Below, piece after piece: positions 1 through 64,000 of a DNA stretch of 64,000 bases. The DNA is from an uncultured delta proteobacterium (lineage in GTDB: Bacteria > Desulfobacterota > Binatia > UBA9968), in NCBI GenBank assembly GCA_963737905.1, contig CAVTUQ010000027.1:75635-139634 (forward strand). The letters are read 5' to 3'. The position numbers and the translations under genes were made by a program. Within the stretch, counting starts at the first letter, position 1, and each line of letters opens with the position of its first letter. The notes under the pieces are model-generated. The model was not told the origin of the DNA. It saw only the letters and a list, made by a program, of their open reading frames with translations, and ran no database searches.

Positions 1-198
1 AGACGAGGGGTTAAGGTATTCGGCGGCGAAACAGTGCGGGCCGGCAATATTATTGTTCGCCAACTGGGTACTCGTATCCACCCGGGGAAAAACGTGGGTA
101 TGGGTCGGGACTTTACGTTGTTCGCCAAGGTCGACGGAATCGTCAAGTACGATCGCCTCGACAAGGAACGCAAGCGGGTTAACGTAACGCCTGCCTAG
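1..198 (+). CDS. rpmA: 50S ribosomal protein L27 (5'-truncated by window edge)
   Basis: Frame 1 translates to [46 protein letters not shown]...VTPA*; L27 signature; lies directly upstream of obg as usual. Confidence 0.97.
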
Positions 199-217
199 CG
201 TGGCGTAGTGTGAATCG

Positions 218-244
218 AAAAGCCCCTTACGGGGCTTTTTTTTT
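218..244 (+). terminator. Rho-independent terminator after rpmA
   Basis: AAAAGCCCC-TTAC-GGGGCTTTT hairpin followed by a T-tract. Confidence 0.85.
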
Positions 245-281
245 GCCCGCATAAAGGCAATGATGGGCCCGCGGGTGGCAA

Positions 282-1322
282 ATGAAGTTCATTGACGAAG
301 TAAAAATCCGCGTCATCGCGGGTGACGGCGGGCGGGGCTGCGTCAGTTTCCGGCGCGAAAAATTCGTCCCTCGCGGCGGCCCCAATGGCGGCAATGGTGG
401 AAAAGGTGGAGACGTCATTGCCTTGGCCGATCCGCAGCTTACGACGCTTCTGGACCTGCGCTACCAAAAACAGTACAAGGCGGGTCGCGGCGAGCATGGA
501 TTGGGGAAAGATCAGCACGGAAAAACGGGCGAAGACCGGATCATCAAGGTTCCCGTCGGCACCATCATTCGAGATGCCGGAACCGGTGAACTACTGGGAG
601 ATTTAAAGGAGGCTCAGCAACAAGTTGTCGTGGCCGCCGGTGGCCGAGGGGGCAAGGGCAACGCCCATTTCGTTTCGTCGACTCATCGAAGTCCGCGCTT
701 CGCCCAACCCGGCGAGCCGGGGGAAGACAAGGAATTAGAAATCGAGCTCAGGTTGTTGGCCGACGTTGGTATTATCGGCCTACCTAATGCCGGAAAATCA
801 ACCTTGATCGCCGCGATTTCCGCCGTGCGACCGAAGATTGCCGACTATCCATTCACGACTCTGGTGCCCAACCTGGGTGTCGTCGGCTATGGGGATGGGA
901 AGAGTTTTGTGGTAGCGGATATTCCCGGACTTATCGAAGGGGCGCACGAAGGCCACGGGTTGGGAGACAAGTTTTTGCGGCATGTGACGCGGACGAGTTT
1001 GTTGATTCATTTGCTGGATGCATCGAATATCGATGAAAAAGATCCGATCGCCCAGTGGAGGACCGTCAACCGGGAGCTCGAACTGTTCGATCCGGAGCTG
1101 GGGAAAAAACCACAGCTCGTTGTGGCCAACAAAATCGACCTGCCGGCGGGAAAAAACGGAGCGGAACTTCTGGCGAAACAATTGCCGAAGGGCTACCAGC
1201 CGCCGCACACCATTTCCGCTGCAACGATGGAGGGGGTGCGAAGGTTAGTGCAGTATCTTGGGATGAGATTGGAAGAGATCAAGAGACAAGATGAAACCGC
1301 CCATGAGGCAGCTGGATTATAA
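282..1322 (+). CDS. obgE: GTPase ObgE/CgtA
   Basis: MKFIDEV..GGRGCVSFRREKFVPRGGPNGG Obg fold; GLPNAGKST, YPFTT, DIPG, NKID motifs. Confidence 0.98.
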   Translation: MKFIDEVKIRVIAGDGGRGCVSFRREKFVPRGGPNGGNGGKGGDVIALADPQLTTLLDLRYQKQYKAGRGEHGLGKDQHGKTGEDRIIKVPVGTIIRDAGTGELLGDLKEAQQQVVVAAGGRGGKGNAHFVSSTHRSPRFAQPGEPGEDKELEIELRLLADVGIIGLPNAGKSTLIAAISAVRPKIADYPFTTLVPNLGVVGYGDGKSFVVADIPGLIEGAHEGHGLGDKFLRHVTRTSLLIHLLDASNIDEKDPIAQWRTVNRELELFDPELGKKPQLVVANKIDLPAGKNGAELLAKQLPKGYQPPHTISAATMEGVRRLVQYLGMRLEEIKRQDETAHEAAGL

Positions 1323-2439
1323 GAAGCAGATCTTGCGCCGCGCCCGCCGCGTTATTGTCAAAATCGGGAGTCAAATCCTCTCGTCACAAAATGGGATGGA
1401 GGAGGGGCGGCTAAAGGACTTGGTGCGCGATCTCGCAGCTCTCCATGATCAAAAAAAAGACCTTATTGTGGTGAGCTCCGGCGCGGTCTCCGCAGGAATG
1501 ACGCGCCTCGGCGTCAAAGAGAGACCCAGGACCATTCCACAGAAACAGGCATTGGCCGCAGTCGGCCAGATCAAACTGATGGCGATGTACGAGCGCTATT
1601 TCTCGCGTTTCGAGAAGAATGTTGCGCAGGTGCTGTTGACCCACGAAGATCTTGCGAATCGTCAACGCTATTTGAACGCAAAGCATACCTTTCAAATGTT
1701 GCTGGAATCGTCGATCATCCCCATCGTCAATGAGAATGACACGGTGGCGGTGGAGGAAATGAAGTTCGGGGATAACGACCATTTATCCGCTCTTGTGGCA
1801 ACCCTGCTTGAAGCGGATCTGCTGGTGATTCTAAGCGACGTTCAAGGGGTTTATGACCGAGATCCTAGAGTTTATAGCGACGCTGAATGGATTGCTTTGA
1901 TAACCGACATTAAAGAGACGGCGCGGAAAATCAGCGGCGAGAGCCAAAGCCCGTTTGGGACCGGCGGCATTGCGACGAAGCTGGATGCCGCGGAGAAGGC
2001 GGCGGCGGCGGGAATTCCGACCTTGATTAGCAGCGGCCTGCAAGCCGGAGCGCTTAGCCGGGTCTTTGATTCAACTGAGGAAGTGGGCACGCTGATCATT
2101 CCCGACGAGAATCGTTTGACCATTCGAAAGCACTGGATCGCCTACAATCTAAAACCCGCGGGCGAGATCGTTGTCGATGAGGGCGCCCATGACGCTGTCG
2201 TCAGCCGGGGAAAAAGCTTGTTACCCTCCGGTTTGAAGGAAATTCGCGGTTCCTTTGGTGTGGGTGAATGTGTGCGCTGTCTTGATCCACAGGGACGAGA
2301 GTTCGCCCGCGGCTTGGTCAATTACAACGCCCAGGAGTTGAATCAGATCAAAGGATTGCATACAAGCAAGATTGACAAAGTCCTGGGCTACAAGGCTTAC
2401 GACGAGATTATTCACCGGGATGATCTTGTGATTCTATAG
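1291..2439 (+). CDS. proB: Glutamate 5-kinase (with PUA domain); true start may be 1303
   Basis: VKIGS, VSSGA, NENDTV, FGDND, GTGGIATK motifs; C-terminal PUA domain. Confidence 0.97.
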   Translation: MKPPMRQLDYKKQILRRARRVIVKIGSQILSSQNGMEEGRLKDLVRDLAALHDQKKDLIVVSSGAVSAGMTRLGVKERPRTIPQKQALAAVGQIKLMAMYERYFSRFEKNVAQVLLTHEDLANRQRYLNAKHTFQMLLESSIIPIVNENDTVAVEEMKFGDNDHLSALVATLLEADLLVILSDVQGVYDRDPRVYSDAEWIALITDIKETARKISGESQSPFGTGGIATKLDAAEKAAAAGIPTLISSGLQAGALSRVFDSTEEVGTLIIPDENRLTIRKHWIAYNLKPAGEIVVDEGAHDAVVSRGKSLLPSGLKEIRGSFGVGECVRCLDPQGREFARGLVNYNAQELNQIKGLHTSKIDKVLGYKAYDEIIHRDDLVIL

Positions 2440-2442
2440 AGC

Positions 2443-3714
2443 ATGTCCATTAAGCAGGAATCCATAGAAGACGAAGCGATCCGCTTGGCTAAGCAGGCCA
2501 AGGCGGCGTCTCGGCAACTGGCGCCGATCTCTTCAGCCGAAAAAAACCGCGCCCTCCATTTGATGGCGGACCGGCTCGAGGCGCAAAGCGATTACCTCCT
2601 CGAAGAAAACAAGAAAGACCTGGACGCCGCGAAGAAAGCGGGTGCCTCCGGCGCCCTGCTCGACCGAATTGCGCTCGATCCCGGTCGGGTTTACGGGATG
2701 GCGAAAGGCCTTCGAGACGTTGCCGTCTTGCCTGATCCCGTGCGCGAGGTCGTGAAAATGTGGCGGCGGCCCAACGGGCTACAAGTCGGGAGGATGCGAA
2801 TCCCGCTTGGTGTCATCGCTATCATTTACGAGGCGCGGCCGAATGTTACGGCGGACGCAGCGGCGCTGTGCCTCAAGTCCGGCAATGCCGTCATTCTCAG
2901 AGGCGGTAGCGAGGCGCATTTTTCCAATCATGCGATCGGGCAGATCTTAAGAAAGGCTTGTGCAGAGACGCGTGTGCCGCGGGAGGCGGTGCAAATTGTC
3001 CAGACTAAAGACCATGCTTTCGTCAAGCAGCTGCTCCAGCTGGAAGAATACATTGACCTGGTTATCCCGCGGGGTGGCGAAGAACTGATTCGGACCGTGG
3101 CCGGCCATTCGAAGGTGCCGGTGATTAAGCACTACAAGGGGGTATGTCACATCTACGTCGATGCCGACGCTTCCCTGGAGATGGCGGAGCGTATTTGCAT
3201 GAACGCTAAAGTGCAGCGCCCATCGGTGTGCAACGCCATGGAGACACTTCTTGTGCATGAAGCGATAGCGGCCACATTGTTACCTTCTTTGATTGCCAAA
3301 TATCAAGCCGCGGGGGTGGAAATCCGGGGGTGTGAAAAAACCTGCGCTCTGGTTGCCGGAGTTAAAAAAGCCACGGAGGCGGACTGGAACACCGAGTACC
3401 TTGATCTGATTCTCTCGATACGAGTCGTAAAAGATATGGATGAAGCCATCGATCACATTCAGCGCTACGGCTCTGAGCATACAGAGAGTATCGTCACCAC
3501 TAGTTATCAGAGCTCGAGAGATTTTATCGATCGAGTGAATTCATCCGCGGTCATGGTCAACGCTTCTACCCGGTTTAACGATGGGGGCGAATTGGGGTTG
3601 GGCGCGGAGATCGGCATCAGCACGAGCAAGATTCACGCCTTCGGGCCCATGGGATTGGAAGAGCTGACGACGACCAAGTTTGTTGTGTTGGGGGATGGGC
3701 AGATCCGGGAATGA
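2443..3714 (+). CDS. proA: Glutamate-5-semialdehyde dehydrogenase
   Basis: PLGVIAIIYEARPNVT, VCNAMETLL, NASTRFNDG..GAEIGIST motifs; follows proB. Confidence 0.98.
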   Translation: MSIKQESIEDEAIRLAKQAKAASRQLAPISSAEKNRALHLMADRLEAQSDYLLEENKKDLDAAKKAGASGALLDRIALDPGRVYGMAKGLRDVAVLPDPVREVVKMWRRPNGLQVGRMRIPLGVIAIIYEARPNVTADAAALCLKSGNAVILRGGSEAHFSNHAIGQILRKACAETRVPREAVQIVQTKDHAFVKQLLQLEEYIDLVIPRGGEELIRTVAGHSKVPVIKHYKGVCHIYVDADASLEMAERICMNAKVQRPSVCNAMETLLVHEAIAATLLPSLIAKYQAAGVEIRGCEKTCALVAGVKKATEADWNTEYLDLILSIRVVKDMDEAIDHIQRYGSEHTESIVTTSYQSSRDFIDRVNSSAVMVNASTRFNDGGELGLGAEIGISTSKIHAFGPMGLEELTTTKFVVLGDGQIRE

Positions 3715-3750
3715 CGACTCCCCTGAGAAAAACCCACCCTCCCTTCGTCA

Positions 3751-3786
3751 GTTTCAGTTTCGAGTTTCGGGTTTCGAGTTCGAAAA
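3751..3786. repeat. Short heptamer tandem repeat (GTTTCGA-like x4-5)
   Basis: gtttca gtttcga gtttcgg gtttcga gttcgaa in the proA-nadD intergenic region. Confidence 0.7.
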
Positions 3787-3903
3787 GGGTTCGAAGATCA
3801 ATCCTTCTGGTCCCGGCGGTGACGTTCTAGCCCACGCAATGTTCGTGCGCCTCGCATCTGGAAACTTTGTGAGCGGTCTGCACCGGAAACGAATCAATAC
3901 CCC

Positions 3904-4566
3904 ATGAGGATCGGTCTTTTCGGCGGCACTTTCGATCCGATTCATTGGGGCCATCTTCGCAGCGCCGAAGAGGTGAGCGAAAGCTTTGATCTAGATCGTG
4001 TCCTTTTTATTCCTGCCTCGATTCCGCCTCACAAGAGAGGGCAAACGACGACGCCGGCACGGGACCGCCTGGCGATGGTTCGTTTGGCGGTGGCAAAGAA
4101 TCCCCGCTTTGAGGTATCGACGGTGGAGATTGCGCGGCCCGGCGTTTCCTATTCCATCGATACGGTCCGCCATTTCGCCAAACGAAAACGCCAGGGCGAT
4201 TCACTTTTTTTTATCATTGGTCTCGATGCCTTCCGGGAAATCGGCTCCTGGAAGGACTTTGCAGGGATTTTTCCGCTTTGTGATTTTATTGTGACTTCCC
4301 GGCCTGGCAGTAAAGACAGCGATCCGCTTCGCGGCACCGGCGTTGCCGTAAAAAAACTCTTTTGTTATGATTTTAAAGGGAGACACTATCGACACGGGAG
4401 CGGCAGCCGCGTTTTCTTTATTAAACTAACGGATATCTCTATTTCAGCATCGGATATAAGAGGGCGAGTAAAGGAAGGTAAGTCTATTCGGTACTTGGTG
4501 CCTTCGAGAGTTGAGACTTATATTAAAAAACAAGGCCTCTATCGAAATCACCGGGAGGAGCGTTAA
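3904..4566 (+). CDS. nadD: Nicotinate-nucleotide adenylyltransferase
   Basis: GLFGGTFDPIHWGH, SYSIDT, ISASDIR motifs. Confidence 0.97.
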   Translation: MRIGLFGGTFDPIHWGHLRSAEEVSESFDLDRVLFIPASIPPHKRGQTTTPARDRLAMVRLAVAKNPRFEVSTVEIARPGVSYSIDTVRHFAKRKRQGDSLFFIIGLDAFREIGSWKDFAGIFPLCDFIVTSRPGSKDSDPLRGTGVAVKKLFCYDFKGRHYRHGSGSRVFFIKLTDISISASDIRGRVKEGKSIRYLVPSRVETYIKKQGLYRNHREER

Positions 4567-4571
4567 AGGCT

Positions 4572-4976
4572 TTGGCAGCGATTAGCTCCTGGGACAAAGT
4601 CCTTCTCCTGACGCGATTCGCCTTGGAGAAAAAGGCCCGTGATCTCGTCGTGATGGAAGTCCGCGAACTGACTTCCATCGCAGACTATTTCATTATCTGT
4701 TCAGGGAGTTCCGATCGACAGGTTCAGAGCATTGCCCAAGGGGTCGAAGAGAATTTAAGCGAGGCCGGTCATTCCCCGCTGTCTGTGGAAGGCGCCCATC
4801 GCGGCCATTGGGTGTTAATGGATTTTTCCGACGTCATCGTGCACATTTTCTACGAACCGGTGCGCGAGTTCTACGATCTCGAAGGACTGTGGGGGCACGC
4901 ACCCCGCGTTGAGCTGCCCGAGCCTTATTCAAAATTGGTCGACCAGTTTCAAGCCGCGGATCACCAGCTATCGTAA
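4572..4976 (+). CDS. rsfS: Ribosome silencing factor (Iojap family)
   Basis: ADYFIICSG.S.RQV, WVLMDFSDVIVHIF..REFYDLEGLW; follows nadD. Confidence 0.95.
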   Translation: MAAISSWDKVLLLTRFALEKKARDLVVMEVRELTSIADYFIICSGSSDRQVQSIAQGVEENLSEAGHSPLSVEGAHRGHWVLMDFSDVIVHIFYEPVREFYDLEGLWGHAPRVELPEPYSKLVDQFQAADHQLS

Positions 4977-5056
4977 GAGCATAGAATGGACTCAGCTTCG
5001 ATTGACCTTCAGCGGGCGACCCTTCGTGCGGCAATCCCAAAGAAAAGGAAAGCCTC

Positions 5057-6601
5057 TTGAGGACAAAGCAACCCGTGATTCTAGTGATCTTGGACGGATG
5101 GGGAATCAATCCAAGAAAAGAGGGTAATGCCATTGCTCAGGCTTCGATTCCGAACATCGATAAGTTGACTCGGGAGTTTCCGGTGTCGAGTCTCTCTATG
5201 TCTGGAGTGGATGTCGGTTTGCCTGAAGGCCAAATGGGAAATTCCGAAGTCGGCCACATGATCCTCGGCGCGGGACGCATCGTCTACCAAGATCTCACGC
5301 TTATTCACAAAGACATTGATAAAGGCACTTTCTATAGCAATAGGAATCTCCTGGATGCCCTGAGAAAGACGCGGGATAAGACTGGCCGGCTTCACTTGAT
5401 GGGTCTATTGGGGGATGGCGGCGTGCACAGCCATCAGCGTCACATGGAAGCATTGATTGAGATGGCGCGGCGCGAAAAGGTCGGGACCGTTTTTCTCCAT
5501 CTCTTTCTGGACGGCCGGGATACTCCGCCGAACAGCGCTGAGCAGTTCGTGCTCGATCTCAACGAGAAGCTGAAGGCTTATCCGGAGGTTCGGATTGCCA
5601 CGGTGAGCGGGCGATACTATGCCATGGATCGCGACAAACGATGGGACAGAACCGAGAAAGCGTACCTTTGCTTGACCGAGGGGTCCGGAAACAAAGCGAA
5701 TTCGGCGTTGGAGGCGATTCGCGAAAGTTACGAGCAAAAAGTCACGGATGAGTTTGTTTTACCGACCGTCATCAGCGGTGGGGCGCCGGAGGGCTTGATC
5801 CGTGACGGCGACGGGGTGATCTTCTTCAATTTTAGGGCCGACCGGGCGCGGCAGTTGACCCGCGCCCTGACGGAAGAGGATTTCACAGAGTTTCCGCGCA
5901 AGCGACGCGTGGTGCTTTCTGCGTTTGCAACGATGACGCAATACGACGAAACCTTCAAAGTGCCGGTCGCCTATCCGCCCAGGGAAATCAAAAAGATTCT
6001 TGGGGAACTCGCGAGTCAAGCGGGGATCCGCCAGCTACGTGTCGCGGAGACGGAAAAGTACGCGCATGTGACGTACTTTTTTAACGGGGGCGAAGAGAGT
6101 AAATTCCCAGGTGAAGAGCGCATTCTGATCCCTTCACCCAAAGATGTCGCTACCTATGATCTGAAGCCCGAGATGAGCGCTCGCAAAGTGACGGAGGCCC
6201 TGATCGAGCAATTGCGCGAACACGATATCGGCTTGGTCGTTGCCAACTATGCGAATGCCGACATGGTGGGTCATACCGGGAACTTTGAGGCCGCGGTGAA
6301 AGCTTGCGAAGTCATCGACGAGTGCCTCGGCAGAGTGGTGGACGCTGCGATGGGCAAGAAGGGTAAAATGATCATCACGGCGGACCACGGCAACATCGAG
6401 CAGCTCATCGACTACGATACGGGCATGCCGCACACGGCCCATACCACCAACCGGGTGCCGCTGATTTTGGTCGATGAAGAGCGGAAAAAGAGCCGCCTGA
6501 ACAAAGGAACCGCCATCGATGTTGCGCCCACAGTTTTACAGCTTCTCGAATTGCCTCAACCCGAGGAGATGACCGGTCACTCATTGGTCGTCGATTCCTA
6601 A
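5057..6601 (+). CDS. gpmI: 2,3-bisphosphoglycerate-independent phosphoglycerate mutase
   Basis: ILDGWG, GQMGNSEVGH, DGRDT, GRYYAMDRD, AETEKYAHVT, DMVGHTG motifs. Confidence 0.97.
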   Translation: MRTKQPVILVILDGWGINPRKEGNAIAQASIPNIDKLTREFPVSSLSMSGVDVGLPEGQMGNSEVGHMILGAGRIVYQDLTLIHKDIDKGTFYSNRNLLDALRKTRDKTGRLHLMGLLGDGGVHSHQRHMEALIEMARREKVGTVFLHLFLDGRDTPPNSAEQFVLDLNEKLKAYPEVRIATVSGRYYAMDRDKRWDRTEKAYLCLTEGSGNKANSALEAIRESYEQKVTDEFVLPTVISGGAPEGLIRDGDGVIFFNFRADRARQLTRALTEEDFTEFPRKRRVVLSAFATMTQYDETFKVPVAYPPREIKKILGELASQAGIRQLRVAETEKYAHVTYFFNGGEESKFPGEERILIPSPKDVATYDLKPEMSARKVTEALIEQLREHDIGLVVANYANADMVGHTGNFEAAVKACEVIDECLGRVVDAAMGKKGKMIITADHGNIEQLIDYDTGMPHTAHTTNRVPLILVDEERKKSRLNKGTAIDVAPTVLQLLELPQPEEMTGHSLVVDS

Positions 6602-6699
6602 CCGGGACGTGGCTGTCCTCCTCTCCGATTAGCATCCGCGTTGGCCTTTATCGCCTTCTTCTGTTTACCTTCACTGATCTGGTAAGATCGGATGGCTCT

Positions 6700-7464
6700 A
6701 TGGATCTGGCGCTACAACCCACGCTCACAGATCGTTTTGATTGGCTGGTTGATTGGCTATATCCCCCGCGCTGCCGCGCCTGCGGCGGTAGAATTTACGG
6801 ACGCGATGCTGAGTACTTGTGCGGCGAGTGTTGGCCTCAGATCCGCCTCGTTTCCCATCCATTGTGCAGCGTATGCGGCCGCCCGTTCTTCGACGCCAGC
6901 GGAGATGACCATCATTGTGCCGCCTGTTTGGCGCGACCGCCCTATTTCGTCCGCGCCCGAGCCTGGGGCTGCTATCCCAGAGACGAGATTGCCGAGCATC
7001 CACTCCGCCAGGTGGTGCAAAAGTTCAAATACGGCCGCAAAGTTTCTCTCGGTAAGCCATTGGGACGGCTCATGGCGCAAGGTTGTCAGGAATTCTTAAA
7101 GGAGTGTCAGGCGGATTTGATTGTTCCTGTTCCTCTTCATCCTAAGCGGCTACGGTGGCGAGGATTCAATCAGTCTCTATTGCTAGCACGGCAGGTCAGT
7201 CGCTTATACAAGGTGCCCCTCGAGCCCTTTGTGTTATGCCGCGACAGAGAGACGGCTCCGCAGACTCTGCTCGCTGAAGACGACAGAAGGAAGAACGTTC
7301 GGGGCGCGTTCGCGGTGTATCCCGAGAAATCATTGAAAGAGCGAAAGGTGCTTCTGGTGGACGATGTTTATACCTCTGGTGCAACGGCGAATGAGTGCAG
7401 TCGCGCTTTGGTCCAAGGCGGGGCGACAGAGGTCTATGTAATCACGTTGGCGCGAACGGTTTAG
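6700..7464 (+). CDS. comF: ComF family protein (double zinc ribbon + PRTase)
   Basis: CxxC pairs; VPVPLH..RL..RGFNQS; LLVDDVYTSGAT. Confidence 0.9.
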   Translation: MDLALQPTLTDRFDWLVDWLYPPRCRACGGRIYGRDAEYLCGECWPQIRLVSHPLCSVCGRPFFDASGDDHHCAACLARPPYFVRARAWGCYPRDEIAEHPLRQVVQKFKYGRKVSLGKPLGRLMAQGCQEFLKECQADLIVPVPLHPKRLRWRGFNQSLLLARQVSRLYKVPLEPFVLCRDRETAPQTLLAEDDRRKNVRGAFAVYPEKSLKERKVLLVDDVYTSGATANECSRALVQGGATEVYVITLARTV

Positions 7465-7495
7465 ACGACCGCTTGGGCCCGCGCCCCGATCGCTC

Positions 7496-8092
7496 TTGGG
7501 AAAATCGACAATGGCTTTGGATGATCGAGCAAGATGGGATGAAAAGCACGCGGCGGAACACGCGACGCAAAAACCCTCGAGGTTCTTGAAGGAAATATTC
7601 GAAGCCGACTCGTGGCCGCTTCCAAAAGGCCGAGCCTTAGACATCGCCACCGGAAAGGGACGTAATGCGATCTTTTTAGCGGAGCGCGGTTTTCAAGTGG
7701 TCGGGATCGATATCTCACCGGTTGCCCTGGAAACGGCGCGCCGAATTTCCCGGGAAAAATCCCTGGCCATCGACTGGCAAGAAGCGGATTTAGAGCGTTT
7801 CGATCTTCCCCAGGGGGATTATGACCTGGTTCTGAATCTTAATTATTTGCAGCGGTCTCTGGTGCCGCAAATCAAAAAGACCCTCAAGCCCGGTGGATGG
7901 GTAATCTTTGAGACCTATTTGACCGATCAATCGAAGATCGGTCATGTAACAAGCCCTGCCTATCTCCTTCTTCACAATGAGCTGCTGGACTTCTTCCGTG
8001 ATTTTCGTGTTCTTTACTATCGCGAGGGAAAATTCCCACAATCGAGCGGGAGCGAGTTTCGCGCGGGGCTGTTGGCTCAGAAGGGGAGTTAG
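7496..8092 (+). CDS. Class I SAM-dependent methyltransferase (TehB-like)
   Basis: ALDIATGKGRNAIFLA..GIDIS; LKPGG. Confidence 0.85.
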   Translation: MGKSTMALDDRARWDEKHAAEHATQKPSRFLKEIFEADSWPLPKGRALDIATGKGRNAIFLAERGFQVVGIDISPVALETARRISREKSLAIDWQEADLERFDLPQGDYDLVLNLNYLQRSLVPQIKKTLKPGGWVIFETYLTDQSKIGHVTSPAYLLLHNELLDFFRDFRVLYYREGKFPQSSGSEFRAGLLAQKGS

Positions 8093-8195
8093 AACGAGCT
8101 TCGATATTGTGCGCAGATGCCCTGTCGCGTCACCGATCTTAGCGTCTAAAACAAGCCCGCTTCAAGAATAGTTTTAGGTAGCAATAAATGTCCGG

Positions 8196-8246
8196 TTGCA
8201 TATCTATCTAAATATCTATATATTGTGATGTCAAGGTATTTGAAAT
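8196..8246 (+). promoter_or_regulatory. Sigma-70 promoter plus palindromic operator overlapping the start of the ArsR-MTase gene
   Basis: TTGCAT(8196)-17 bp-TATATT(8219); imperfect palindrome atgTCAAggtatTTGAaat at 8228-8246. Confidence 0.65.
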
Positions 8247-9233
8247 GGATTTCGTTCGTACCCTCAAGGCCCTGGCCGATCCGATACGGCTTCGCGTGTT
8301 AGCGGCCGTGGCGGAAGAAGAGTTGACGGTGGGCGAGGTACAGGAGGTTGTGGAGTCGGTACAGTCTTCGGTTTCCCGTAATCTCGCGATTCTCCGCGAT
8401 GCGGGATTCGTGCAAGACCGAAAGGAAGGGACGAATGTCTACTTTTCTGTCCGGCAAGACATGCCCGAACCGGCAGGCGAATTGTTCAAGTCGTTGCAGG
8501 CGCGCATGGCTGAGTTGCCGGAGGCCAAAGGGGACCGGGCGCGTTTAGAAGACTGCCGCCGCCGTCGGTTGCACCGTTCGCAAGGCTATTTTGAATCGGT
8601 GGCCGGTGACTGGGAGCGCATTCGCAAGAGCTATTTTGACGATCGGGTCACCTCCCTCGCCATCGAAAAGCTGCTGCCGCGCAATCTTGTCCTTGCCGAT
8701 ATCGGCTGCGGGACCGGGAGCTTGACGGTGGAACTGGCGCGATTCGCCGAGAAGGTCATCGGCATCGATCTCTCCCAGGAAATGTTACGGCGAGCGCGAG
8801 ATATCGCCAAAGAGAGACAGCTCCGTAACGTCGAGTTCCGCCGCGGCGACGCTCTGAAGCTGCCGTTGGAAGCGCGCAGCGTTGATGCGGCATTTTGTGT
8901 CATGGTGCTGCACTTTCTACCAGATCCGCAAGAAGCCGTCGCCGAGCTTTGTCGGATCACGCGCGGCGGCGGTTCCGTGATCGTCGTCGACCTGGTCCAA
9001 CACAATCAAGAATGGATGCGCGAGCAGATGGCCCATCGTTGGCTGGGCTTCGAGAGGAATTCTCTGGAAGAGTGGTTCCGCGATGCCGGAGTCACTGAAA
9101 TCACCTATGAGCTGACAGGGGCCTACGCCGGGGAGAAAATGGTCCGCAACGGCAATCGCCCGGTAGAGATCTTCGTCGCCCGGGCGCACTTACCGATGGG
9201 CGAGGGGACTCAACGAACGAGAAAAGCGAACAG

Positions 9234-9237
<4 letters not shown>
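8245..9237 (+). CDS. ArsR-family HTH fused to SAM-binding methyltransferase domain (SahR/SamR-like methionine-cycle regulator)
   Basis: N-terminal [24 protein letters not shown] ArsR HTH; C-terminal DIGCGTG; overlaps the metH start. Confidence 0.85.
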
Positions 9238-12923
<3,686 letters not shown>

Positions 12924-12946
12924 CGAATGATTCAGTCTCAGCGCGG

Positions 12947-13933
12947 TCAAGGTACGGGAACCAGCTGATCCGTCGCTGAACGGGTATCTTCCTCCCAGAG
13001 TTGAAGTAATTTTTGACTAACCGGACCGGGCTTGCCGTCGCCGATAGGCTTACCATCCCACTGAACCACAGGCGCAACCTTGATAGAGCTGCCGATCAAC
13101 ATCATTTCGGCGGCCTGCCGACCTTCACTGACCGAAACGTCCGCAAGACGGATTCCTTTGAGGTCACCTTGTGCGACCAGACGCTCGGCGAGCTCGAGCA
13201 TCCGCTGGATGGTGATTCCGGAAAGGATCGCGTCGAAGGTGGGATGGCGAAACACCCGGTCTTGCGTGACAAAGGCGACATTCATGTTGGAGCTCTCGGC
13301 GACCATGCCGCGCTGATCGATGAACACACCGTTGTCGGCGCCGTGATCCTTGGCTTCCAGCACGACTAAAACATTGGGCAGATAATTGGTCGACTTGGTG
13401 CGCGCAAAAAGTGGCGGCTTGATGGGGATCTGACTCGTAACCACTTTGACGCCTTCGGTGTAATAGCTTGGCGGGTAGAATTCTTGTTTGAAGACGATGA
13501 CGTAAAAGCTGCTGCCGATGCATTCCGCCGGCCCTAGGGCAAAGCCCCCGGGTCCCGCCGATAACCAGTAACGAACCGACCCGTCGCGCTTGCCGCTGGC
13601 GGCGGCGGTGTCCAAGATAATTTGTCGGAGCTCTTCTCTCGAGAACGGAAGCGCAATGCGCGCCAGCTCCGCGGAACGAAGCAATCGATCCAGGTGAGGA
13701 TCTAATTGATAGAGCATCCCGTGGGTCAAGGTGGCGGTATCGAAGACAGCATGGCCCCGATGAACCATATGATCATCTAGGGGCAAAACCATCAGCGCGG
13801 GATCCGTGACAATACCGCCGAGAACGCTGGAATACATCGAGTAAAAGTTAACCGCTTTGGAATGGACGACTTGCCGGAGGTGAGCGATGGCCTCATCCGT
13901 CACGAAGATCCGTGTTTTCTTCGGGCTCGACAT
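12947..13933 (-). CDS. PLP-dependent aminotransferase class IV (D-amino-acid/ADC-lyase-like)
   Basis: DHMVHRGHAVFDT, HLDRL, KSTNYLPNVL, ILSGIT, GDGKPGP. Confidence 0.9.
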   Translation of the reverse strand: MSSPKKTRIFVTDEAIAHLRQVVHSKAVNFYSMYSSVLGGIVTDPALMVLPLDDHMVHRGHAVFDTATLTHGMLYQLDPHLDRLLRSAELARIALPFSREELRQIILDTAAASGKRDGSVRYWLSAGPGGFALGPAECIGSSFYVIVFKQEFYPPSYYTEGVKVVTSQIPIKPPLFARTKSTNYLPNVLVVLEAKDHGADNGVFIDQRGMVAESSNMNVAFVTQDRVFRHPTFDAILSGITIQRMLELAERLVAQGDLKGIRLADVSVSEGRQAAEMMLIGSSIKVAPVVQWDGKPIGDGKPGPVSQKLLQLWEEDTRSATDQLVPVP

Positions 13934-13984
13934 GCAGGGAGTGGGAGATCACATCAGAAAGACGAATGATGGCGAGAAACAAAA

Positions 13985-14434
13985 TTAGCTGTCGAGTTCG
14001 GGTTTCGGAAGCGCAACAAAAGGAACGCCCTCTTCTGCAAGCTCAGCTGTTTCCTTAGGAGTTGCCGTGCCGTGGATGGGGCGTTCTTCCGCCTTACCGT
14101 GATGAATCTCCCGCGCCTCTTCGGCAAAGCGAGAACCTACGTCTTCAAAATTTTGCTTGATGTAATGATGCACCTGGAGCAGCATTTCTTTAAACTCAGC
14201 GGGTGAGGGTGGTGTCGGAGGCGTCGCCGCCGGCTGCTCGAGCTTTTTCGGCGGAGCCGGCTGTTCTTTCTTCACATGGACGGCGCAGGCATGAGGCATC
14301 TTTTCTACTCGCTTGCTGCCGCATGTCGGGCAAGAAATCAGCTTTTTTTCGGCCTGTTTCTGGAAGTCTTCGAAGCTCGGAAACCAGCCTTCAAATTGAT
14401 GCTTTTTCTTGCAGATAAGGTTGTAGACGACCAT
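13985..14434 (-). CDS. DUF1178 family protein
   Basis: MVVYNLIC..HQFEGWF...CPTCGS; VGSRFAEEAR.IHHG..R.IHG. Confidence 0.85.
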   Translation of the reverse strand: MVVYNLICKKKHQFEGWFPSFEDFQKQAEKKLISCPTCGSKRVEKMPHACAVHVKKEQPAPPKKLEQPAATPPTPPSPAEFKEMLLQVHHYIKQNFEDVGSRFAEEAREIHHGKAEERPIHGTATPKETAELAEEGVPFVALPKPELDS

Positions 14435-14605
14435 ACGATCCTGCAAGGTATGAATAATTTTGTTTTGGTAGGTTGTCAAGGGAGTAGGGATCTTGCGGGC
14501 AGCGGCCGAACAACGATATCCAGGACCGCAAACCGTGCTATGGCGGATTTATCTGTGTTTCCGGTAGTTTGACGAGGCGCGACGGCGTGCTAAGATCGCT
14601 TATCG

Positions 14606-15766
14606 ATGAGCCATGAATTTGCCATAAAGATCGTGCGCAAGGTTTGTGCGGTTCCACGCGAGACCTGGGATGCTCTGTTGGGCTCTGGATCGCCCTTTAT
14701 GAAATGGGACTGGTTGGACAGCTTCGAGCAAACCGGTTGCGTCAACGAAGAGACCGGCTGGCTGCCGCACCATTTGGTAGTTGAGAAGGGCGGCAAGATT
14801 GTCGCTGTCTGCCCGTTGTATCTCAAACTGCACAGCATGGGAGAATTTATTTTTGACTGGGAATGGGCGGAGGCGGCCCACCGCGTCGGTATCCAATACT
14901 ATCCCAAGATGTTGGTGGGCGTGCCGTTCACGCCCGTCACCGGCCCGCGCTTTCTCACGGCGCAGGATGAAGACCGGAAGTCTCTGATCCGCCTCATGGG
15001 TCAAGCGCTCGCAAAGGTGGCCGCGGACAACAAGATATCTTCAGTTCATGTGAACTTTTGCTTGGTCGAGGAGAGGGAGGCTCTGGAAGAGGTCGGGTTT
15101 TTTGCCAGAGCCGGTCTTCAATTTCACTGGCAGAATCAGAATTTTCACACATTCGACGACTATCTAGGTAGTTTCCGCAGTGATCGTCGTAATAAAATTA
15201 AACGGGAGCGACGGGAAGTCGCTCAACGAGGAATCACCATCCGGGCCTTCGAAGGGGACGATCTCACGCGAACCCAAATGCGCACTATGTTTCGCCTCTA
15301 CAAAGGCCATGTCGATCGCCACTACTACGGCCGCCAATATCTCACGGCGGAGTTTTTTGATGAGATTCACCGCCGGTTTGCGACGCATGTTTGTCTGATG
15401 CTGGCGGAGCGAGATGGAAAAGTCATCGCCGGGACGTTCAACGTGCGTGACGACACCGCGATGTATGGCCGCTATTGGGGCGCCTTCGAAGAGCAACCTT
15501 TTTTGCATTTCAACGTCTGCTATTATTCCGCCATCGAACATTGCGTACGGTTGGGCTTGGAGCGTTTCGAAGCCGGCGCCGGCGGCAGCTTCAAGCAGCT
15601 TCGGGGACTGGACCCGGCACCGACTGGCAGCGTCCACTACATCGTCGAGGGAAAGTTCCGGCGCGCGGTGGAGCGATTCCTACAACAGGAACGGGAGCTG
15701 ATCCGTCAGAAGCAGGACATGCTGCTGGACGGAAGCCAGCTAAAACGCACCATTCAGGAACCCTAG
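14606..15766 (+). CDS. GNAT/FemAB-like protein (DUF482)
   Basis: HSMGEFIFDWEWA, YYPKMLVGVPFTPVTG, YGRYWG, LHFNVCYY, FEAGAGG. Confidence 0.88.
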   Translation: MSHEFAIKIVRKVCAVPRETWDALLGSGSPFMKWDWLDSFEQTGCVNEETGWLPHHLVVEKGGKIVAVCPLYLKLHSMGEFIFDWEWAEAAHRVGIQYYPKMLVGVPFTPVTGPRFLTAQDEDRKSLIRLMGQALAKVAADNKISSVHVNFCLVEEREALEEVGFFARAGLQFHWQNQNFHTFDDYLGSFRSDRRNKIKRERREVAQRGITIRAFEGDDLTRTQMRTMFRLYKGHVDRHYYGRQYLTAEFFDEIHRRFATHVCLMLAERDGKVIAGTFNVRDDTAMYGRYWGAFEEQPFLHFNVCYYSAIEHCVRLGLERFEAGAGGSFKQLRGLDPAPTGSVHYIVEGKFRRAVERFLQQERELIRQKQDMLLDGSQLKRTIQEP

Positions 15767-15774
15767 CCCCGGAT

Positions 15775-15849
15775 GTTCAAGGTTCAACGTTCCAGGTTCA
15801 ATGTTTCAATTCGTTTCGGACTTTGAACATTGAACTTTGAACCTTGAAC
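15775..15849. repeat. Inverted heptamer array (GTTCAAn x4 / nTTGAAC x4) forming a long hairpin
   Basis: gttcaag gttcaac gttccag gttcaat ... tttgaac attgaac tttgaac cttgaac. Confidence 0.85.
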
Positions 15850-15981
15850 TCAAAACCCCACACTCACTACGGAGGGCTCGTTCCTCCAGTGTTGTCACGA
15901 GTGAATAAGCTCTTGCAGCGCTTGCCCCATTCCTTGACAGCTTCATAGCTTTCTTCTAACGTCGCCTGCGGAGTCAAAGTC

Positions 15982-16758
15982 GTGAAACCCGCCGTGAAGA
16001 ACGTTGTCGAGCCGGTGATCTTTTTCGCCGTGCTCTTGATTCTGTGGGAGATCTTGGTCGAGCTGATCAAAGTTCCCTCTTTTATCTTGCCGCCGCCGGG
16101 AGACTTGTGGACGTCCTTCATAAAGAAGCTGCCGATCCTGGGCAATCACTCCCTGATTACATTCGTCGAAGCGGTGGGTGGATTTACTCTCTCTTTGGTT
16201 CTCGGGGTGACATTCGCCATTGCCGTGGTCTACTCGCGCCATCTCCAGAATACGCTTTACCCTCTCATCGTCATTCTCTACGCCATGCCGAAGAGCGCCT
16301 TTGCGCCGCTCATGGTAATCTGGGTGGGTTACGGGCTTACTTCCAAGATTGCGATTGCTTTCCTGGTGGCCTTCTTTCCTATCGTCGTGAATACCGTCGT
16401 GGGACTTAAGGAAGTGGAGCCAGAGCTTCTGGACTTGGCGCGAATCAACCGCGGATCGCAGTTCGATATCTTCAAAAAGATTCGGCTCCCTAATTCGATA
16501 CCCTTCATGTTCGCCGGGATCAAAGTCGCGATCGTTCTTTCCGTCACGGGCGCCATCGTGGCGGAATTTGTTGCCGCCAACGAAGGGCTGGGCTATCTGG
16601 TGCTGCAGGCGAACTATAGCCTGGATACGGCCTTTGCCCTGGTGGTCCTGCTTATTTTGGCCGTTCTGTCATTAGGTCTTTTTTGGTTGGTCGAGATCGT
16701 GCAAAGAAAAATCGCTCCCTGGAGCGCTGAAGTTCGTCAAGTAGAAGGCTCGTTCTAA
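15982..16758 (+). CDS. ABC transporter permease (NitT/TauT/SsuC type)
   Basis: Multiple TM helices; EAA-like motif LDLARINRGSQFDIFKKIRLP; AEFVAANEGLG. Confidence 0.92.
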   Translation: MKPAVKNVVEPVIFFAVLLILWEILVELIKVPSFILPPPGDLWTSFIKKLPILGNHSLITFVEAVGGFTLSLVLGVTFAIAVVYSRHLQNTLYPLIVILYAMPKSAFAPLMVIWVGYGLTSKIAIAFLVAFFPIVVNTVVGLKEVEPELLDLARINRGSQFDIFKKIRLPNSIPFMFAGIKVAIVLSVTGAIVAEFVAANEGLGYLVLQANYSLDTAFALVVLLILAVLSLGLFWLVEIVQRKIAPWSAEVRQVEGSF

Positions 16759-16772
16759 AAATATTACGGAGG

Positions 16773-17801
16773 ATGATGATGGCATTACTGAAGAAGCATT
16801 TTTCCCTCTGGTCTCCGGCGATCATGGCAGCCGTAGTCGTTGCGCTGATTTCTTTTACTTCCGCTGGTTCCAACGCCGCCGAGACCAAATCCGGTACCAT
16901 CCGTCTTGATTTTATCATCGGGGGAAAACATGCCCCCTGGTTCGTGGCCCTGGAAAAGGGCTTTTACGCAAAACGAGGCCTGACAGCGACGATTCAGGCG
17001 GGCAGTGGGTCTGCGGACACAGTGCGGGCCATCGCCGCGGGACTCGCCGACTTCGGATTCGCAGACATCTCGACTGCGATTGTGGCTCGATCGCGCGGAA
17101 CGCCAGTGCAGATAGTGGCACAGTTCGGATATGTTCCCGCGACCATCATGTGGCGCGAGGATACGGCGATCAAAAAGCTGAAAGATCTGGAAGGCAAGTC
17201 TTGGGCGATCAGTCCGGGGCAGGCGCAGTGGTACTTGATGCCGGCCTACTGCCGGATCAACAAGATCGATTTCAAATCCATCAAGATCCAAGAAACCGCG
17301 GCGCCGATTCAACCTGCGGCGCTCGTGGCGAAGAAGACTGATTTTATCGTCATGTACCGCGCCTCAAACGATGAGGTGGCGGAGTTGGCAGCCACCAAAC
17401 AAGGAATGAAATTGAACAGGATCTTCATGAAAGACACGGGGCTCGATATCTATGGTACCGGCTTGATTGTGAAAGATGAGGACGTCAAGCTGCGCCCGCA
17501 GTTGGTCCAGGCGTATGTTGAAGGGACGATGGAGGGACTTCGCTATACGCGAGATCATCAGGAAGAAGCCCTGCAGATCTTGCTCAAACGCAAACCCGAG
17601 CTGGACCTGGCTTTGACGACCCTGCAGCTTAAGAATGCGCTCTACGAGGTGTTCATTCCGCCGGAGTCCGTGCAGTCAGGCCTGGGCTTCATGAAACCAA
17701 ATATTATGGATAAAACGGTTCGCATTACCAACGAGTATTTCGATATGGGGCGAAAGGTGACGGCGGCGGAGGTTTTTACCAACCGATTCGTCAAGCCGTA
17801 A
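16773..17801 (+). CDS. ABC substrate-binding protein, NMT1/THI5 family
   Basis: Signal peptide; HAPWFVALEKGFY..GL; GSGS..V..G.ADFG. Confidence 0.88.
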   Translation: MMMALLKKHFSLWSPAIMAAVVVALISFTSAGSNAAETKSGTIRLDFIIGGKHAPWFVALEKGFYAKRGLTATIQAGSGSADTVRAIAAGLADFGFADISTAIVARSRGTPVQIVAQFGYVPATIMWREDTAIKKLKDLEGKSWAISPGQAQWYLMPAYCRINKIDFKSIKIQETAAPIQPAALVAKKTDFIVMYRASNDEVAELAATKQGMKLNRIFMKDTGLDIYGTGLIVKDEDVKLRPQLVQAYVEGTMEGLRYTRDHQEEALQILLKRKPELDLALTTLQLKNALYEVFIPPESVQSGLGFMKPNIMDKTVRITNEYFDMGRKVTAAEVFTNRFVKP

Positions 17802-17831
17802 ACCGAAAGAGAAGAGTTCCGAGACCTCGAC

Positions 17832-18623
17832 GTGCCGCTCATCGCGCTTCAGAACGTTTCAAGAGTCTTTACGAGCGACACGAAGACCGTTCCTGCCCTC
17901 GAAAAAGTGTCCTTTGAGATCCAGACAGGCGATTTTGTTTCCCTGGTGGGTCCCAGCGGTTGCGGCAAGAGCACGCTGCTCAAAATCGTTTCAGGGCTGC
18001 TTCCGGCTTCCTCCGGAAGCGTTGCCGTAAGTGACAACCCGGTGGATGGGCCGCTGGAAAATGTCGGCATGGTCTTTCAATCGCCGGTCCTCTTAAAGTG
18101 GCGGCCGGTTTTGGGCAACGTTCTTTTACCGGTGGAATTTGCGAAATTGGACGTTTCGAGCCATGTCGAACGTGCTCGCTCGTTACTCAAGTTGGTCGGC
18201 CTGGCGGGGTTCGAAGAGATGTATCCCCATCAGCTTTCCGGCGGCATGCAGCAGCGAGTTTCCCTTTGCCGCGCTTTGGTGACGGACCCGCAACTGCTCC
18301 TCATGGATGAGCCTTTCGGAGCGCTCGACGCCATGACGCGCGACGAGTTGGACATCGAGTTGCTGCGAATCTGGCAAGAGAGAAAGAAGACCGTCCTCTT
18401 CGTGACCCACAGTATTCAGGAAGCGGTGTTTCTCTCAGACCACGTCATCGTGATGTCATCCCGGCCGGGCAGGCTTTTGGCGCAGATCTCGATCAAATTG
18501 CCACGGCCGAGAACGATGGAGATGATGAGCACAACGCAATTTGGTGAATATTCCTTCAAAATACGCAGCCTGCTTCAAGGGGTCGATGGTATTCCTGCCG
18601 CTGTGCCGGGTTCCACCGCGTGA
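17832..18623 (+). CDS. ABC ATP-binding protein (TauB/SsuB type)
   Basis: GPSGCGKST, LSGGMQQR, LLMDEPFGALD, VTHS. Confidence 0.95.
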   Translation: MPLIALQNVSRVFTSDTKTVPALEKVSFEIQTGDFVSLVGPSGCGKSTLLKIVSGLLPASSGSVAVSDNPVDGPLENVGMVFQSPVLLKWRPVLGNVLLPVEFAKLDVSSHVERARSLLKLVGLAGFEEMYPHQLSGGMQQRVSLCRALVTDPQLLLMDEPFGALDAMTRDELDIELLRIWQERKKTVLFVTHSIQEAVFLSDHVIVMSSRPGRLLAQISIKLPRPRTMEMMSTTQFGEYSFKIRSLLQGVDGIPAAVPGSTA

Positions 18624-18700
18624 ATTTGTTTCCTTCGCGGGCTATAATACGGGCAATTTCAATTTCCATTCACTAAGACTCGCAAACATTCACCTTTCGC

Positions 18701-19745
18701 ATGGCACTATCCAGAGAAATGACCTACGCCAAGGCAGGCGTAAATATCGCAGCAGGCGATGAACTGGTGCGCCGCATCGGTCGGATCGCGTCGAGAACCA
18801 AGCGATCGGGAGTGCTTGCAGGTGTCGGAGGATTCAGCGCGCTCTTCGATCTAAAAGGGCGAGGCTTTCGCCAGCCGGTGCTGGTTTCTTCCACCGACGG
18901 CGTTGGAACCAAACTCAAAGTGGCATTCATGATGAAGAAACACGATACCGTTGGCATTGATCTTGTGGCCATGGGCGTGAATGATATCATCACTCAAAGC
19001 GCCGAGCCGCTTTTTTTCTTGGACTACTTTGTTTGCGGCAGGCTTGACGTCGATGTCGCTGAAGCTAGTCATCGAGGGCATTGCGGCGGGCTGTCGTCAG
19101 GCAGGCTGTGTATTGATCGGGGGCGAGACTGCTGAGCATCCCGGTGATTTTCCCGGCGGTGAATATGATCTGGCTGGTTTTGTAGTTGGAGTCGTCGAAA
19201 GGAAGAATATTCTTAACCCCAAGTCGATTGTGCCGGGAGATGTTCTGATCGGGCTTCCGTCCAGTGGTCTTCATAGCAACGGTTATTCGTTGGCGCGAAA
19301 GGTCTTGCTTGAGGCGGGTCGGCTGAAACTGCATCAACGGATGCCCGAGCTAGGGAGGAGTTTGGGGGAGGAGTTGTTGGAGCCGACACGGATTTACGTG
19401 AAGATGACTCGGGATCTGTTCGCAAAACATTCGATCAAAGGCGCAGCCCATATCACGGGCGGAGGTATCCCGGGCAACCTGCCGAGGATTTTGCCTGAGG
19501 GCCGTCGAGCCTGGATCAGCCGGCAACGTTGGCCCGTTCCGCCGGTGTTCGATTTGATCCAAAAGATCGGCCGCGTTTCACGAGACGAGATGGACCGGAC
19601 CTTCAATAACGGCCTGGGCATGATCCTGGTTGTCGGCAGGCAGCAGGTGGACGGTGTTATCTCGATGCTTAAGAAAATGCGCGAGCGGCACTTTATAGTT
19701 GGAGAGATCAAAAAAGGCAGCCGGGGGGTTACTTTTGTTTCCTGA
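18701..19745 (+). CDS. purM: Phosphoribosylformylglycinamidine cyclo-ligase; one frameshift near 19065-19070 (probable assembly indel)
   Basis: YAKAGV, TDGVGTK, GIDLVAM.VND, PLFFLDY in the first ORF; [28 protein letters not shown] in the second. Confidence 0.93.
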
Positions 19746-19755
19746 GGGACAAGCC

Positions 19756-20418
19756 ATGCGAAGACCAGCTCCCATCGGGGTATTGATTTCCGGCAGCGGC
19801 ACCAATCTTCAATCCATCATCGATGCCATCGAGGCGAAAGAGCTGGACGCGAAAATCCAGGTCGTGCTCAGCAACCGCGCCGATGCCTACGGTCTCGTGC
19901 GAGCCAAAAAACACGGGATTCCAATCGAGGTTCTGGATCACAAGAGGTTTCCTAGCCGAGAGGCTTTTGATCAGGCGGTGGTCGATATTTTGCGGGACCA
20001 CGAAGTGGAACTGGTTGTGCTTGCTGGTTTTATGCGGCTCCTGTCCCCCGTATTCGTGGGCGCTTATTCCAACCGCATCATGAACATTCACCCGGCAGTG
20101 CTTCCCGCGTTTCCCGGACTTCATGCGCAGAAAAAAGCCGTGGAGCACGGCGTGCGATTTTCCGGCTGTACGGTTCACTTTGTCAACGAAGAGTGCGATG
20201 AGGGTCCCATCATCATTCAAGCCGTGGTACCGGTGTTTGCGGAGGATACGGAGGAGTCCCTTGCCTCTCGCATCCTGGAGCAAGAACATCGTATCTATCC
20301 CCGCGCGATCCAACTTTACAGTGAGGGCCGATTACGCATCGAAGGGCGAAAGGTCTTTGTCGAAGGTATCGCCAGGGAAGAAAACCAGGTGCTTGTCCTG
20401 CCGCCGTTAAAGAGATGA
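19756..20418 (+). CDS. purN: Phosphoribosylglycinamide formyltransferase
   Basis: VLISGSGTNLQ, LAGFMRLL, NIHPAVLPAFPG, GCTVHFV, DEGPII. Confidence 0.97.
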   Translation: MRRPAPIGVLISGSGTNLQSIIDAIEAKELDAKIQVVLSNRADAYGLVRAKKHGIPIEVLDHKRFPSREAFDQAVVDILRDHEVELVVLAGFMRLLSPVFVGAYSNRIMNIHPAVLPAFPGLHAQKKAVEHGVRFSGCTVHFVNEECDEGPIIIQAVVPVFAEDTEESLASRILEQEHRIYPRAIQLYSEGRLRIEGRKVFVEGIAREENQVLVLPPLKR

Positions 20419-21396
20419 AGAAAACCAAGCCGGTGCTTATGTTTCTCATGAAGCTCCTGGTCAGCACCGGGCTGATCGTCTTTTTTCTCACGCAGATTCA
20501 TATCGAGCGGTTCCTTGGAACGTTGCTGTCAGCCAGGTTTTCCTACATTGCGCTAGCGCTGGTTGTCTATCTTCTCTCCCAGATCTTAAGCGCCGGGAGA
20601 TGGATGGTTTTAGCCCGTCCTCTGGGCTTCGAGGAACCGTTCGGAGAGATCGTTGTTTATTATCTCATCGGGATGTTTTTCAATTTATTTGCGCCGGGAA
20701 CCGTGGGCGGGGATGTCAGCCGCGTTTACTATCTGGCGCGCAATGACAAAACTCATGGGGAAAAGGGGGGCTGGGCGGTCTCGACCGTTCCCGCCGCCGT
20801 TTCCGTGTTCATGGATCGCGCCGTGGGAATGACCGCGCTTGTCTGGCTCGGTGCCATTGGACTTGTAATGTTCCCCGAGTATCCTGTGCCGGCGCCCATA
20901 CGCTCCCTGACCTTTGCCCTCGCCGTAGGATTGGTTGTCGCCGCGGCTCTCGTGCCCTTGTTTCGGCGCTTTCTTCCGGAGGACGGTCATCCGGTCGTGG
21001 TGAAATTGAGATTTGCCTTGAGAGCCTATCGCACCCAGCGGAGCGTTATTCCCAAGGCGATCGTCTTTTCGTTTCTCCTGCATTTGATTCAGGCCTGGAT
21101 CCATATGCTATTGGGATGGGCTACTTCAGATCGACATTCCTTTTTCTTACTGTATTATCCTTTATCCGTTGGTTGGCACATTTGCGGCAATTCCGATCAG
21201 TCTCAACGGCATCGGCCTGCGCGAGGGGGGATACCTTTTCTTGCTCGGTCTTATCGGGATCAATGCCGAGAAGGGTGTCGCGTTCGGGTTGCTGCTGTTT
21301 CTGATTGTTGCCGTTGATAGCTTGATCGGCGGCCTTTTGTTCTTAATGAAGAAGAGTTCTAAACCGGTCGATGATGTTTTAGCGAAGTCAATTTAG
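20415..21396 (+). CDS. Lysylphosphatidylglycerol synthase TM/flippase-like membrane protein; frameshift near 21120-21150
   Basis: RW..L, GMFFN.FAPGTVGGDV.R, DR..G; C-terminal IPISLNGIGLREG in a second frame. Confidence 0.8.
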
Positions 21397-22745
21397 CTCA
21401 GATAGCCACGGAATAGAGTGGCGAGACCTAAAAACGAAAGAAAGCCGAAGGCATCCGTGAGACCGGTTACGATGATACCGGCTCCCATAGCCGGATCGAA
21501 CTTTAATGCCTTCAAGAGCAGCGGAATGACTGCACCGGAAAAACCCGCCATCAAGCCGAGATTGAGAATCATTGCGCTGGCAAGAACCAATCCGAGATAA
21601 GGATTGCCTTTCCAGAGAAAGGCGGCTACGGCTATCACCCCACCGGCGGCAAGGGCGATACAGATATTGACCAGGACTTGCTTAACGACGGCCTTCCAGG
21701 CAGAAGAAAATTCGAGCTCACCCAGCGCAATCGCGCGAATGATAACCGTGGCCGTCTGAGTGGCGCCGTTCCCGCCGACGCCGGCGATGACGGGCATGAA
21801 GGTGACCAGAGCGATGATCTCGTGCAGGGTCCCTTCGAATAAACCCACCACGGAGGCCGCTAGCGTTGCCGTCATCAAATTCAAAATGGTCCAGGGCAAC
21901 CGCATTTTTACCGAGCGGGAGACGGGTGTGAAGACACGATCCTCTTCCGCCAACCCCGCCATCTTGTACATGTCTTCGGTGGCCTCTTTGTCGATAATGT
22001 CGATGACATCATCAACCGTAATAATCCCTTCCAACCGTCCGGATTCATCAACAATGGGCAAGGCGAGCAACTCGTATTTTGAGACCAAGCGCGCGGCTTC
22101 TTCCTGATCCATCATGACGTTGGCTCTTATAGGATCGGCGATCATCATGTCGCCCAGAATGCGATTCGGTGGCGCCACCACCAAATTGCGCAAGGGGACC
22201 ACGCCTACCAGCTTGCCGGATTCGTCAACCACATAGAGATAGAAGAAGGTTTCCAATTCGCCGCGCTGGCGGATCTTATCAATGGCGCCCTGGGCGGTCG
22301 TGTTCGGCAGGAAGGTCATGAAATCCGTGGTCATGATGCGCCCGACGCTTCCTTCCGGATAGCTGATCAACTCGCGGACTTCAGCGCGGCGCTTTGGGTC
22401 CAAAAGCGCGATAATTCGTTCTCGCCGCTCCTCGGGAAGACTGTCGATGAACGTCACCGCGTCGTCCGGATCCGCCCGGGCGATCATCCGGCTCACCTTG
22501 TCATCGTCGAGCAGCGCGAGGATGTCGGGGAGCAGTTCAGGAGGGAGTTCTTTGAGCGCTTTGTCGGCGCGGCGCGCCGAAAGAAGGATATCGAAAAGCT
22601 GCCTGACTTCCGGCGGCTCTAGGTCTTTGAACAACAAGGCGATATCAGCGGGATGGCGCTGGCCAATAAATCTCAAGACACGGTCCGGCGTAGCGGTGCG
22701 GAGCATCTCCCGTACGGTGTCATGATCGATGGGGGCGGGCTTCAT
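21393..22745 (-). CDS. mgtE: Magnesium transporter MgtE
   Basis: HPADIA, CBS pair (YPEGSVGRIMTT, GIITVDDV), GGNGATQ, DPAMGAG..VTGLTD. Confidence 0.96.
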   Translation of the reverse strand: MKPAPIDHDTVREMLRTATPDRVLRFIGQRHPADIALLFKDLEPPEVRQLFDILLSARRADKALKELPPELLPDILALLDDDKVSRMIARADPDDAVTFIDSLPEERRERIIALLDPKRRAEVRELISYPEGSVGRIMTTDFMTFLPNTTAQGAIDKIRQRGELETFFYLYVVDESGKLVGVVPLRNLVVAPPNRILGDMMIADPIRANVMMDQEEAARLVSKYELLALPIVDESGRLEGIITVDDVIDIIDKEATEDMYKMAGLAEEDRVFTPVSRSVKMRLPWTILNLMTATLAASVVGLFEGTLHEIIALVTFMPVIAGVGGNGATQTATVIIRAIALGELEFSSAWKAVVKQVLVNICIALAAGGVIAVAAFLWKGNPYLGLVLASAMILNLGLMAGFSGAVIPLLLKALKFDPAMGAGIIVTGLTDAFGFLSFLGLATLFRGYLS

Positions 22746-22893
22746 GCTGTGGTCTCGGGAATCAAGCTGGTTCTTTCATAACCATTGGTATACGGATTTG
22801 CAAATTTATTATGACGATAGGCCGCTTAAAAGCACAGGGGAAATTTGCTATCTTGCCTTGGCGTGGACGCCTAGAGAGGGAGAAGAAAAACCG

Positions 22894-24333
22894 ATGGCGC
22901 AGAGCCGAAGTTCATGGGTCCTCTTGCACGGTACAACGATCGTATCGTTGCTGTTGGGCGCCCTTTGGGTCATGGGTTTCGGAATACGATGGGCAGAGGC
23001 GGCCAGTCTCGCGGCCTTGGATAATCGTCCGCCGTCATTCTCGGCCATTGCAAAGAAAACCATGCCGGTGGTCGTCAACATCTCGACGACGGCCCAACAC
23101 TCATCCCGCAGCGGCTCCAGTGATCCTATCGACGAGTTTTTTTTGCGATTTTTTGGGGACGCGCAGCCACGGGAAAATAGCCAACGCAGTCTGGGCTCCG
23201 GTATTCTTATAAGTAAAGACGGGGAGATTCTTACCAGCTATCACGTGGTACGAAATGCCGATGCGATCAAAGTGAAACTGGCGGATCAAACGGAGTATGA
23301 AGCGCGACTGATCGGGAAGGACGACCGGACCGATCTGGCCCTCATCAAGATCGGAAAATCCGGCGGTAATCTGCCGTTCGCACGGCTCGGCAGCTCCAGC
23401 CAGTTAGATGTCGGCGACTGGGTCATGGCCATCGGCAACCCCTTCGGTTTGGAACACACGGTGACTGCCGGCATTGTCAGTGCCAAAGGCAGGGTGATTG
23501 GCGCCGGCCCCTATGATAACTTCATCCAAACCGACGCGTCGATCAATCCGGGCAATAGCGGAGGTCCACTGATCAATGCTTCCGGTGAGGTTATCGGAGT
23601 GAATAGCGCTATCTTCAGCCAGACAGGAGGCAATGTCGGCATCGGGTTCGCGATTCCTATCGACCTGGCGAAAAAGGTTATCGATCAGCTAAAAAAGAAC
23701 GGCCGGGTCGTGCGCGGCTGGCTGGGCATCCGTGCCCAGGACGTCTCACCGCAGCTTGCCGCATCGTTAGGGCTCACACGGAATCCGGCAGAAATGGCGG
23801 TGATTACGGAGGTAGGAGAAGGCAGTCCCGCGGCGGACGCCGGTATTAAACCCGGGGATGTGATCCTGGAGTTTAACAGCAAGCCGGTTCCCAAGAGCCA
23901 AGATTTTCCATCTTTGATTGCGGATACGCCGCCGGGACAGAAAGTAACGTTGAAAATTCTTCGTGACAAGAAGGAACAGATCGTTTCGGTAAAGATCGGG
24001 GAATTGCCCGACGAGGGTGACGCTGTTCAAAAGGCAGAGACCAGGGATCCGGAAATCGGAGTTCGGGTCCAGCGCATTACCCCGGAGGCCGCGCGCCGCT
24101 TGGGCCTGAGCTCGACCAAGGGCGTATTGATCGTAGAAGTTCAACCCGGGAGCCCCGCGGATCAGGTGGGACTAGAACCCGCTGATGTCATCCGCGAAGT
24201 CAACCAGCGGCCGGTCAATAATATTAATGATTTCGAACGTGCTGTCCGTCAAGGAAGGCGTGGAGAGCGAACCCTGCTGCTTGTGCAGCGAGGGGACAAC
24301 GCTGTATTCTTTGCGCTCAAGCGTAAAAGTTAG
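22894..24333 (+). CDS. HtrA/DegQ-family serine protease with two PDZ domains
   Basis: SLGSG, TDLAL, IGNPFGL, IQTDASINPGNSGGPL, RGWLG. Confidence 0.95.
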   Translation: MAQSRSSWVLLHGTTIVSLLLGALWVMGFGIRWAEAASLAALDNRPPSFSAIAKKTMPVVVNISTTAQHSSRSGSSDPIDEFFLRFFGDAQPRENSQRSLGSGILISKDGEILTSYHVVRNADAIKVKLADQTEYEARLIGKDDRTDLALIKIGKSGGNLPFARLGSSSQLDVGDWVMAIGNPFGLEHTVTAGIVSAKGRVIGAGPYDNFIQTDASINPGNSGGPLINASGEVIGVNSAIFSQTGGNVGIGFAIPIDLAKKVIDQLKKNGRVVRGWLGIRAQDVSPQLAASLGLTRNPAEMAVITEVGEGSPAADAGIKPGDVILEFNSKPVPKSQDFPSLIADTPPGQKVTLKILRDKKEQIVSVKIGELPDEGDAVQKAETRDPEIGVRVQRITPEAARRLGLSSTKGVLIVEVQPGSPADQVGLEPADVIREVNQRPVNNINDFERAVRQGRRGERTLLLVQRGDNAVFFALKRKS

Positions 24334-24341
24334 GAGGACCT

Positions 24342-24539
24342 ATGTTTGGACTCGGGCTTCAAGAACTGTTGGTGATTCTTGTGATTGCGCTGGTCATATT
24401 CGGACCGAGTAAACTTCCACAGATCGGCAGTGGTCTGGGCAAGGCGATTCGAGACTTCAAAAAAGGCGTGACCGGCGGCGACGACGAGGACCCAGGTAAC
24501 GAGGCTAAGAAAGAGAGTCCCAAAGACTTGCCACGTTAG
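24342..24539 (+). CDS. tatA: Twin-arginine translocase TatA/E subunit
   Basis: MFGLGLQELLVILVIALVIFGPSKLPQIGSGLGKAIRDFKK; AGGAGG RBS. Confidence 0.93.
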   Translation: MFGLGLQELLVILVIALVIFGPSKLPQIGSGLGKAIRDFKKGVTGGDDEDPGNEAKKESPKDLPR

Positions 24540-24630
24540 GGTTCGCCGGACCACTTGCCGCCAACGAAGCCAGCTGGCTTCGGAGCCCGCGCTCCGCTTG
24601 AGAGCACTAGCACTGTTCTATGGGGCTGCT

Positions 24631-25290
24631 CTATAGTTCGCGCGTGGAATAGAAGCCGTTTTTTTGTTTTGTGCCGAGGAGAACCGTGTAGAGCGAGGTC
24701 TTGGAAAGTTTGTAAACCTTCTCCACGGTAAGGTCGGTCATTTCGATAAATGGTTTGAGCCTGAGATCGGTTCGCCAACCTAGCCAGCGGGTGATGGGAT
24801 CCAACGCCTGGGTGAATGATCCCAGCAGCGGAAAATCGCTGGTGAAGTGATTGACGATTACGATTCTTCCCCCGGGTTTACACACCCGCTTCGCCTCTTC
24901 GATCATTCGAATAGGATCGGGCACCACGGTGACGACGTGGAAGGCCATGACGTAATCAAAGCTATTTTCGGGAAACTCCAGGTCGAGCGCATTCATCTCG
25001 ATGACTTTCAAATGCGACCAACCGTTCTCGCGAATTTTTCGACGCGCCCGGGCCAACATGTCGGGCGCCAGGTCGATGCCCGTGATCTCACAATGGGTTG
25101 GATAGGCGGGAAACGACGTGCCGGTTCCGGCACCGACTTCTAAAACTTTTGCGCCGCAGGGGATCTCAAGATCCTCGATAACGCGTTCCAGTCGGGAGTA
25201 AAAGATCTTACCGAAGACTTTGTCGTAAAGTGGAGCGAAGTCCGAGTACAAGCGACTTTCGTGTGCCTCAATATCACCCATGATCCCCAC
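24631..25290 (-). CDS. SAM-dependent methyltransferase (phospholipid N-methyltransferase PmtA-like)
   Basis: APLYDKVFG, VLEVGAGTG, GIDLAPDML, VVTVVPDP, RVCKPGG.IVIVNHF. Confidence 0.75.
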   Translation of the reverse strand: MGIMGDIEAHESRLYSDFAPLYDKVFGKIFYSRLERVIEDLEIPCGAKVLEVGAGTGTSFPAYPTHCEITGIDLAPDMLARARRKIRENGWSHLKVIEMNALDLEFPENSFDYVMAFHVVTVVPDPIRMIEEAKRVCKPGGRIVIVNHFTSDFPLLGSFTQALDPITRWLGWRTDLRLKPFIEMTDLTVEKVYKLSKTSLYTVLLGTKQKNGFYSTREL

Positions 25291-25304
25291 TCCCCCCCCG
25301 CGCT

Positions 25305-25499
25305 TCAGGCATCCCGAATGTCCCTACTCTGCTTTTTGTAGAAAATCGAGATATCTCGCTTGCGAAACCTCCACTGCTTACCTTTTTTGAAGGCCGGCAG
25401 AATGTTTTTGCGGGCGAATTCATTCACAGTGTCTGGGCTCAAATCCAGTATTACAGCAACTTGCCTGCTGTTCAATAGTTCCTCTTCTCTTTCCGTCAT
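25305..25499 (-). CDS. Small excisionase/BldC-like HTH DNA-binding protein
   Basis: LLNSRQVAVILDLSPDTV..FAR.NILPAFK.GKQWRFRK (HTH_17 pattern); G-rich RBS. Confidence 0.85.
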   Translation of the reverse strand: MTEREEELLNSRQVAVILDLSPDTVNEFARKNILPAFKKGKQWRFRKRDISIFYKKQSRDIRDA

Positions 25500-25681
25500 T
25501 TGGAACCCCCCTCTCTGAGGATGGTCGTCAGTCGTCAAAAAGTTTTTGTTATCTAACAAGTTCACCAGAGGCTGTCAAGGCAAATACGCAACCGGCATGG
25601 TTTATTCTGGTAATTGCACTCGTGAAAAAATGCTGCGCCTGGCCTTGCCGGGACGCAGCCGCCATCAAGCTATCACTCCTG

Positions 25682-27730
25682 TCACCGAGCGTGGGGGTCG
25701 GCAAAGACCCGAATCGGAAGAATCATCATGTCGAGTCCGGCGAATTGAAGCTTTTGCTGCAACGTGGCTGGCGTGTGATTATGGAGAAACCGGCTGATTG
25801 CATTTTCCTCCTGAAAAACGAGCTTGCCGGAAAAAAAGACTGATCTTGGAAAATCCTGGACGACAGCGGTGCAAAGCTCTTCCAGCTCCGCCATGAGATC
25901 AACGCCCAAGGAGTAGCGATATTCGGCGTACCAACCGAGGCAATTGGCGAACTCGACGAAACTCTTGAGATCTTCTTCTTTGGCTCGCCGAAGATTTTCG
26001 ATTTCCCTCTGCCCTTTGAACTGTCCAGAATCGATGACGCCAACCGAAATGAAAACGACATTCTTAAAGTGATTCGGAAACAACCTCGGAATGGTGAGCA
26101 ACGCGTGAACCGCGACGCCATCAAAATCGCGCACGATGATTGCAGCGGTAGGGGCCGTTGGGCTCTTTGGCGGAACGGGCTCTTTGAGATTCGGATGAAA
26201 AGGAATGGTTAGAAGCGTGTCGTCGAGGCGCTTGAGCGCGCGCCGCACCCGAGCGTAGTGAGAGTGGACAAAGATGCAAAGCGAGATAAAACAGAAAGTC
26301 ACAAGCAAAGTAACCCATCCGCCCTCTGCGAATTTGATCGTGACGGTGACGGCTAGGATCGTTCCCGTCAGGAGCAAGCCAACTCCATTGACGCAAAACT
26401 TTCGCAGCCAAACGGTCTCGGTTCTTCTCACCTCCCACCAGTGCCTGCACATGCCGAGCTGGGAAAGGGTGAAAGTTAGGAAAACATTGATGCTGTACAT
26501 CACCACCAAGAGATTCACCCGGCCCTGCGTGTAGAGAAGGAAACTCAGGGAGGTGAGTCCCATGAACCAAATACCGTCCCGTGTGACCAACTGGTCGCTC
26601 AGGAGAGAGAAGCGGTGCGGCGCCCAAGAATCCAACGCCATATTGGAGAGCACACGCGGGCCATCGATAAAACCGGCCTGCGCCGCCACCAGCAATATTG
26701 CCGCTACGGCGACAAGTGTGGAAATGACCAGCGTGGCGGCCAGCGAACTTCCGCTACCCAAAATGCCGCCGTAGATTTTATCAAGCAGGCTGGCGTTCAA
26801 AGTCCTGCCGGGCTCGTGGACGACTTGGTGCAACAGGTAGCAAAGTAAAATCCCGCTGGCGGTAAACGCGAGAGAAACCGCCATGTAGAGCATGGTTCTT
26901 TTTCCGGTCTCCGCCCGCGGTTCACGCAAGATCTGGAGGCCGTTACTAACCGCTTCGATGCCGGTGTAAGTGCCGCCACCCAGACTGTAAGCGTGGAGGA
27001 GTATCGCCAAGGTTGCCCAGATCCCGATACCACGCACGTCGCCCAGAGATTCCTGCAAGGAACTGGAAACGACGGTTGGAAGTTCGCCGATCCGTGTTCC
27101 CACCCCCAAGGTGATGGCGACCCCGTGGGTGAGCACAAACAAAAGAAAGATCGGCAAAAGAAACTGGATGGACTCCTTGGTACCGCGCAGATTGAGAAAG
27201 ATCAGCCCCAGGATAAAGAAGACTTCGGTGAATAGTTTTAGGCCCTGCAGCGATGACGGGAGAAAGCTGAAAAGCGCGTCGGCGCCGCTGGCCACGGAGA
27301 TGGTGATCGTCAGCATGTAGTCGACGACGAGAGCCGAACCCGAAACCAAGCCGGCCTTTTCCCCGAGAAGCTTCGTCGCGACTAAGTAGCCCCCGCCGCC
27401 CGTTGGGAACAGTTCAATAATCTGCGAATAACTAGCCGAGATAACGAAGACCGTAGTGGCCATCATAATGGCCAGCGGCAAAGCCAGGAGGGAATGCTGT
27501 CCCAGTGCCAAGTAGGCTTCCTCAGGACCGTAGGCCGAGGAACTCAAACCATCGGCGCCCAGCCCTACCCAGGCCAGGAACGCAATAAGCGAGATCTGAT
27601 GAAAAACCTTAGGATCGAGAGGATCTTTCGGTTTGCCGAGCAGGAAGTCCTTAAACGAAGCGAAGCCGTTGCTGCCCACGGTGTTTCCCCGCCCTGATCC
27701 ATACCAGAGTTTCCGTGCCAGGAGAACCAT
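25682..27730 (-). CDS. APC-family permease (KimA-like putative K+ transporter)
   Basis: GADGLSSSAYGPEE, GGGGYLVA, TGIEAVSNG, YSINVFLTF, KFAEGGW; start codon uncertain. Confidence 0.8.
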   Translation of the reverse strand: MVLLARKLWYGSGRGNTVGSNGFASFKDFLLGKPKDPLDPKVFHQISLIAFLAWVGLGADGLSSSAYGPEEAYLALGQHSLLALPLAIMMATTVFVISASYSQIIELFPTGGGGYLVATKLLGEKAGLVSGSALVVDYMLTITISVASGADALFSFLPSSLQGLKLFTEVFFILGLIFLNLRGTKESIQFLLPIFLLFVLTHGVAITLGVGTRIGELPTVVSSSLQESLGDVRGIGIWATLAILLHAYSLGGGTYTGIEAVSNGLQILREPRAETGKRTMLYMAVSLAFTASGILLCYLLHQVVHEPGRTLNASLLDKIYGGILGSGSSLAATLVISTLVAVAAILLVAAQAGFIDGPRVLSNMALDSWAPHRFSLLSDQLVTRDGIWFMGLTSLSFLLYTQGRVNLLVVMYSINVFLTFTLSQLGMCRHWWEVRRTETVWLRKFCVNGVGLLLTGTILAVTVTIKFAEGGWVTLLVTFCFISLCIFVHSHYARVRRALKRLDDTLLTIPFHPNLKEPVPPKSPTAPTAAIIVRDFDGVAVHALLTIPRLFPNHFKNVVFISVGVIDSGQFKGQREIENLRRAKEEDLKSFVEFANCLGWYAEYRYSLGVDLMAELEELCTAVVQDFPRSVFFSGKLVFQEENAISRFLHNHTPATLQQKLQFAGLDMMILPIRVFADPHAR

Positions 27731-27902
27731 GCCACAAGACACGTTAGTCACGGCGCGCTGGACGAAAGTGGATGGATGAATTCGTGAGATCCGTTTCAAC
27801 GCAAAGCTGGCTTGCGCCTTTACCGGAGTTCCTTTAGCATAAATTCCGTCGATACAACGGTGGTGCCAAAGCAGACAGAATCCGATCGCTTTCACCCTTT
27901 CT

Positions 27903-30900
27903 ATGCGAAAAATTCTCAAGTTCTTCGGCGTCTTTCTTTTCACGCTGGCGCTCTTAGTCATCGTCGCCTCGATTGCGTTCTACCATTTGATCCGCACCGG
28001 CGACTTGCGCCGGTTTTTGGTTAGTGAAATCGAGGCCAAAACCGAGTTCAAAGTGCAGCTCGGCGAGGCGGACTTGGCGATAGGGCGAATCCTGGGAGTC
28101 GGGTTTAGTGACTTCGCGCTTTCCGAATCCGACGCAACGCGACCCGTTATCACTGCCCAGCGGATTACCGCCCGGGTAGCCTTGATGCCACTGTTTGAGC
28201 GGAAGCTGATTCTTTATGGAGTGCGTTTGTACAAGCCCACCGCTCGTTTGGTGCGCGACAAGGAGGGGCGGATTCCGCTGCTCGAAAAATTGCGCAACCT
28301 GCCCTTCTTGACTAAAGAAGCAACCCAATTGGGTCTCGATCTACAGGCGATCGGCATCCAACACGGCGAGGTTGACTTTGAAGATCAACAACCTGAGAAA
28401 GGACCGCGAACCACGCGGTTTCGCGATATTGATCTCCAGGTCCAACGGATTCGCGGTCAAAGGTTGCTGGACTTTGTCAAACAAGTCGCAAATCTAAAAC
28501 GACCGCAGCCGCAGGGAGCGGCGCTGGATTTCGACCTAAAGAGCGAGGTTGGAACAGATAACGAGAATACCACCTTGCGAACGAAGGGAAGGATGGTGTT
28601 CCCCGAAGAGACTCTAGAATTCCGCAAAGCATGGTGGACCCTGGATATGCAGCTCAACAACCTGTCTGCCGAACTCGTGCGGCAGTACGGCGTCGTTCAA
28701 TGGCCGGTGAAAACCGTGAGGGGTGTTTTTGCGCCACGATTTCACATCGAAGGTAGCCCGGCGGATCGAGTCCGACTCGCGAGGCGCTCTGCCATTTAAA
28801 CAGCTCGTCATCGATGCCCCGGATCTTTTTACTGCGCCGCTCTCGCCCGGGGACGGGCAAGCGGAGGTTGATATCGATTGGCAACCCCAGCGGCTCGGCA
28901 TTGCTCTTTTTGATTTTCGTTCAAAGGATCTAAAATTCACGGTGAAGGGGGAGACGCGGCTGAACGCCGCCAATGACACTCAGGTTCAATTGAATCTCTC
29001 GGCGCCTTGGCTGCCTCTCGTTGTGTTGCGCAAGTATCTCCCGCTAAAGACGATGGGTTCGCCGCCACTGGAAAGATTCACGGAGGGGCTGCAGGAAGGC
29101 GAGCTGCAACTGAAAAATCTCGGAATCAACGGGACTCTCGGTGAACTTCGAAATGCAGGCGCAGAGCGCGGCTCGAGGGCGGGTTTGGTTTGAGGGTGAG
29201 TTGCGTAACGTCGGTTGGAAACTGAACGCAGACCATGATCTCCCCATTCAAGGGGCACAGGGCCTGATCCGCCTCGAAAAGGGCGTATTTACCTTTACGG
29301 AACTAAAGGGAAATTACGGTCAATCACGCTTCACCGACGTCGACGGCACCTACCAGCTGGCGCCGGAGAGCAAGGGAAATCTAGACATCCGTGCCGTTGG
29401 CGAGTTGGATCTAGCGGAATTGCGTGAGCAAATGAAGCTCGGAATGTTGCCTTCTCAGGTGGCTTCGTCGCTGGAAGAGTTGGGAGGTAAGGGACGAATC
29501 GACCTCAGTCTGCAGCGATCGGGCGACTCGGCACCTCAATTTGAGGGAAAGGTCACATTGGACAACGCCCGTTTGCGCTTCGATGACGATTTCTCTCACG
29601 GAAATCAAGAGGAGATCTCGCCTGGTCTCGCCGCCGAGATTCGTACGGAAAAGCTGAGCGCGCTGCTGTCCAATTCCCCCGTGCAGCATCAGTTGTCGCT
29701 GGGCAATTACGCCTCGGACGGACGGCGCCTTCGACCTCCGGGTCGAATCAACGGGCGTCAGAGCTGGAACCGTCAGCCGTCTGCTCCTTTCCACGGGATC
29801 TTTTGACGACCCGGGTATGGTCAGCGGTTCGGTCCGCTACTATGGCGCACTGGGAGGAAAAGGAGATCGGAAGTTCACCGGCAACTTGGATCTTTTCGGC
29901 GTCAAGCTTGATCATAAACCCTTTTTGCAACCGCTTCGAGAGCTCAGCGGTCGCGTGAGCTTCGATGAAACGGGTATCGACTTTCGGAATTTGAAAGGAC
30001 TGCTGGTCGGGTTTCCCGTGGAATTCGGTGGGCGATGGCGCTACACGCAAGAGCCGCAGTTGGTTTTTAGCCTTGCTGCTCCGACGTTGGATGTCGGCTA
30101 CCTGCTGACTCAGATCGATCCCGAATCCGCTGAGTGGTACGAGACCCTCACAGCGCAAGGCAAAGTTAACCTCGCCAAGGGTCGAATGAGGGGTTGGGAA
30201 TTCACTGAGTTGAAGACCGATCTTGACCTCGATCGCCGCGTGTGGAAGCTAGAGAACGTTGCCGCTAGCTCGGCGGGGGGTGTGGTGCAGGGGGTCGCCA
30301 CCATCGCAGACAAACCCGATACGGTCAGGTTTGCGCTGACGCCCAAGATCCAGGGCGCCTCGGTTCAAGGCATGCTGAATTGGTTTGAAGCGAGCCAAGC
30401 CGAGGTGACGGGCAAGGTCAACATGACCGGTAACCTGGAATCGGTGGGAAAAGATGGCCCGGAGCGGAAACGAAATTTGAACGGAGCATTGGGTTTGCGC
30501 ATAGAGGATGGGACGATTCACCGGCTGCGCTTGGTGGTGCAAATATTGAATCTCTTGGATCTGTCCCGATGGTTCAGCTCTGAAACTGCCTGATCTTAAC
30601 AAAGAGGGTATTCGTTTCCGCACGATTTCAGGTGACTTTACCGTGCAGCAGGGCGTGTTTTCTAACGCAGAACCTGATTGTCGATAGCGATGATTTGCGC
30701 ATGACCGGCGGCGGCAAGATCGACATCGCGAATGATAAAATTGAGTTTCGTCCTTGCGGTGCGTCCTTTCGCCGGAATCGACACGGTGATCAATTACATC
30801 CCTTTGATCGGTCGAGGCATCGCGGCCATCAAAAATTCTTTTTTGGTTGCAAGCTTCAATATCAGGGGTCCGATCGAAGAGCCCACTATCACTCCAGCGC

Positions 30901-31052
30901 CGCTGGGCACGATGTCGGAATGGGTTTTCGGCGTTCTTGGAATTCCGAAGCATATTATTGGGTGGGGAGGAGGATGGAAAAAAAGAGGAACCTCAAAACA
31001 GCCCGCCAAAGGAGTCTCACAAGGACGACAAGCTCCTCCAACGACGAAATGA
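27903..31052 (+). CDS. AsmA-like/YhdP-type large envelope protein broken by several frameshifts
   Basis: N-terminal TM anchor and beta-rich sequence across consecutive ORFs 27903-28799, 28723-29193, 29141-29806, 29817-30593, 30732-31052; AsmA-like C-terminus (IPLIG..F.IRG.IEEPTI). Confidence 0.75.
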
Positions 31053-31298
31053 AAGCCCAACTGCAGCTCTACACGAGAAAAGATTGCTGCCTCTGCGAGG
31101 AGATGAAATCAACCCTTAGCCGGGTCGGCGGGCCGGGTTCCGTTTGCGCTCGAAGAAATCGATGTCGATACGTCGCCCGCGTTACAGGGAAAATATGGCA
31201 ACGACGTCCCGGTGTTGTTCATCAATGGTCGCAAGGCATTCAAGCATCGGTTGACGGCTAGGGAATTGGAGAAGAGGTTAAAGCGCCAAGGAAGTTAA
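31049..31298 (+). CDS. Glutaredoxin-like protein (DUF836 type); frameshift near 31130
   Basis: MKAQLQLYTRKDCCLCEEM... then LEEIDVD....KYGNDVPVLFINGRKAFKHRL in a second frame. Confidence 0.75.
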
Positions 31299-31371
31299 AT
31301 TACTTACAACCTGGCTTCCGTTACTTGATAAGATAGGGAGTTCGCTATGGCCCGCAAATTGTTTGCCGGCG

Positions 31372-33228
31372 TCAATCTTTTTCTTCTTGCCGCCGTCTGG
31401 GACGATCGGATTGCTTGAGGATTTTTTTTCGCAGGCGAATCGACTCCGGCGTCACTTCCACTAACTCGTCGTCGGCGATCCATTCGATCCCCTCTTCCAG
31501 CCCCATCTCCCGGTGCGGTGAGATGATGATATTCTCATCGCGGCCCGCGGCACGAATATTGGTCAGCTTTTTTTCACGACAAATGTTGACGTTGAGATCG
31601 ACATCGCGAGAATACTCCCCCACGACCATCCCTTCGTAAACCCGGTCGCCGGGCGAAATGAAAATTATGCCACGTTCTTGCAAGTGAAAAATGGCGTAGG
31701 GCGTTGCGACGCCTTCACGATCGGCAACCATTGCGCCGTTGCTCCGGGCTTGGATGGCGCCGTGCCATGGCGCCCACCCGTCAAAGAGCGCGTTCATGAT
31801 GCCCGTTCCGCGCGTGTCCGTCAGGAACCGGGAGCGAAAACCGATGAGCCCGCGTGACGGGACCGAGAACTCCAGGCGTACTCGGCTCGACCCGGGGTGG
31901 ATCATCTTCGTCATCTTTCCTTTGCGCATTGCCAACAGCTGTGAGACGACACCGATAAAGTCTTCTGGAACATCTATGACCAACAACTCCACGGGTTCGT
32001 GGAGCGTGCCGTTGACCTCGCGAGTGACAACGGTGGGCTTGGACACCTGCAGCTCGTAGCCCTCGCGACGCATGGTCTCGATGATGATCGCGAGCTGAAA
32101 TTCGCCGCGGCCGGTGACCTGGAAGGAGTCCGGTTGCTCGGTATCGACGATACGGAGGCTGACGTTCTTTTTCTGCTCGTAAAAGAGTCGTTCTCTGAGC
32201 TTGCGCGAGGTCACGAATTCGCCCTCGCGCCCCGACCAGGGCGAATTGTTCGCGCTGAAAACCATTGCGATGGTGGGCTCGTCGATGCGCAGGGCAGGAA
32301 GCGGCTTAGGATTCTCGCGGTCGGCGATGGTGTCGCCGATGCCGATGTCCTCAATGCCGGCGACAGCGACGATGTCGCCGGCCTCCGCGGAGGCCAGTTC
32401 AATACGCTTTAAACCCCGCCAACCATAAATTTGGGTTATCTTTACAGGTTGTTGCGTGCCGTCAACGCGGCAGAGAGTGTATGTGCCGGTGGCCAAGCCG
32501 CCATTTTTGACGCGCCCGATGGCGAGGCGCCCGACGTAGTCGTTGTAATCGAGGTTGTTGGCTTGAAACTGGGTCGGTGCGGCGGGGTCCACCACAGGCC
32601 CCGGCAAGGTCTCGACGATCAGATCGAAAAGCGGCTTCAGATTGCCGGCCGGTTGGGTCAAATGGCGGGTAGCGGTTCCCGCGCGGGCATTGGAGTAAAC
32701 CACAGGGAAATCCAGCTGGTCTTCGGTGGCGTCGAGGTCGATGAACAAGTCGTAGATCTCGTCCAGGACTTCGGCGACGCGGGCGTCGGGGCGGTCGATT
32801 TTATTGATGCAAACGATGGGCGGCAGTTTGGCCTCCAGAGCTTTTTTCAACACGAAACGGGTTTGCGGTAGCGGCCCTTCGGAAGCATCCACGAGTAACA
32901 TTACGCCGTCGACCATAGCCAGGGTGCGCTCGACCTCCCCGCCAAAATCGGCGTGGCCAGGCGTGTCTACAATATTGATCTTAACTCTGCCGTAATGGAT
33001 GGTCGTGTTTTTCGCCATAATCGTGATGCCTCGTTCGCGTTCCAGTTCCATGGAGTCCATCACGCGCTCGGCCACTTGTTCATTGGCCCGGAAGATACCG
33101 CTTTGGTGCAGCATGGCATCGACCAGAGTCGTCTTGCCGTGGTCGACGTGGGCGATGATCGCGATATTGCGGATATCATCGCGTCGGCTTGTCATTAACG
33201 ATGTCATGCATCTGTTATTAGGGAGCAT
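31372..33228 (-). CDS. typA: Translational GTPase TypA/BipA
   Basis: [61 protein letters not shown]. Confidence 0.97.
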
Positions 33229-33281
33229 TTCACCGTTGTCAAGTTGTGGTTTATCTGCCTGTAGAGTAAATTTATAGGTTA

Positions 33282-35021
33282 ATGGGTCGACTTAAGACCT
33301 ACCTATGGCGCTATTGGCGGCGTTATCTGGTGGGCGGAATTTGCTTGTTCGGTACCGCCACCTTGGTCATGTGGATCCCGTGGTGGATCCGGGATGCCAT
33401 CCGCATCATCGAGAATGGCGGATCGATTGCGGACGCCAGGTTTTACGCCGCGCTGATCGGAGGGGCGGCGCTGATACAGGGAGTCGTGCGGACATTTTCT
33501 CGCGCCCTGATCTTCAATGCCGGGCGTGACGTCGAATACGATCTACGCAACGATCTGTTTGCACATCTACAAAAGCTGCCGCTGTCGTTCTATCACTCCC
33601 AAAGAACCGGAGACTTGATGTCTCGGGTGATCAACGATATCTCCGCTGTCCGGGTGATGCTTGGTCCCGGCATCCTGAATTTCGTCAATGCGCCGGTTTA
33701 CCTCGTGTACGCCGTCGTTTTGATGCTTTCGATGGACGTTCGCCTGACATTGGCGGCTTTGGCGCCCTTCCCGCTGTTGATATTTGCGGTGGCGAAGTTC
33801 CGCGGCAGCATCCTGAAAAGTTCCCTGGAGGTGCAGCAGCAGATGTCAGCCCTTAGCAGCCACGTGCAGGAAAACTTGAGCGGTATGCACGTCGTAAAGG
33901 CCTATACGCAGGAGGGGTTTCAAACCCGCCAGTTTGTCGCGCTGAACGATGACTTTCAGGCTAAGAGCCTGGAGTTGGCCAAAATGCGCGGCATCATTAC
34001 TCCGATCATGCAAGGCTTCAATGCCCTGACGGTCTTGATCGTCCTCTGGTATGGCGGCGTTCGAGTCATTCGTGGCGACTTGCTCGTCGCCGACATCGTC
34101 GCCTTTGTCGCTTACCTCAACGTGCTGGCGTGGCCCACAGCGGCGTTCGGCTGGATGCTTTCACTGGTCGAGCGAGGTCGCGCCGCAATGAAGCGTCTCG
34201 AGGAAATCTTGAAAACCGCGCCCGAGATCGCCAGTCCTCAAGACCCGCTGCCGATCCGCGGCTTGAAAGAGGCCATCGAATTCCGCAACGTCTCGTTTGC
34301 CTATAGCCGGCAACACAACGGTCATGCCGCCGTCGAGAACATCAATTTCTCACTTCCCGTCGGCCGATCGGTTGGACTCGTCGGCCGGATTGGATCGGGA
34401 AAAACCACTGTGGCGCAGTTGGTGCCGCGGCTATTCGATGTCTCCTCGGGCGCAATTCTCATGGACGGACAGGATATCCGAAAGCTTTCCCTGCGCGAGC
34501 TTCGCAAAACCCTGGGTTATGTTTCCCAAGACCCATTTCTCTTTTCGACCTCCCTGCGGCGCAATTTGGCCTTTGGCCGGGACGAAGTCTCCGATGAAGA
34601 ATTGGCGCGGGCCGTGGGGATCGCCAAGCTGGATCGTGATTTGGCGATCTTTCCCCAGGGGATGGAGACCATCGTCGGTGAACGCGGCGTGACCCTCTCC
34701 GGGGGGCAAAAACAGAGGGCCACACTGGCGCGTGCGCTGGTCATGGATCCACCGGTGCTCATTCTCGATGATTGTCTTTCCAGTGTCGACGCGCAAACCG
34801 AAGCCGAGATTTTGCAGGGACTCAGGGCGATTCTCAAGGAGAAGACCTGCCTCATCATTTCGCACCGGATCTCAGCGGTAAAAGAGGCGGACGAGATTTT
34901 GGTCCTGGACGAGGGGAAGATTATCGAGCGGGGCACTCACGAGGAGCTGGTCAATCGCGGCGGCGTTTATGCCGACCTGTATCAACAGCAGCAGCTGAGC
35001 GAGGAGTTGGAGCAGATCTAG
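33282..35021 (+). CDS. ABC exporter subunit (TMD+NBD), degenerate Walker B
   Basis: [22 protein letters not shown]; 6-TM N-terminus. Confidence 0.92.
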
Positions 35022-36839
35022 ATGGCCGAACCGTCTCAGCAAGAAGAGATCCTCGGCAAAGCCTACGATATCCGGCTGATCAGGCGGCTGTGGAAGTTTA
35101 TAGTCCCTTACAAGCGTCTGTTCTGGATAGCGATGCTGCTTTTGCCCCTTCAACAGGCCTTCGGCCTGGCGCAGCCCTATCTGATGAAGGTCGGCATCGA
35201 TCAGTATATCGCCGGTCGAGATCTCAAGGGACTCCAAGGTGTGGGGCTACTTTTTCTCGGTGCCGTGGTGGGGGAGACTGTCGTTTTGTTTTTCCACTAT
35301 TACCTCTCCATGCTCGTGGCGCAGCGCTGCCTGGCTGATCTGCGCGTCGCCGTCTTCTCCCACGTCCAGCAGCTCCCGATGAGTTATTTCGATCGCAACC
35401 CCGTGGGCCGGCTGGTGACGCGCATGACCACGGACGTCGATGTTTTGCAGGAGATGTTCTCTTCCGGTGTCATGACCCTGATCTCGGATTTCGTGATGGT
35501 GTTTTGGATCATCGGTATCATGTTCTATCTTCACGTGGAGTTGGCTTTGGTTTCCCTGGCACTGATCCCGCCGATGGCAGTGGCGATCAATTTCTTTCGG
35601 GTCAAGGCGCGCACGACCTATCGCCAAATCCGCGAACGGATCGCGCGGATTAACGCCTATCTGGCGGAGGCGATCTCGGGCATGGGAGTGATTCAGCTCT
35701 TCGCCCGGGAGGAGAAAAGTTATCGCGAGTTCGACAAGCTCAACTCGGACCATCGGGAAGCGTACCACCTTTCAAATCTCTATGAAGCGTCGCTCTACTC
35801 AATGGTCGAAGCCGCGGGTTCGGTAAGTGTGGCGCTGCTGCTCTGGTACGGCGGCGGGGAGGTTCTCCACGCCGTTATCGGTATCGGCACGTTGGTTGCC
35901 TTCAAAGAGTACATCAACCGTTTTTTTGTGCCGCTGCGTGATTTCAGCCAGAAATATGCGGTGATGCAGTCCGCGATGTCTTCGGCGGAGCGCATCTTCC
36001 AGCTTCTCGATACGCCGGTGACGATCGAGAGTTCCAAGAACGCGCTGATTCCGAAACCGTTCCGCGGCGAAGTCGTCTTCGACAACGTCTGGTTTTACTA
36101 CAAACCGGACGATCCGGTGCTCAAAGGCGTGTCGTTCCGAATCGAGCCGGGAGAGAAAGTAGCGGTGGTCGGGGCCACGGGCGCCGGCAAGACAACCACC
36201 ATCAAGCTGCTCAACCGCTTCTATGACATCCAAAAGGGCTCCATCAAAGTCAGCGGCGTGGACGTGCGCGAGTGGGACTTGCAGGCGCTGCGCCAGCACA
36301 TCGGGGTGGTTTTGCAGGATGTCTTTCTCTTTTCGGGAGACGTGCGTGCCAACCTGTCCCTTGGAGACCGCTCGGTTTCGATGGACAGGATTGAAAAGGC
36401 GGCCCAATTTGCCAACGCGGATCGTTTTATTCAATGCCTTCCGGGCACGTTTGACGCTCAAGTGCGGGAGCGCGGCAGCAATTTTTCCGCCGGCCAACGG
36501 CAACTGTTGTCGTTGGCGCGAGTGCTGGTATTTCAGCCTGAGATTCTAGTCATGGATGAGGCGACTTCGAGCGTGGACACGGAAACCGAGCTGCTGATTC
36601 AAGACGCTCTGGATAAGGTTATGAAAGATCGGACGTGCCTCGTCATAGCGCATCGTCTTTCGACCATTCGCAACGCGGATCGCATTATCGTTTTGCATCA
36701 CGGCGAAGTCCGGGAGGTGGGTTCACACGCGGAGCTGATGGAGCGCCGGGGCATCTATTATCGTCTCTATCAGCTTCAGTACGAGCGCGAAGAGTTAAAA
36801 CTTGCGACCTATGATGCGGCGGCCAAGATCCATGACTGA
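35022..36839 (+). CDS. ABC exporter partner subunit (heterodimeric YheI/YheH type)
   Basis: GATGAGKTT, FSAGQRQ, LVMDEATS, IAHRLST; adjacent to its paralogue. Confidence 0.92.
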   Translation: MAEPSQQEEILGKAYDIRLIRRLWKFIVPYKRLFWIAMLLLPLQQAFGLAQPYLMKVGIDQYIAGRDLKGLQGVGLLFLGAVVGETVVLFFHYYLSMLVAQRCLADLRVAVFSHVQQLPMSYFDRNPVGRLVTRMTTDVDVLQEMFSSGVMTLISDFVMVFWIIGIMFYLHVELALVSLALIPPMAVAINFFRVKARTTYRQIRERIARINAYLAEAISGMGVIQLFAREEKSYREFDKLNSDHREAYHLSNLYEASLYSMVEAAGSVSVALLLWYGGGEVLHAVIGIGTLVAFKEYINRFFVPLRDFSQKYAVMQSAMSSAERIFQLLDTPVTIESSKNALIPKPFRGEVVFDNVWFYYKPDDPVLKGVSFRIEPGEKVAVVGATGAGKTTTIKLLNRFYDIQKGSIKVSGVDVREWDLQALRQHIGVVLQDVFLFSGDVRANLSLGDRSVSMDRIEKAAQFANADRFIQCLPGTFDAQVRERGSNFSAGQRQLLSLARVLVFQPEILVMDEATSSVDTETELLIQDALDKVMKDRTCLVIAHRLSTIRNADRIIVLHHGEVREVGSHAELMERRGIYYRLYQLQYEREELKLATYDAAAKIHD

Positions 36840-38017
36840 TCGAAGCAGAATTTGGCCAAAGTTGACCTCATCATACCATCGACTCGAAATAAATCTTCAT
36901 AAGATTCTGTGGCTTATAGCTATGCTCGGCGTTTTGGGTTCCGTGATTTCAGGCTGTTCTCCGTTTTACGTCATCCGCGCCGCCTATGAAGAAGGGAAAA
37001 TTCTATGGCGGCGGGAACCTATCCCCGAGTACCTCGAAAAGCCGGAGCTGGCGGCGGATACTCAGGACAAGTTGAAGCTGGTCTTGGCTGTTCGTGAGTA
37101 CGCGCGGGATGTTCTCAAGCTCAATGTCGGTGGCAGCTATTCCAGCTATTCCTATGTCGATCGCCCGGACCTGACTTATATTCTTACCGCAGCGCCGCGG
37201 ACTGAACTGCGGCCCTACACGTGGTGGTTCCTGATCATCGGTCGCGTTCCTTACAAAGGATACTTTTCCAAGGAGGACGCTGCTGCCGCAGCCAAAGAGC
37301 TTGAAGACGCTGGCTACGATACCAACATACGAACGTCCGCCGCCTTCAGTACGCTCGGATGGTTCGATGACCCGCTGCTCTCCCACCTGTTGCGCTACGA
37401 CAAAGTTACCTTGGCGGAAGTCGTCTTTCATGAGCTGTTTCACAACACGTTGTACGTCAAGGGCGCCGGCGCGTTTAATGAAAGCGTCGCGAATTTCGTC
37501 GGCGGGCGCTCGGCCATCGATTTTTTCCGCGACCGCTTTGGCGCGGAGAGCCCAGAACACAAACGAGCCATCCGCGCCTGGGAGGAAGAGCTGGAGTTTT
37601 CGGCATTTATCGCAAAGCTTGCCGCATCCCTCGACGAGCTCTATGCGAAGGACATTCCCGAGGAAGACAAGCTTCGTCTTCGTCAAGGAGTTTTCGCTCG
37701 CGCCAAAGAGGAATGGTCGGAATGGATCGCCAACCATCCGACACATCGGTTCCGACATTTTGCTGCAACAGCCGCTCAACAATGCTGTGATTATTCAATC
37801 CATGCTCTACCTTAAGGATCTTAAATTGTTCGAGGCGCTGTACGAGGCGGAAGGCAAAAATCTCGTTCAAACCATCGATTCGATTCGCGAGGCCGTGGCG
37901 AAAGGCGGTGAACCGTTTGAGGCGGTTCAGAGCCTGCTTAACAACCGCGTTCCTCGCGCGGAAGAGTTTAAGGTTCAATGTTCAAGGTTCAACGTACGAG
38001 ACCGCTTGTCTCGTTGA
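36832..38017 (+). CDS. Putative zinc aminopeptidase lipoprotein (DUF2265 type); frameshift near 37760
   Basis: Lipobox-like ISGC; GRVPYKGYF, AFSTLGWFDDP, FHELFH (HExxH), FNESVA. Confidence 0.8.
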
Positions 38018-38040
38018 ACTTTGAACCTTGAACTTTGAAC
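37966..38040. repeat. Inverted heptamer array hairpin between convergent genes (possible bidirectional terminator/REP-like element)
   Basis: gtttaag gttcaat gttcaag gttcaac gt acgagac cgctt gtctcgt tgaac tttgaac cttgaac tttgaac. Confidence 0.85.
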
Positions 38041-38042
38041 TT

Positions 38043-38918
38043 CTATATCAGTGCGCCGCCTGTCGCCTCTTTGAAACGCCGGATGGCATCGATGTGGTCC
38101 GCAGGAGTTTTAAGCCCCGCTTTCATCGTGTTGACGGTCAAGTGAGTCGCCCCGAGTTTTTTCCACTGGGCGATCTCCTTGACCCACGTCTCGGCCGGTC
38201 CTTGGCTAATGGAAAGTCGTCCTTCAATGCCTATGCTCTTGGGATCGCGTCCCGCTTCCCGCGCGTACGAATGAACCTTTCCGATCGCTTCCCGGCACGT
38301 TTCGTCAGGCCTCAGCTGCGGAAACCACCCGTCGCCGAGCCGGGCCAGACGGCGCAATGCACGATCGTCGGTCCCGCCGAACCAGATTGGAATGGGCTGC
38401 TGAATCGGCAACGGGTTCAAACCTGCGTCGGTGATTTTGTGCCACTCGCCTTCAAAGCTGACGAGCTCTTGAGTCCAGAGCTTGCGCATGACTTCAACTT
38501 GTTCTTCGGAACGCCGGCCGCGATTTTTGAAGTTCTCGCCGAGCGCTTCATATTCGACCGGATTCCAGCCGATGCCGATTCCCAACCGCAGACGGCCGCC
38601 GCTTAAAACATCCAAAGCTGCGGCCTGTTTTGCCACCAGCACAGTTTGCCTCTGCGGCAGGATGATCACACCGGTGACCAGCTCAATTGTTCTGGTAAGG
38701 CCGGCCAGATACCCAAAAAGGACGAGTGGCTCATGGAACATGCTCTGGTGCGTATATGGGGGTCGCCAGCCGGGACGGCTCTCAAGGTTGGCGCCGATCA
38801 CATGGTCGTAGGCGAGAATGTGTTGATAGCCCAACTGTTCGGCCGCTTGCGCGAAATCTCGAATCACTATTGGGTCAGCGCCGATTTCGGTCTGGGGGAA
38901 AACGACTCCAAAACGCAT
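38043..38918 (-). CDS. LLM-class flavin (F420-type) oxidoreductase
   Basis: FAQAAEQLGY.HILAYDHV, ELVTGVIILPQR, LDVLSGGRLRLGIGIGWN..EY. Confidence 0.9.
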   Translation of the reverse strand: MRFGVVFPQTEIGADPIVIRDFAQAAEQLGYQHILAYDHVIGANLESRPGWRPPYTHQSMFHEPLVLFGYLAGLTRTIELVTGVIILPQRQTVLVAKQAAALDVLSGGRLRLGIGIGWNPVEYEALGENFKNRGRRSEEQVEVMRKLWTQELVSFEGEWHKITDAGLNPLPIQQPIPIWFGGTDDRALRRLARLGDGWFPQLRPDETCREAIGKVHSYAREAGRDPKSIGIEGRLSISQGPAETWVKEIAQWKKLGATHLTVNTMKAGLKTPADHIDAIRRFKEATGGALI

Positions 38919-39069
38919 ATTTCACTCCTTGTTTTTGCCCTGAAAAACTCTCTAGCTTGACCCTTGATTTTTGTAAAGAGCGTACGCAAATTCTATCCGT
39001 CGTATTCGCAAAAGGCGAACTTGACTTCGCTCTTTTAAACCGTAGGATACGACTAAAGGGGGATAGTGT

Positions 39070-39951
39070 ATGAATGCTGTTCGTACCACGATCCTATTAG
39101 CTGTTCTCACCGCTCTGCTGGTCTGGATCGGCGACATGCTCGGCGGCCGTCAAGGCGCCATCATAGCGTTGCTTCTGGCAGGAGGGATGAATTTCTTCAG
39201 TTATTGGTTCAGCGACAAGATCGTCATCAAGATGTACGGCGGTCAAGAGGTAAGCGCGCAGGATGATCCCGAACTCTATGGATTGGTTCAGGATTTGACG
39301 CAGCGGGCCGGACTGCCGATGCCCAAAGTTTACGTTCTGCCTCAGGATACACCCAATGCCTTTGCGACGGGGCGTAATCCGGAGCATGCGGCGGTTGCGG
39401 TCACCGACGGAATCCGCCGGATCCTCAACAAAAGGGAACTTGCTGGCGTCTTGGGTCACGAATTATCGCACGTGAAGCACCGCGATATTCTTGTGAGCAC
39501 CATCGCGGCGACCCTGGCGGGCGCGATCGGCTATCTGGCGCAAATGGCGCAGTGGGCGATGATCTTCGGCGGCAGTCGCGACCGCGACGAAGAGGGCGGC
39601 AGCAACATTTTTGGGCTTATCATCATGATGATCGTCGCGCCGATTGCGGCTATGCTGATTCAAATGGCTGTGTCTCGCTCTAGGGAATATGGGGCCGACG
39701 AGGGCGGCGCAAAGGTGACCGGGGACCCCTTGGCGCTGGCCAGCGCACTAAAGAAACTCCACATGGGCGCCCAGAGCATTCCGCTAGAAGCAAGCAACGC
39801 CACAGCCAATGCGACGGCGCATATGTTCATCGTCAATCCACTTACCGGCCGCGGCTTGGCGTCGCTGTTCAGCACCCATCCGCCCATGGAAGAACGGATC
39901 GCGCGCTTGGAGGCAATGGCAGGAAAAATGGGCTATGCCCGCGCGTCCTAA
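39070..39951 (+). CDS. htpX: Zinc metalloprotease HtpX
   Basis: [17 protein letters not shown] (HExxH), [21 protein letters not shown]. Confidence 0.96.
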
Positions 39952-39957
39952 AAGCAA

Positions 39958-40623
39958 CTAAGCAACCATAATCGGCGACAGTAGTTTCTCTTCCAACCAC
40001 GCCGAGAGGTCGTTGAGACTTCTCGGCGAGATCTCATGTCCCATCTCATAGTCGCGGTAAGTGAGCGGCACGCGCAGAGCGCGGAGTTTTTCCACCGAGT
40101 CCCGCGCCCGCTGTACCTCAATCAGTGGGTCCTGCGTTCCATGGTGTACCAGTGTCGGTAGCGATTGAACACCTTCTTTGATGGAAAGCAGTGGAACGAG
40201 TTCATTGGGCAGCCAAGAGCTCAGGACCACTAGGCCGGCAAAACGCTCTGGGTTTGACAGGGCGAGGCTGTAGGCCATCACCCCGCCTTGACTGAAGCCC
40301 AGGACCACAAGTTTCTTGGCATCGATGGGATGGCGTTTCAGGCACGCATCAAGGAATTGTTGCAGCTTCTCTCTCGATGAGAGGATGGCGCCGACATCCG
40401 GCGGGCCGCCCATGCTCATGGGATACCAGGCGTAGCCGACTGCTCCCGGGCCGATGGGAGTTTCCAACGGTCCCTGCGGGCAGATCATCAGGAATTTGCC
40501 GTTGCAAAGATAGGGAGCAAGTCCCAGCAAATCGAGGGCGTTGGCGCCCCGACCGTGCAACGTCAGTATCGTCGGGTGCGGCCCAGGTCCGATGGGTTCA
40601 TAGATGGTATGGATTAAATTCAC
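39958..40623 (-). CDS. Phospholipase/carboxylesterase (alpha/beta hydrolase)
   Basis: LHGRG, GFSQGG, HGTQDP, MGHEI catalytic triad motifs. Confidence 0.92.
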   Translation of the reverse strand: MNLIHTIYEPIGPGPHPTILTLHGRGANALDLLGLAPYLCNGKFLMICPQGPLETPIGPGAVGYAWYPMSMGGPPDVGAILSSREKLQQFLDACLKRHPIDAKKLVVLGFSQGGVMAYSLALSNPERFAGLVVLSSWLPNELVPLLSIKEGVQSLPTLVHHGTQDPLIEVQRARDSVEKLRALRVPLTYRDYEMGHEISPRSLNDLSAWLEEKLLSPIMVA

Positions 40624-40728
40624 GCGTGATCTCCTTCATTATGGTTTATTTAGCAACGAAGAAAATCCGAACCTATAGACGGAATAAACCTCATCGGAGT
40701 GGGCTCGAAGCTAATCCGCGCTGACTGT

Positions 40729-42504
40729 TCAGTCCGGATAAGCTGAGTTCTTCCATACCATTGAACACTGTAGAACTTTGAACCCATTCCCCGAACAGCT
40801 CGCTTCCACCTTTACATCTTTAAGCCGCTCCAAGCTTTTCAGTCCGAGTCTGATGGGTATGACGACAGCGGCCAAAGTCAGAGCTAGCACGCCAAGGAGA
40901 GATGGCGCAATAACCCATAACTCCGGCACAGTCGATCGACCGGGACTCAATCCTCGCATCGCGAGAAGGTAGATGGGCCAGGCTTCGATCATTACAGCAG
41001 CGCCGATAAAGGCGATGCTAACGATCATACAGATGGCTCCGCCGAAGCTGGTCGGTATTTCCGCCGCATGGTCGAAGGTGAATTTTGGATAAAGCGCACC
41101 CACGCCGACGCAAATGGCCGCGATCCCGAACGTCATCAGGAAAACGGTCGCCAGGGAAAGGATCATCATCCACGAGGGAACCCGCAACAGCAGGTTGCTC
41201 AGAAACACGAGCAGTTCTCCGAGAATCAACAACGGAATGAGATTGAGCCAGAGTTTGCTCCAGAGCAAGGTGCGGAGCGAGATCGGCGCGGTTTGCAGGA
41301 TCCAGAAAGCCTTTCCTTCGAGACTGACGGCGGGAAAGGCGAAGCGCATGGCAACCGCACTCAACACGAAACCGGCCAAGCCCAAGTTCGCAAAGGAGAC
41401 CACGGTTTTCAGGGTCGCGGTCGGCAGCGGAGAGCGATCCAGGGGAAGAACCTTGAAGTTATAGAGATAGACGACAATCAAGGCGAGGAGCAAGAAAAGC
41501 TGTGACCATTGGGTGCTGTCACGGAGAAAGGTTTTGATGTCCTTCACCATCACTGCCCCGAGCACAGACGGAAAAGGACGCATAAGCCAATTCAACCCTC
41601 TTTCGAAAATCGGGTATGTGCGGCGTCCTTGCTTCGATTCCTGGGCCTTGGACCAGCCGGTTAAATAGACGGCGCCCGAGACCCAAGAGGTGACCAGCGG
41701 GAAAAACAGCGCGTAGCTCGCCAGGAGAGCGTAAAAGAAGCCCTGATCCGTGGGTTTTTTAAAGAGAGGGGCGGCGAGAACTTCGGCTGACCAGCTGCTG
41801 GGCAGAAACGGGGACGCCGGTGTTTCCATGGCGGAAAGAAACTGCAGGAAGTGGCCGAAGCTTTCGGGTTGAACCAATCGCTCCGGTTGGGAGAAGCGGA
41901 ACAGAAAGTAGATGATGATAAATGAAAACAGACCGATGAAGAAAAGGATATCACGGATTCGCTTCGCCGGAAGGCAATACACGAGCAAATGCGTGATTAG
42001 TACGCCGACAGACGCAGGAATGATCAAGAAAAGGGGCAGTACGACCATTACCCAAAGAGAGAACAGAATTCCGCTGCCAAAGACCGTGCCGTAGGCTGCA
42101 AAGATAGGCAAACTAAAGAAAAGCACCATCCAGGAAGAATTCAAAGTCGTGGCGATCAAACGCGAGTAGAAGAAGGGACCGGTTTGAACCGGGGTGGATC
42201 GGACGAGATCCAAATCGCGCGCGAGAAAGAAGGTCGACAGCGCCGTGATGAGGTTGCTGAAAAGCAGCATGGATAGAAAAGTCAGCAGGATGATCAACAA
42301 AAGTTGATAGGCCAAGCTTGGTCCCAGATCGTAAACCGATTGAAAGTAGAGCAACACGCGACGCACGACATAATAGATGCCGTACCAAAAGGCCGTGGCC
42401 AGGGCGACGAGCAACCAGCGGCGACTCCAAGCCGCGTTCCCGCGGAAGAACCCATTCTTCCAAGAAAGCCACATTGGGGAAAGGAGGATGGCGATCGAGC
42501 TCAT
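40729..42504 (-). CDS. Putative ABC transporter permease (multi-TM)
   Basis: Many TM segments; PSSW, KDIKTFLRD, SLEGKAFW; co-transcribed with an ABC ATPase. Confidence 0.8.
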   Translation of the reverse strand: MSSIAILLSPMWLSWKNGFFRGNAAWSRRWLLVALATAFWYGIYYVVRRVLLYFQSVYDLGPSLAYQLLLIILLTFLSMLLFSNLITALSTFFLARDLDLVRSTPVQTGPFFYSRLIATTLNSSWMVLFFSLPIFAAYGTVFGSGILFSLWVMVVLPLFLIIPASVGVLITHLLVYCLPAKRIRDILFFIGLFSFIIIYFLFRFSQPERLVQPESFGHFLQFLSAMETPASPFLPSSWSAEVLAAPLFKKPTDQGFFYALLASYALFFPLVTSWVSGAVYLTGWSKAQESKQGRRTYPIFERGLNWLMRPFPSVLGAVMVKDIKTFLRDSTQWSQLFLLLALIVVYLYNFKVLPLDRSPLPTATLKTVVSFANLGLAGFVLSAVAMRFAFPAVSLEGKAFWILQTAPISLRTLLWSKLWLNLIPLLILGELLVFLSNLLLRVPSWMMILSLATVFLMTFGIAAICVGVGALYPKFTFDHAAEIPTSFGGAICMIVSIAFIGAAVMIEAWPIYLLAMRGLSPGRSTVPELWVIAPSLLGVLALTLAAVVIPIRLGLKSLERLKDVKVEASCSGNGFKVLQCSMVWKNSAYPD

Positions 42505-42510
42505 GATCGG

Positions 42511-43260
42511 CTATTCGGACGGAACCTCGTCTGCCGCGTTGTCTTGGGTCAATTCGAGAAAGACGCTTTCCAAGTTTCCTTGTTTGGTTTGGGCCTGGGC
42601 GTATAAATCCGCCATCGTGCCGCAGGCGATGAGCCGGCCTCTTTGAATGATGCCGATTCTATGGCAAACCTCCTCGGCGATGCCGATGCTGTGGGTCGAG
42701 AGAAATACCGTCGTGCCCTGCTGAGAGAGAGAACGAAAGAGATCTTTCAACTTGCGCGCCCCTTTGGGATCCATGCCCACCATGGGTTCGTCCACTACCA
42801 GTATCCGTGGCTCGTGTATCAGCGACGCGCAGACGACGAGCCGTTGCTTCATGCCGTGAGAGTAGCTCTCCACCAGTTCGTCCTTCCAGCGGACCAGCTC
42901 GAAGTGCTCCAGCAGTTCGAGAATACGCCGTTCAAGATGGACGGAATCGACGCGATGGAGCTTCCCGACGAACTCCAGGAATTCGAGCCCGCTCAGCTTC
43001 TCATAAATGAAAGGGCGGTCCGGGATGAAACCGGAGATTGCTTTGGCTGCTTGCGGTTGCCGTTCCACGTCGTAGCCGCCCAGGAAAACCTGGCCGGCGG
43101 TGGGCTTGAGTATCCCCATCATGACGCGAATGGTCGTCGTCTTACCCGCGCCATTGGGTCCGAGAAAGCCAAAGATTTCGCCCGCTTGAACTTCCAAACT
43201 CAGCGAATCCACGGCCGCGAGTCGGTCGTAGTGTTTGGCGAGGTTCACCAGTTTGATCAT
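42511..43260 (-). CDS. ABC transporter ATP-binding protein
   Basis: GPNGAGKTT, YSHGMKQR, VVDEPMVGMDP, STHS. Confidence 0.95.
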   Translation of the reverse strand: MIKLVNLAKHYDRLAAVDSLSLEVQAGEIFGFLGPNGAGKTTTIRVMMGILKPTAGQVFLGGYDVERQPQAAKAISGFIPDRPFIYEKLSGLEFLEFVGKLHRVDSVHLERRILELLEHFELVRWKDELVESYSHGMKQRLVVCASLIHEPRILVVDEPMVGMDPKGARKLKDLFRSLSQQGTTVFLSTHSIGIAEEVCHRIGIIQRGRLIACGTMADLYAQAQTKQGNLESVFLELTQDNAADEVPSE

Positions 43261-43262
43261 GT

Positions 43263-44729
43263 TTACGAGGCCTCGATGACCGAGATTTTCAAGTTGCCGA
43301 TGAGCTGCAGGATATCTATTTGCCGATCGATCTCGCCTTCGAGAAACTTGATGTGAGTGGCATCTGCAGGAAACTGATTCAGCACGGAATCAACGGATAT
43401 CCATTCGCCGATCCAGACTTCGGACCAGGCATGATAGTAAAAGGCACCGCGCAGATAGACCACGCCGACCACGGTCTTCGCGGGAATTCCAGCCGCCCTG
43501 GCAAGAGCGTTGAAGAGAACCGTGTGTTCATTGCAGTCGCCTTTCTTCATTTGCAGGACTTCCAACGCATTGGGAATACTGACCGTGGGCTCTTTGGCGA
43601 TTTCTTTGTAGACCCAATTTTTGATTCTGAGCGCCGCTTTGCGCGCATTCTTTTCTCCCCGAACAATCTCCGCCGCCAGTCGCCGAATCTTTGGGTGGTC
43701 GCTTTGCAAAAACACAGTCGGTTGGATGAAAGGATCCAGCAGCCTTTGCCGCACCGGCAGTTCGACGACGGCCAGGTGGGTAATGTCTTCACGCCTGATC
43801 TCCAACTGATCTTGGTTCAGTTTCTGGCGGCCGATGTTCATGAGTGGAAAGTTTGAGAGGTGGATCCCGCTGAGCTTCAATCTGATCCGATTCTTCCTTT
43901 CGGGAGAAGGGATAGGCCTATCCGGTGTGATGGATGTCTGAGTGATCAGATCAAGAGAAACCGACTTCGTAGAAGAAAGACTCTGAGCCTCCAGAGGGCT
44001 CTGTCGTACCAAAGAAAAACCCGCCGGGGTTTCCTCCTTTAGGGTTCTGCCCGCGCCGTCGAGCCACGAGATGACGGAGATACCGTTGAAACGTTGACGA
44101 ATCCGCATGGCTGGTTCGATTCGTTCGCCGATGCGAACCTGTTCCCGCCCCTCGATCACTACCGTCGTCACTTGTTGGGAAAGCGTGGCTGGATCGAAAG
44201 TGGAAAAATGATGTTCCTTTCCCGGTTCCAGCTGCTGCGTTGCAACGTAGGGTTTGAGGGCGGCCAGAAGGTAAGGCGGTTGGGTGAGCGCGACTTCCCG
44301 TGTCGTAATGTGGCCGCCGGATTCCACTGTTAGAATGAGTTTCCCCGGCGCCACGCGGCCGCGGGCGTGGAATTTAACGTCATTCGCTTGCAGCAGAAAG
44401 TTGAATTTTTCGAGTGTCCACTCCTCGTCCACATCCATATCCAGATCGGTTGTCGCGTTCTGGGTCGTGCCCAAGAGCTGCAATCGCAATAACGAACGGT
44501 CCTGGATCTGATATCCGTTGGTTTTGGGTGTGATGGTCTGGGTGGCGTGACCGATTTTCTCGCCGTGGTAGAAGACGCCCCACGATTCCTGTATTCGTTC
44601 GGTGAGGGTTTCCGTACCGCGGAGCGTGATGGGTGGAGGCGGGGCCAAAAGCTGGCGCTTGAGTAGCAAAACATTCATCAAGCACCAGAAAAGCACGATG
44701 GCGACGCCAATGGAGCGCTTAACAAGCAT
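43263..44729 (-). CDS. Membrane-anchored transglutaminase-like protein
   Basis: N-terminal TM; GDCNEHTVL..ALARAAGIPA, YHAWSEV, W..VD catalytic Cys-His-Asp. Confidence 0.88.
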   Translation of the reverse strand: MLVKRSIGVAIVLFWCLMNVLLLKRQLLAPPPPITLRGTETLTERIQESWGVFYHGEKIGHATQTITPKTNGYQIQDRSLLRLQLLGTTQNATTDLDMDVDEEWTLEKFNFLLQANDVKFHARGRVAPGKLILTVESGGHITTREVALTQPPYLLAALKPYVATQQLEPGKEHHFSTFDPATLSQQVTTVVIEGREQVRIGERIEPAMRIRQRFNGISVISWLDGAGRTLKEETPAGFSLVRQSPLEAQSLSSTKSVSLDLITQTSITPDRPIPSPERKNRIRLKLSGIHLSNFPLMNIGRQKLNQDQLEIRREDITHLAVVELPVRQRLLDPFIQPTVFLQSDHPKIRRLAAEIVRGEKNARKAALRIKNWVYKEIAKEPTVSIPNALEVLQMKKGDCNEHTVLFNALARAAGIPAKTVVGVVYLRGAFYYHAWSEVWIGEWISVDSVLNQFPADATHIKFLEGEIDRQIDILQLIGNLKISVIEAS

Positions 44730-44749
44730 GCTGTGACCCATTATGCTAA

Positions 44750-45265
44750 ATGCAAAGAGCCACCAATTCAATGTCAAAAATGCGATCGACCGCGGAAGCG
44801 TCCGCTGCAGAGACAAAATTCGCCGTGGACAGGATGCTCGGGAAGCTGGCTAAATGGCTGCGTGTTATAGGTTACGATGTAATTTATGGTCAGCATTTGT
44901 CCGGCTATGGTCTCATTCGCGCCGCACGCGCTGAGAATCGCTTGATTCTCACCAGAGATCGCGGACTCCAAAAAAAACAACCGCCGGATTTCCTTTTCAT
45001 TGAGAGCAACCATTACCGCGAGCAGGTACGCCAGGTGATGCGAGCCTGCGGCCTCAGACCCTTGGACCGTGCCTTTACGCGTTGTCTCGAATGCAACATC
45101 GTCCTTGAGCCTCGGTCGAAAGCAGCCGTCGAAAACACCGTTCCACCCTACGTCTTCGCGACGCAGAAGAATTTTTCCTGGTGTCCGAAATGCCGCCGGA
45201 TTTACTGGCCCGCAACCCACCATCAAAGCATGCTGGAAGAGCTGAAGAATCTTGAGTCTGGTTAA
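44750..45265 (+). CDS. Mut7-C (DUF82) PIN-like RNase domain protein with Zn ribbon
   Basis: FAVDRMLGKLAKWLRVIGYD, LTRDR, RCLECN, CPKCRRIYW..HH. Confidence 0.88.
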   Translation: MQRATNSMSKMRSTAEASAAETKFAVDRMLGKLAKWLRVIGYDVIYGQHLSGYGLIRAARAENRLILTRDRGLQKKQPPDFLFIESNHYREQVRQVMRACGLRPLDRAFTRCLECNIVLEPRSKAAVENTVPPYVFATQKNFSWCPKCRRIYWPATHHQSMLEELKNLESG

Positions 45266-45463
45266 GGCTGTCGGCCCATAGCGTCCTCTCGGCAGGTTCT
45301 CGCCTCCAGTCAGTTGCAGAACCTAGAATTCGGCTGGCTCGTGTGCTAGATAAGAAAGACGTTTCTTCCACCGCAACCCTTATAAAATCGCGATGACCCG
45401 TGGGCGTGGAGCCTGTAAAAGGTTAAAATAAGAGCCTAGCAGGTAGCTTAAGACAAAGTTCCT

Positions 45464-45539
45464 TCCCCGGTAGCTCAGTCGGTAGAGCAGTTGGCTGTTA
45501 ACCAATTGGTCGGGGGTTCGAGTCCCTCCCGGGGAGCCA
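45464..45539 (+). tRNA. tRNA-Asn (GTT)
   Basis: 76 nt; TCCCCGG/CCGGGGA acceptor stem, TAGCTCAGTCGGTAGAGC D arm, CT-GTT-AA anticodon loop, GTTCGAGTC T loop, encoded CCA. Confidence 0.98.
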
Positions 45540-45730
45540 GATTTCAGAAAGGCCACTTTTCAATCGAGAAGTGGCCTTTTGCTTTTGGTAGGCAGAGTTC
45601 GTAAGTGCAAGTATGTCAAAGGGTTTTCGGTAGTTAGGAATCAGGGTGCCGTCTTTCCAAAGGCAGTTCGAGAGTACAAAATCGAGGATACGTCGCTTCT
45701 CCTTCATTTCTTGTTTTTCGTAAAGCTTGA
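45498..45730 (-). pseudogene. 3' remnant of a large serine recombinase reading into the tRNA antisense strand
   Basis: LYEKQEMKEKRRILDFVLSNCLWKDGTLIPNYRKPFDIL...IWLPGRDSNPRPIG*; resembles the C-termini of tRNA-adjacent large serine recombinases; N-terminal catalytic part absent. Confidence 0.7.
45548..45586 (+). terminator. Terminator downstream of tRNA-Asn, supplied by the element
   Basis: AAAGGCCACTT-ttcaatcgag-AAGTGGCCTTT followed by TGCTTTT. Confidence 0.7.
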
Positions 45731-45915
45731 GCCCCGACCTTCTAAGCCGCTTCGAGCAAGTTGCACGCGAGCAGCTCAAGCAGGTCGTGACCAACAGGGT
45801 CTCTCAGTTTTTCATCGTGGATTCTTACAAAGTCGAGGGCAAGGATCCGCTCGTGGACCGTACCCGGTCGCAATTCGGGTTGAGTTTATTTTATCCCTTG
45901 GATAACAAGGTATCC

Positions 45916-45980
45916 TTGTTAAATTAGAAGATTAATAAACTCTCGATTTGCGCAGGTTTAATAATCTGCTAATTTAACAA
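45916..45980. promoter_or_regulatory. 25-bp inverted-repeat operator of the AbiE operon
   Basis: ttgttaaattagaagattaataaac / gtttaataatctgctaatttaacaa (23 of 25 complementary, 15-bp spacer), ending 2 bp before the AbiEi ATG. Confidence 0.8.
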
Positions 45981-45982
45981 AC

Positions 45983-46780
45983 ATGGCTAGTTCTACAGGC
46001 AGCAAAATAAACCAGCTCCTCAAGGCATGGCCGTCCGGCACGGTGGCGGTGTTGCCCTGGCTCGAAAAACAGGGCGTCTATCAACAGCTCGTCCACGAAT
46101 ACGAAAAAACTTCCTGGGTACGCACGATAGGCCGCGGCGCCTATGCCAGGGCAGGCGATAAGGTCGAATGGACGGGCGGTTTGTATGCCATACAAGAGCA
46201 AATGGGTCTTCCCATACATGCGGGCGGAAAAACCGCTCTTCAAATACAGGGATATGCCCATTTCCTTGCGATGGGAAAAGGCGCAACAGTATCGCTCTTC
46301 GGACCTCCCGATATGAAACTGCCCGCGTGGTTCAAGCATTATCGCTGGGATATCAAAGTCCGCTACACCGCGACAAATCTTTTTGCCGGGCAAGTCGATC
46401 AGGGGCTCACCAAAAAGGACATGGGGCCGTATTCGATCAAAGTATCCGCACCCGAGCGCGCCATGATGGAAGTTTTGTATGGAGTTCCACTAGTCGAGTC
46501 CTTTGAGGAGGCGAAATTACTAATGGAGGGGCTTACCACATTACGCCCCCGAGTTGTGCAGAGCTTGTTAGAAAAATGTGCCTCGGTCAAGGTCAAGCGG
46601 CTATTCATGCTTCTTGCCGAAAGCTGCAAACATGCCTGGGTAAGAAAAATCGACCTGACGAACGTGGACTTCGGAAAAGGAAAACGCGCCCTGGTTAAGG
46701 GAGGACGCTTCGATCCCAAATACCAAATCACCGTTCCGAATATAGCACCCGCGGGCTCTGCTCCTGGAGCGCGCTCTTGA
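45983..46780 (+). CDS. Type IV toxin-antitoxin antitoxin, AbiEi family
   Basis: KINQLL..WP.G...WLEKQG, GRGAY, HAGGKTAL.IQG.AHF, SAPERAMME, SVKVKRLF, GKGKR. Confidence 0.9.
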   Translation: MASSTGSKINQLLKAWPSGTVAVLPWLEKQGVYQQLVHEYEKTSWVRTIGRGAYARAGDKVEWTGGLYAIQEQMGLPIHAGGKTALQIQGYAHFLAMGKGATVSLFGPPDMKLPAWFKHYRWDIKVRYTATNLFAGQVDQGLTKKDMGPYSIKVSAPERAMMEVLYGVPLVESFEEAKLLMEGLTTLRPRVVQSLLEKCASVKVKRLFMLLAESCKHAWVRKIDLTNVDFGKGKRALVKGGRFDPKYQITVPNIAPAGSAPGARS

Positions 46781-47697
46781 AGGACAGCCCGTTCTTCAAA
46801 CAAGCCGAATTGATGTTGAAAACAATACCGCACGTCGCTGCGGAAAACTGTTTTGCATTGAAAGGCGGCACGGCGATCAATCTGTTTGTGCGGGACATGC
46901 CGCGATTATCGGTGGACATCGATCTGGCATATCTGCCGGTGGATGAACCGCGCGAAACGGCACTGAAAAAGAGCAGTGAAGCCCTCGGCCGCATTGCGTC
47001 CGCAATCAAGAAAGCGATTGCGGGTACGAGGGTTCAGGAAAGTCGAGCTCGTGAACCAGATCATGTGATAAGGCTTATCGTCTCGACAGGGACGACGCGA
47101 ATCAAAATCGAGCCGAACGAAGTCATTCGAGGAGCGGTCTTTCCGTCAGTGGTGCGTGAGTTAAGCCGGCACGCGGAGGATCTTTTCGAGCTTTCGGTGA
47201 GCGCTCTCTCTCTTTCGCTGGCTGATCTTTATGGCGGTAAACTCTGTGCTGCGCTGGACCGCCAGCACCCACGGGATTTGTTCGACGTGAAGATTCTCCT
47301 GGACAACGAGGGCATCACAGACGAGATCCGCAGGGCCTTTGTCGTCTATCTCGCGAGCCACGATCGACCGATCCATGAACTGCTTGATCCCAAACGGAAA
47401 GACGTGCGGCGGATCTATGAGAACGAGTTTGCCGGTATGCCGATTGAGGAGATCGCTTACAAAGACCTGATCGCGGCTAGGGAGACGCTTATTGAGACGT
47501 TGAAGAAGGAATTGACTGATGGCGAAAAGACATTTCTTGTTTCGATAAAGTCGGGCGAACCAAACTGGAGCGTGATGGGCATCGAAGGTATTGAGAAACT
47601 TCCGGCGCTTCAGTGGAAACTGGTCAACATTCAGAAAATAGGGGCAAAGAAACGTACCGAATTACTGGCCAAACTTAAAAGAACGCTCGGATTGTAG
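46777..47697 (+). CDS. Nucleotidyltransferase toxin, AbiEii/AbiGii family
   Basis: FALKGGTAINLF...RLSVDIDL, GKLCAALDRQHPRDLFD; 4-bp overlap with the antitoxin. Confidence 0.93.
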   Translation: MKDSPFFKQAELMLKTIPHVAAENCFALKGGTAINLFVRDMPRLSVDIDLAYLPVDEPRETALKKSSEALGRIASAIKKAIAGTRVQESRAREPDHVIRLIVSTGTTRIKIEPNEVIRGAVFPSVVRELSRHAEDLFELSVSALSLSLADLYGGKLCAALDRQHPRDLFDVKILLDNEGITDEIRRAFVVYLASHDRPIHELLDPKRKDVRRIYENEFAGMPIEEIAYKDLIAARETLIETLKKELTDGEKTFLVSIKSGEPNWSVMGIEGIEKLPALQWKLVNIQKIGAKKRTELLAKLKRTLGL

Positions 47698-47699
47698 TG

Positions 47700-48152
47700 C
47701 GGCCGAACCAGTCAAAATCAATCGCCGGCACGTGATAGTCAAAGCAGAAATCAACTCGCGACAATCGCTCAGGTCCGTGGGGGAGCAAAACCTACAGAGT
47801 GAGCCCATTTCAAGAACTTATCGTGAAGTAGGGGAGCCGACTCCTTCCAGAGTCCTTGACTCGGGAATGTCACAAAGAAGGAAGGTTCGTTAAATTCGCC
47901 ACATTCGACTTTGAAGTTTTCGCTGGTCAGCAACAGGGGATATCCAGAGCCCGTCCCATGCGGACGCAAGAGGAAATCGACGCCGCCCAAACTAATAGGC
48001 GTACCGTCACGTATCCCGAGTTGCCTCATGTTTTCCCGAGTCTGGATTAGCTGGCCGAAATCGAGATCTTTTCTCCGCTCTTGATGCAGGTAATAAGCGC
48101 ACTGCAACGTGTCAATCCCGTGGAGTAGTAACTTATGAGAGCCTGTATCCAT
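47700..48152 (-). pseudogene. Truncated Rep_trans-family replication initiator (rolling-circle type)
   Basis: LLLHGIDTL..., FKVECG.FN.PSFFVTF.SQ.LW; after a frameshift near 47780 reads ERLSRVDFCFDY (SRxD motif), then breaks at the AbiEii end. Confidence 0.7.
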
Positions 48153-48189
48153 GTTTGATTCTCAAACCGTCTGCTTACGGCCTGCCCGA

Positions 48190-48660
48190 CTATTTGCCCG
48201 GTCGGGTGCGCGTGCGGCGTTGTTTCGCCGCCCGCGCACCGCGCTCAGCGATCCGGGGCTGAAGTGAGCCTAATGATGCTGGCTTGGAACGGGCATTATC
48301 CTCTTGTTTACGAGGCGCTTTTCCTTCTTCTGATTCTTCTATCTCACCCGTCTCTGTCTCCATTTCCTTGAGGTACTTGTTCACGAGGTCGTCATACCGT
48401 TTCCTATCACCCAACACCTCGTCCGGACCCGTCTCCTCCTCCCCTGAGTAGGGGTTGCTGGGGAATCCTTCAGCCACATCTTCCAAAGCTGTAGCAAGCA
48501 AATCCCCGATAATCTCCGTCTTTGTTTTCTTCGGAAACATTTCACAAAGAGCCGAGATTTTCGCAGTCACGTGCAGCGGAAGCCTAATCGACATTTGTTT
48601 AGGAGTGAGCCGAGTATTGTCCGGCGCGGTCCACACTTTGAGGAGATCTTTAGTTGGCAT
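48190..48660 (-). CDS. Small putative ribbon-helix-helix DNA-binding protein
   Basis: KQMSIRLPLHVTAKISALCEMFPKKTKTEIIGDLLATAL fits an RHH beta-alpha-alpha pattern; GAAGGTG RBS; directly upstream of rep. Confidence 0.6.
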   Translation of the reverse strand: MPTKDLLKVWTAPDNTRLTPKQMSIRLPLHVTAKISALCEMFPKKTKTEIIGDLLATALEDVAEGFPSNPYSGEEETGPDEVLGDRKRYDDLVNKYLKEMETETGEIEESEEGKAPRKQEDNARSKPASLGSLQPRIAERGARAAKQRRTRTRPGK

Positions 48661-48679
48661 ATTTGTTCACCTTCCGCTA

Positions 48680-48720
48680 AATGTCATATCGACATTCGTA
48701 ATTAATGTCAAGTGAATGTT
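48680..48720 (-). promoter_or_regulatory. Promoter with repeated AATGTC/GACATT boxes (candidate RHH operator)
   Basis: Minus-strand TTGACA-17 bp-TATGAC; boxes at 48680, 48691 (inverted), 48704 and 48715 (AATGTT variant). Confidence 0.55.
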
Positions 48721-48852
48721 ACAGGCCGGAAAAAAAATATTGATCCCGGATGCAACACGGCTGTATTGTCCCTTTTTATGGCGCTAGGCTTCCTACAGCT
48801 GCGCCGGTTAACGGTCGGCGTTTAAAGACCAAACAGGGGGCATAGACAACTA

Positions 48853-50043
48853 ATGCCATTACTCGATCTGTGGAATGAATCTCCAGATCAGTTGAAGGAC
48901 AAGCAGATCCAACAACTGATCGCTTTTGCGGGTGCGGGAAAGCTCATCGATGGAAGCAAGTGTTGTGAAGAATTCCGATCTTTTCTCGCAACTGTGCCGT
49001 CAGCAAATCTCACTGGGTATGCAGACCAGTGTCTCAGCCATTCTTTTCCCGATTCAGGGTTAGCACTCCAAGATGTCGTCAACGAGGTTGGGTCGAGAAT
49101 TGGTGCGGATGTTGAGCACGGTCGTTATCGAGGTACTTCAAAGCATTTGGGCTTCGACGGATGGTGGACATTCCCCAATCGGCATTCGATCATTGTTGAG
49201 GTAAAAACGACAGATGCATACCGAATAGATCTGAATACAATTGCTGCTTATCGCAAAGGATTGATTGAAGAAAGTAGCATTTCAGAATCATCTTCTTCCA
49301 TGCTCCTGATCGTAGGACGTCAAGATACAGGAGATATGGAAGCACAAATTCGCGGATCTCGTTATGCTTGGGACATTCGCATAATAAGCGTCGATGCTTT
49401 ACTTCGCCTAATGGCCATAAAGGAAGAGGTCGAAGATCCTCAAATCATTCAGCGTATACACAGCATTCTTATTCCCAGAGAATTTACGCGCCTCGACGAA
49501 ATCGCAGACGTTTTGTTTTCTGCTGCGGAAGACATTAAGCAGGAGACAGTCGAAGCAGCAGAAGGAGAAGAGGAAGTTACAGATACAAACAAGACGAAGC
49601 AGCCAAAATTCACCCCGGTAGCATTCCACGATGCTTGTATGGCAAGGGTTCAATCTGTTCTCGGTGAAACACTAGTCAAGCGCTCTCGGGCCAACTATTC
49701 ATCTCCGGATAAATCTATCGTTGTCAATTGCGCTGTCTCGAAGGAACACAATCCAGAAACCAATCCAAACTACTGGTTCGCATTCCACCCTCATCAAAGG
49801 GAATCCTTGCAAAGTAGCTCGAAGTCATACGTTGTGTTTGGTTGCGGAAGCAGTAAGCGCATTTTATTAATCCCATTCTCAGATTTTCAGTCATGGCTTA
49901 ACGGTATGTGGATCACACAAAGAGAAGATTCGTACTATTGGCATGTCGTAATTTATAGAGCAGGCGAAAAGTACTCCCTTCACAGGAAGAAAGGGGAGAA
50001 GAATATTGATGTAACGAAATACCTACTGCCAGAAAATGTATAA
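48853..50043 (+). CDS. PD-(D/E)XK (Mrr-like) nuclease-domain protein with an unassigned C-terminal domain
   Basis: GFDGWW...IIVEVKTT catalytic pattern preceded by LQDVVNE.G; acidic linker; AT-richer codons. Confidence 0.7.
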   Translation: MPLLDLWNESPDQLKDKQIQQLIAFAGAGKLIDGSKCCEEFRSFLATVPSANLTGYADQCLSHSFPDSGLALQDVVNEVGSRIGADVEHGRYRGTSKHLGFDGWWTFPNRHSIIVEVKTTDAYRIDLNTIAAYRKGLIEESSISESSSSMLLIVGRQDTGDMEAQIRGSRYAWDIRIISVDALLRLMAIKEEVEDPQIIQRIHSILIPREFTRLDEIADVLFSAAEDIKQETVEAAEGEEEVTDTNKTKQPKFTPVAFHDACMARVQSVLGETLVKRSRANYSSPDKSIVVNCAVSKEHNPETNPNYWFAFHPHQRESLQSSSKSYVVFGCGSSKRILLIPFSDFQSWLNGMWITQREDSYYWHVVIYRAGEKYSLHRKKGEKNIDVTKYLLPENV

Positions 50044-50141
50044 TAAAAACGCAACGTAACAGCTCGACGAAAGACCGGCGGCCGGTATGTCGGAGTTGTT
50101 TACCTGCTGTACGAAGTGCGGAGATTGACAGAGGAGAAAAT

Positions 50142-50819
50142 ATGGCTGAACAGAAAAAGAGTTTTCCTATGCTGCCCATTGCCCACTGGTGGGCTTTGCG
50201 AAAGAAGTTCAAGCAGAGCATACCTGGGGTTGTAACAGATAATTATCTTGCCACAGTACTCGAAATGGGAGTCAACTCTGCACGTGCGAACGTTCTGCCA
50301 TACTTAAAGAGTCTTGGAATCATTGACGATGAGGGGAAAACGGTCGATAGGGCAAGGCAGTGGAGGGACGATGAGCACTACGCTGAGGTCTGTAAAGCAA
50401 TGGTCAAAGAGGTCTATCCAAAGGACCTATTAGAGGCGGTTCCAAATCCGGATCACGAGCGCACTAAGGCCGAGCGTTGGTTCGCTAATCACACCGGTGC
50501 AGGAGATAATGCTGTAAAACGCATGGCAGCTCTCTACGCTGTAATGGTTAAAGCGGACACATCCCATCAGCCTGACCAAGAAAAGGCTCGAACTCGAAAT
50601 AGGGACAAAGAACCAGCGAAGACCAAGCCGAGCAAGAACGCTACCAGTACCGTTCCTCCTGTAGAATCCGGTACTCAACGAGATTCAACCAACCTGTCAC
50701 GACAACAAGCGCCAGGAATCAACATTAACCTAGAAATTCACATCTCAGCTGATGCCACCTCCGACCAGATAGATCAGATCTTCGAAAGCATGGCAAAACA
50801 CATCTATAGGCATTCCTGA
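50142..50819 (+). CDS. DUF5343-like protein
   Basis: IPGVVTDNYL...LPYLKSLGIIDDEG.T; low-complexity linker; C-terminal ININLEIHI...IDQIFESM; AGAGGAG RBS. Confidence 0.7.
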   Translation: MAEQKKSFPMLPIAHWWALRKKFKQSIPGVVTDNYLATVLEMGVNSARANVLPYLKSLGIIDDEGKTVDRARQWRDDEHYAEVCKAMVKEVYPKDLLEAVPNPDHERTKAERWFANHTGAGDNAVKRMAALYAVMVKADTSHQPDQEKARTRNRDKEPAKTKPSKNATSTVPPVESGTQRDSTNLSRQQAPGININLEIHISADATSDQIDQIFESMAKHIYRHS

Positions 50820-50823
50820 ATAA

Positions 50824-51342
50824 ATGTCTGCAAATGGTCGATATGCACTAGAGCTTGCCAAGAGGCTGAAAGCGGAGGCACCAAAAACGTTTGTTCCTCC
50901 CTCAGAAGGCACCAGACCCACAAATGAATTCATTCTTCCGCACGCCCTTGTACGTAAGACAAGGGGTTATATCGAAAGGGTCGTATTTCAAATAAACGGT
51001 TCCTACGAAAAGGGTTGGTTCGATGGTTGCGCGGTCATGATGCGTCGCCTGATCGAAACGTTGATAATCGAATGTTTCGAGAAATATACAATTGCTGACA
51101 AGATCAAGAATCCGAAAACCGGAGACTTCCTCGCTTTAGGGGATCTCATCGAAAAAATGATTCAAGAGACAAGCTGGAACCTTGGAAGAAACACAAAACA
51201 GGCGTTACCCCGACTTAAGAATATCGGCGACCAGTCTGCACACAGCCGAAGATATAACGCACACCGCGAGGACATCGATAAGATATCTCATGATTTTCGA
51301 GTGGTTTGCCAGGAGCTCATCTACATTGCTGCTCTGAAATAG
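50824..51342 (+). CDS. HEPN/DUF4145-like protein
   Basis: INGSYEKGWFDGCAVMMRRLIETLII; LKNIGDQSAHSR (Rx4H-like site); starts 4 bp after the DUF5343-like stop. Confidence 0.7.
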   Translation: MSANGRYALELAKRLKAEAPKTFVPPSEGTRPTNEFILPHALVRKTRGYIERVVFQINGSYEKGWFDGCAVMMRRLIETLIIECFEKYTIADKIKNPKTGDFLALGDLIEKMIQETSWNLGRNTKQALPRLKNIGDQSAHSRRYNAHREDIDKISHDFRVVCQELIYIAALK

Positions 51343-51515
51343 GCAACTAACCGGCGCCGGCTACTCCGCCAGATAGAGGGATTAAACCTCGAGTCTTCAG
51401 GTCTTATCACGCACATCGCGCTGCTGAATCTCCCAAATTCTTTTTTAACCGCCCGGTAGCTCGCGGGATTAGTACCGCCAATTCACTTTCCACTCACTTC
51501 TTGATCGTATTTTGC

Positions 51516-51543
51516 ACCCCCCGTGTTACTGAAAACGGGGGGC
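51516..51543 (-). other. Candidate rolling-circle origin/nick hairpin (Rep_trans/MOBT type)
   Basis: Minus strand GCCCCCCGTTTTCAGTAACACGGGGGGT: 8-bp GC stem with TAAC in the loop, resembling the C-run...TAACA...G-run nic hairpin of ICEBs1-type relaxases. Confidence 0.6.
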
Positions 51544-51554
51544 TTGGGCGTAGT

Positions 51555-51770
51555 CTAATGAAATGTCAATCTATGTTGGAGAGGAAAATCGAATCCCGAC
51601 TCCGGATCACAAGTCTCACAAAAGATGAGGTATCCATGGCCCTTTGGGTGCAGGCACAAAGTGACGGTGTGACCATTGGCGACGTGCCGCTTAATGAATT
51701 CACCGAACGACTCCAACACGAAATCTAACTCGCGGTTTCTTTTGTCATGCTTAACTTTTATCTGACTCAT
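51555..51770 (-). CDS. Small hypothetical protein (71 aa) with a CxxC motif
   Basis: AAAGGAAAG RBS; CLH...H..FCETC. Confidence 0.5.
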   Translation of the reverse strand: MSQIKVKHDKRNRELDFVLESFGEFIKRHVANGHTVTLCLHPKGHGYLIFCETCDPESGFDFPLQHRLTFH

Positions 51771-51869
51771 AAGGGCTTTCCTTTCATTCTGTCGTACTTC
51801 GCTGCGGAATTTGTGATGAAGGGAAGATGCACTTCCCAGTGCCCAATATTGGCAGGTCTGGGGAGCCAG

Positions 51870-51950
51870 TTTAGACGAGAAAGCCCTTCGGCAATATGTC
51901 GAAGGGCTTTCTGTATTTTGGAACTACAGTTAATCGCTCGCTAGACCAAG
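51870..51950 (-). pseudogene. Second recombinase 3' remnant (older tandem element) abutting the right att repeat
   Basis: Reads WSSERLTVVPKYRKPFDI(fs)EGLSRLNWLP, homologous to WKDGTLIPNYRKPFDIL...GLSEIWLP of the first remnant. Confidence 0.6.
51878..51919 (+). terminator. Terminator-like hairpin immediately after the right att repeat
   Basis: AGAAAGCCCTTCG-gcaatatgt-CGAAGGGCTTTCT followed by GTATTTT. Confidence 0.7.
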
Positions 51951-52168
51951 ACGGTGTCTTACCGTCTAGATTAGCCTTGCCATTCTCCCAAATAGCTGTT
52001 GTCACAACGCTGTCACCCAAGCGTTTCGGGTCGCATTCAGCTTAAAACCTATCCGATCAGTTCAATCCTGGGGTGAAATCATGCAGTAAGCTGTTGAACA
52101 GTTGCGTGTGCCAGGACTATGATACCTGCTAAAATCTCCATTATTACAAGCGTGTGAGGAGGTGATCC

Positions 52169-53035
52169 ATGGTTACCACGGCACAATACAAGAGTGGCGA
52201 AATCATCATCTGTGAAAACGACCAGGGTGAGACAGCGTATGTCATCGAGAGTGGTCGAGTTGAAGTGACCAAGGACCTGCAAGGCAAAAACATTCACCTT
52301 ACGTACCTTTACCCGGGCGAAACCTTCGGCGAAATGAGCATGATAGACGACAAGCCACGTAGTGCAACCGTAACGGCAGCCGAAGACACAGAGGTGCGTG
52401 TTATTCCGCGAGATCAATTTTTAGAGACGCTCAACAGCAATCCCGAGGTGGCCCTGAAGCTGCTCAAAACGGTTTTCGAGAGACTCCGCGAAGCCATTGC
52501 CATGATTGCGCACTTGCAGAAGGATGATACCACTGTCACTTCGGTGCCGGAGCTGGAACTCCCCGATTTCCTGGTCAGAGCAGGCACGGTTGTGCTGAAC
52601 GGGACCACGCCACAAGCGGCTCAAGCCTTGCCCCAAAACCCATTGCCCATCAAAAAGTTCCCGTTTCGAATTGGCAGGGAGGAAAGTAACGATCCCCTGG
52701 CCCACAACGATTTGAACATACCCGACTCGGTACCGTTCCAGGTTTCGAGACACCACGTGACACTGGTGAACCACGGTGGGCATATCGGTGTCATGGACCG
52801 GGGTAGCACGCTGGGTGCCATCGTTGATGGTCAACTGCTGGGTGGGAAGCATGGTGACCCAGGTCTCGTATTTCTAGGAGCCGCTGGTGGCACGCTTATT
52901 CTGGGGACCGAGGAGTCGCCTTTCAGGTTTCAACTCACTGTGGGAAGAGAACGGGATGTGTCGTCTGATTGGCAACCACCTTCACCATCGGAGAACCGCT
53001 CCGTCCTCAAAAAACTGTTCGAGAGGTGGGGATGA
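52169..53035 (+). CDS. Cyclic-nucleotide-binding domain + FHA domain protein
   Basis: GETAYVIESGRVEV, GETFGEMS.IDDKPRSATV; FRIGR, VSRHH, DRGSTLG; AGGAGG RBS. Confidence 0.88.
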   Translation: MVTTAQYKSGEIIICENDQGETAYVIESGRVEVTKDLQGKNIHLTYLYPGETFGEMSMIDDKPRSATVTAAEDTEVRVIPRDQFLETLNSNPEVALKLLKTVFERLREAIAMIAHLQKDDTTVTSVPELELPDFLVRAGTVVLNGTTPQAAQALPQNPLPIKKFPFRIGREESNDPLAHNDLNIPDSVPFQVSRHHVTLVNHGGHIGVMDRGSTLGAIVDGQLLGGKHGDPGLVFLGAAGGTLILGTEESPFRFQLTVGRERDVSSDWQPPSPSENRSVLKKLFERWG

Positions 53036-53166
53036 GGTTAGGTTGCACGGTAGAGAAGGCGAAGAACAGCTGCTTATAAAGATGCGGTGGTAGGGGGGCG
53101 TAAGATTGGATTGGATTGTATTCTCCTACGACTTAATCGTATGAGACGCGACTGATGCGTTCAGTT

Positions 53167-53401
53167 TTATCCAGGGAATCGAGCGAGTCTGATGGCTTGT
53201 TCAATCAGTGGTACTGCATCGGGACAATATTGCATGGCCACAAGAAGGAGCATCGCTGTTTCGTATATTACACAGAACGAGAATAGTATTTGCCCCAGTC
53301 TTGACGGCATTTTTCAGCCTGAAATATACGAATGAAATTTCGCTCGCATCCTTGAGTAGGGCATCGTATTGTTCGGAAGAAAGCTCAATTAATGGTTTCA
53401 C
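53167..53401 (-). CDS. Small hypothetical protein; frameshift near 53265
   Basis: VKPLIELSSEQYDALL...ILVLCN then ETAMLLLVAMQYCPDAVPLIEQAI in a second frame. Confidence 0.4.
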
Positions 53402-53566
53402 GGCAATTTTTGACGCTTCCAGTGACCACAACACCGGTTGTCTCCAGGCGAGCTGATCGGACATCAATTCTGAAGCAAAACTTATTCCATGAAAGATCTT
53501 TCGGCTTTCTATCCAAATCTTGGTCTCGATCTATTTTTTGAACAACTGTAAAGCAACTGCGAAGCA

Positions 53567-55003
53567 ATGCCGCGCCTCGCATCTGACCGGGCTCATTCAT
53601 ACGATGTCGTGGTGATCGGCTCCGGACCGAATGGTCTTTCGGCCGCGATTACCATGGCACAAGTTGGCAAATCCGTCGTCGTGTACGAAGCCCAGAACAA
53701 AATCGGCGGCGGTGCGCGCTCTGCGGAGCTGACCCTCCCGGGCTTCATTCACGACATTTGTTCCTCAGTATATCCGCTGGCCATCGGGTCGCCTTTCTTT
53801 CGATCGCTTCCGCTAGCAGAGCACGGTCTGGAATGGATTCAACCTCCGGCGGCGGCTGCCCATCCATTCGATGACGGGACAGCGGTGACCCTAGAACGTT
53901 CGGTGGAAGCGACAGCGACTCAACTGGGTCCGGATGAGGAATCCTATAGGGAGCTCATGGGTCCTCTGGTTGCGGGTTGGAATGGTTTAGACGCCGATCT
54001 GCTGGGGCCTGTTCGCGTGCCGCGGCATCCTTTGAGATTGGCACGATTTGGCTTGGCGGGTATTCAGCCTGCGCGCCGGCTGGCTGAGAAACGATTTCGC
54101 GGAGAACGAGCCAAGGGATTGTTCGCGGGCATGGCGGCTCACTCCATGTTGCCCCTGGAGCATTGGGGCTCAGCCGCATTCGGTCTCGTCCTCGCCATAG
54201 CCGGACATGCGGTCGGTTGGCCAATTGCGCGCGGCGGCGCCCAGAAGCTGTCGGACGCATTGGCCGCGCACTTGCTGAGCCTCGGTGGCCAAATAGTCCG
54301 AGACTGTAGGGTGCGCAGCCTGGACGACCTGCCTTCCGCTCGTGTAGTTCTTTGCGATGTAACGCCACGCCAATTAATTGAGATCGCTGGAGAGCGCCTT
54401 TCTCGGTCTTATCGCAAAAGGCTAAAAGGATATCGATACGGCCTGGGCGCTTTCAAGATGGATTGGGCGCTTTCGGGCCCAGTACCCTGGACATCCGCCG
54501 CATGCAAACGCGCGGCAACCATCCACCTCGGCGGGACATTGGAAGAAATCGCCTGGTCCGAACGCTCCGCCTGGCGCGGAGAGCATGTCGAACGGCCATT
54601 CGTGCTTCTGGCTCAGCCGTCGCTCTTCGATTCTTCACGGGCGCTCGCAACCAAGCATACTTTGTGGGGCTATTGTCACGTGCCACATGGCTCGACAGCG
54701 AATATGGCAGCGAAAATCGAAAATCAGATCGAGCGCTTCGCTCCGGGATTTAAAGATTTGATAGTGGGACGTAACCTTATGCCGCCAGAGAAACTTGAAG
54801 AGCACAATGCAAATCTGGTCGGCGGCGATATCAACGGCGGCGCTGCCGATTTGCGGCAGCTTTTTTTCCGGCCCACGCTTAAGACCTACGGGACTTCAAT
54901 GAAAGGGCTGTACCTTTGCTCGGCCTCCACTCCCCCCGGAGGCGGCGTGCATGGAATGTGCGGCCATTTTGCAGCCCGCAGAGCACTCAAGGAGATGTTT
55001 TAG
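53567..55003 (+). CDS. Phytoene desaturase-family FAD-dependent oxidoreductase
   Basis: VVIGSGPNGL.AA, HDICS, GGDINGG, LYLCSASTPPGGGVHGMCG. Confidence 0.92.
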   Translation: MPRLASDRAHSYDVVVIGSGPNGLSAAITMAQVGKSVVVYEAQNKIGGGARSAELTLPGFIHDICSSVYPLAIGSPFFRSLPLAEHGLEWIQPPAAAAHPFDDGTAVTLERSVEATATQLGPDEESYRELMGPLVAGWNGLDADLLGPVRVPRHPLRLARFGLAGIQPARRLAEKRFRGERAKGLFAGMAAHSMLPLEHWGSAAFGLVLAIAGHAVGWPIARGGAQKLSDALAAHLLSLGGQIVRDCRVRSLDDLPSARVVLCDVTPRQLIEIAGERLSRSYRKRLKGYRYGLGAFKMDWALSGPVPWTSAACKRAATIHLGGTLEEIAWSERSAWRGEHVERPFVLLAQPSLFDSSRALATKHTLWGYCHVPHGSTANMAAKIENQIERFAPGFKDLIVGRNLMPPEKLEEHNANLVGGDINGGAADLRQLFFRPTLKTYGTSMKGLYLCSASTPPGGGVHGMCGHFAARRALKEMF

Positions 55004-55176
55004 AGATTTTATTGAAATTGTCACAGTCGGCTCTTCCTTGTTATCGCCAACGAGAGTCAATCTCGCCGCGCTGAGGCGCGTCTCGCGCGTCGATCAAGTC
55101 GCCGGCAAAAAGGTCGGACCATAAATTTCCCGTTTTGGATATTGTTTAGAGTCGTTTTGATGTTTAGGCTATTAGG

Positions 55177-55938
55177 ATGACAGATGATAGAAGAAGCTTC
55201 GACAAGGCATCCAGCGTTGCACCACGGCGACGAGACCGCAAGGTCGCTATACTGAAGGGTTTGGCCATACTGCTAGCGCTCTTCGCATTGCCCGGGCTCT
55301 GGAGCTGGACCCCGCTCCATCATTGGATCAATCTTAATACGGTTATCGAATGGCAACAGTCCGTAAGAAACTATCCAGCAGCATTCTATCTTGTCGTCGG
55401 CGCCTATGTGTTGGGTAGTCTAGTTTTATTTCCCGTCACGATTCTCAATATCGCAACGGTGTTCACGTTCGGACCTGTCTTGGGCAACCTTTATGGCCTG
55501 GCGGGCTGGCTCGCCAGCGCGGCAATGGGATATGGCATCGGGCGCGCGATCGGCCAAAAAATCATGCAAAAACTGGCACGCAGGTGGCTTGATCGTCTGA
55601 TTCGACCGGCCGGAACGCATGGCTTTTTAACCGTTTTGACGCTGCGGGTCTTTCCTGTGGCTCCGTTCACTCTAGTCAATGTTTTTGTCGGCGCATGGGG
55701 GATTCGGTTTCGAGATTTTTTTCTGGCGAGCGTAATCGGCAGAATTCCAGGAATTATCTTATTGGCGCTCCTGGGTGTCCAGGTCGAAAGCTTTTTTCGC
55801 CAGCCCGGCATGATCGCGGTCGCTTTGTTGGGGCTCACGTTGATCCTGATCCCGCTCGCCTTCGGCCGGTTATCCAAGCGTTTGCTGTCGGGTGACCTGC
55901 GCCGAAGCGATTTTCTCAAATCTTCGGTGAAATCATAA
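55177..55938 (+). CDS. TVP38/TMEM64 (VTT/DedA superfamily) membrane protein
   Basis: FGPVLG..Y..G, LRVFPVAPFTLVN, G.IPG. Confidence 0.88.
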   Translation: MTDDRRSFDKASSVAPRRRDRKVAILKGLAILLALFALPGLWSWTPLHHWINLNTVIEWQQSVRNYPAAFYLVVGAYVLGSLVLFPVTILNIATVFTFGPVLGNLYGLAGWLASAAMGYGIGRAIGQKIMQKLARRWLDRLIRPAGTHGFLTVLTLRVFPVAPFTLVNVFVGAWGIRFRDFFLASVIGRIPGIILLALLGVQVESFFRQPGMIAVALLGLTLILIPLAFGRLSKRLLSGDLRRSDFLKSSVKS

Positions 55939-56018
55939 GTAGTCGCGAATGGGGAAAAACAACTCTTCGTAGGTTATCTTCCTCGCATCGCTGGTGCCGG
56001 CGTAAACAATCTAACAAT

Positions 56019-56762
56019 CTAAGGAGAAGCGGTTTGATTCAAGTTGTGCTTGCTAAGTCTTCGGCGTAGCTGCCAGATTCCCAATCCGCTAATCACCACC
56101 AGCGCTGCCACCAGCGCAAAACTTCCCATACCCGGATTTCGGACGGCATCGTCCATTTGATAAGCGAATAGATTGATCAAGAAAATTCCCGGCGCTAACC
56201 CAAGCAATGATCCGAGGACATACTGCCGAAAAGGTACCTGGAATGCGCCCGCGATCACGTTGACCGCCGTAAACGGCGCGACCGGGAGCAGCCGCATTGT
56301 CGCCACGGCAATGAGGCCTCCGCGACAGATTTGCCGTTCGACACGTGCCCATCTAGATCCGGTGAGCCGCCGGACTAGATCGCGTCCTAGATAATAACCA
56401 ACGGCGTACGTTGCGGCCGCCCCCAGAAAGCAGCCCGCGAACGAATAAACGGAACCCAATAGGGGTCCAAATACTAATGCCGTTGCTATTATCAGAGCCG
56501 TAATGGGGATCAGCAAAAGACTACCAATGAGATACGCTGAAAGAATGATCACCGGCAGCGCCGGACTATTTCGTATCGACAGAGCCCAGGCGGTAATTTG
56601 GTTGACATTGACCAGTTCAGCCAACGGCGTCCACTTCCATGCCGTCGCCATTCCCAAAAGCAGCAATAAGATCCCGCCTGCCAACCACATTAGTTTTCCA
56701 TTCTGACCATCGGTTTGTTTCTTTGTGGTGACCATCGGCAGCTCATTTGGGTTAGATATCAC
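56019..56762 (-). CDS. TVP38/TMEM64 (VTT/DedA superfamily) membrane protein
   Basis: FGPLLGSVYS..G, MRLLPVAPFTAVN, GSLLGLAPG. Confidence 0.88.
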   Translation of the reverse strand: MISNPNELPMVTTKKQTDGQNGKLMWLAGGILLLLLGMATAWKWTPLAELVNVNQITAWALSIRNSPALPVIILSAYLIGSLLLIPITALIIATALVFGPLLGSVYSFAGCFLGAAATYAVGYYLGRDLVRRLTGSRWARVERQICRGGLIAVATMRLLPVAPFTAVNVIAGAFQVPFRQYVLGSLLGLAPGIFLINLFAYQMDDAVRNPGMGSFALVAALVVISGLGIWQLRRRLSKHNLNQTASP

Positions 56763-56859
56763 GTCGTCATCTATTCGATATATTGAACACGACCGATTCC
56801 GAAAACTGTTCTTTTGGACAGATGTTTAAGGTATCTGACTGCAAACCATTCACCAGCGC

Positions 56860-56874
56860 GCAATGTTAATGCCA
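56860..56874 (-). promoter_or_regulatory. Sigma-54 (-24/-12) promoter
   Basis: Minus strand TGGCATTAACATTGC upstream of the VTT gene; a second GG-N10-GC at 56841-56855. Confidence 0.7.
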
Positions 56875-57040
56875 ATCCAAAGCAGTCTGGCCAAGCGAAA
56901 CAAAGAGCACCAAAATTCCGGCAAGAGCTGGCCGCATCAAACAAAATGGAAAACGAGATTGTTTGCATTTTACATACGGTTGTCTGGAGATTCGCGACAC
57001 ATTTAGCCTAGAATATTAGAAGCTCATTGGCTATGGTGCC

Positions 57041-57056
57041 GGGCATCAACTTTGCA
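57041..57056 (+). promoter_or_regulatory. Sigma-54 (-24/-12) promoter
   Basis: GGGCATCAACTTTGCA, GG-N10-GC, ~50 bp upstream of topoisomerase IB. Confidence 0.6.
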
Positions 57057-57105
57057 CAGCATAGCGTCGCTGACAGGATTAACGCATTAAAATCACAGGG
57101 GGCGT

Positions 57106-58263
57106 ATGTCGAAGCCGGCATCGGCACAATCGAGAACTAACACACAAACTTTACTCATGCCTAAAAGCCGTCGTAAAAGAAACCCGACCGTCTCCCGCAT
57201 TTCCTTCGCCGATCCAGCCAAATTGGCTAAGGCGTCACATCTTCGCTATGTGATGGATAATTCCCCGGGTTTCACACGGAAACGAAACCGCAACGGCTTT
57301 CGATACTTTGATACGCAAGGGCGGCTGATTCGTCAACTTGAGGATTTGCGTCGTTTCAAGTCTCTCGCAATCCCGCCCGCGTGGGAAAACGTATGGATCA
57401 GTCCAATGGCCGATAGTCACTTGCAGGCGACGGGACGAGACGCGAGAGGGCGCAAACAGCATCGCTATCACCCGCGCTGGCGTGAGGTAAGAGATCAGAC
57501 CAAATTTGACCGCATGTTTGCATTCGGACGAGTTTTGCCGCGCCTCCGCCGCCGGCTCAGCAGTGATTTAGCGCGTCCCGGTCTACCGCGTGACAAAGTG
57601 CTCGCGACGGTAGTAAAGCTCCTCGAAACAACATTTATCCGCGTCGGGAACGAAGAGTACGCGCGGCACAATCGATCGTTCGGATTAACCACGATGCAGA
57701 CCAGACACGTCAAAGTGACAGGGGCGAAAATTCGATTTGAATTTCGCGGCAAGAGTGGCAAGGCGTTTAATCTTGACCTTAACGATCGCCGCCTCGCTAA
57801 AATCGTCAATCACTGCCAAGACCTGCCCGGACAAGAGCTTTTTCAGTATGTTGACGAGGAAGGCCAGCACCGAAGCATTAGTTCGAGCGATGTAAACGAT
57901 TATTTACGAGAGGTAACTCGAGAGGACTTTAGCGCTAAAGATTTTCGGACATGGGCAGGCACCGTCCTTGCGGCTAGAGCCCTTCGAGAGATCAAGCGCT
58001 TCGACTCAATGACTCACGCCAAGCGCAATATTGTGACCGCGATTGAAATGGTCGCCAAGAAGCTGGGCAATACCCGCAGTGTCTGTCGAAAGTGTTATAT
58101 CCATCCAGCGGTGATTGATTCCTATCTCGACGGCTCGTTATTGAGCCAAAAAGCAGATCGCGGGACGGCGAACTCGCTCGGCAAACTAAGTCACGATGAG
58201 TCGACCGTGCTGGCGATTCTCGAGCAGCAATCGAAAGTCGAGGGGAAGCGAAAGGCCGCTTAG
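57106..58263 (+). CDS. Bacterial DNA topoisomerase IB
   Basis: IPPAW..VWI, QATGRD.RGRKQ.RYH, IRVGNEEY, GLTT, FRGKSG, KDFRTWAGT, LGNTRSVCRKCYIHP. Confidence 0.95.
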   Translation: MSKPASAQSRTNTQTLLMPKSRRKRNPTVSRISFADPAKLAKASHLRYVMDNSPGFTRKRNRNGFRYFDTQGRLIRQLEDLRRFKSLAIPPAWENVWISPMADSHLQATGRDARGRKQHRYHPRWREVRDQTKFDRMFAFGRVLPRLRRRLSSDLARPGLPRDKVLATVVKLLETTFIRVGNEEYARHNRSFGLTTMQTRHVKVTGAKIRFEFRGKSGKAFNLDLNDRRLAKIVNHCQDLPGQELFQYVDEEGQHRSISSSDVNDYLREVTREDFSAKDFRTWAGTVLAARALREIKRFDSMTHAKRNIVTAIEMVAKKLGNTRSVCRKCYIHPAVIDSYLDGSLLSQKADRGTANSLGKLSHDESTVLAILEQQSKVEGKRKAA

Positions 58264-58291
58264 ACGCGCATGGTGAGTTTTTGAATGTATT

Positions 58292-58870
58292 TTACAATTC
58301 ATCACGGACCCGGCGACGGGGTAATGGCTTATCGCTCTTGGCAAAATCAGCTCTGGCCTCTCCGGTCGAGGATACGTCCTCGGCGCCGGTTTCTTCCAGA
58401 ATGGTCTTCGCTCTGTGAGTCCATTTCGAGTCGTCGCAATGGACTGAGATCAGAACCCCACCTTTTCTAATTCTGCCTTCGTATCGCTTCGCCTCGTATT
58501 CAGGAATGCCGAGTCCAATCAGACTTCCCGTGATCCCGCCAACAACACCCCCGGCGCCGACACCGGCAAGGGCCGCCACGATCGGACCGGCTGCGATGAA
58601 CGGACCAATCCCCGGGATAGCGATGGCCCCTATACCTATGAGCCATCCCAGAGCACCGCCGATCACTGCGCCGGTGCCGGCGCCTGCTGAAGCTCCTTCG
58701 GGAGCTTTGGTTGCTTTTTCATGGCCAAAATCCTTGGTTCCCTCATTATCAGGGTAAAGTGCCGAAATATCTTCTGGACGAAAGTTGGCTTCGCGGAGAG
58801 CCGCCAGTCCTTCTTCCAAAGCTATTCGGTTGGGATAAATACCAAACGCAGCCGTGTTCTTGCCTGCCAT
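58292..58870 (-). CDS. General-stress/glycine-zipper membrane protein (DUF3341/17M-like)
   Basis: TKAPEGA..G...GG.LG.L.GIG.IAIPG.GPFIAAGP, GIPEYEAKRYEGR; GGAGG RBS. Confidence 0.8.
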   Translation of the reverse strand: MAGKNTAAFGIYPNRIALEEGLAALREANFRPEDISALYPDNEGTKDFGHEKATKAPEGASAGAGTGAVIGGALGWLIGIGAIAIPGIGPFIAAGPIVAALAGVGAGGVVGGITGSLIGLGIPEYEAKRYEGRIRKGGVLISVHCDDSKWTHRAKTILEETGAEDVSSTGEARADFAKSDKPLPRRRVRDEL

Positions 58871-58904
58871 AAATACCTCCAAAAATTACTGTAAGAAAAA
58901 TTGA

Positions 58905-58919
58905 GCAAGTGACATGCCA
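58905..58919 (-). promoter_or_regulatory. Sigma-54 (-24/-12) promoter
   Basis: Minus strand TGGCATGTCACTTGC, 35 bp upstream of the ATG. Confidence 0.8.
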
Positions 58920-59039
58920 GCGAGAAAATGAAATATTCCTCGAGCCCCAGCAATGGGTTTCGTATTTTTTCTAGTACATTTCCTCGGCGGGCAAACGGGT
59001 TTTAGCTACACTGTTATTCAATAGGAAGTATAAAATATA

Positions 59040-59068
59040 CGGAAGGCGGGTATTTCACCCGCCTTCCG
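59040..59068 (-). terminator. Terminator hairpin after the peptidoglycan-binding protein gene
   Basis: Perfect 12-bp stem CGGAAGGCGGGT/ACCCGCCTTCCG; minus strand continues TATATTTTA. Confidence 0.65.
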
Positions 59069-59167
59069 CACCGGCTAACGTGCCGGCGCCAGCCGTCTTT
59101 TACAGTGGCTCGTCTCCGGTGAGCCGCGCACTGTAAATTTGAACGCAACTCTCGCTTCAGTTAATTA

Positions 59168-59660
59168 TTAATTCCGCGTGTCAGGGGAAAGGGCCTGATC
59201 ATCGCCTGGTTTCGTCATGTGGGAATCAGACCGCGATCCGCTCTGTCCTGACATCCCGCTGCTTGAACGGTTCCGTTGCGAAGTCCCCGATTTGGAGATT
59301 CTCACGTCTAGCTTGTCGGCAGTTCGTTGATCAATCGTGCCGGTTATTGGAAGGCCACTATCCTTTTGAAAGGAGCGAATAGCCTTGCGCGCGGTATCAT
59401 CCGCTACTCCATCGACGCGACCTACTTGATACCCTTTCGTTTTCAACGCTTCCTCGACAGCTTTCATGTCTTTTTTTGACAACTCGGGGGTTCCTCCCTG
59501 GTGGATCCCAGGAATATCCTCGTCACACGCCAGGTCGAGTCAAATTGGGATCCGGTTGGCGAGTTTCCCCGGGAGCTTCCTGTGACCACGCCGGAGTAGA
59601 GGCTAATCCGACCGCGCCACTCAGAATAATTGCTCCTATCATCGATTTTCTTTTTTTCAT
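59168..59660 (-). CDS. Exported peptidoglycan-binding domain protein; frameshift near 59525
   Basis: Signal peptide MKKRKSMIGAIILSGAVGLASTPAWSQ; PG_binding_1 motif VEEALKTKGY..G.VDG......AIRSFQKDSGLPITG.ID. Confidence 0.75.
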
Positions 59661-59699
59661 TTCTCCTCCTTTCTGTTGCGTCCTAATATCGAGTAAATC

Positions 59700-59714
59700 G
59701 CAAGTGCCATGCCA
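59700..59714 (-). promoter_or_regulatory. Sigma-54 (-24/-12) promoter
   Basis: Minus strand TGGCATGGCACTTGC, 40 bp upstream of the ATG. Confidence 0.8.
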
Positions 59715-60231
59715 GCTTTTTTCGCGGAAAAACGGACACAAAAAAATTGATGAATGCGCGGAGTGCGGGAATTCCTTCACACGTTGTTTTTTTCCCTACA
59801 ACTGCAATCCTCGAAAAAACGAATCACAACCGCGCACGATATTTGGCATGCGAGCAAATATGCCTGGCCGTGACCAGGACCATGGATGAAGCGGACGCCA
59901 GACGAATTGCCTCTACCGGTAAACTTTCATGATCATCGTGATCAGATTGGGTACCAATTTCTCAATTAGCGCAGCCTCGATCATTGCCAAGACGCAAACT
60001 GCTTCAGTGCTGAGAATGTCGTGCCAGCGTGTCTCGTAAACTTGCTATTCGATGTCTCGGTGATACGTTGGACTCAGTCTCCAAAACAACATCTCTAGTC
60101 TATCCAGGCCGCGGAAAGACTCTGATCAGACAACGCTAACGCGAACGTTCACCGTAGCCGATCCGCAGTCTTGGACGTTGGGTCGTGATCGTACAGAACA
60201 GAACTGTCCAAAATGAAAGGAGGAAGACTCG

Positions 60232-62307
60232 ATGAAACCGAATACTTATCTTAAGGGCCGCTTTAGCCGCAATTTCGGTTCGCTGCGCGTCAATGCCATT
60301 TCAATCTCGATTGCGCTGCCCGCGGCTCTGCTGCTGGCGGCATCGGTTTCCGCCAGGGCCGCTGAAAATTCTCCGGAGCCCGCGTCGCCGCAGACGATGG
60401 CATCGAGCGATGCCGCCACACCCACAAAAATAACCAGTGGGCTTTCCGAAGCCGAGATTCTCATCCGCATCCAGCAGATTATTGCTCAGGACCAGAGGCG
60501 GCTGCGTGCCTTGGAATCTCGCAGCGAACAGTTGGCACGCGAGTTTGAGGCTGCCTCGAAACGCTTTAACCGTCTCGATACGGAACTCAAGGCGGCCCGC
60601 AAGTCTGAGAAGGCGCCGGCTGAGATCACGGCACTTGAGGGAAGGTGGGCGCTTACTCGCAACGAGCTCGATCCGCTCTTCCAGCGGCGTCAGGCCATAG
60701 ACCAGCAAATCCAGATCCTACAACGGAAAATCGAGAAGCAGAAGGAGGCGCTCGATTGGATCACCTCGGGTCAGGTGCCATCGTCGCTCGCCGCGCCAGC
60801 GACGCCGCCTCCCACTTCGAAGCCTGCTGAGGCGGCTGCACCTGGGTCGTCGCCCAAGACGTCGCTTCCAGTACCACCTGCGCTCGAGGCCATCGCACCC
60901 AAGGAGAGCGAGTCCTCGCCCAATAAGCCGGCCGCGCCCGAGATGTATGACCGACGCGTTGCCGATGCCGAGCGCGAACTCCAGAAGCGCGAGCAGAAAC
61001 TACGCCTTGCCGAGCGTGGGGCGCGCCTGGTCGAGGAGCTGACCTCACTGAATCAGGACGATCTGGCGCAGGCGCGGGCTCTGGCCGAGGCCTCGCGCAA
61101 CCAGCAGGAGCTTCTCGACAAGCAGGTGCCCAAGCTGGAAAGCGAGCTCAAGCAGCTGCCTAAGCAGGCGCCGGCTCGGGAGCGGGCCGCGTTGGAGGGA
61201 CGAATCGCTGAGACGCACCGTCTCGCCGCCGAGGCGGCAGCGACGGCCGCGGATGACGCTAAGGAAGTTGCCGCTCTCGAGTCACGCGTCAAGAATCTAG
61301 ACACGTTCCGCGTGTCCCAAGCCAAGCGCGTTTCGGAGGCGGAGAGCGACGTCGAGTCGGCGCGTCGGCGCGTGGAGTTCTTGCAGAGCCCGCTGGCGCC
61401 GCACCGTATCTGGCGATGGCTCCTCAACGCGGCGCCCCGCGTCGCGGCTGTCCTGGGGGTGCTAGCCCTGCTTTGGGCCGCTGCCCGCTGGCTCACGCAC
61501 ACCGTGGTGCATCGGATGGTGAGCCTTGGTCGCCATGGCTTGGACGAGGGCCGTGTCGAGAGGATCGAGACGCTCCGCCGCGTTTTGCAAAGCGTCATTA
61601 CGATCGGATTTATCATAGTGGGTACACTGGCAGTGCTGCCGGAGTTCGGGGTGGATGTCACGGTGCTCGTCGGAGGCGCCGCCGTCTTCTCCTTGGCTAT
61701 CGCGTTTGGCGCCCAAAACCTGGTTAAGGACTATTTCTCCGGATTCATGATCCTGATGGAGGACCAGTACCGCGTGGGGAACGTGATTCAGATCAACGAC
61801 AAGAGCGGGGTTGTCGAGGACATCAGCCTGCGAATGACCACCCTGCGGGACCTCGAAGGTATCGCCCACTTCGTCCCTCACAGTCAAATCACCACCGTCA
61901 GCAACCTTACCCACGGCTGGTCGCGGGTGATGCTAGATATCGGCGTGGCCTACAAGGAGGATGTCGACCATGTCATGAAGGTCCTGATGGAACTGGCGCG
62001 CGAGATGCGCAAAGAACCGCAGTTCGGGCCGTTGATCTTGGACGAGCCCGAGATGCTGGGTGTCGACGCCTTCGCCGACTCCGCCGTGGTGATCAAGTTC
62101 ATTGTGCGCACGCGCCCGCTCAAACAGTGGATCGTCAAGCGCGAACTTCTGCGCCGCATTAAGAACCGTTTCGACGAGCTCGACATCGAGATACCCTTTC
62201 CGCACCGCACCTTGTACCACCGGGGCCTTGAGGGACCGCTCTCGGTGCAGCTCTCGAATGGTGCGGACGAGTCTGCCCATCAGGGGGACGACGGCGAACG
62301 ACGGTGA
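60232..62307 (+). CDS. MscS-family mechanosensitive channel with a long periplasmic coiled-coil N-terminus
   Basis: Signal peptide, coiled coil, AIAFGAQNLVKDYFSG, QYRVG.VI, GVVEDISLR.T.LRD..G..HFVP, IEIPFP. Confidence 0.9.
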   Translation: MKPNTYLKGRFSRNFGSLRVNAISISIALPAALLLAASVSARAAENSPEPASPQTMASSDAATPTKITSGLSEAEILIRIQQIIAQDQRRLRALESRSEQLAREFEAASKRFNRLDTELKAARKSEKAPAEITALEGRWALTRNELDPLFQRRQAIDQQIQILQRKIEKQKEALDWITSGQVPSSLAAPATPPPTSKPAEAAAPGSSPKTSLPVPPALEAIAPKESESSPNKPAAPEMYDRRVADAERELQKREQKLRLAERGARLVEELTSLNQDDLAQARALAEASRNQQELLDKQVPKLESELKQLPKQAPARERAALEGRIAETHRLAAEAAATAADDAKEVAALESRVKNLDTFRVSQAKRVSEAESDVESARRRVEFLQSPLAPHRIWRWLLNAAPRVAAVLGVLALLWAAARWLTHTVVHRMVSLGRHGLDEGRVERIETLRRVLQSVITIGFIIVGTLAVLPEFGVDVTVLVGGAAVFSLAIAFGAQNLVKDYFSGFMILMEDQYRVGNVIQINDKSGVVEDISLRMTTLRDLEGIAHFVPHSQITTVSNLTHGWSRVMLDIGVAYKEDVDHVMKVLMELAREMRKEPQFGPLILDEPEMLGVDAFADSAVVIKFIVRTRPLKQWIVKRELLRRIKNRFDELDIEIPFPHRTLYHRGLEGPLSVQLSNGADESAHQGDDGERR

Positions 62308-62454
62308 GATCGGTGAAGTCGGAAGCGCAAGGATTTCACCATAAAAATTGTCGCCATTGACGATTCTTGAAACGCCCGGTAAGTTGAAACGACTGTCGAG
62401 CAGCGGTTTTTTCGCTTTCCCGAGCTGCAATCGTATGTTCGTCGGATTCATGCG

Positions 62455-63401
62455 ATGAAATCGTTTTCGAAACTTTCCATCGTAACCATTCGAGAGAAAC
62501 TTTCCGATCAACGTGTTTCGGCACAGATGCTCAACCAGTTGAGGCGGGATCCGCGCCGGGGTGTACAACGGTTTTATGAGACTTTCAAGAAGCGCTACGA
62601 AAAGGAGCGCACGGAACGCCTTCGGCTTGACGCCATGCTCAATTTCGAGCGCGTTCTCTGGAAGTCCGGTTGCCGCTATATCGCTGGTGTCGACGAGGTC
62701 GGAGTAGGTCCGCTGGCAGGGCCCGTAGTCGCAGCGGCCGCGGTATTTCCGCCTACCATCGCGCTGTCTGGTGTGGACGACTCCAAACGCCTAACAGCGG
62801 AAGAGCGAGAAGCCCTCACCCTAGAGATAAAAAAGGAATGTCTTGGTATCGGGATCGCGTAGCCGAAGTTGGTGAGATTGATAAGCTCAATATTTACCAC
62901 GCCGCTCTCCTTGCCATGCAGCGGGCCGTCGAGGCACTTCCTGTCAGCCCAGACCATGTTCTGGTGGATGCCCGAACGATTCCCGGTCTGCCCATTCCGC
63001 AGAATTCCTTTAACAAGGGGGACGGTATCAATTTTTCGATTGCCGCCGCCTCGATCATTGCCAAGACGCATCGCGACCAGCTGATGAGAGATCTTGACGA
63101 CGCCTATCCGGGTTACGGATTCGCCAAACACAAGGGCTACGGTACGGTCGAGCATCAAGCAGCGATTCGCCGCCTCGGTCCTTGTCCGATGCACCGCATG
63201 TCGTATCCGTTTATAAGAGAGCTCTGCGGCGATTTCTCACCGCGGTTTTACTCCCTCAAGCACCAGCTCGAGGTATCAAGATCGGCAGAAAGACTGCGCC
63301 GGTTCGAAGAGGTTTTGAAGAAGGACTGGCCCCATCTAAATGAAAAAGAGCAGCGAAAATTACGGCTGATGCTGCTCCGGCGGTGGAAAACGGTGGCGTA
63401 A
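62455..63401 (+). CDS. rnhB: Ribonuclease HII; frameshift near 62855
   Basis: [24 protein letters not shown]; second frame KGD....[23 protein letters not shown]. Confidence 0.92.
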
Positions 63402-63598
63402 CGCTCATTCTCCGTTATCAACAGCTGTCGATCATGCTCAGCGATCTGTCGTGTCAACACGCCCAATAACTTCCCACATCACTTAACTTCCTATCACTTG
63501 CCGTTTCCAAAAAACCTCAGACAAATCATTCTTGGAACAAATCATTCTTGGATAAGTAAATTCGGACAAGTCGCGCAGCTATCAATGGGTCAAGCAAT

Positions 63599-63939
63599 TT
63601 ATTTTATTGCCATGCGGTACGTTGTCCCGAGGACGAGAGCTGCCAATCCACCCCCGACAAGAAGAAGCCCTACGGGCGGCGCTAGGATCGAAAGTCCAGC
63701 GCCAATGATTATTACAAAAGCGCCTAAGGCAATGAGGTTCAGGGGCCGTTTCGCCGCCGTGTTACTTTCAACATCAGGGACCGTTTGTACCGTTTCTTCT
63801 TGAATGAGATCAGTCGCCATCTGACGTAGCTCTTCCCTTCTTCAGGTCGAGCCTTCTCGATCACTTCACCGATCTCATGCACCAAGCGTTCGACATCACG
63901 GTCAATCGCCGGTTTATCAACCGTGGTTGTGGCTTCCAT
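63599..63939 (-). CDS. Small membrane protein (two C-terminal TM helices); frameshift near 63835
   Basis: GGAGG RBS, MEATTT...ARPEE joined to EELRQMATDLIQEE...LIALGAFVIIIGAGL. Confidence 0.55.
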
Positions 63940-64000
63940 AATGAGTCCTCCGTGTTCTGACTTTCCCAGAATGCTCGCGCGTCGCACGCGGTAATTGAGC

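Follow-up and report, generated by a model that had tools for sequence, protein, structure and literature searches.

Positions 45541-51859 of the 64-kb stretch of DNA that we analysed (the window) probably represent a decayed small integrative island, put at the 3' end of a tRNA-Asn(GTT) gene by a large serine recombinase (LSR) of ~533 aa whose attachment site overlaps the 3' end of its own gene; the altered protein tail would then be a consequence of this layout (Table 1). The 10-bp core GGGGAGCCAG has two exact copies, one at the end of the tRNA gene and one at the distal end of the island, and occurs nowhere else in the window. By our own arithmetic a second exact copy is expected ~0.12 times per 64 kb, both strands counted. 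If one mismatch is tolerated, four matches are found where 4.6 are expected, and the number by itself therefore lacks significance. Both copies read c-TGG-CTC-CCC (W-L-P) on the minus strand, as had been noticed in an earlier examination of the letters of this DNA (the sequence-only reading), which placed the core at both ends of the element in the same codon frame. Its recombinase tail WLP-GRDSNPRPIG*, read from the tRNA antisense strand, agrees with our translation: the minus-strand ORF 45498-45794 (98 aa) ends in ...SGLSEIWLPGRDSNPRPIG*, the final 13 codons (WLPGRDSNPRPIG) come from tRNA antisense, and tRNA gene and ORF converge with an overlap of ~42 nt (45498-45539). The attachment core was said to lie inside the recombinase gene, and it is indeed found within the reading frame, so integration replaces the codons after W-L-P and swaps the C-terminus in the way that had been proposed.

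Table 1. Features of the island and its surroundings, in window coordinates
Feature	Position	Strand	Details
tRNA-Asn(GTT) with encoded CCA, integration target	45464..45539	+	ARAGORN; Rfam RF00005 71.6 bits
Large serine recombinase gene relic	45498..45803	-	homology over last ~82 codons; 90% identity to P0001 residues 452-533
Left (tRNA-proximal) core copy GGGGAGCCAG	45531..45540	n/a	last 5 nt of acceptor stem + discriminator + CCA + 1 nt beyond
Predicted tRNA-Asn intrinsic terminator	45547..45580	+	15-pair stem then GCTTTTGG; in recombinase tail codons K-A-T-S-R-L-K-S-G-L-S (dual coding)
AbiEi antitoxin/regulator, cargo	45983..46780	+	Pfam PF11459 1.6e-50, PF17194; PADLOC AbiEi 3e-88
AbiEii nucleotidyltransferase toxin, cargo	46777..47697	+	Pfam PF08843 8.5e-37; PADLOC AbiEii 6.1e-115
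127-aa ORF, N-terminal remnant of a backbone protein (355 aa) found in related islands	47769..48152	-	63% identity, 118 aa, to L040:14686-15753
156-aa ORF	48190..48660	-	no family match (Pfam, PADLOC)
396-aa ORF	48853..50043	+	no family match (Pfam, PADLOC)
DUF5343 protein, candidate defence family PDC-M34A match	50142..50819	+	Pfam PF17278 2.1e-9; PADLOC PDLC04589 9.1e-14
DUF4145 protein	50824..51342	+	Pfam PF13643 4.5e-5
71-aa ORF with C-x-H...C-x-x-C	51555..51770	-	3 homologues, all 71 aa, 70-79% identical
Far arm of island (P arm)	51767..51859	-	on circle would read as 30-codon extension RPANIGHWEVHLPFITNSAAKYDRMKGKPL*
Right (distal) 10-bp core copy GGGGAGCCAG	51860..51869	n/a	exact match to left copy
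Older recombinase-tail relic (relic B)	51871..~51990, upper coordinate approximate	-	PKYRKPFDIL; ...WENGK...VVPKYRKPFDILPKGFLV*; internal deletion
Terminator hairpin of relic B	51878..51912	+	16-pair stem then GTATTTTGG; homologous hairpin directly after tRNA-Asn in G022

The window retains only the end of the recombinase gene. Its 98-aa ORF matches P0001, a 533-aa protein with the domains PF00239, PF07508 and PF13408, at 90% identity over 84% of the ORF (E = 4.5e-42), can be aligned only to residues ~452-533 and is without the N-terminal resolvase catalytic domain and its serine nucleophile; PF07508 and PF13408 are absent as well, a Pfam search of the fragment having matched no family. Because the catalytic domain is missing, the ORF is only a piece of a family member, incapable of working as an enzyme; the genome, at 87% completeness, yielded no full-length paralogue. 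The earlier description of this copy as a relic that has lost the 5' part of its gene holds. Judged by homologues, family domains and integrase matches, the recombinase is an LSR: among 52 longer homologues the full-length ones measure ~514-564 aa and carry PF00239, PF07508 and PF13408, the YARVSS catalytic region is present in the alignment of intact relatives, and P0001 matches the A118 integrase (1.3e-8) and the catalytic domain of TP901-1 (1.4e-6). At least 570 relatives were confirmed by tblastn among the 600 matched stretches listed.

The overlap between recombinase and tRNA gene extends across the family. We surveyed 160 related loci and located the tail in 137; at 97 of these the ORF runs into a tRNA called by ARAGORN on the opposite strand (Asn 59, Gln 29, others 9), with an in-frame TGG over the encoded CCA in 96 of the 97. 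A further 26 loci have tRNA-like 3' fragments without an ARAGORN call, and a cruder count finds tRNA overlap at 101 of the 160 loci and no tmRNA cases. The distance from W to stop in the tRNA-antisense tails ranges from 3 to 170 codons depending on the tRNA, with a mode of 13 codons (39 of 96), and ten junctions without tRNA-like sequence have unrelated tails, from ~8 codons up to fusions of >300 codons. An LSR of Geobacter sp. AOG1 (locus L040) that is only 24% identical shows the same overlap (VWLPSADSNHGQGG*); PF07508 and PF13408 are present in all three LSRs of this locus, which also contains tandem islands. Relatives G014 and G021 have retained recombinase-tail relics next to tRNA-Asn, and in G065 and G066 another full-length LSR is encoded upstream. 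The core 9-mer does not occur anywhere in the 13.6 kb that separate the recombinase from the contig start in L008, the closest intact relative (84% identical).

The core repeat is more than a chance match and the right boundary of the island is genuine, as had been assumed, and four independent results bear this out. The two best terminator-like hairpins in 45300-52200 are those of Table 1, each lying 8-9 nt past a core copy. Directly outside the right copy lies relic B, which is the second-best recombinase-tail match across the whole genome, reads ...EGLSRLN-WLP in another frame, and has a local alignment score of 36 against 16 +/- 2.5 (maximum 30) in 500 shuffles. Relative G022 displays what amounts to the unoccupied arrangement, with tRNA-Asn ...GGGGAGCCAG running straight into a hairpin homologous to the right-flank one of the window; the hairpin of relic B probably served as the tRNA-Asn terminator before the present island came. 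Finally, L040 has a full recombinase tail joined at TGGCTCCCC, which the relatives' junctions have in common on the recombinase strand, to an arm with the TGGGCACTGGRAAG motif, located 14 nt from the core both there and at the right end of the window's island. It is thus very improbable that the 10-mer recurs by chance and that the island really ends somewhere else on the right, even though the repeat is short and the one-mismatch count equals expectation. Low G+C does continue to ~52300, and the gene at 52169-53035 shares 93% identity with a contig of G023, against only ~70% identity for the left flank, which implies that foreign DNA continues rightward; this further foreign DNA is, however, accounted for by the older island that left relic B.

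The recombinase tail codons also form the predicted intrinsic terminator of the tRNA gene, a hairpin and T-run whose stem is kept by compensatory change, and the comparison of relatives supports this prediction. Across 39 relatives 80.6% of the stem cells are paired, against 68.5% in shuffles (0 of 500 reach 80.6%), with changes on both sides in 12 of 14 pairs. Tails fold at z < -2 in 48% of 128 cases, compared with 8% of 125 control segments from the same gene, 1.5 kb further upstream; the remaining 52% of tails are not below z = -2, and a clear hairpin is missing in some subfamilies.

How could such an arrangement arise? The attachment site of this LSR family lies across the 3' end of the recombinase gene. 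We propose that ...S-E-I-W, the last codons that the element encodes, serve as the P' arm, the W codon TGG being the antisense of the CCA encoded by the tRNA. Exchange would take place inside the ~9-10-bp identity block GGGGAGCCA(G), a position deduced only from where identity ends in three junction pairs and L047. After integration the tRNA body would be host DNA, and the element would supply the last few tRNA bases together with a new rho-independent terminator in the recombinase tail codons. The integrated recombinase frame continues through the tRNA antisense to a stop, which for tRNA-Asn is a TAA from the anticodon loop, while on the circle or in a tandem array it would enter the far arm of an element instead. 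Since the same frame runs into either tRNA antisense or far arm, a different C-terminus would be a structural consequence of the compact layout. The alternative C-termini have no conservation of sequence or length among relatives, and this lack of conservation suggests that the tail swap is most likely neutral or nearly so. The present island would have arrived beside an older relic of the same kind (51871-~51990) and then lost ~450 recombinase codons, which would have fixed it in place. It may also be a mosaic, given that its far arm resembles that of the L040 island with a different LSR (24% identity). Canonical serine integrases recombine attP only with attB; tandem arrays mean integration beside an existing tail, an attL-like site, and so a looser enzyme would be needed. 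Looser site choice has been reported for CcrAB.

A functional interpretation of the tail swap had been offered by the sequence-only reading, namely an integration-state switch: the circle would make a distinct recombinase isoform with a 30-aa extension, ATGA-coupled to a 71-aa CxxC protein that might be a directionality factor, and integration would swap the tail and uncouple the partner. The geometry on which it builds is correct. Joining the ends does give an open 30-codon extension, 51868-51767 (-) translating as WLPRPANIGHWEVHLPFITNSAAKYDRMKGKPL followed by a TGA at 51769-51767 that overlaps the ATG (51770-51768) of the 71-aa ORF. This ORF looks like a real gene, the reconstructed junction of G066 (L188) likewise yields an extension of ~31 codons, BPs-type integration-dependent immunity provides a precedent (PMC4557955), and McMurdie et al. 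raised the same possibility for DsiB (PMC3146451). An open run of 30 codons is nevertheless unremarkable, with a chance of (61/64)^30, or ~0.24, by our own arithmetic. The 71-aa ORF has only three homologues in a collection of 5.8 billion protein clusters, and neither the 160 recombinase loci nor 400 other genomes from the phylum contain one; it is probably a rare but real small gene with no link to the recombinase family. The suggested check, whether the frame across attP in relatives stays open and abuts a homologue of the 71-aa ORF, went against the switch: the extension in the reconstructed L040 arm has 14 codons and is followed by a hairpin, the next sizeable genes after that of G066 (169 aa and 958 aa) are on the other strand, neither of these two relatives with a readable far arm has a coupled gene after the extension, and tails elsewhere vary from ~8 to >300 codons. 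The GHW(E/K) residues in common with L040 are accounted for by a conserved far-arm DNA motif (TGGGCACTGGGAAG) that stands at the same distance from the core in both. The comparison of relatives does not support the switch, and we regard it as improbable.

The overlap could alternatively be regulatory at the RNA level, convergent transcription from the strong tRNA promoter, the shared hairpin terminator and the complementarity of the recombinase mRNA 3' end to tRNA-Asn together silencing the recombinase when integrated, with this brake gone on the circle. Gene and tRNA do converge with a ~42-nt overlap, 13 codons being the commonest distance from W to stop; the hairpin inside the ORF, upstream of the stop, is conserved by covariation; and two LSR clades with just 24% identity share the layout, as does DsiB by its published description. 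The hairpin is on the element side, however, and hence present in both states, and compactness, with attP beside the integrase gene, accounts for the layout without regulation, which leaves this explanation unlikely, if somewhat less so than the switch. We are just as sceptical of a broader proposal, in which a very large LSR clade across phyla would be specialised for the tRNA CCA-3' end, its C-terminal codons acting as protein tail, attP half-site and replacement terminator at once, and the tail swap and antisense tRNA overlap would hold the recombinase quiet or unstable while integrated and leave it active in circular form.

The closest published parallel to the island that we reconstruct is provided by the DsiB islands at ssrA of Dehalococcoides (McMurdie et al. 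2011, PMC3146451). There a CcrB-like LSR of ~540 aa adjoins attL and is encoded on the other strand from the RNA gene, the island is bounded by a short direct repeat of that gene's 3' end, and tandem islands occur, some without an integrase. The DsiB ORF always overlaps attL, its stop codon lying outside the island, and the authors noted the divergent C-termini and considered that the gene might be fully functional only on the circle (PMC3146451); both the overlap and the speculation were thus in print in 2011. The window and 97 of 137 family loci share the overlap with an outside stop, and the far-boundary direct repeat and tandem accretion have their counterparts in relic B beyond the repeat and in the tandem islands of L040. 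The DsiB target, in contrast, is a tmRNA gene with a 20-bp repeat, while here true tRNA genes, chiefly those for Asn and Gln, are targeted and the core, at the CCA end, measures 9-10 bp; the window island has neither a DsiA-like small recombinase nor the conserved six-gene integration module; and the terminator in the tail codons is a feature of the window's family absent from the consulted DsiB description (PMC3146451). This likeness is one of layout, and on that footing DsiB is a closer precedent than mycobacteriophage BPs, where the gene concerned is a repressor.

With the phage serine integrases (A118/LI, TP901-1, phiC31, Bxb1) the family has in common the domain order resolvase, recombinase, zinc ribbon. 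Those enzymes usually cut inside protein-coding genes or between genes and have just a 2-bp crossover in common, whereas the target here is a tRNA 3' end that is restored on integration, and tandem arrays point to integration next to a tail already present. For BPs, the gene is reportedly a repressor, the enzyme a tyrosine integrase and the two protein forms functionally different. The resemblance is that an attachment site in coding sequence lets integration alter a protein C-terminus (PMC4557955); unlike in BPs, it is the recombinase's own gene that is affected here, and its alternative tails show no conservation. Among Prochlorococcus tycheposon-like elements, as summarised in the source, 910 of 937 carry a tyrosine recombinase, leaving 27 with an LSR (Hackl et al., bioRxiv 10.1101/2020.12.28.424599). 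The tycheposon-like elements resemble our island in their location at island-associated tRNA genes, tandem accretion, partial tRNA copies and degraded integrases; their description, to the extent drawn on, mentions no ORF/att overlap or exchange position (bioRxiv 10.1101/2020.12.28.424599).

These data make the annotation of the window precise: accretion at tRNA-Asn has left a defence island of 6.3 kb that is fixed in place and whose ends are exactly defined. It is commonly stated that tRNA genes are used by tyrosine integrases alone (PMC4383910), which does not hold for the window's LSR family, where at 97 of 137 loci the serine-integrase gene reads straight into a tRNA 3' end. For the insertion of large DNA, serine integrases are the tools of choice, and a clade that naturally targets a near-universal tRNA end might provide landing sites that many bacteria already possess. 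With a tail that is also a terminator, this DNA is a clear example of selection acting on both strands; it is because this tail/terminator DNA is under selection that relics of recombinase tails are still found next to tRNA-Asn in relatives and that gene callers predict many 'proteins' ending in ...WLPGRDSNPRPIG.

As to its content, the 6.3-kb element at tRNA-Asn is, by predicted gene functions, a decayed defence island with AbiE and other defence-type cargo. Searches with Pfam and PADLOC found no second recombinase within it, and the 127-aa ORF matched no family in Pfam or PHROG. The AbiEi and AbiEii genes are adjacent with a 4-nt overlap (46777-46780), the arrangement by which AbiE type IV toxin-antitoxin/abortive infection systems are recognised.

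The decayed defence island at the tRNA-Asn gene is a relic member of a family of serine-recombinase islands targeting tRNA 3' ends, a family that is itself a DsiB/ssrA variant. Passages of McMurdie et al. 2011 (PMC3146451) describe islands of Dehalococcoides that sit at the ssrA 3' end and have as their mover DsiB, a CcrB-like serine recombinase of ~540 aa; no later paper on DsiB was among the literature matches listed. According to the Islander paper (PMC4383910), tRNA genes were not known as targets of serine recombinases, while a review of mobilizable elements (PMC5704250) has serine-recombinase elements integrate within genes, and sections of the work on Prochlorococcus tycheposons (bioRxiv 10.1101/2020.12.28.424599) count a large serine recombinase in 27 of 937 tRNA-associated elements. 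The interest of the present locus lies in a family-level rule and in dual coding, and far less in the switch that a sequence-only reading had proposed. Literature searches for serine recombinases at tRNA genes yielded no papers beyond those cited here. We found no description of the in-frame rule by which a tryptophan codon lies over CCA, nor of its occurrence at many tRNAs and in many phyla, nor of a terminator encoded in a recombinase tail, although supplementary tables, such as those of TIGER/Islander, might hold relevant cases.

Among the relatives of the recombinase, at least 570 of 600 from genome collections and at least 569 of 595 from metagenome collections were confirmed. Loci were studied in a set of 160, the best 80 of the listed matches from each of two collections. 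The tail motif was recognised by script in 137 of them; in the other 23 too strict a regular expression missed it. The recombinase frame enters an opposite-strand tRNA called by ARAGORN in 97 of the 137, and in 96 of these 97 an in-frame TGG lies exactly over the CCA. The tRNAs concerned are Asn(GTT) in 59 loci, Gln in 29, and Ser, Ala, Glu, Leu, Arg and Asp in nine altogether. Another 26 loci have a tRNA-like 3' fragment without an ARAGORN call, some of them accounted for by tRNA-Asn genes split by group I introns; in ten the tail is followed by no tRNA-like sequence, and in four the contig ends inside or right after the tail. A cruder count by longest ORF gave an overlap in 101 of the 160 loci, with the wrong ORF chosen in at least nine, and none with tmRNA. 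A third recombinase of the cultured Geobacter sp. AOG1 (record NZ_BLIZ01000001, locus L040), only 24% identical, terminates ...VWLPSADSNHGQGG* within tRNA-Asn, and the overlap therefore exists in at least two distant clades.

Coordinates of features in the window and, where a locus or genome is named, in relatives
Feature	Position	Strand	Remarks
tRNA-Asn(GTT)	45464-45539	+	encoded CCA
Core, 10-mer GGGGAGCCAG	45531-45540; 51860-51869		
Recombinase ORF	45498-45794	-	C-terminal end ...KSGLSEIWLPGRDSNPRPIG*
Terminator-like hairpins	45547-45580; 51878-51912	+	
DUF5343 protein, then DUF4145 protein 4 nt on	50142-51342		PADLOC candidate family PDC-M34A, 9.1e-14 (DUF5343)
71-aa ORF	51555-51770	-	
Open extension past right core	51868-51767	-	WLPRPANIGHWEVHLPFITNSAAKYDRMKGKPL, then TGA
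Relic B, second decayed recombinase-tail copy	51871-~51990	-	encodes ...VVPKYRKPFDILPKGFLV*
Conserved ~60-nt stretch	~52005-52077		
Gene right of island	52169-53035		cyclic-nucleotide-binding domain protein
Group I intron, L005 (G021)	1229-1490		
Group I intron, L094 (G024)	816-1064		
Group I intron, L109	2568-2817		
Group I intron, L110	3725-4019		
Recombinase pair, L040	7565-11563		
Recombinase pair, G066	C1:104918-109141		
Frame past W-Y-P, L119	~9900-10795		

In the window the last 13 codons of the recombinase ORF are tRNA antisense, the tryptophan codon TGG being the antisense of CCA. This 98-aa ORF shares 90% identity with the C-terminal end of P0001. With 533 aa and the domains of a resolvase, a recombinase and a zinc ribbon, P0001 is a large serine recombinase, and it has matches to the serine integrases of A118 and TP901-1. 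Only residues ~452-533 remain in the window; some 450 N-terminal residues are gone, and a search of the window's genome (87% complete) found no full-length paralogue. The copy is a dead relic, as had been supposed. A tyrosine integrase was considered as the mobilising agent and ruled out, there being none inside the island. The cargo is defence-like: an AbiEi/AbiEii pair, a DUF5343 protein and a DUF4145 protein, the latter two of which may form a two-gene defence candidate carried by the island. A 127-aa ORF is a shortened version of a 355-aa protein from a related island. Pfam and PHROGs gave no family for the 71-aa, 127-aa, 156-aa and 396-aa ORFs, nor did PADLOC for the 156-aa and 396-aa ORFs.

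The sequence-only reading had placed the right end of the island at the second core copy, and its account of core, frames, tail, extension and the overlap of ATG and TGA proved exact on re-reading of the sequence. The 10-mer has no further copy in the window, but with one mismatch allowed there are four matches against 4.6 expected, and judged by numbers alone the repeat is weak. Four independent observations nevertheless establish this boundary as genuine. The two strongest terminator-like hairpins of 45300-52200 lie on the tRNA's strand, each 8-9 nt past a core copy. Directly right of the second core lies relic B, which ranks second among the matches to the recombinase fragment across the whole 6.7-Mb genome, with a local alignment score of 36 (500 shuffles: 16 +/- 2.5, maximum 30). 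In the related genome G022 (locus L096), tRNA-Asn ends ...CCCGGGGAGCCAG and is followed directly by TTAGACCAGAAAAGCCCTTTGACAT...AAAGGGCTTTCT, which is homologous to the hairpin of the window's right flank, a short similarity missed by blastn and recovered by MAFFT; G022 thus joins the left half of the window's left junction to the right half of its right junction and represents the unoccupied arrangement. Lastly, L040 has a full-length recombinase tail that passes at TGGCTCCCC into an arm with TGGGCACTGGAAAG 14 nt from the core, the distance at which the window's right end has TGGGCACTGGGAAG; in the motif search, this far-arm motif accompanied the exact core in the window and L040 alone. The G+C content is 45-49% over most of the island and 52-56% on its left side.

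Where tail-to-tRNA junctions are compared with junctions of the tail to other sequence, identity stops after TGGCTCCCC (L028 against L040; also L188) or after TGGCTCC (L047), and in the window it covers CTGGCTCCCC. From these end points we infer that exchange falls within the final ~8 nt of the tRNA gene. Degenerate tRNA-like sequence opens the far arms, for example CTGGCGGACGAA against the tRNA's AGCGCGGACTCGAA, which fits binding of the arms by one protein. Repeat searches for the far ends of intact relatives (L008-L087, as far as 9.9 kb upstream) gave no repeat longer than 11 nt except a second tail copy in L047; the core 9-mer was absent from the 13.6 kb that L008 and L189 together cover upstream of their recombinase, and also from the sequence upstream of it in L108-L110. 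Two loci, L109 and L110, in which the tail meets the 3' half of tRNA-Asn, were considered as attP forms and rejected, being tRNA-Asn genes split by group I introns. At L085 and L021 the tail is succeeded by just the 3' half of tRNA-Asn, which gives way at the anticodon loop to unrelated sequence; a group I intron was looked for after the tail and none was detected, and these loci could hold another anticodon-loop insertion or an attP with a long tRNA fragment.

Besides its coding role, the tail carries a terminator. On the tRNA-sense strand, right after CCA, it folds into a hairpin of 14-15 bp with a T-run behind it, a stretch that in protein terms is the conserved YQK(K/E)KA...GL(S/F)(E/D)IW. 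We aligned the window with 38 relatives picked solely by recombinase identity of at least 61%, leaving out five of 43 such loci whose tail the script did not place. With the structure derived from the window's own sequence and the aligned rows mutually related, 80.6% of cells pair as against 68.5% in shuffles (0/500 as high), and both sides change in 12 of the 14 stem pairs; shifting the partner by one column lowers pairing to 58-63%. Folding with z < -2 is seen in 48% of 128 tails and in 8% of 125 controls taken 1.5 kb upstream in the same genes, and a clear hairpin is missing in more distant subfamilies. The element thus supplants the native terminator of the tRNA, a hairpin that is seen in G028, G010 and G024. 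This replacement explains why tail relics persist next to tRNA-Asn, as they do in G014, G021, G020, G022 and the window.

We infer an order of events at the locus in which relic B would first have remained from an older element, its hairpin acting as tRNA terminator in a G022-like state; the present island would then have inserted at the tRNA, displacing relic B to 51870 onward, and subsequent deletions would have taken the greater part of the recombinase and a portion of the 355-aa gene. The genome G065 appears to display the same process at an earlier stage, with a 6.2-kb island bearing its own recombinase at tRNA-Asn and, behind it, a second element with two recombinases. Tandem arrays of this kind imply integration beside an existing tail, a reaction not expected of enzymes restricted to attP x attB. 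The window lacks the conserved gene (MASAKQVVGN...) found next after tRNA-Asn in G028, G010, G024 and G017. Right of relic B, the ~60-nt stretch recurs with 79-90% identity in five other genomes (G020, G032, G028 twice, G004 and G034); it has no Rfam match at the gathering threshold and could be a small repeat or RNA element. The gene beyond it matches PADLOC models only over the cyclic-nucleotide-binding domain of Pycsar-type effectors and shares 93% DNA identity with a G023 contig, as against ~70% for the left flank. It is probably a recent transfer that forms part of an older island.

What could be the meaning of the frame that stays open past the right core? The sequence-only reading took it for an integration-state switch, in which the circle makes another recombinase isoform together with a coupled partner, the 71-aa CxxC ORF whose ATG overlaps the TGA of the extension. 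By our own arithmetic, a 30-codon open run has a chance of ~0.24. The 71-aa ORF has three homologues, each of 71 aa and 70-79% identical, and is probably a real gene; it has no homologue in the 160 recombinase loci or in 400 other genomes of the phylum. Across the family the tail past the core is determined by whatever sequence adjoins the junction: the distance from W to stop ranges from 3 to 170 codons, with a mode of 13 (39 of 96 loci), and the tails at non-tRNA junctions (SLNRPRTFSS, KSNQGYFRAENVHRAY, TKPGIKQPLHL, CNQSPANSSPRLIH and, in P0016, VVKAYRTVLLKPSLKSVAYWRV) are mutually unrelated. The extension has 14 codons in L040, its stop preceding a hairpin, and 31 in G066, where the sizeable genes that come next (169 aa and 958 aa) are on the opposite strand; in L119 a non-tRNA junction yields a fusion of more than 300 codons. 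The observation stands, and the interpretation is supported in part; the switch with a coupled partner fails by the refuting condition that the sequence-only reading itself had set. Because we found no intact relative carrying the 71-aa gene, it could still apply to the window's lineage alone.

Several features of the relatives deserve mention. Group I introns (Rfam RF00028, 81-102 bits) split tRNA-Asn(GTT) at the anticodon-loop region in several of them, and further genomes of the family have 250-550 bp between the 5' part of tRNA-Asn and its 3' part. Such intron-split genes escape ARAGORN, and the recombinase ORFs beside them continue beyond the usual TAA (...PIGYKCP...). The Geobacter elements of L040 and G066 each have two full-length large serine recombinase genes on the same strand, spaced by a few hundred bp to ~1.2 kb, the upstream one having 37-42% identity to P0001; the two in L040 are separated by a KfrA_N-domain gene. 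This pairing resembles CcrA/CcrB and DsiA/DsiB. At the far end of the ~34-kb element of G066, a tail relic is 100% identical to the last 112 nt of the resident recombinase, while the ~50 nt upstream are only ~70% identical (L188 3040-3165 against L028 11430-11548), a sharp step in sequence identity that suggests gene conversion or a tandem copy later deleted. The stopless frame of L119 includes ...NPNGDPDAGNLPRVDP..., a part that resembles a type I Cas7 (Csd2-like) protein, and this island may have inserted next to or into a cas operon.
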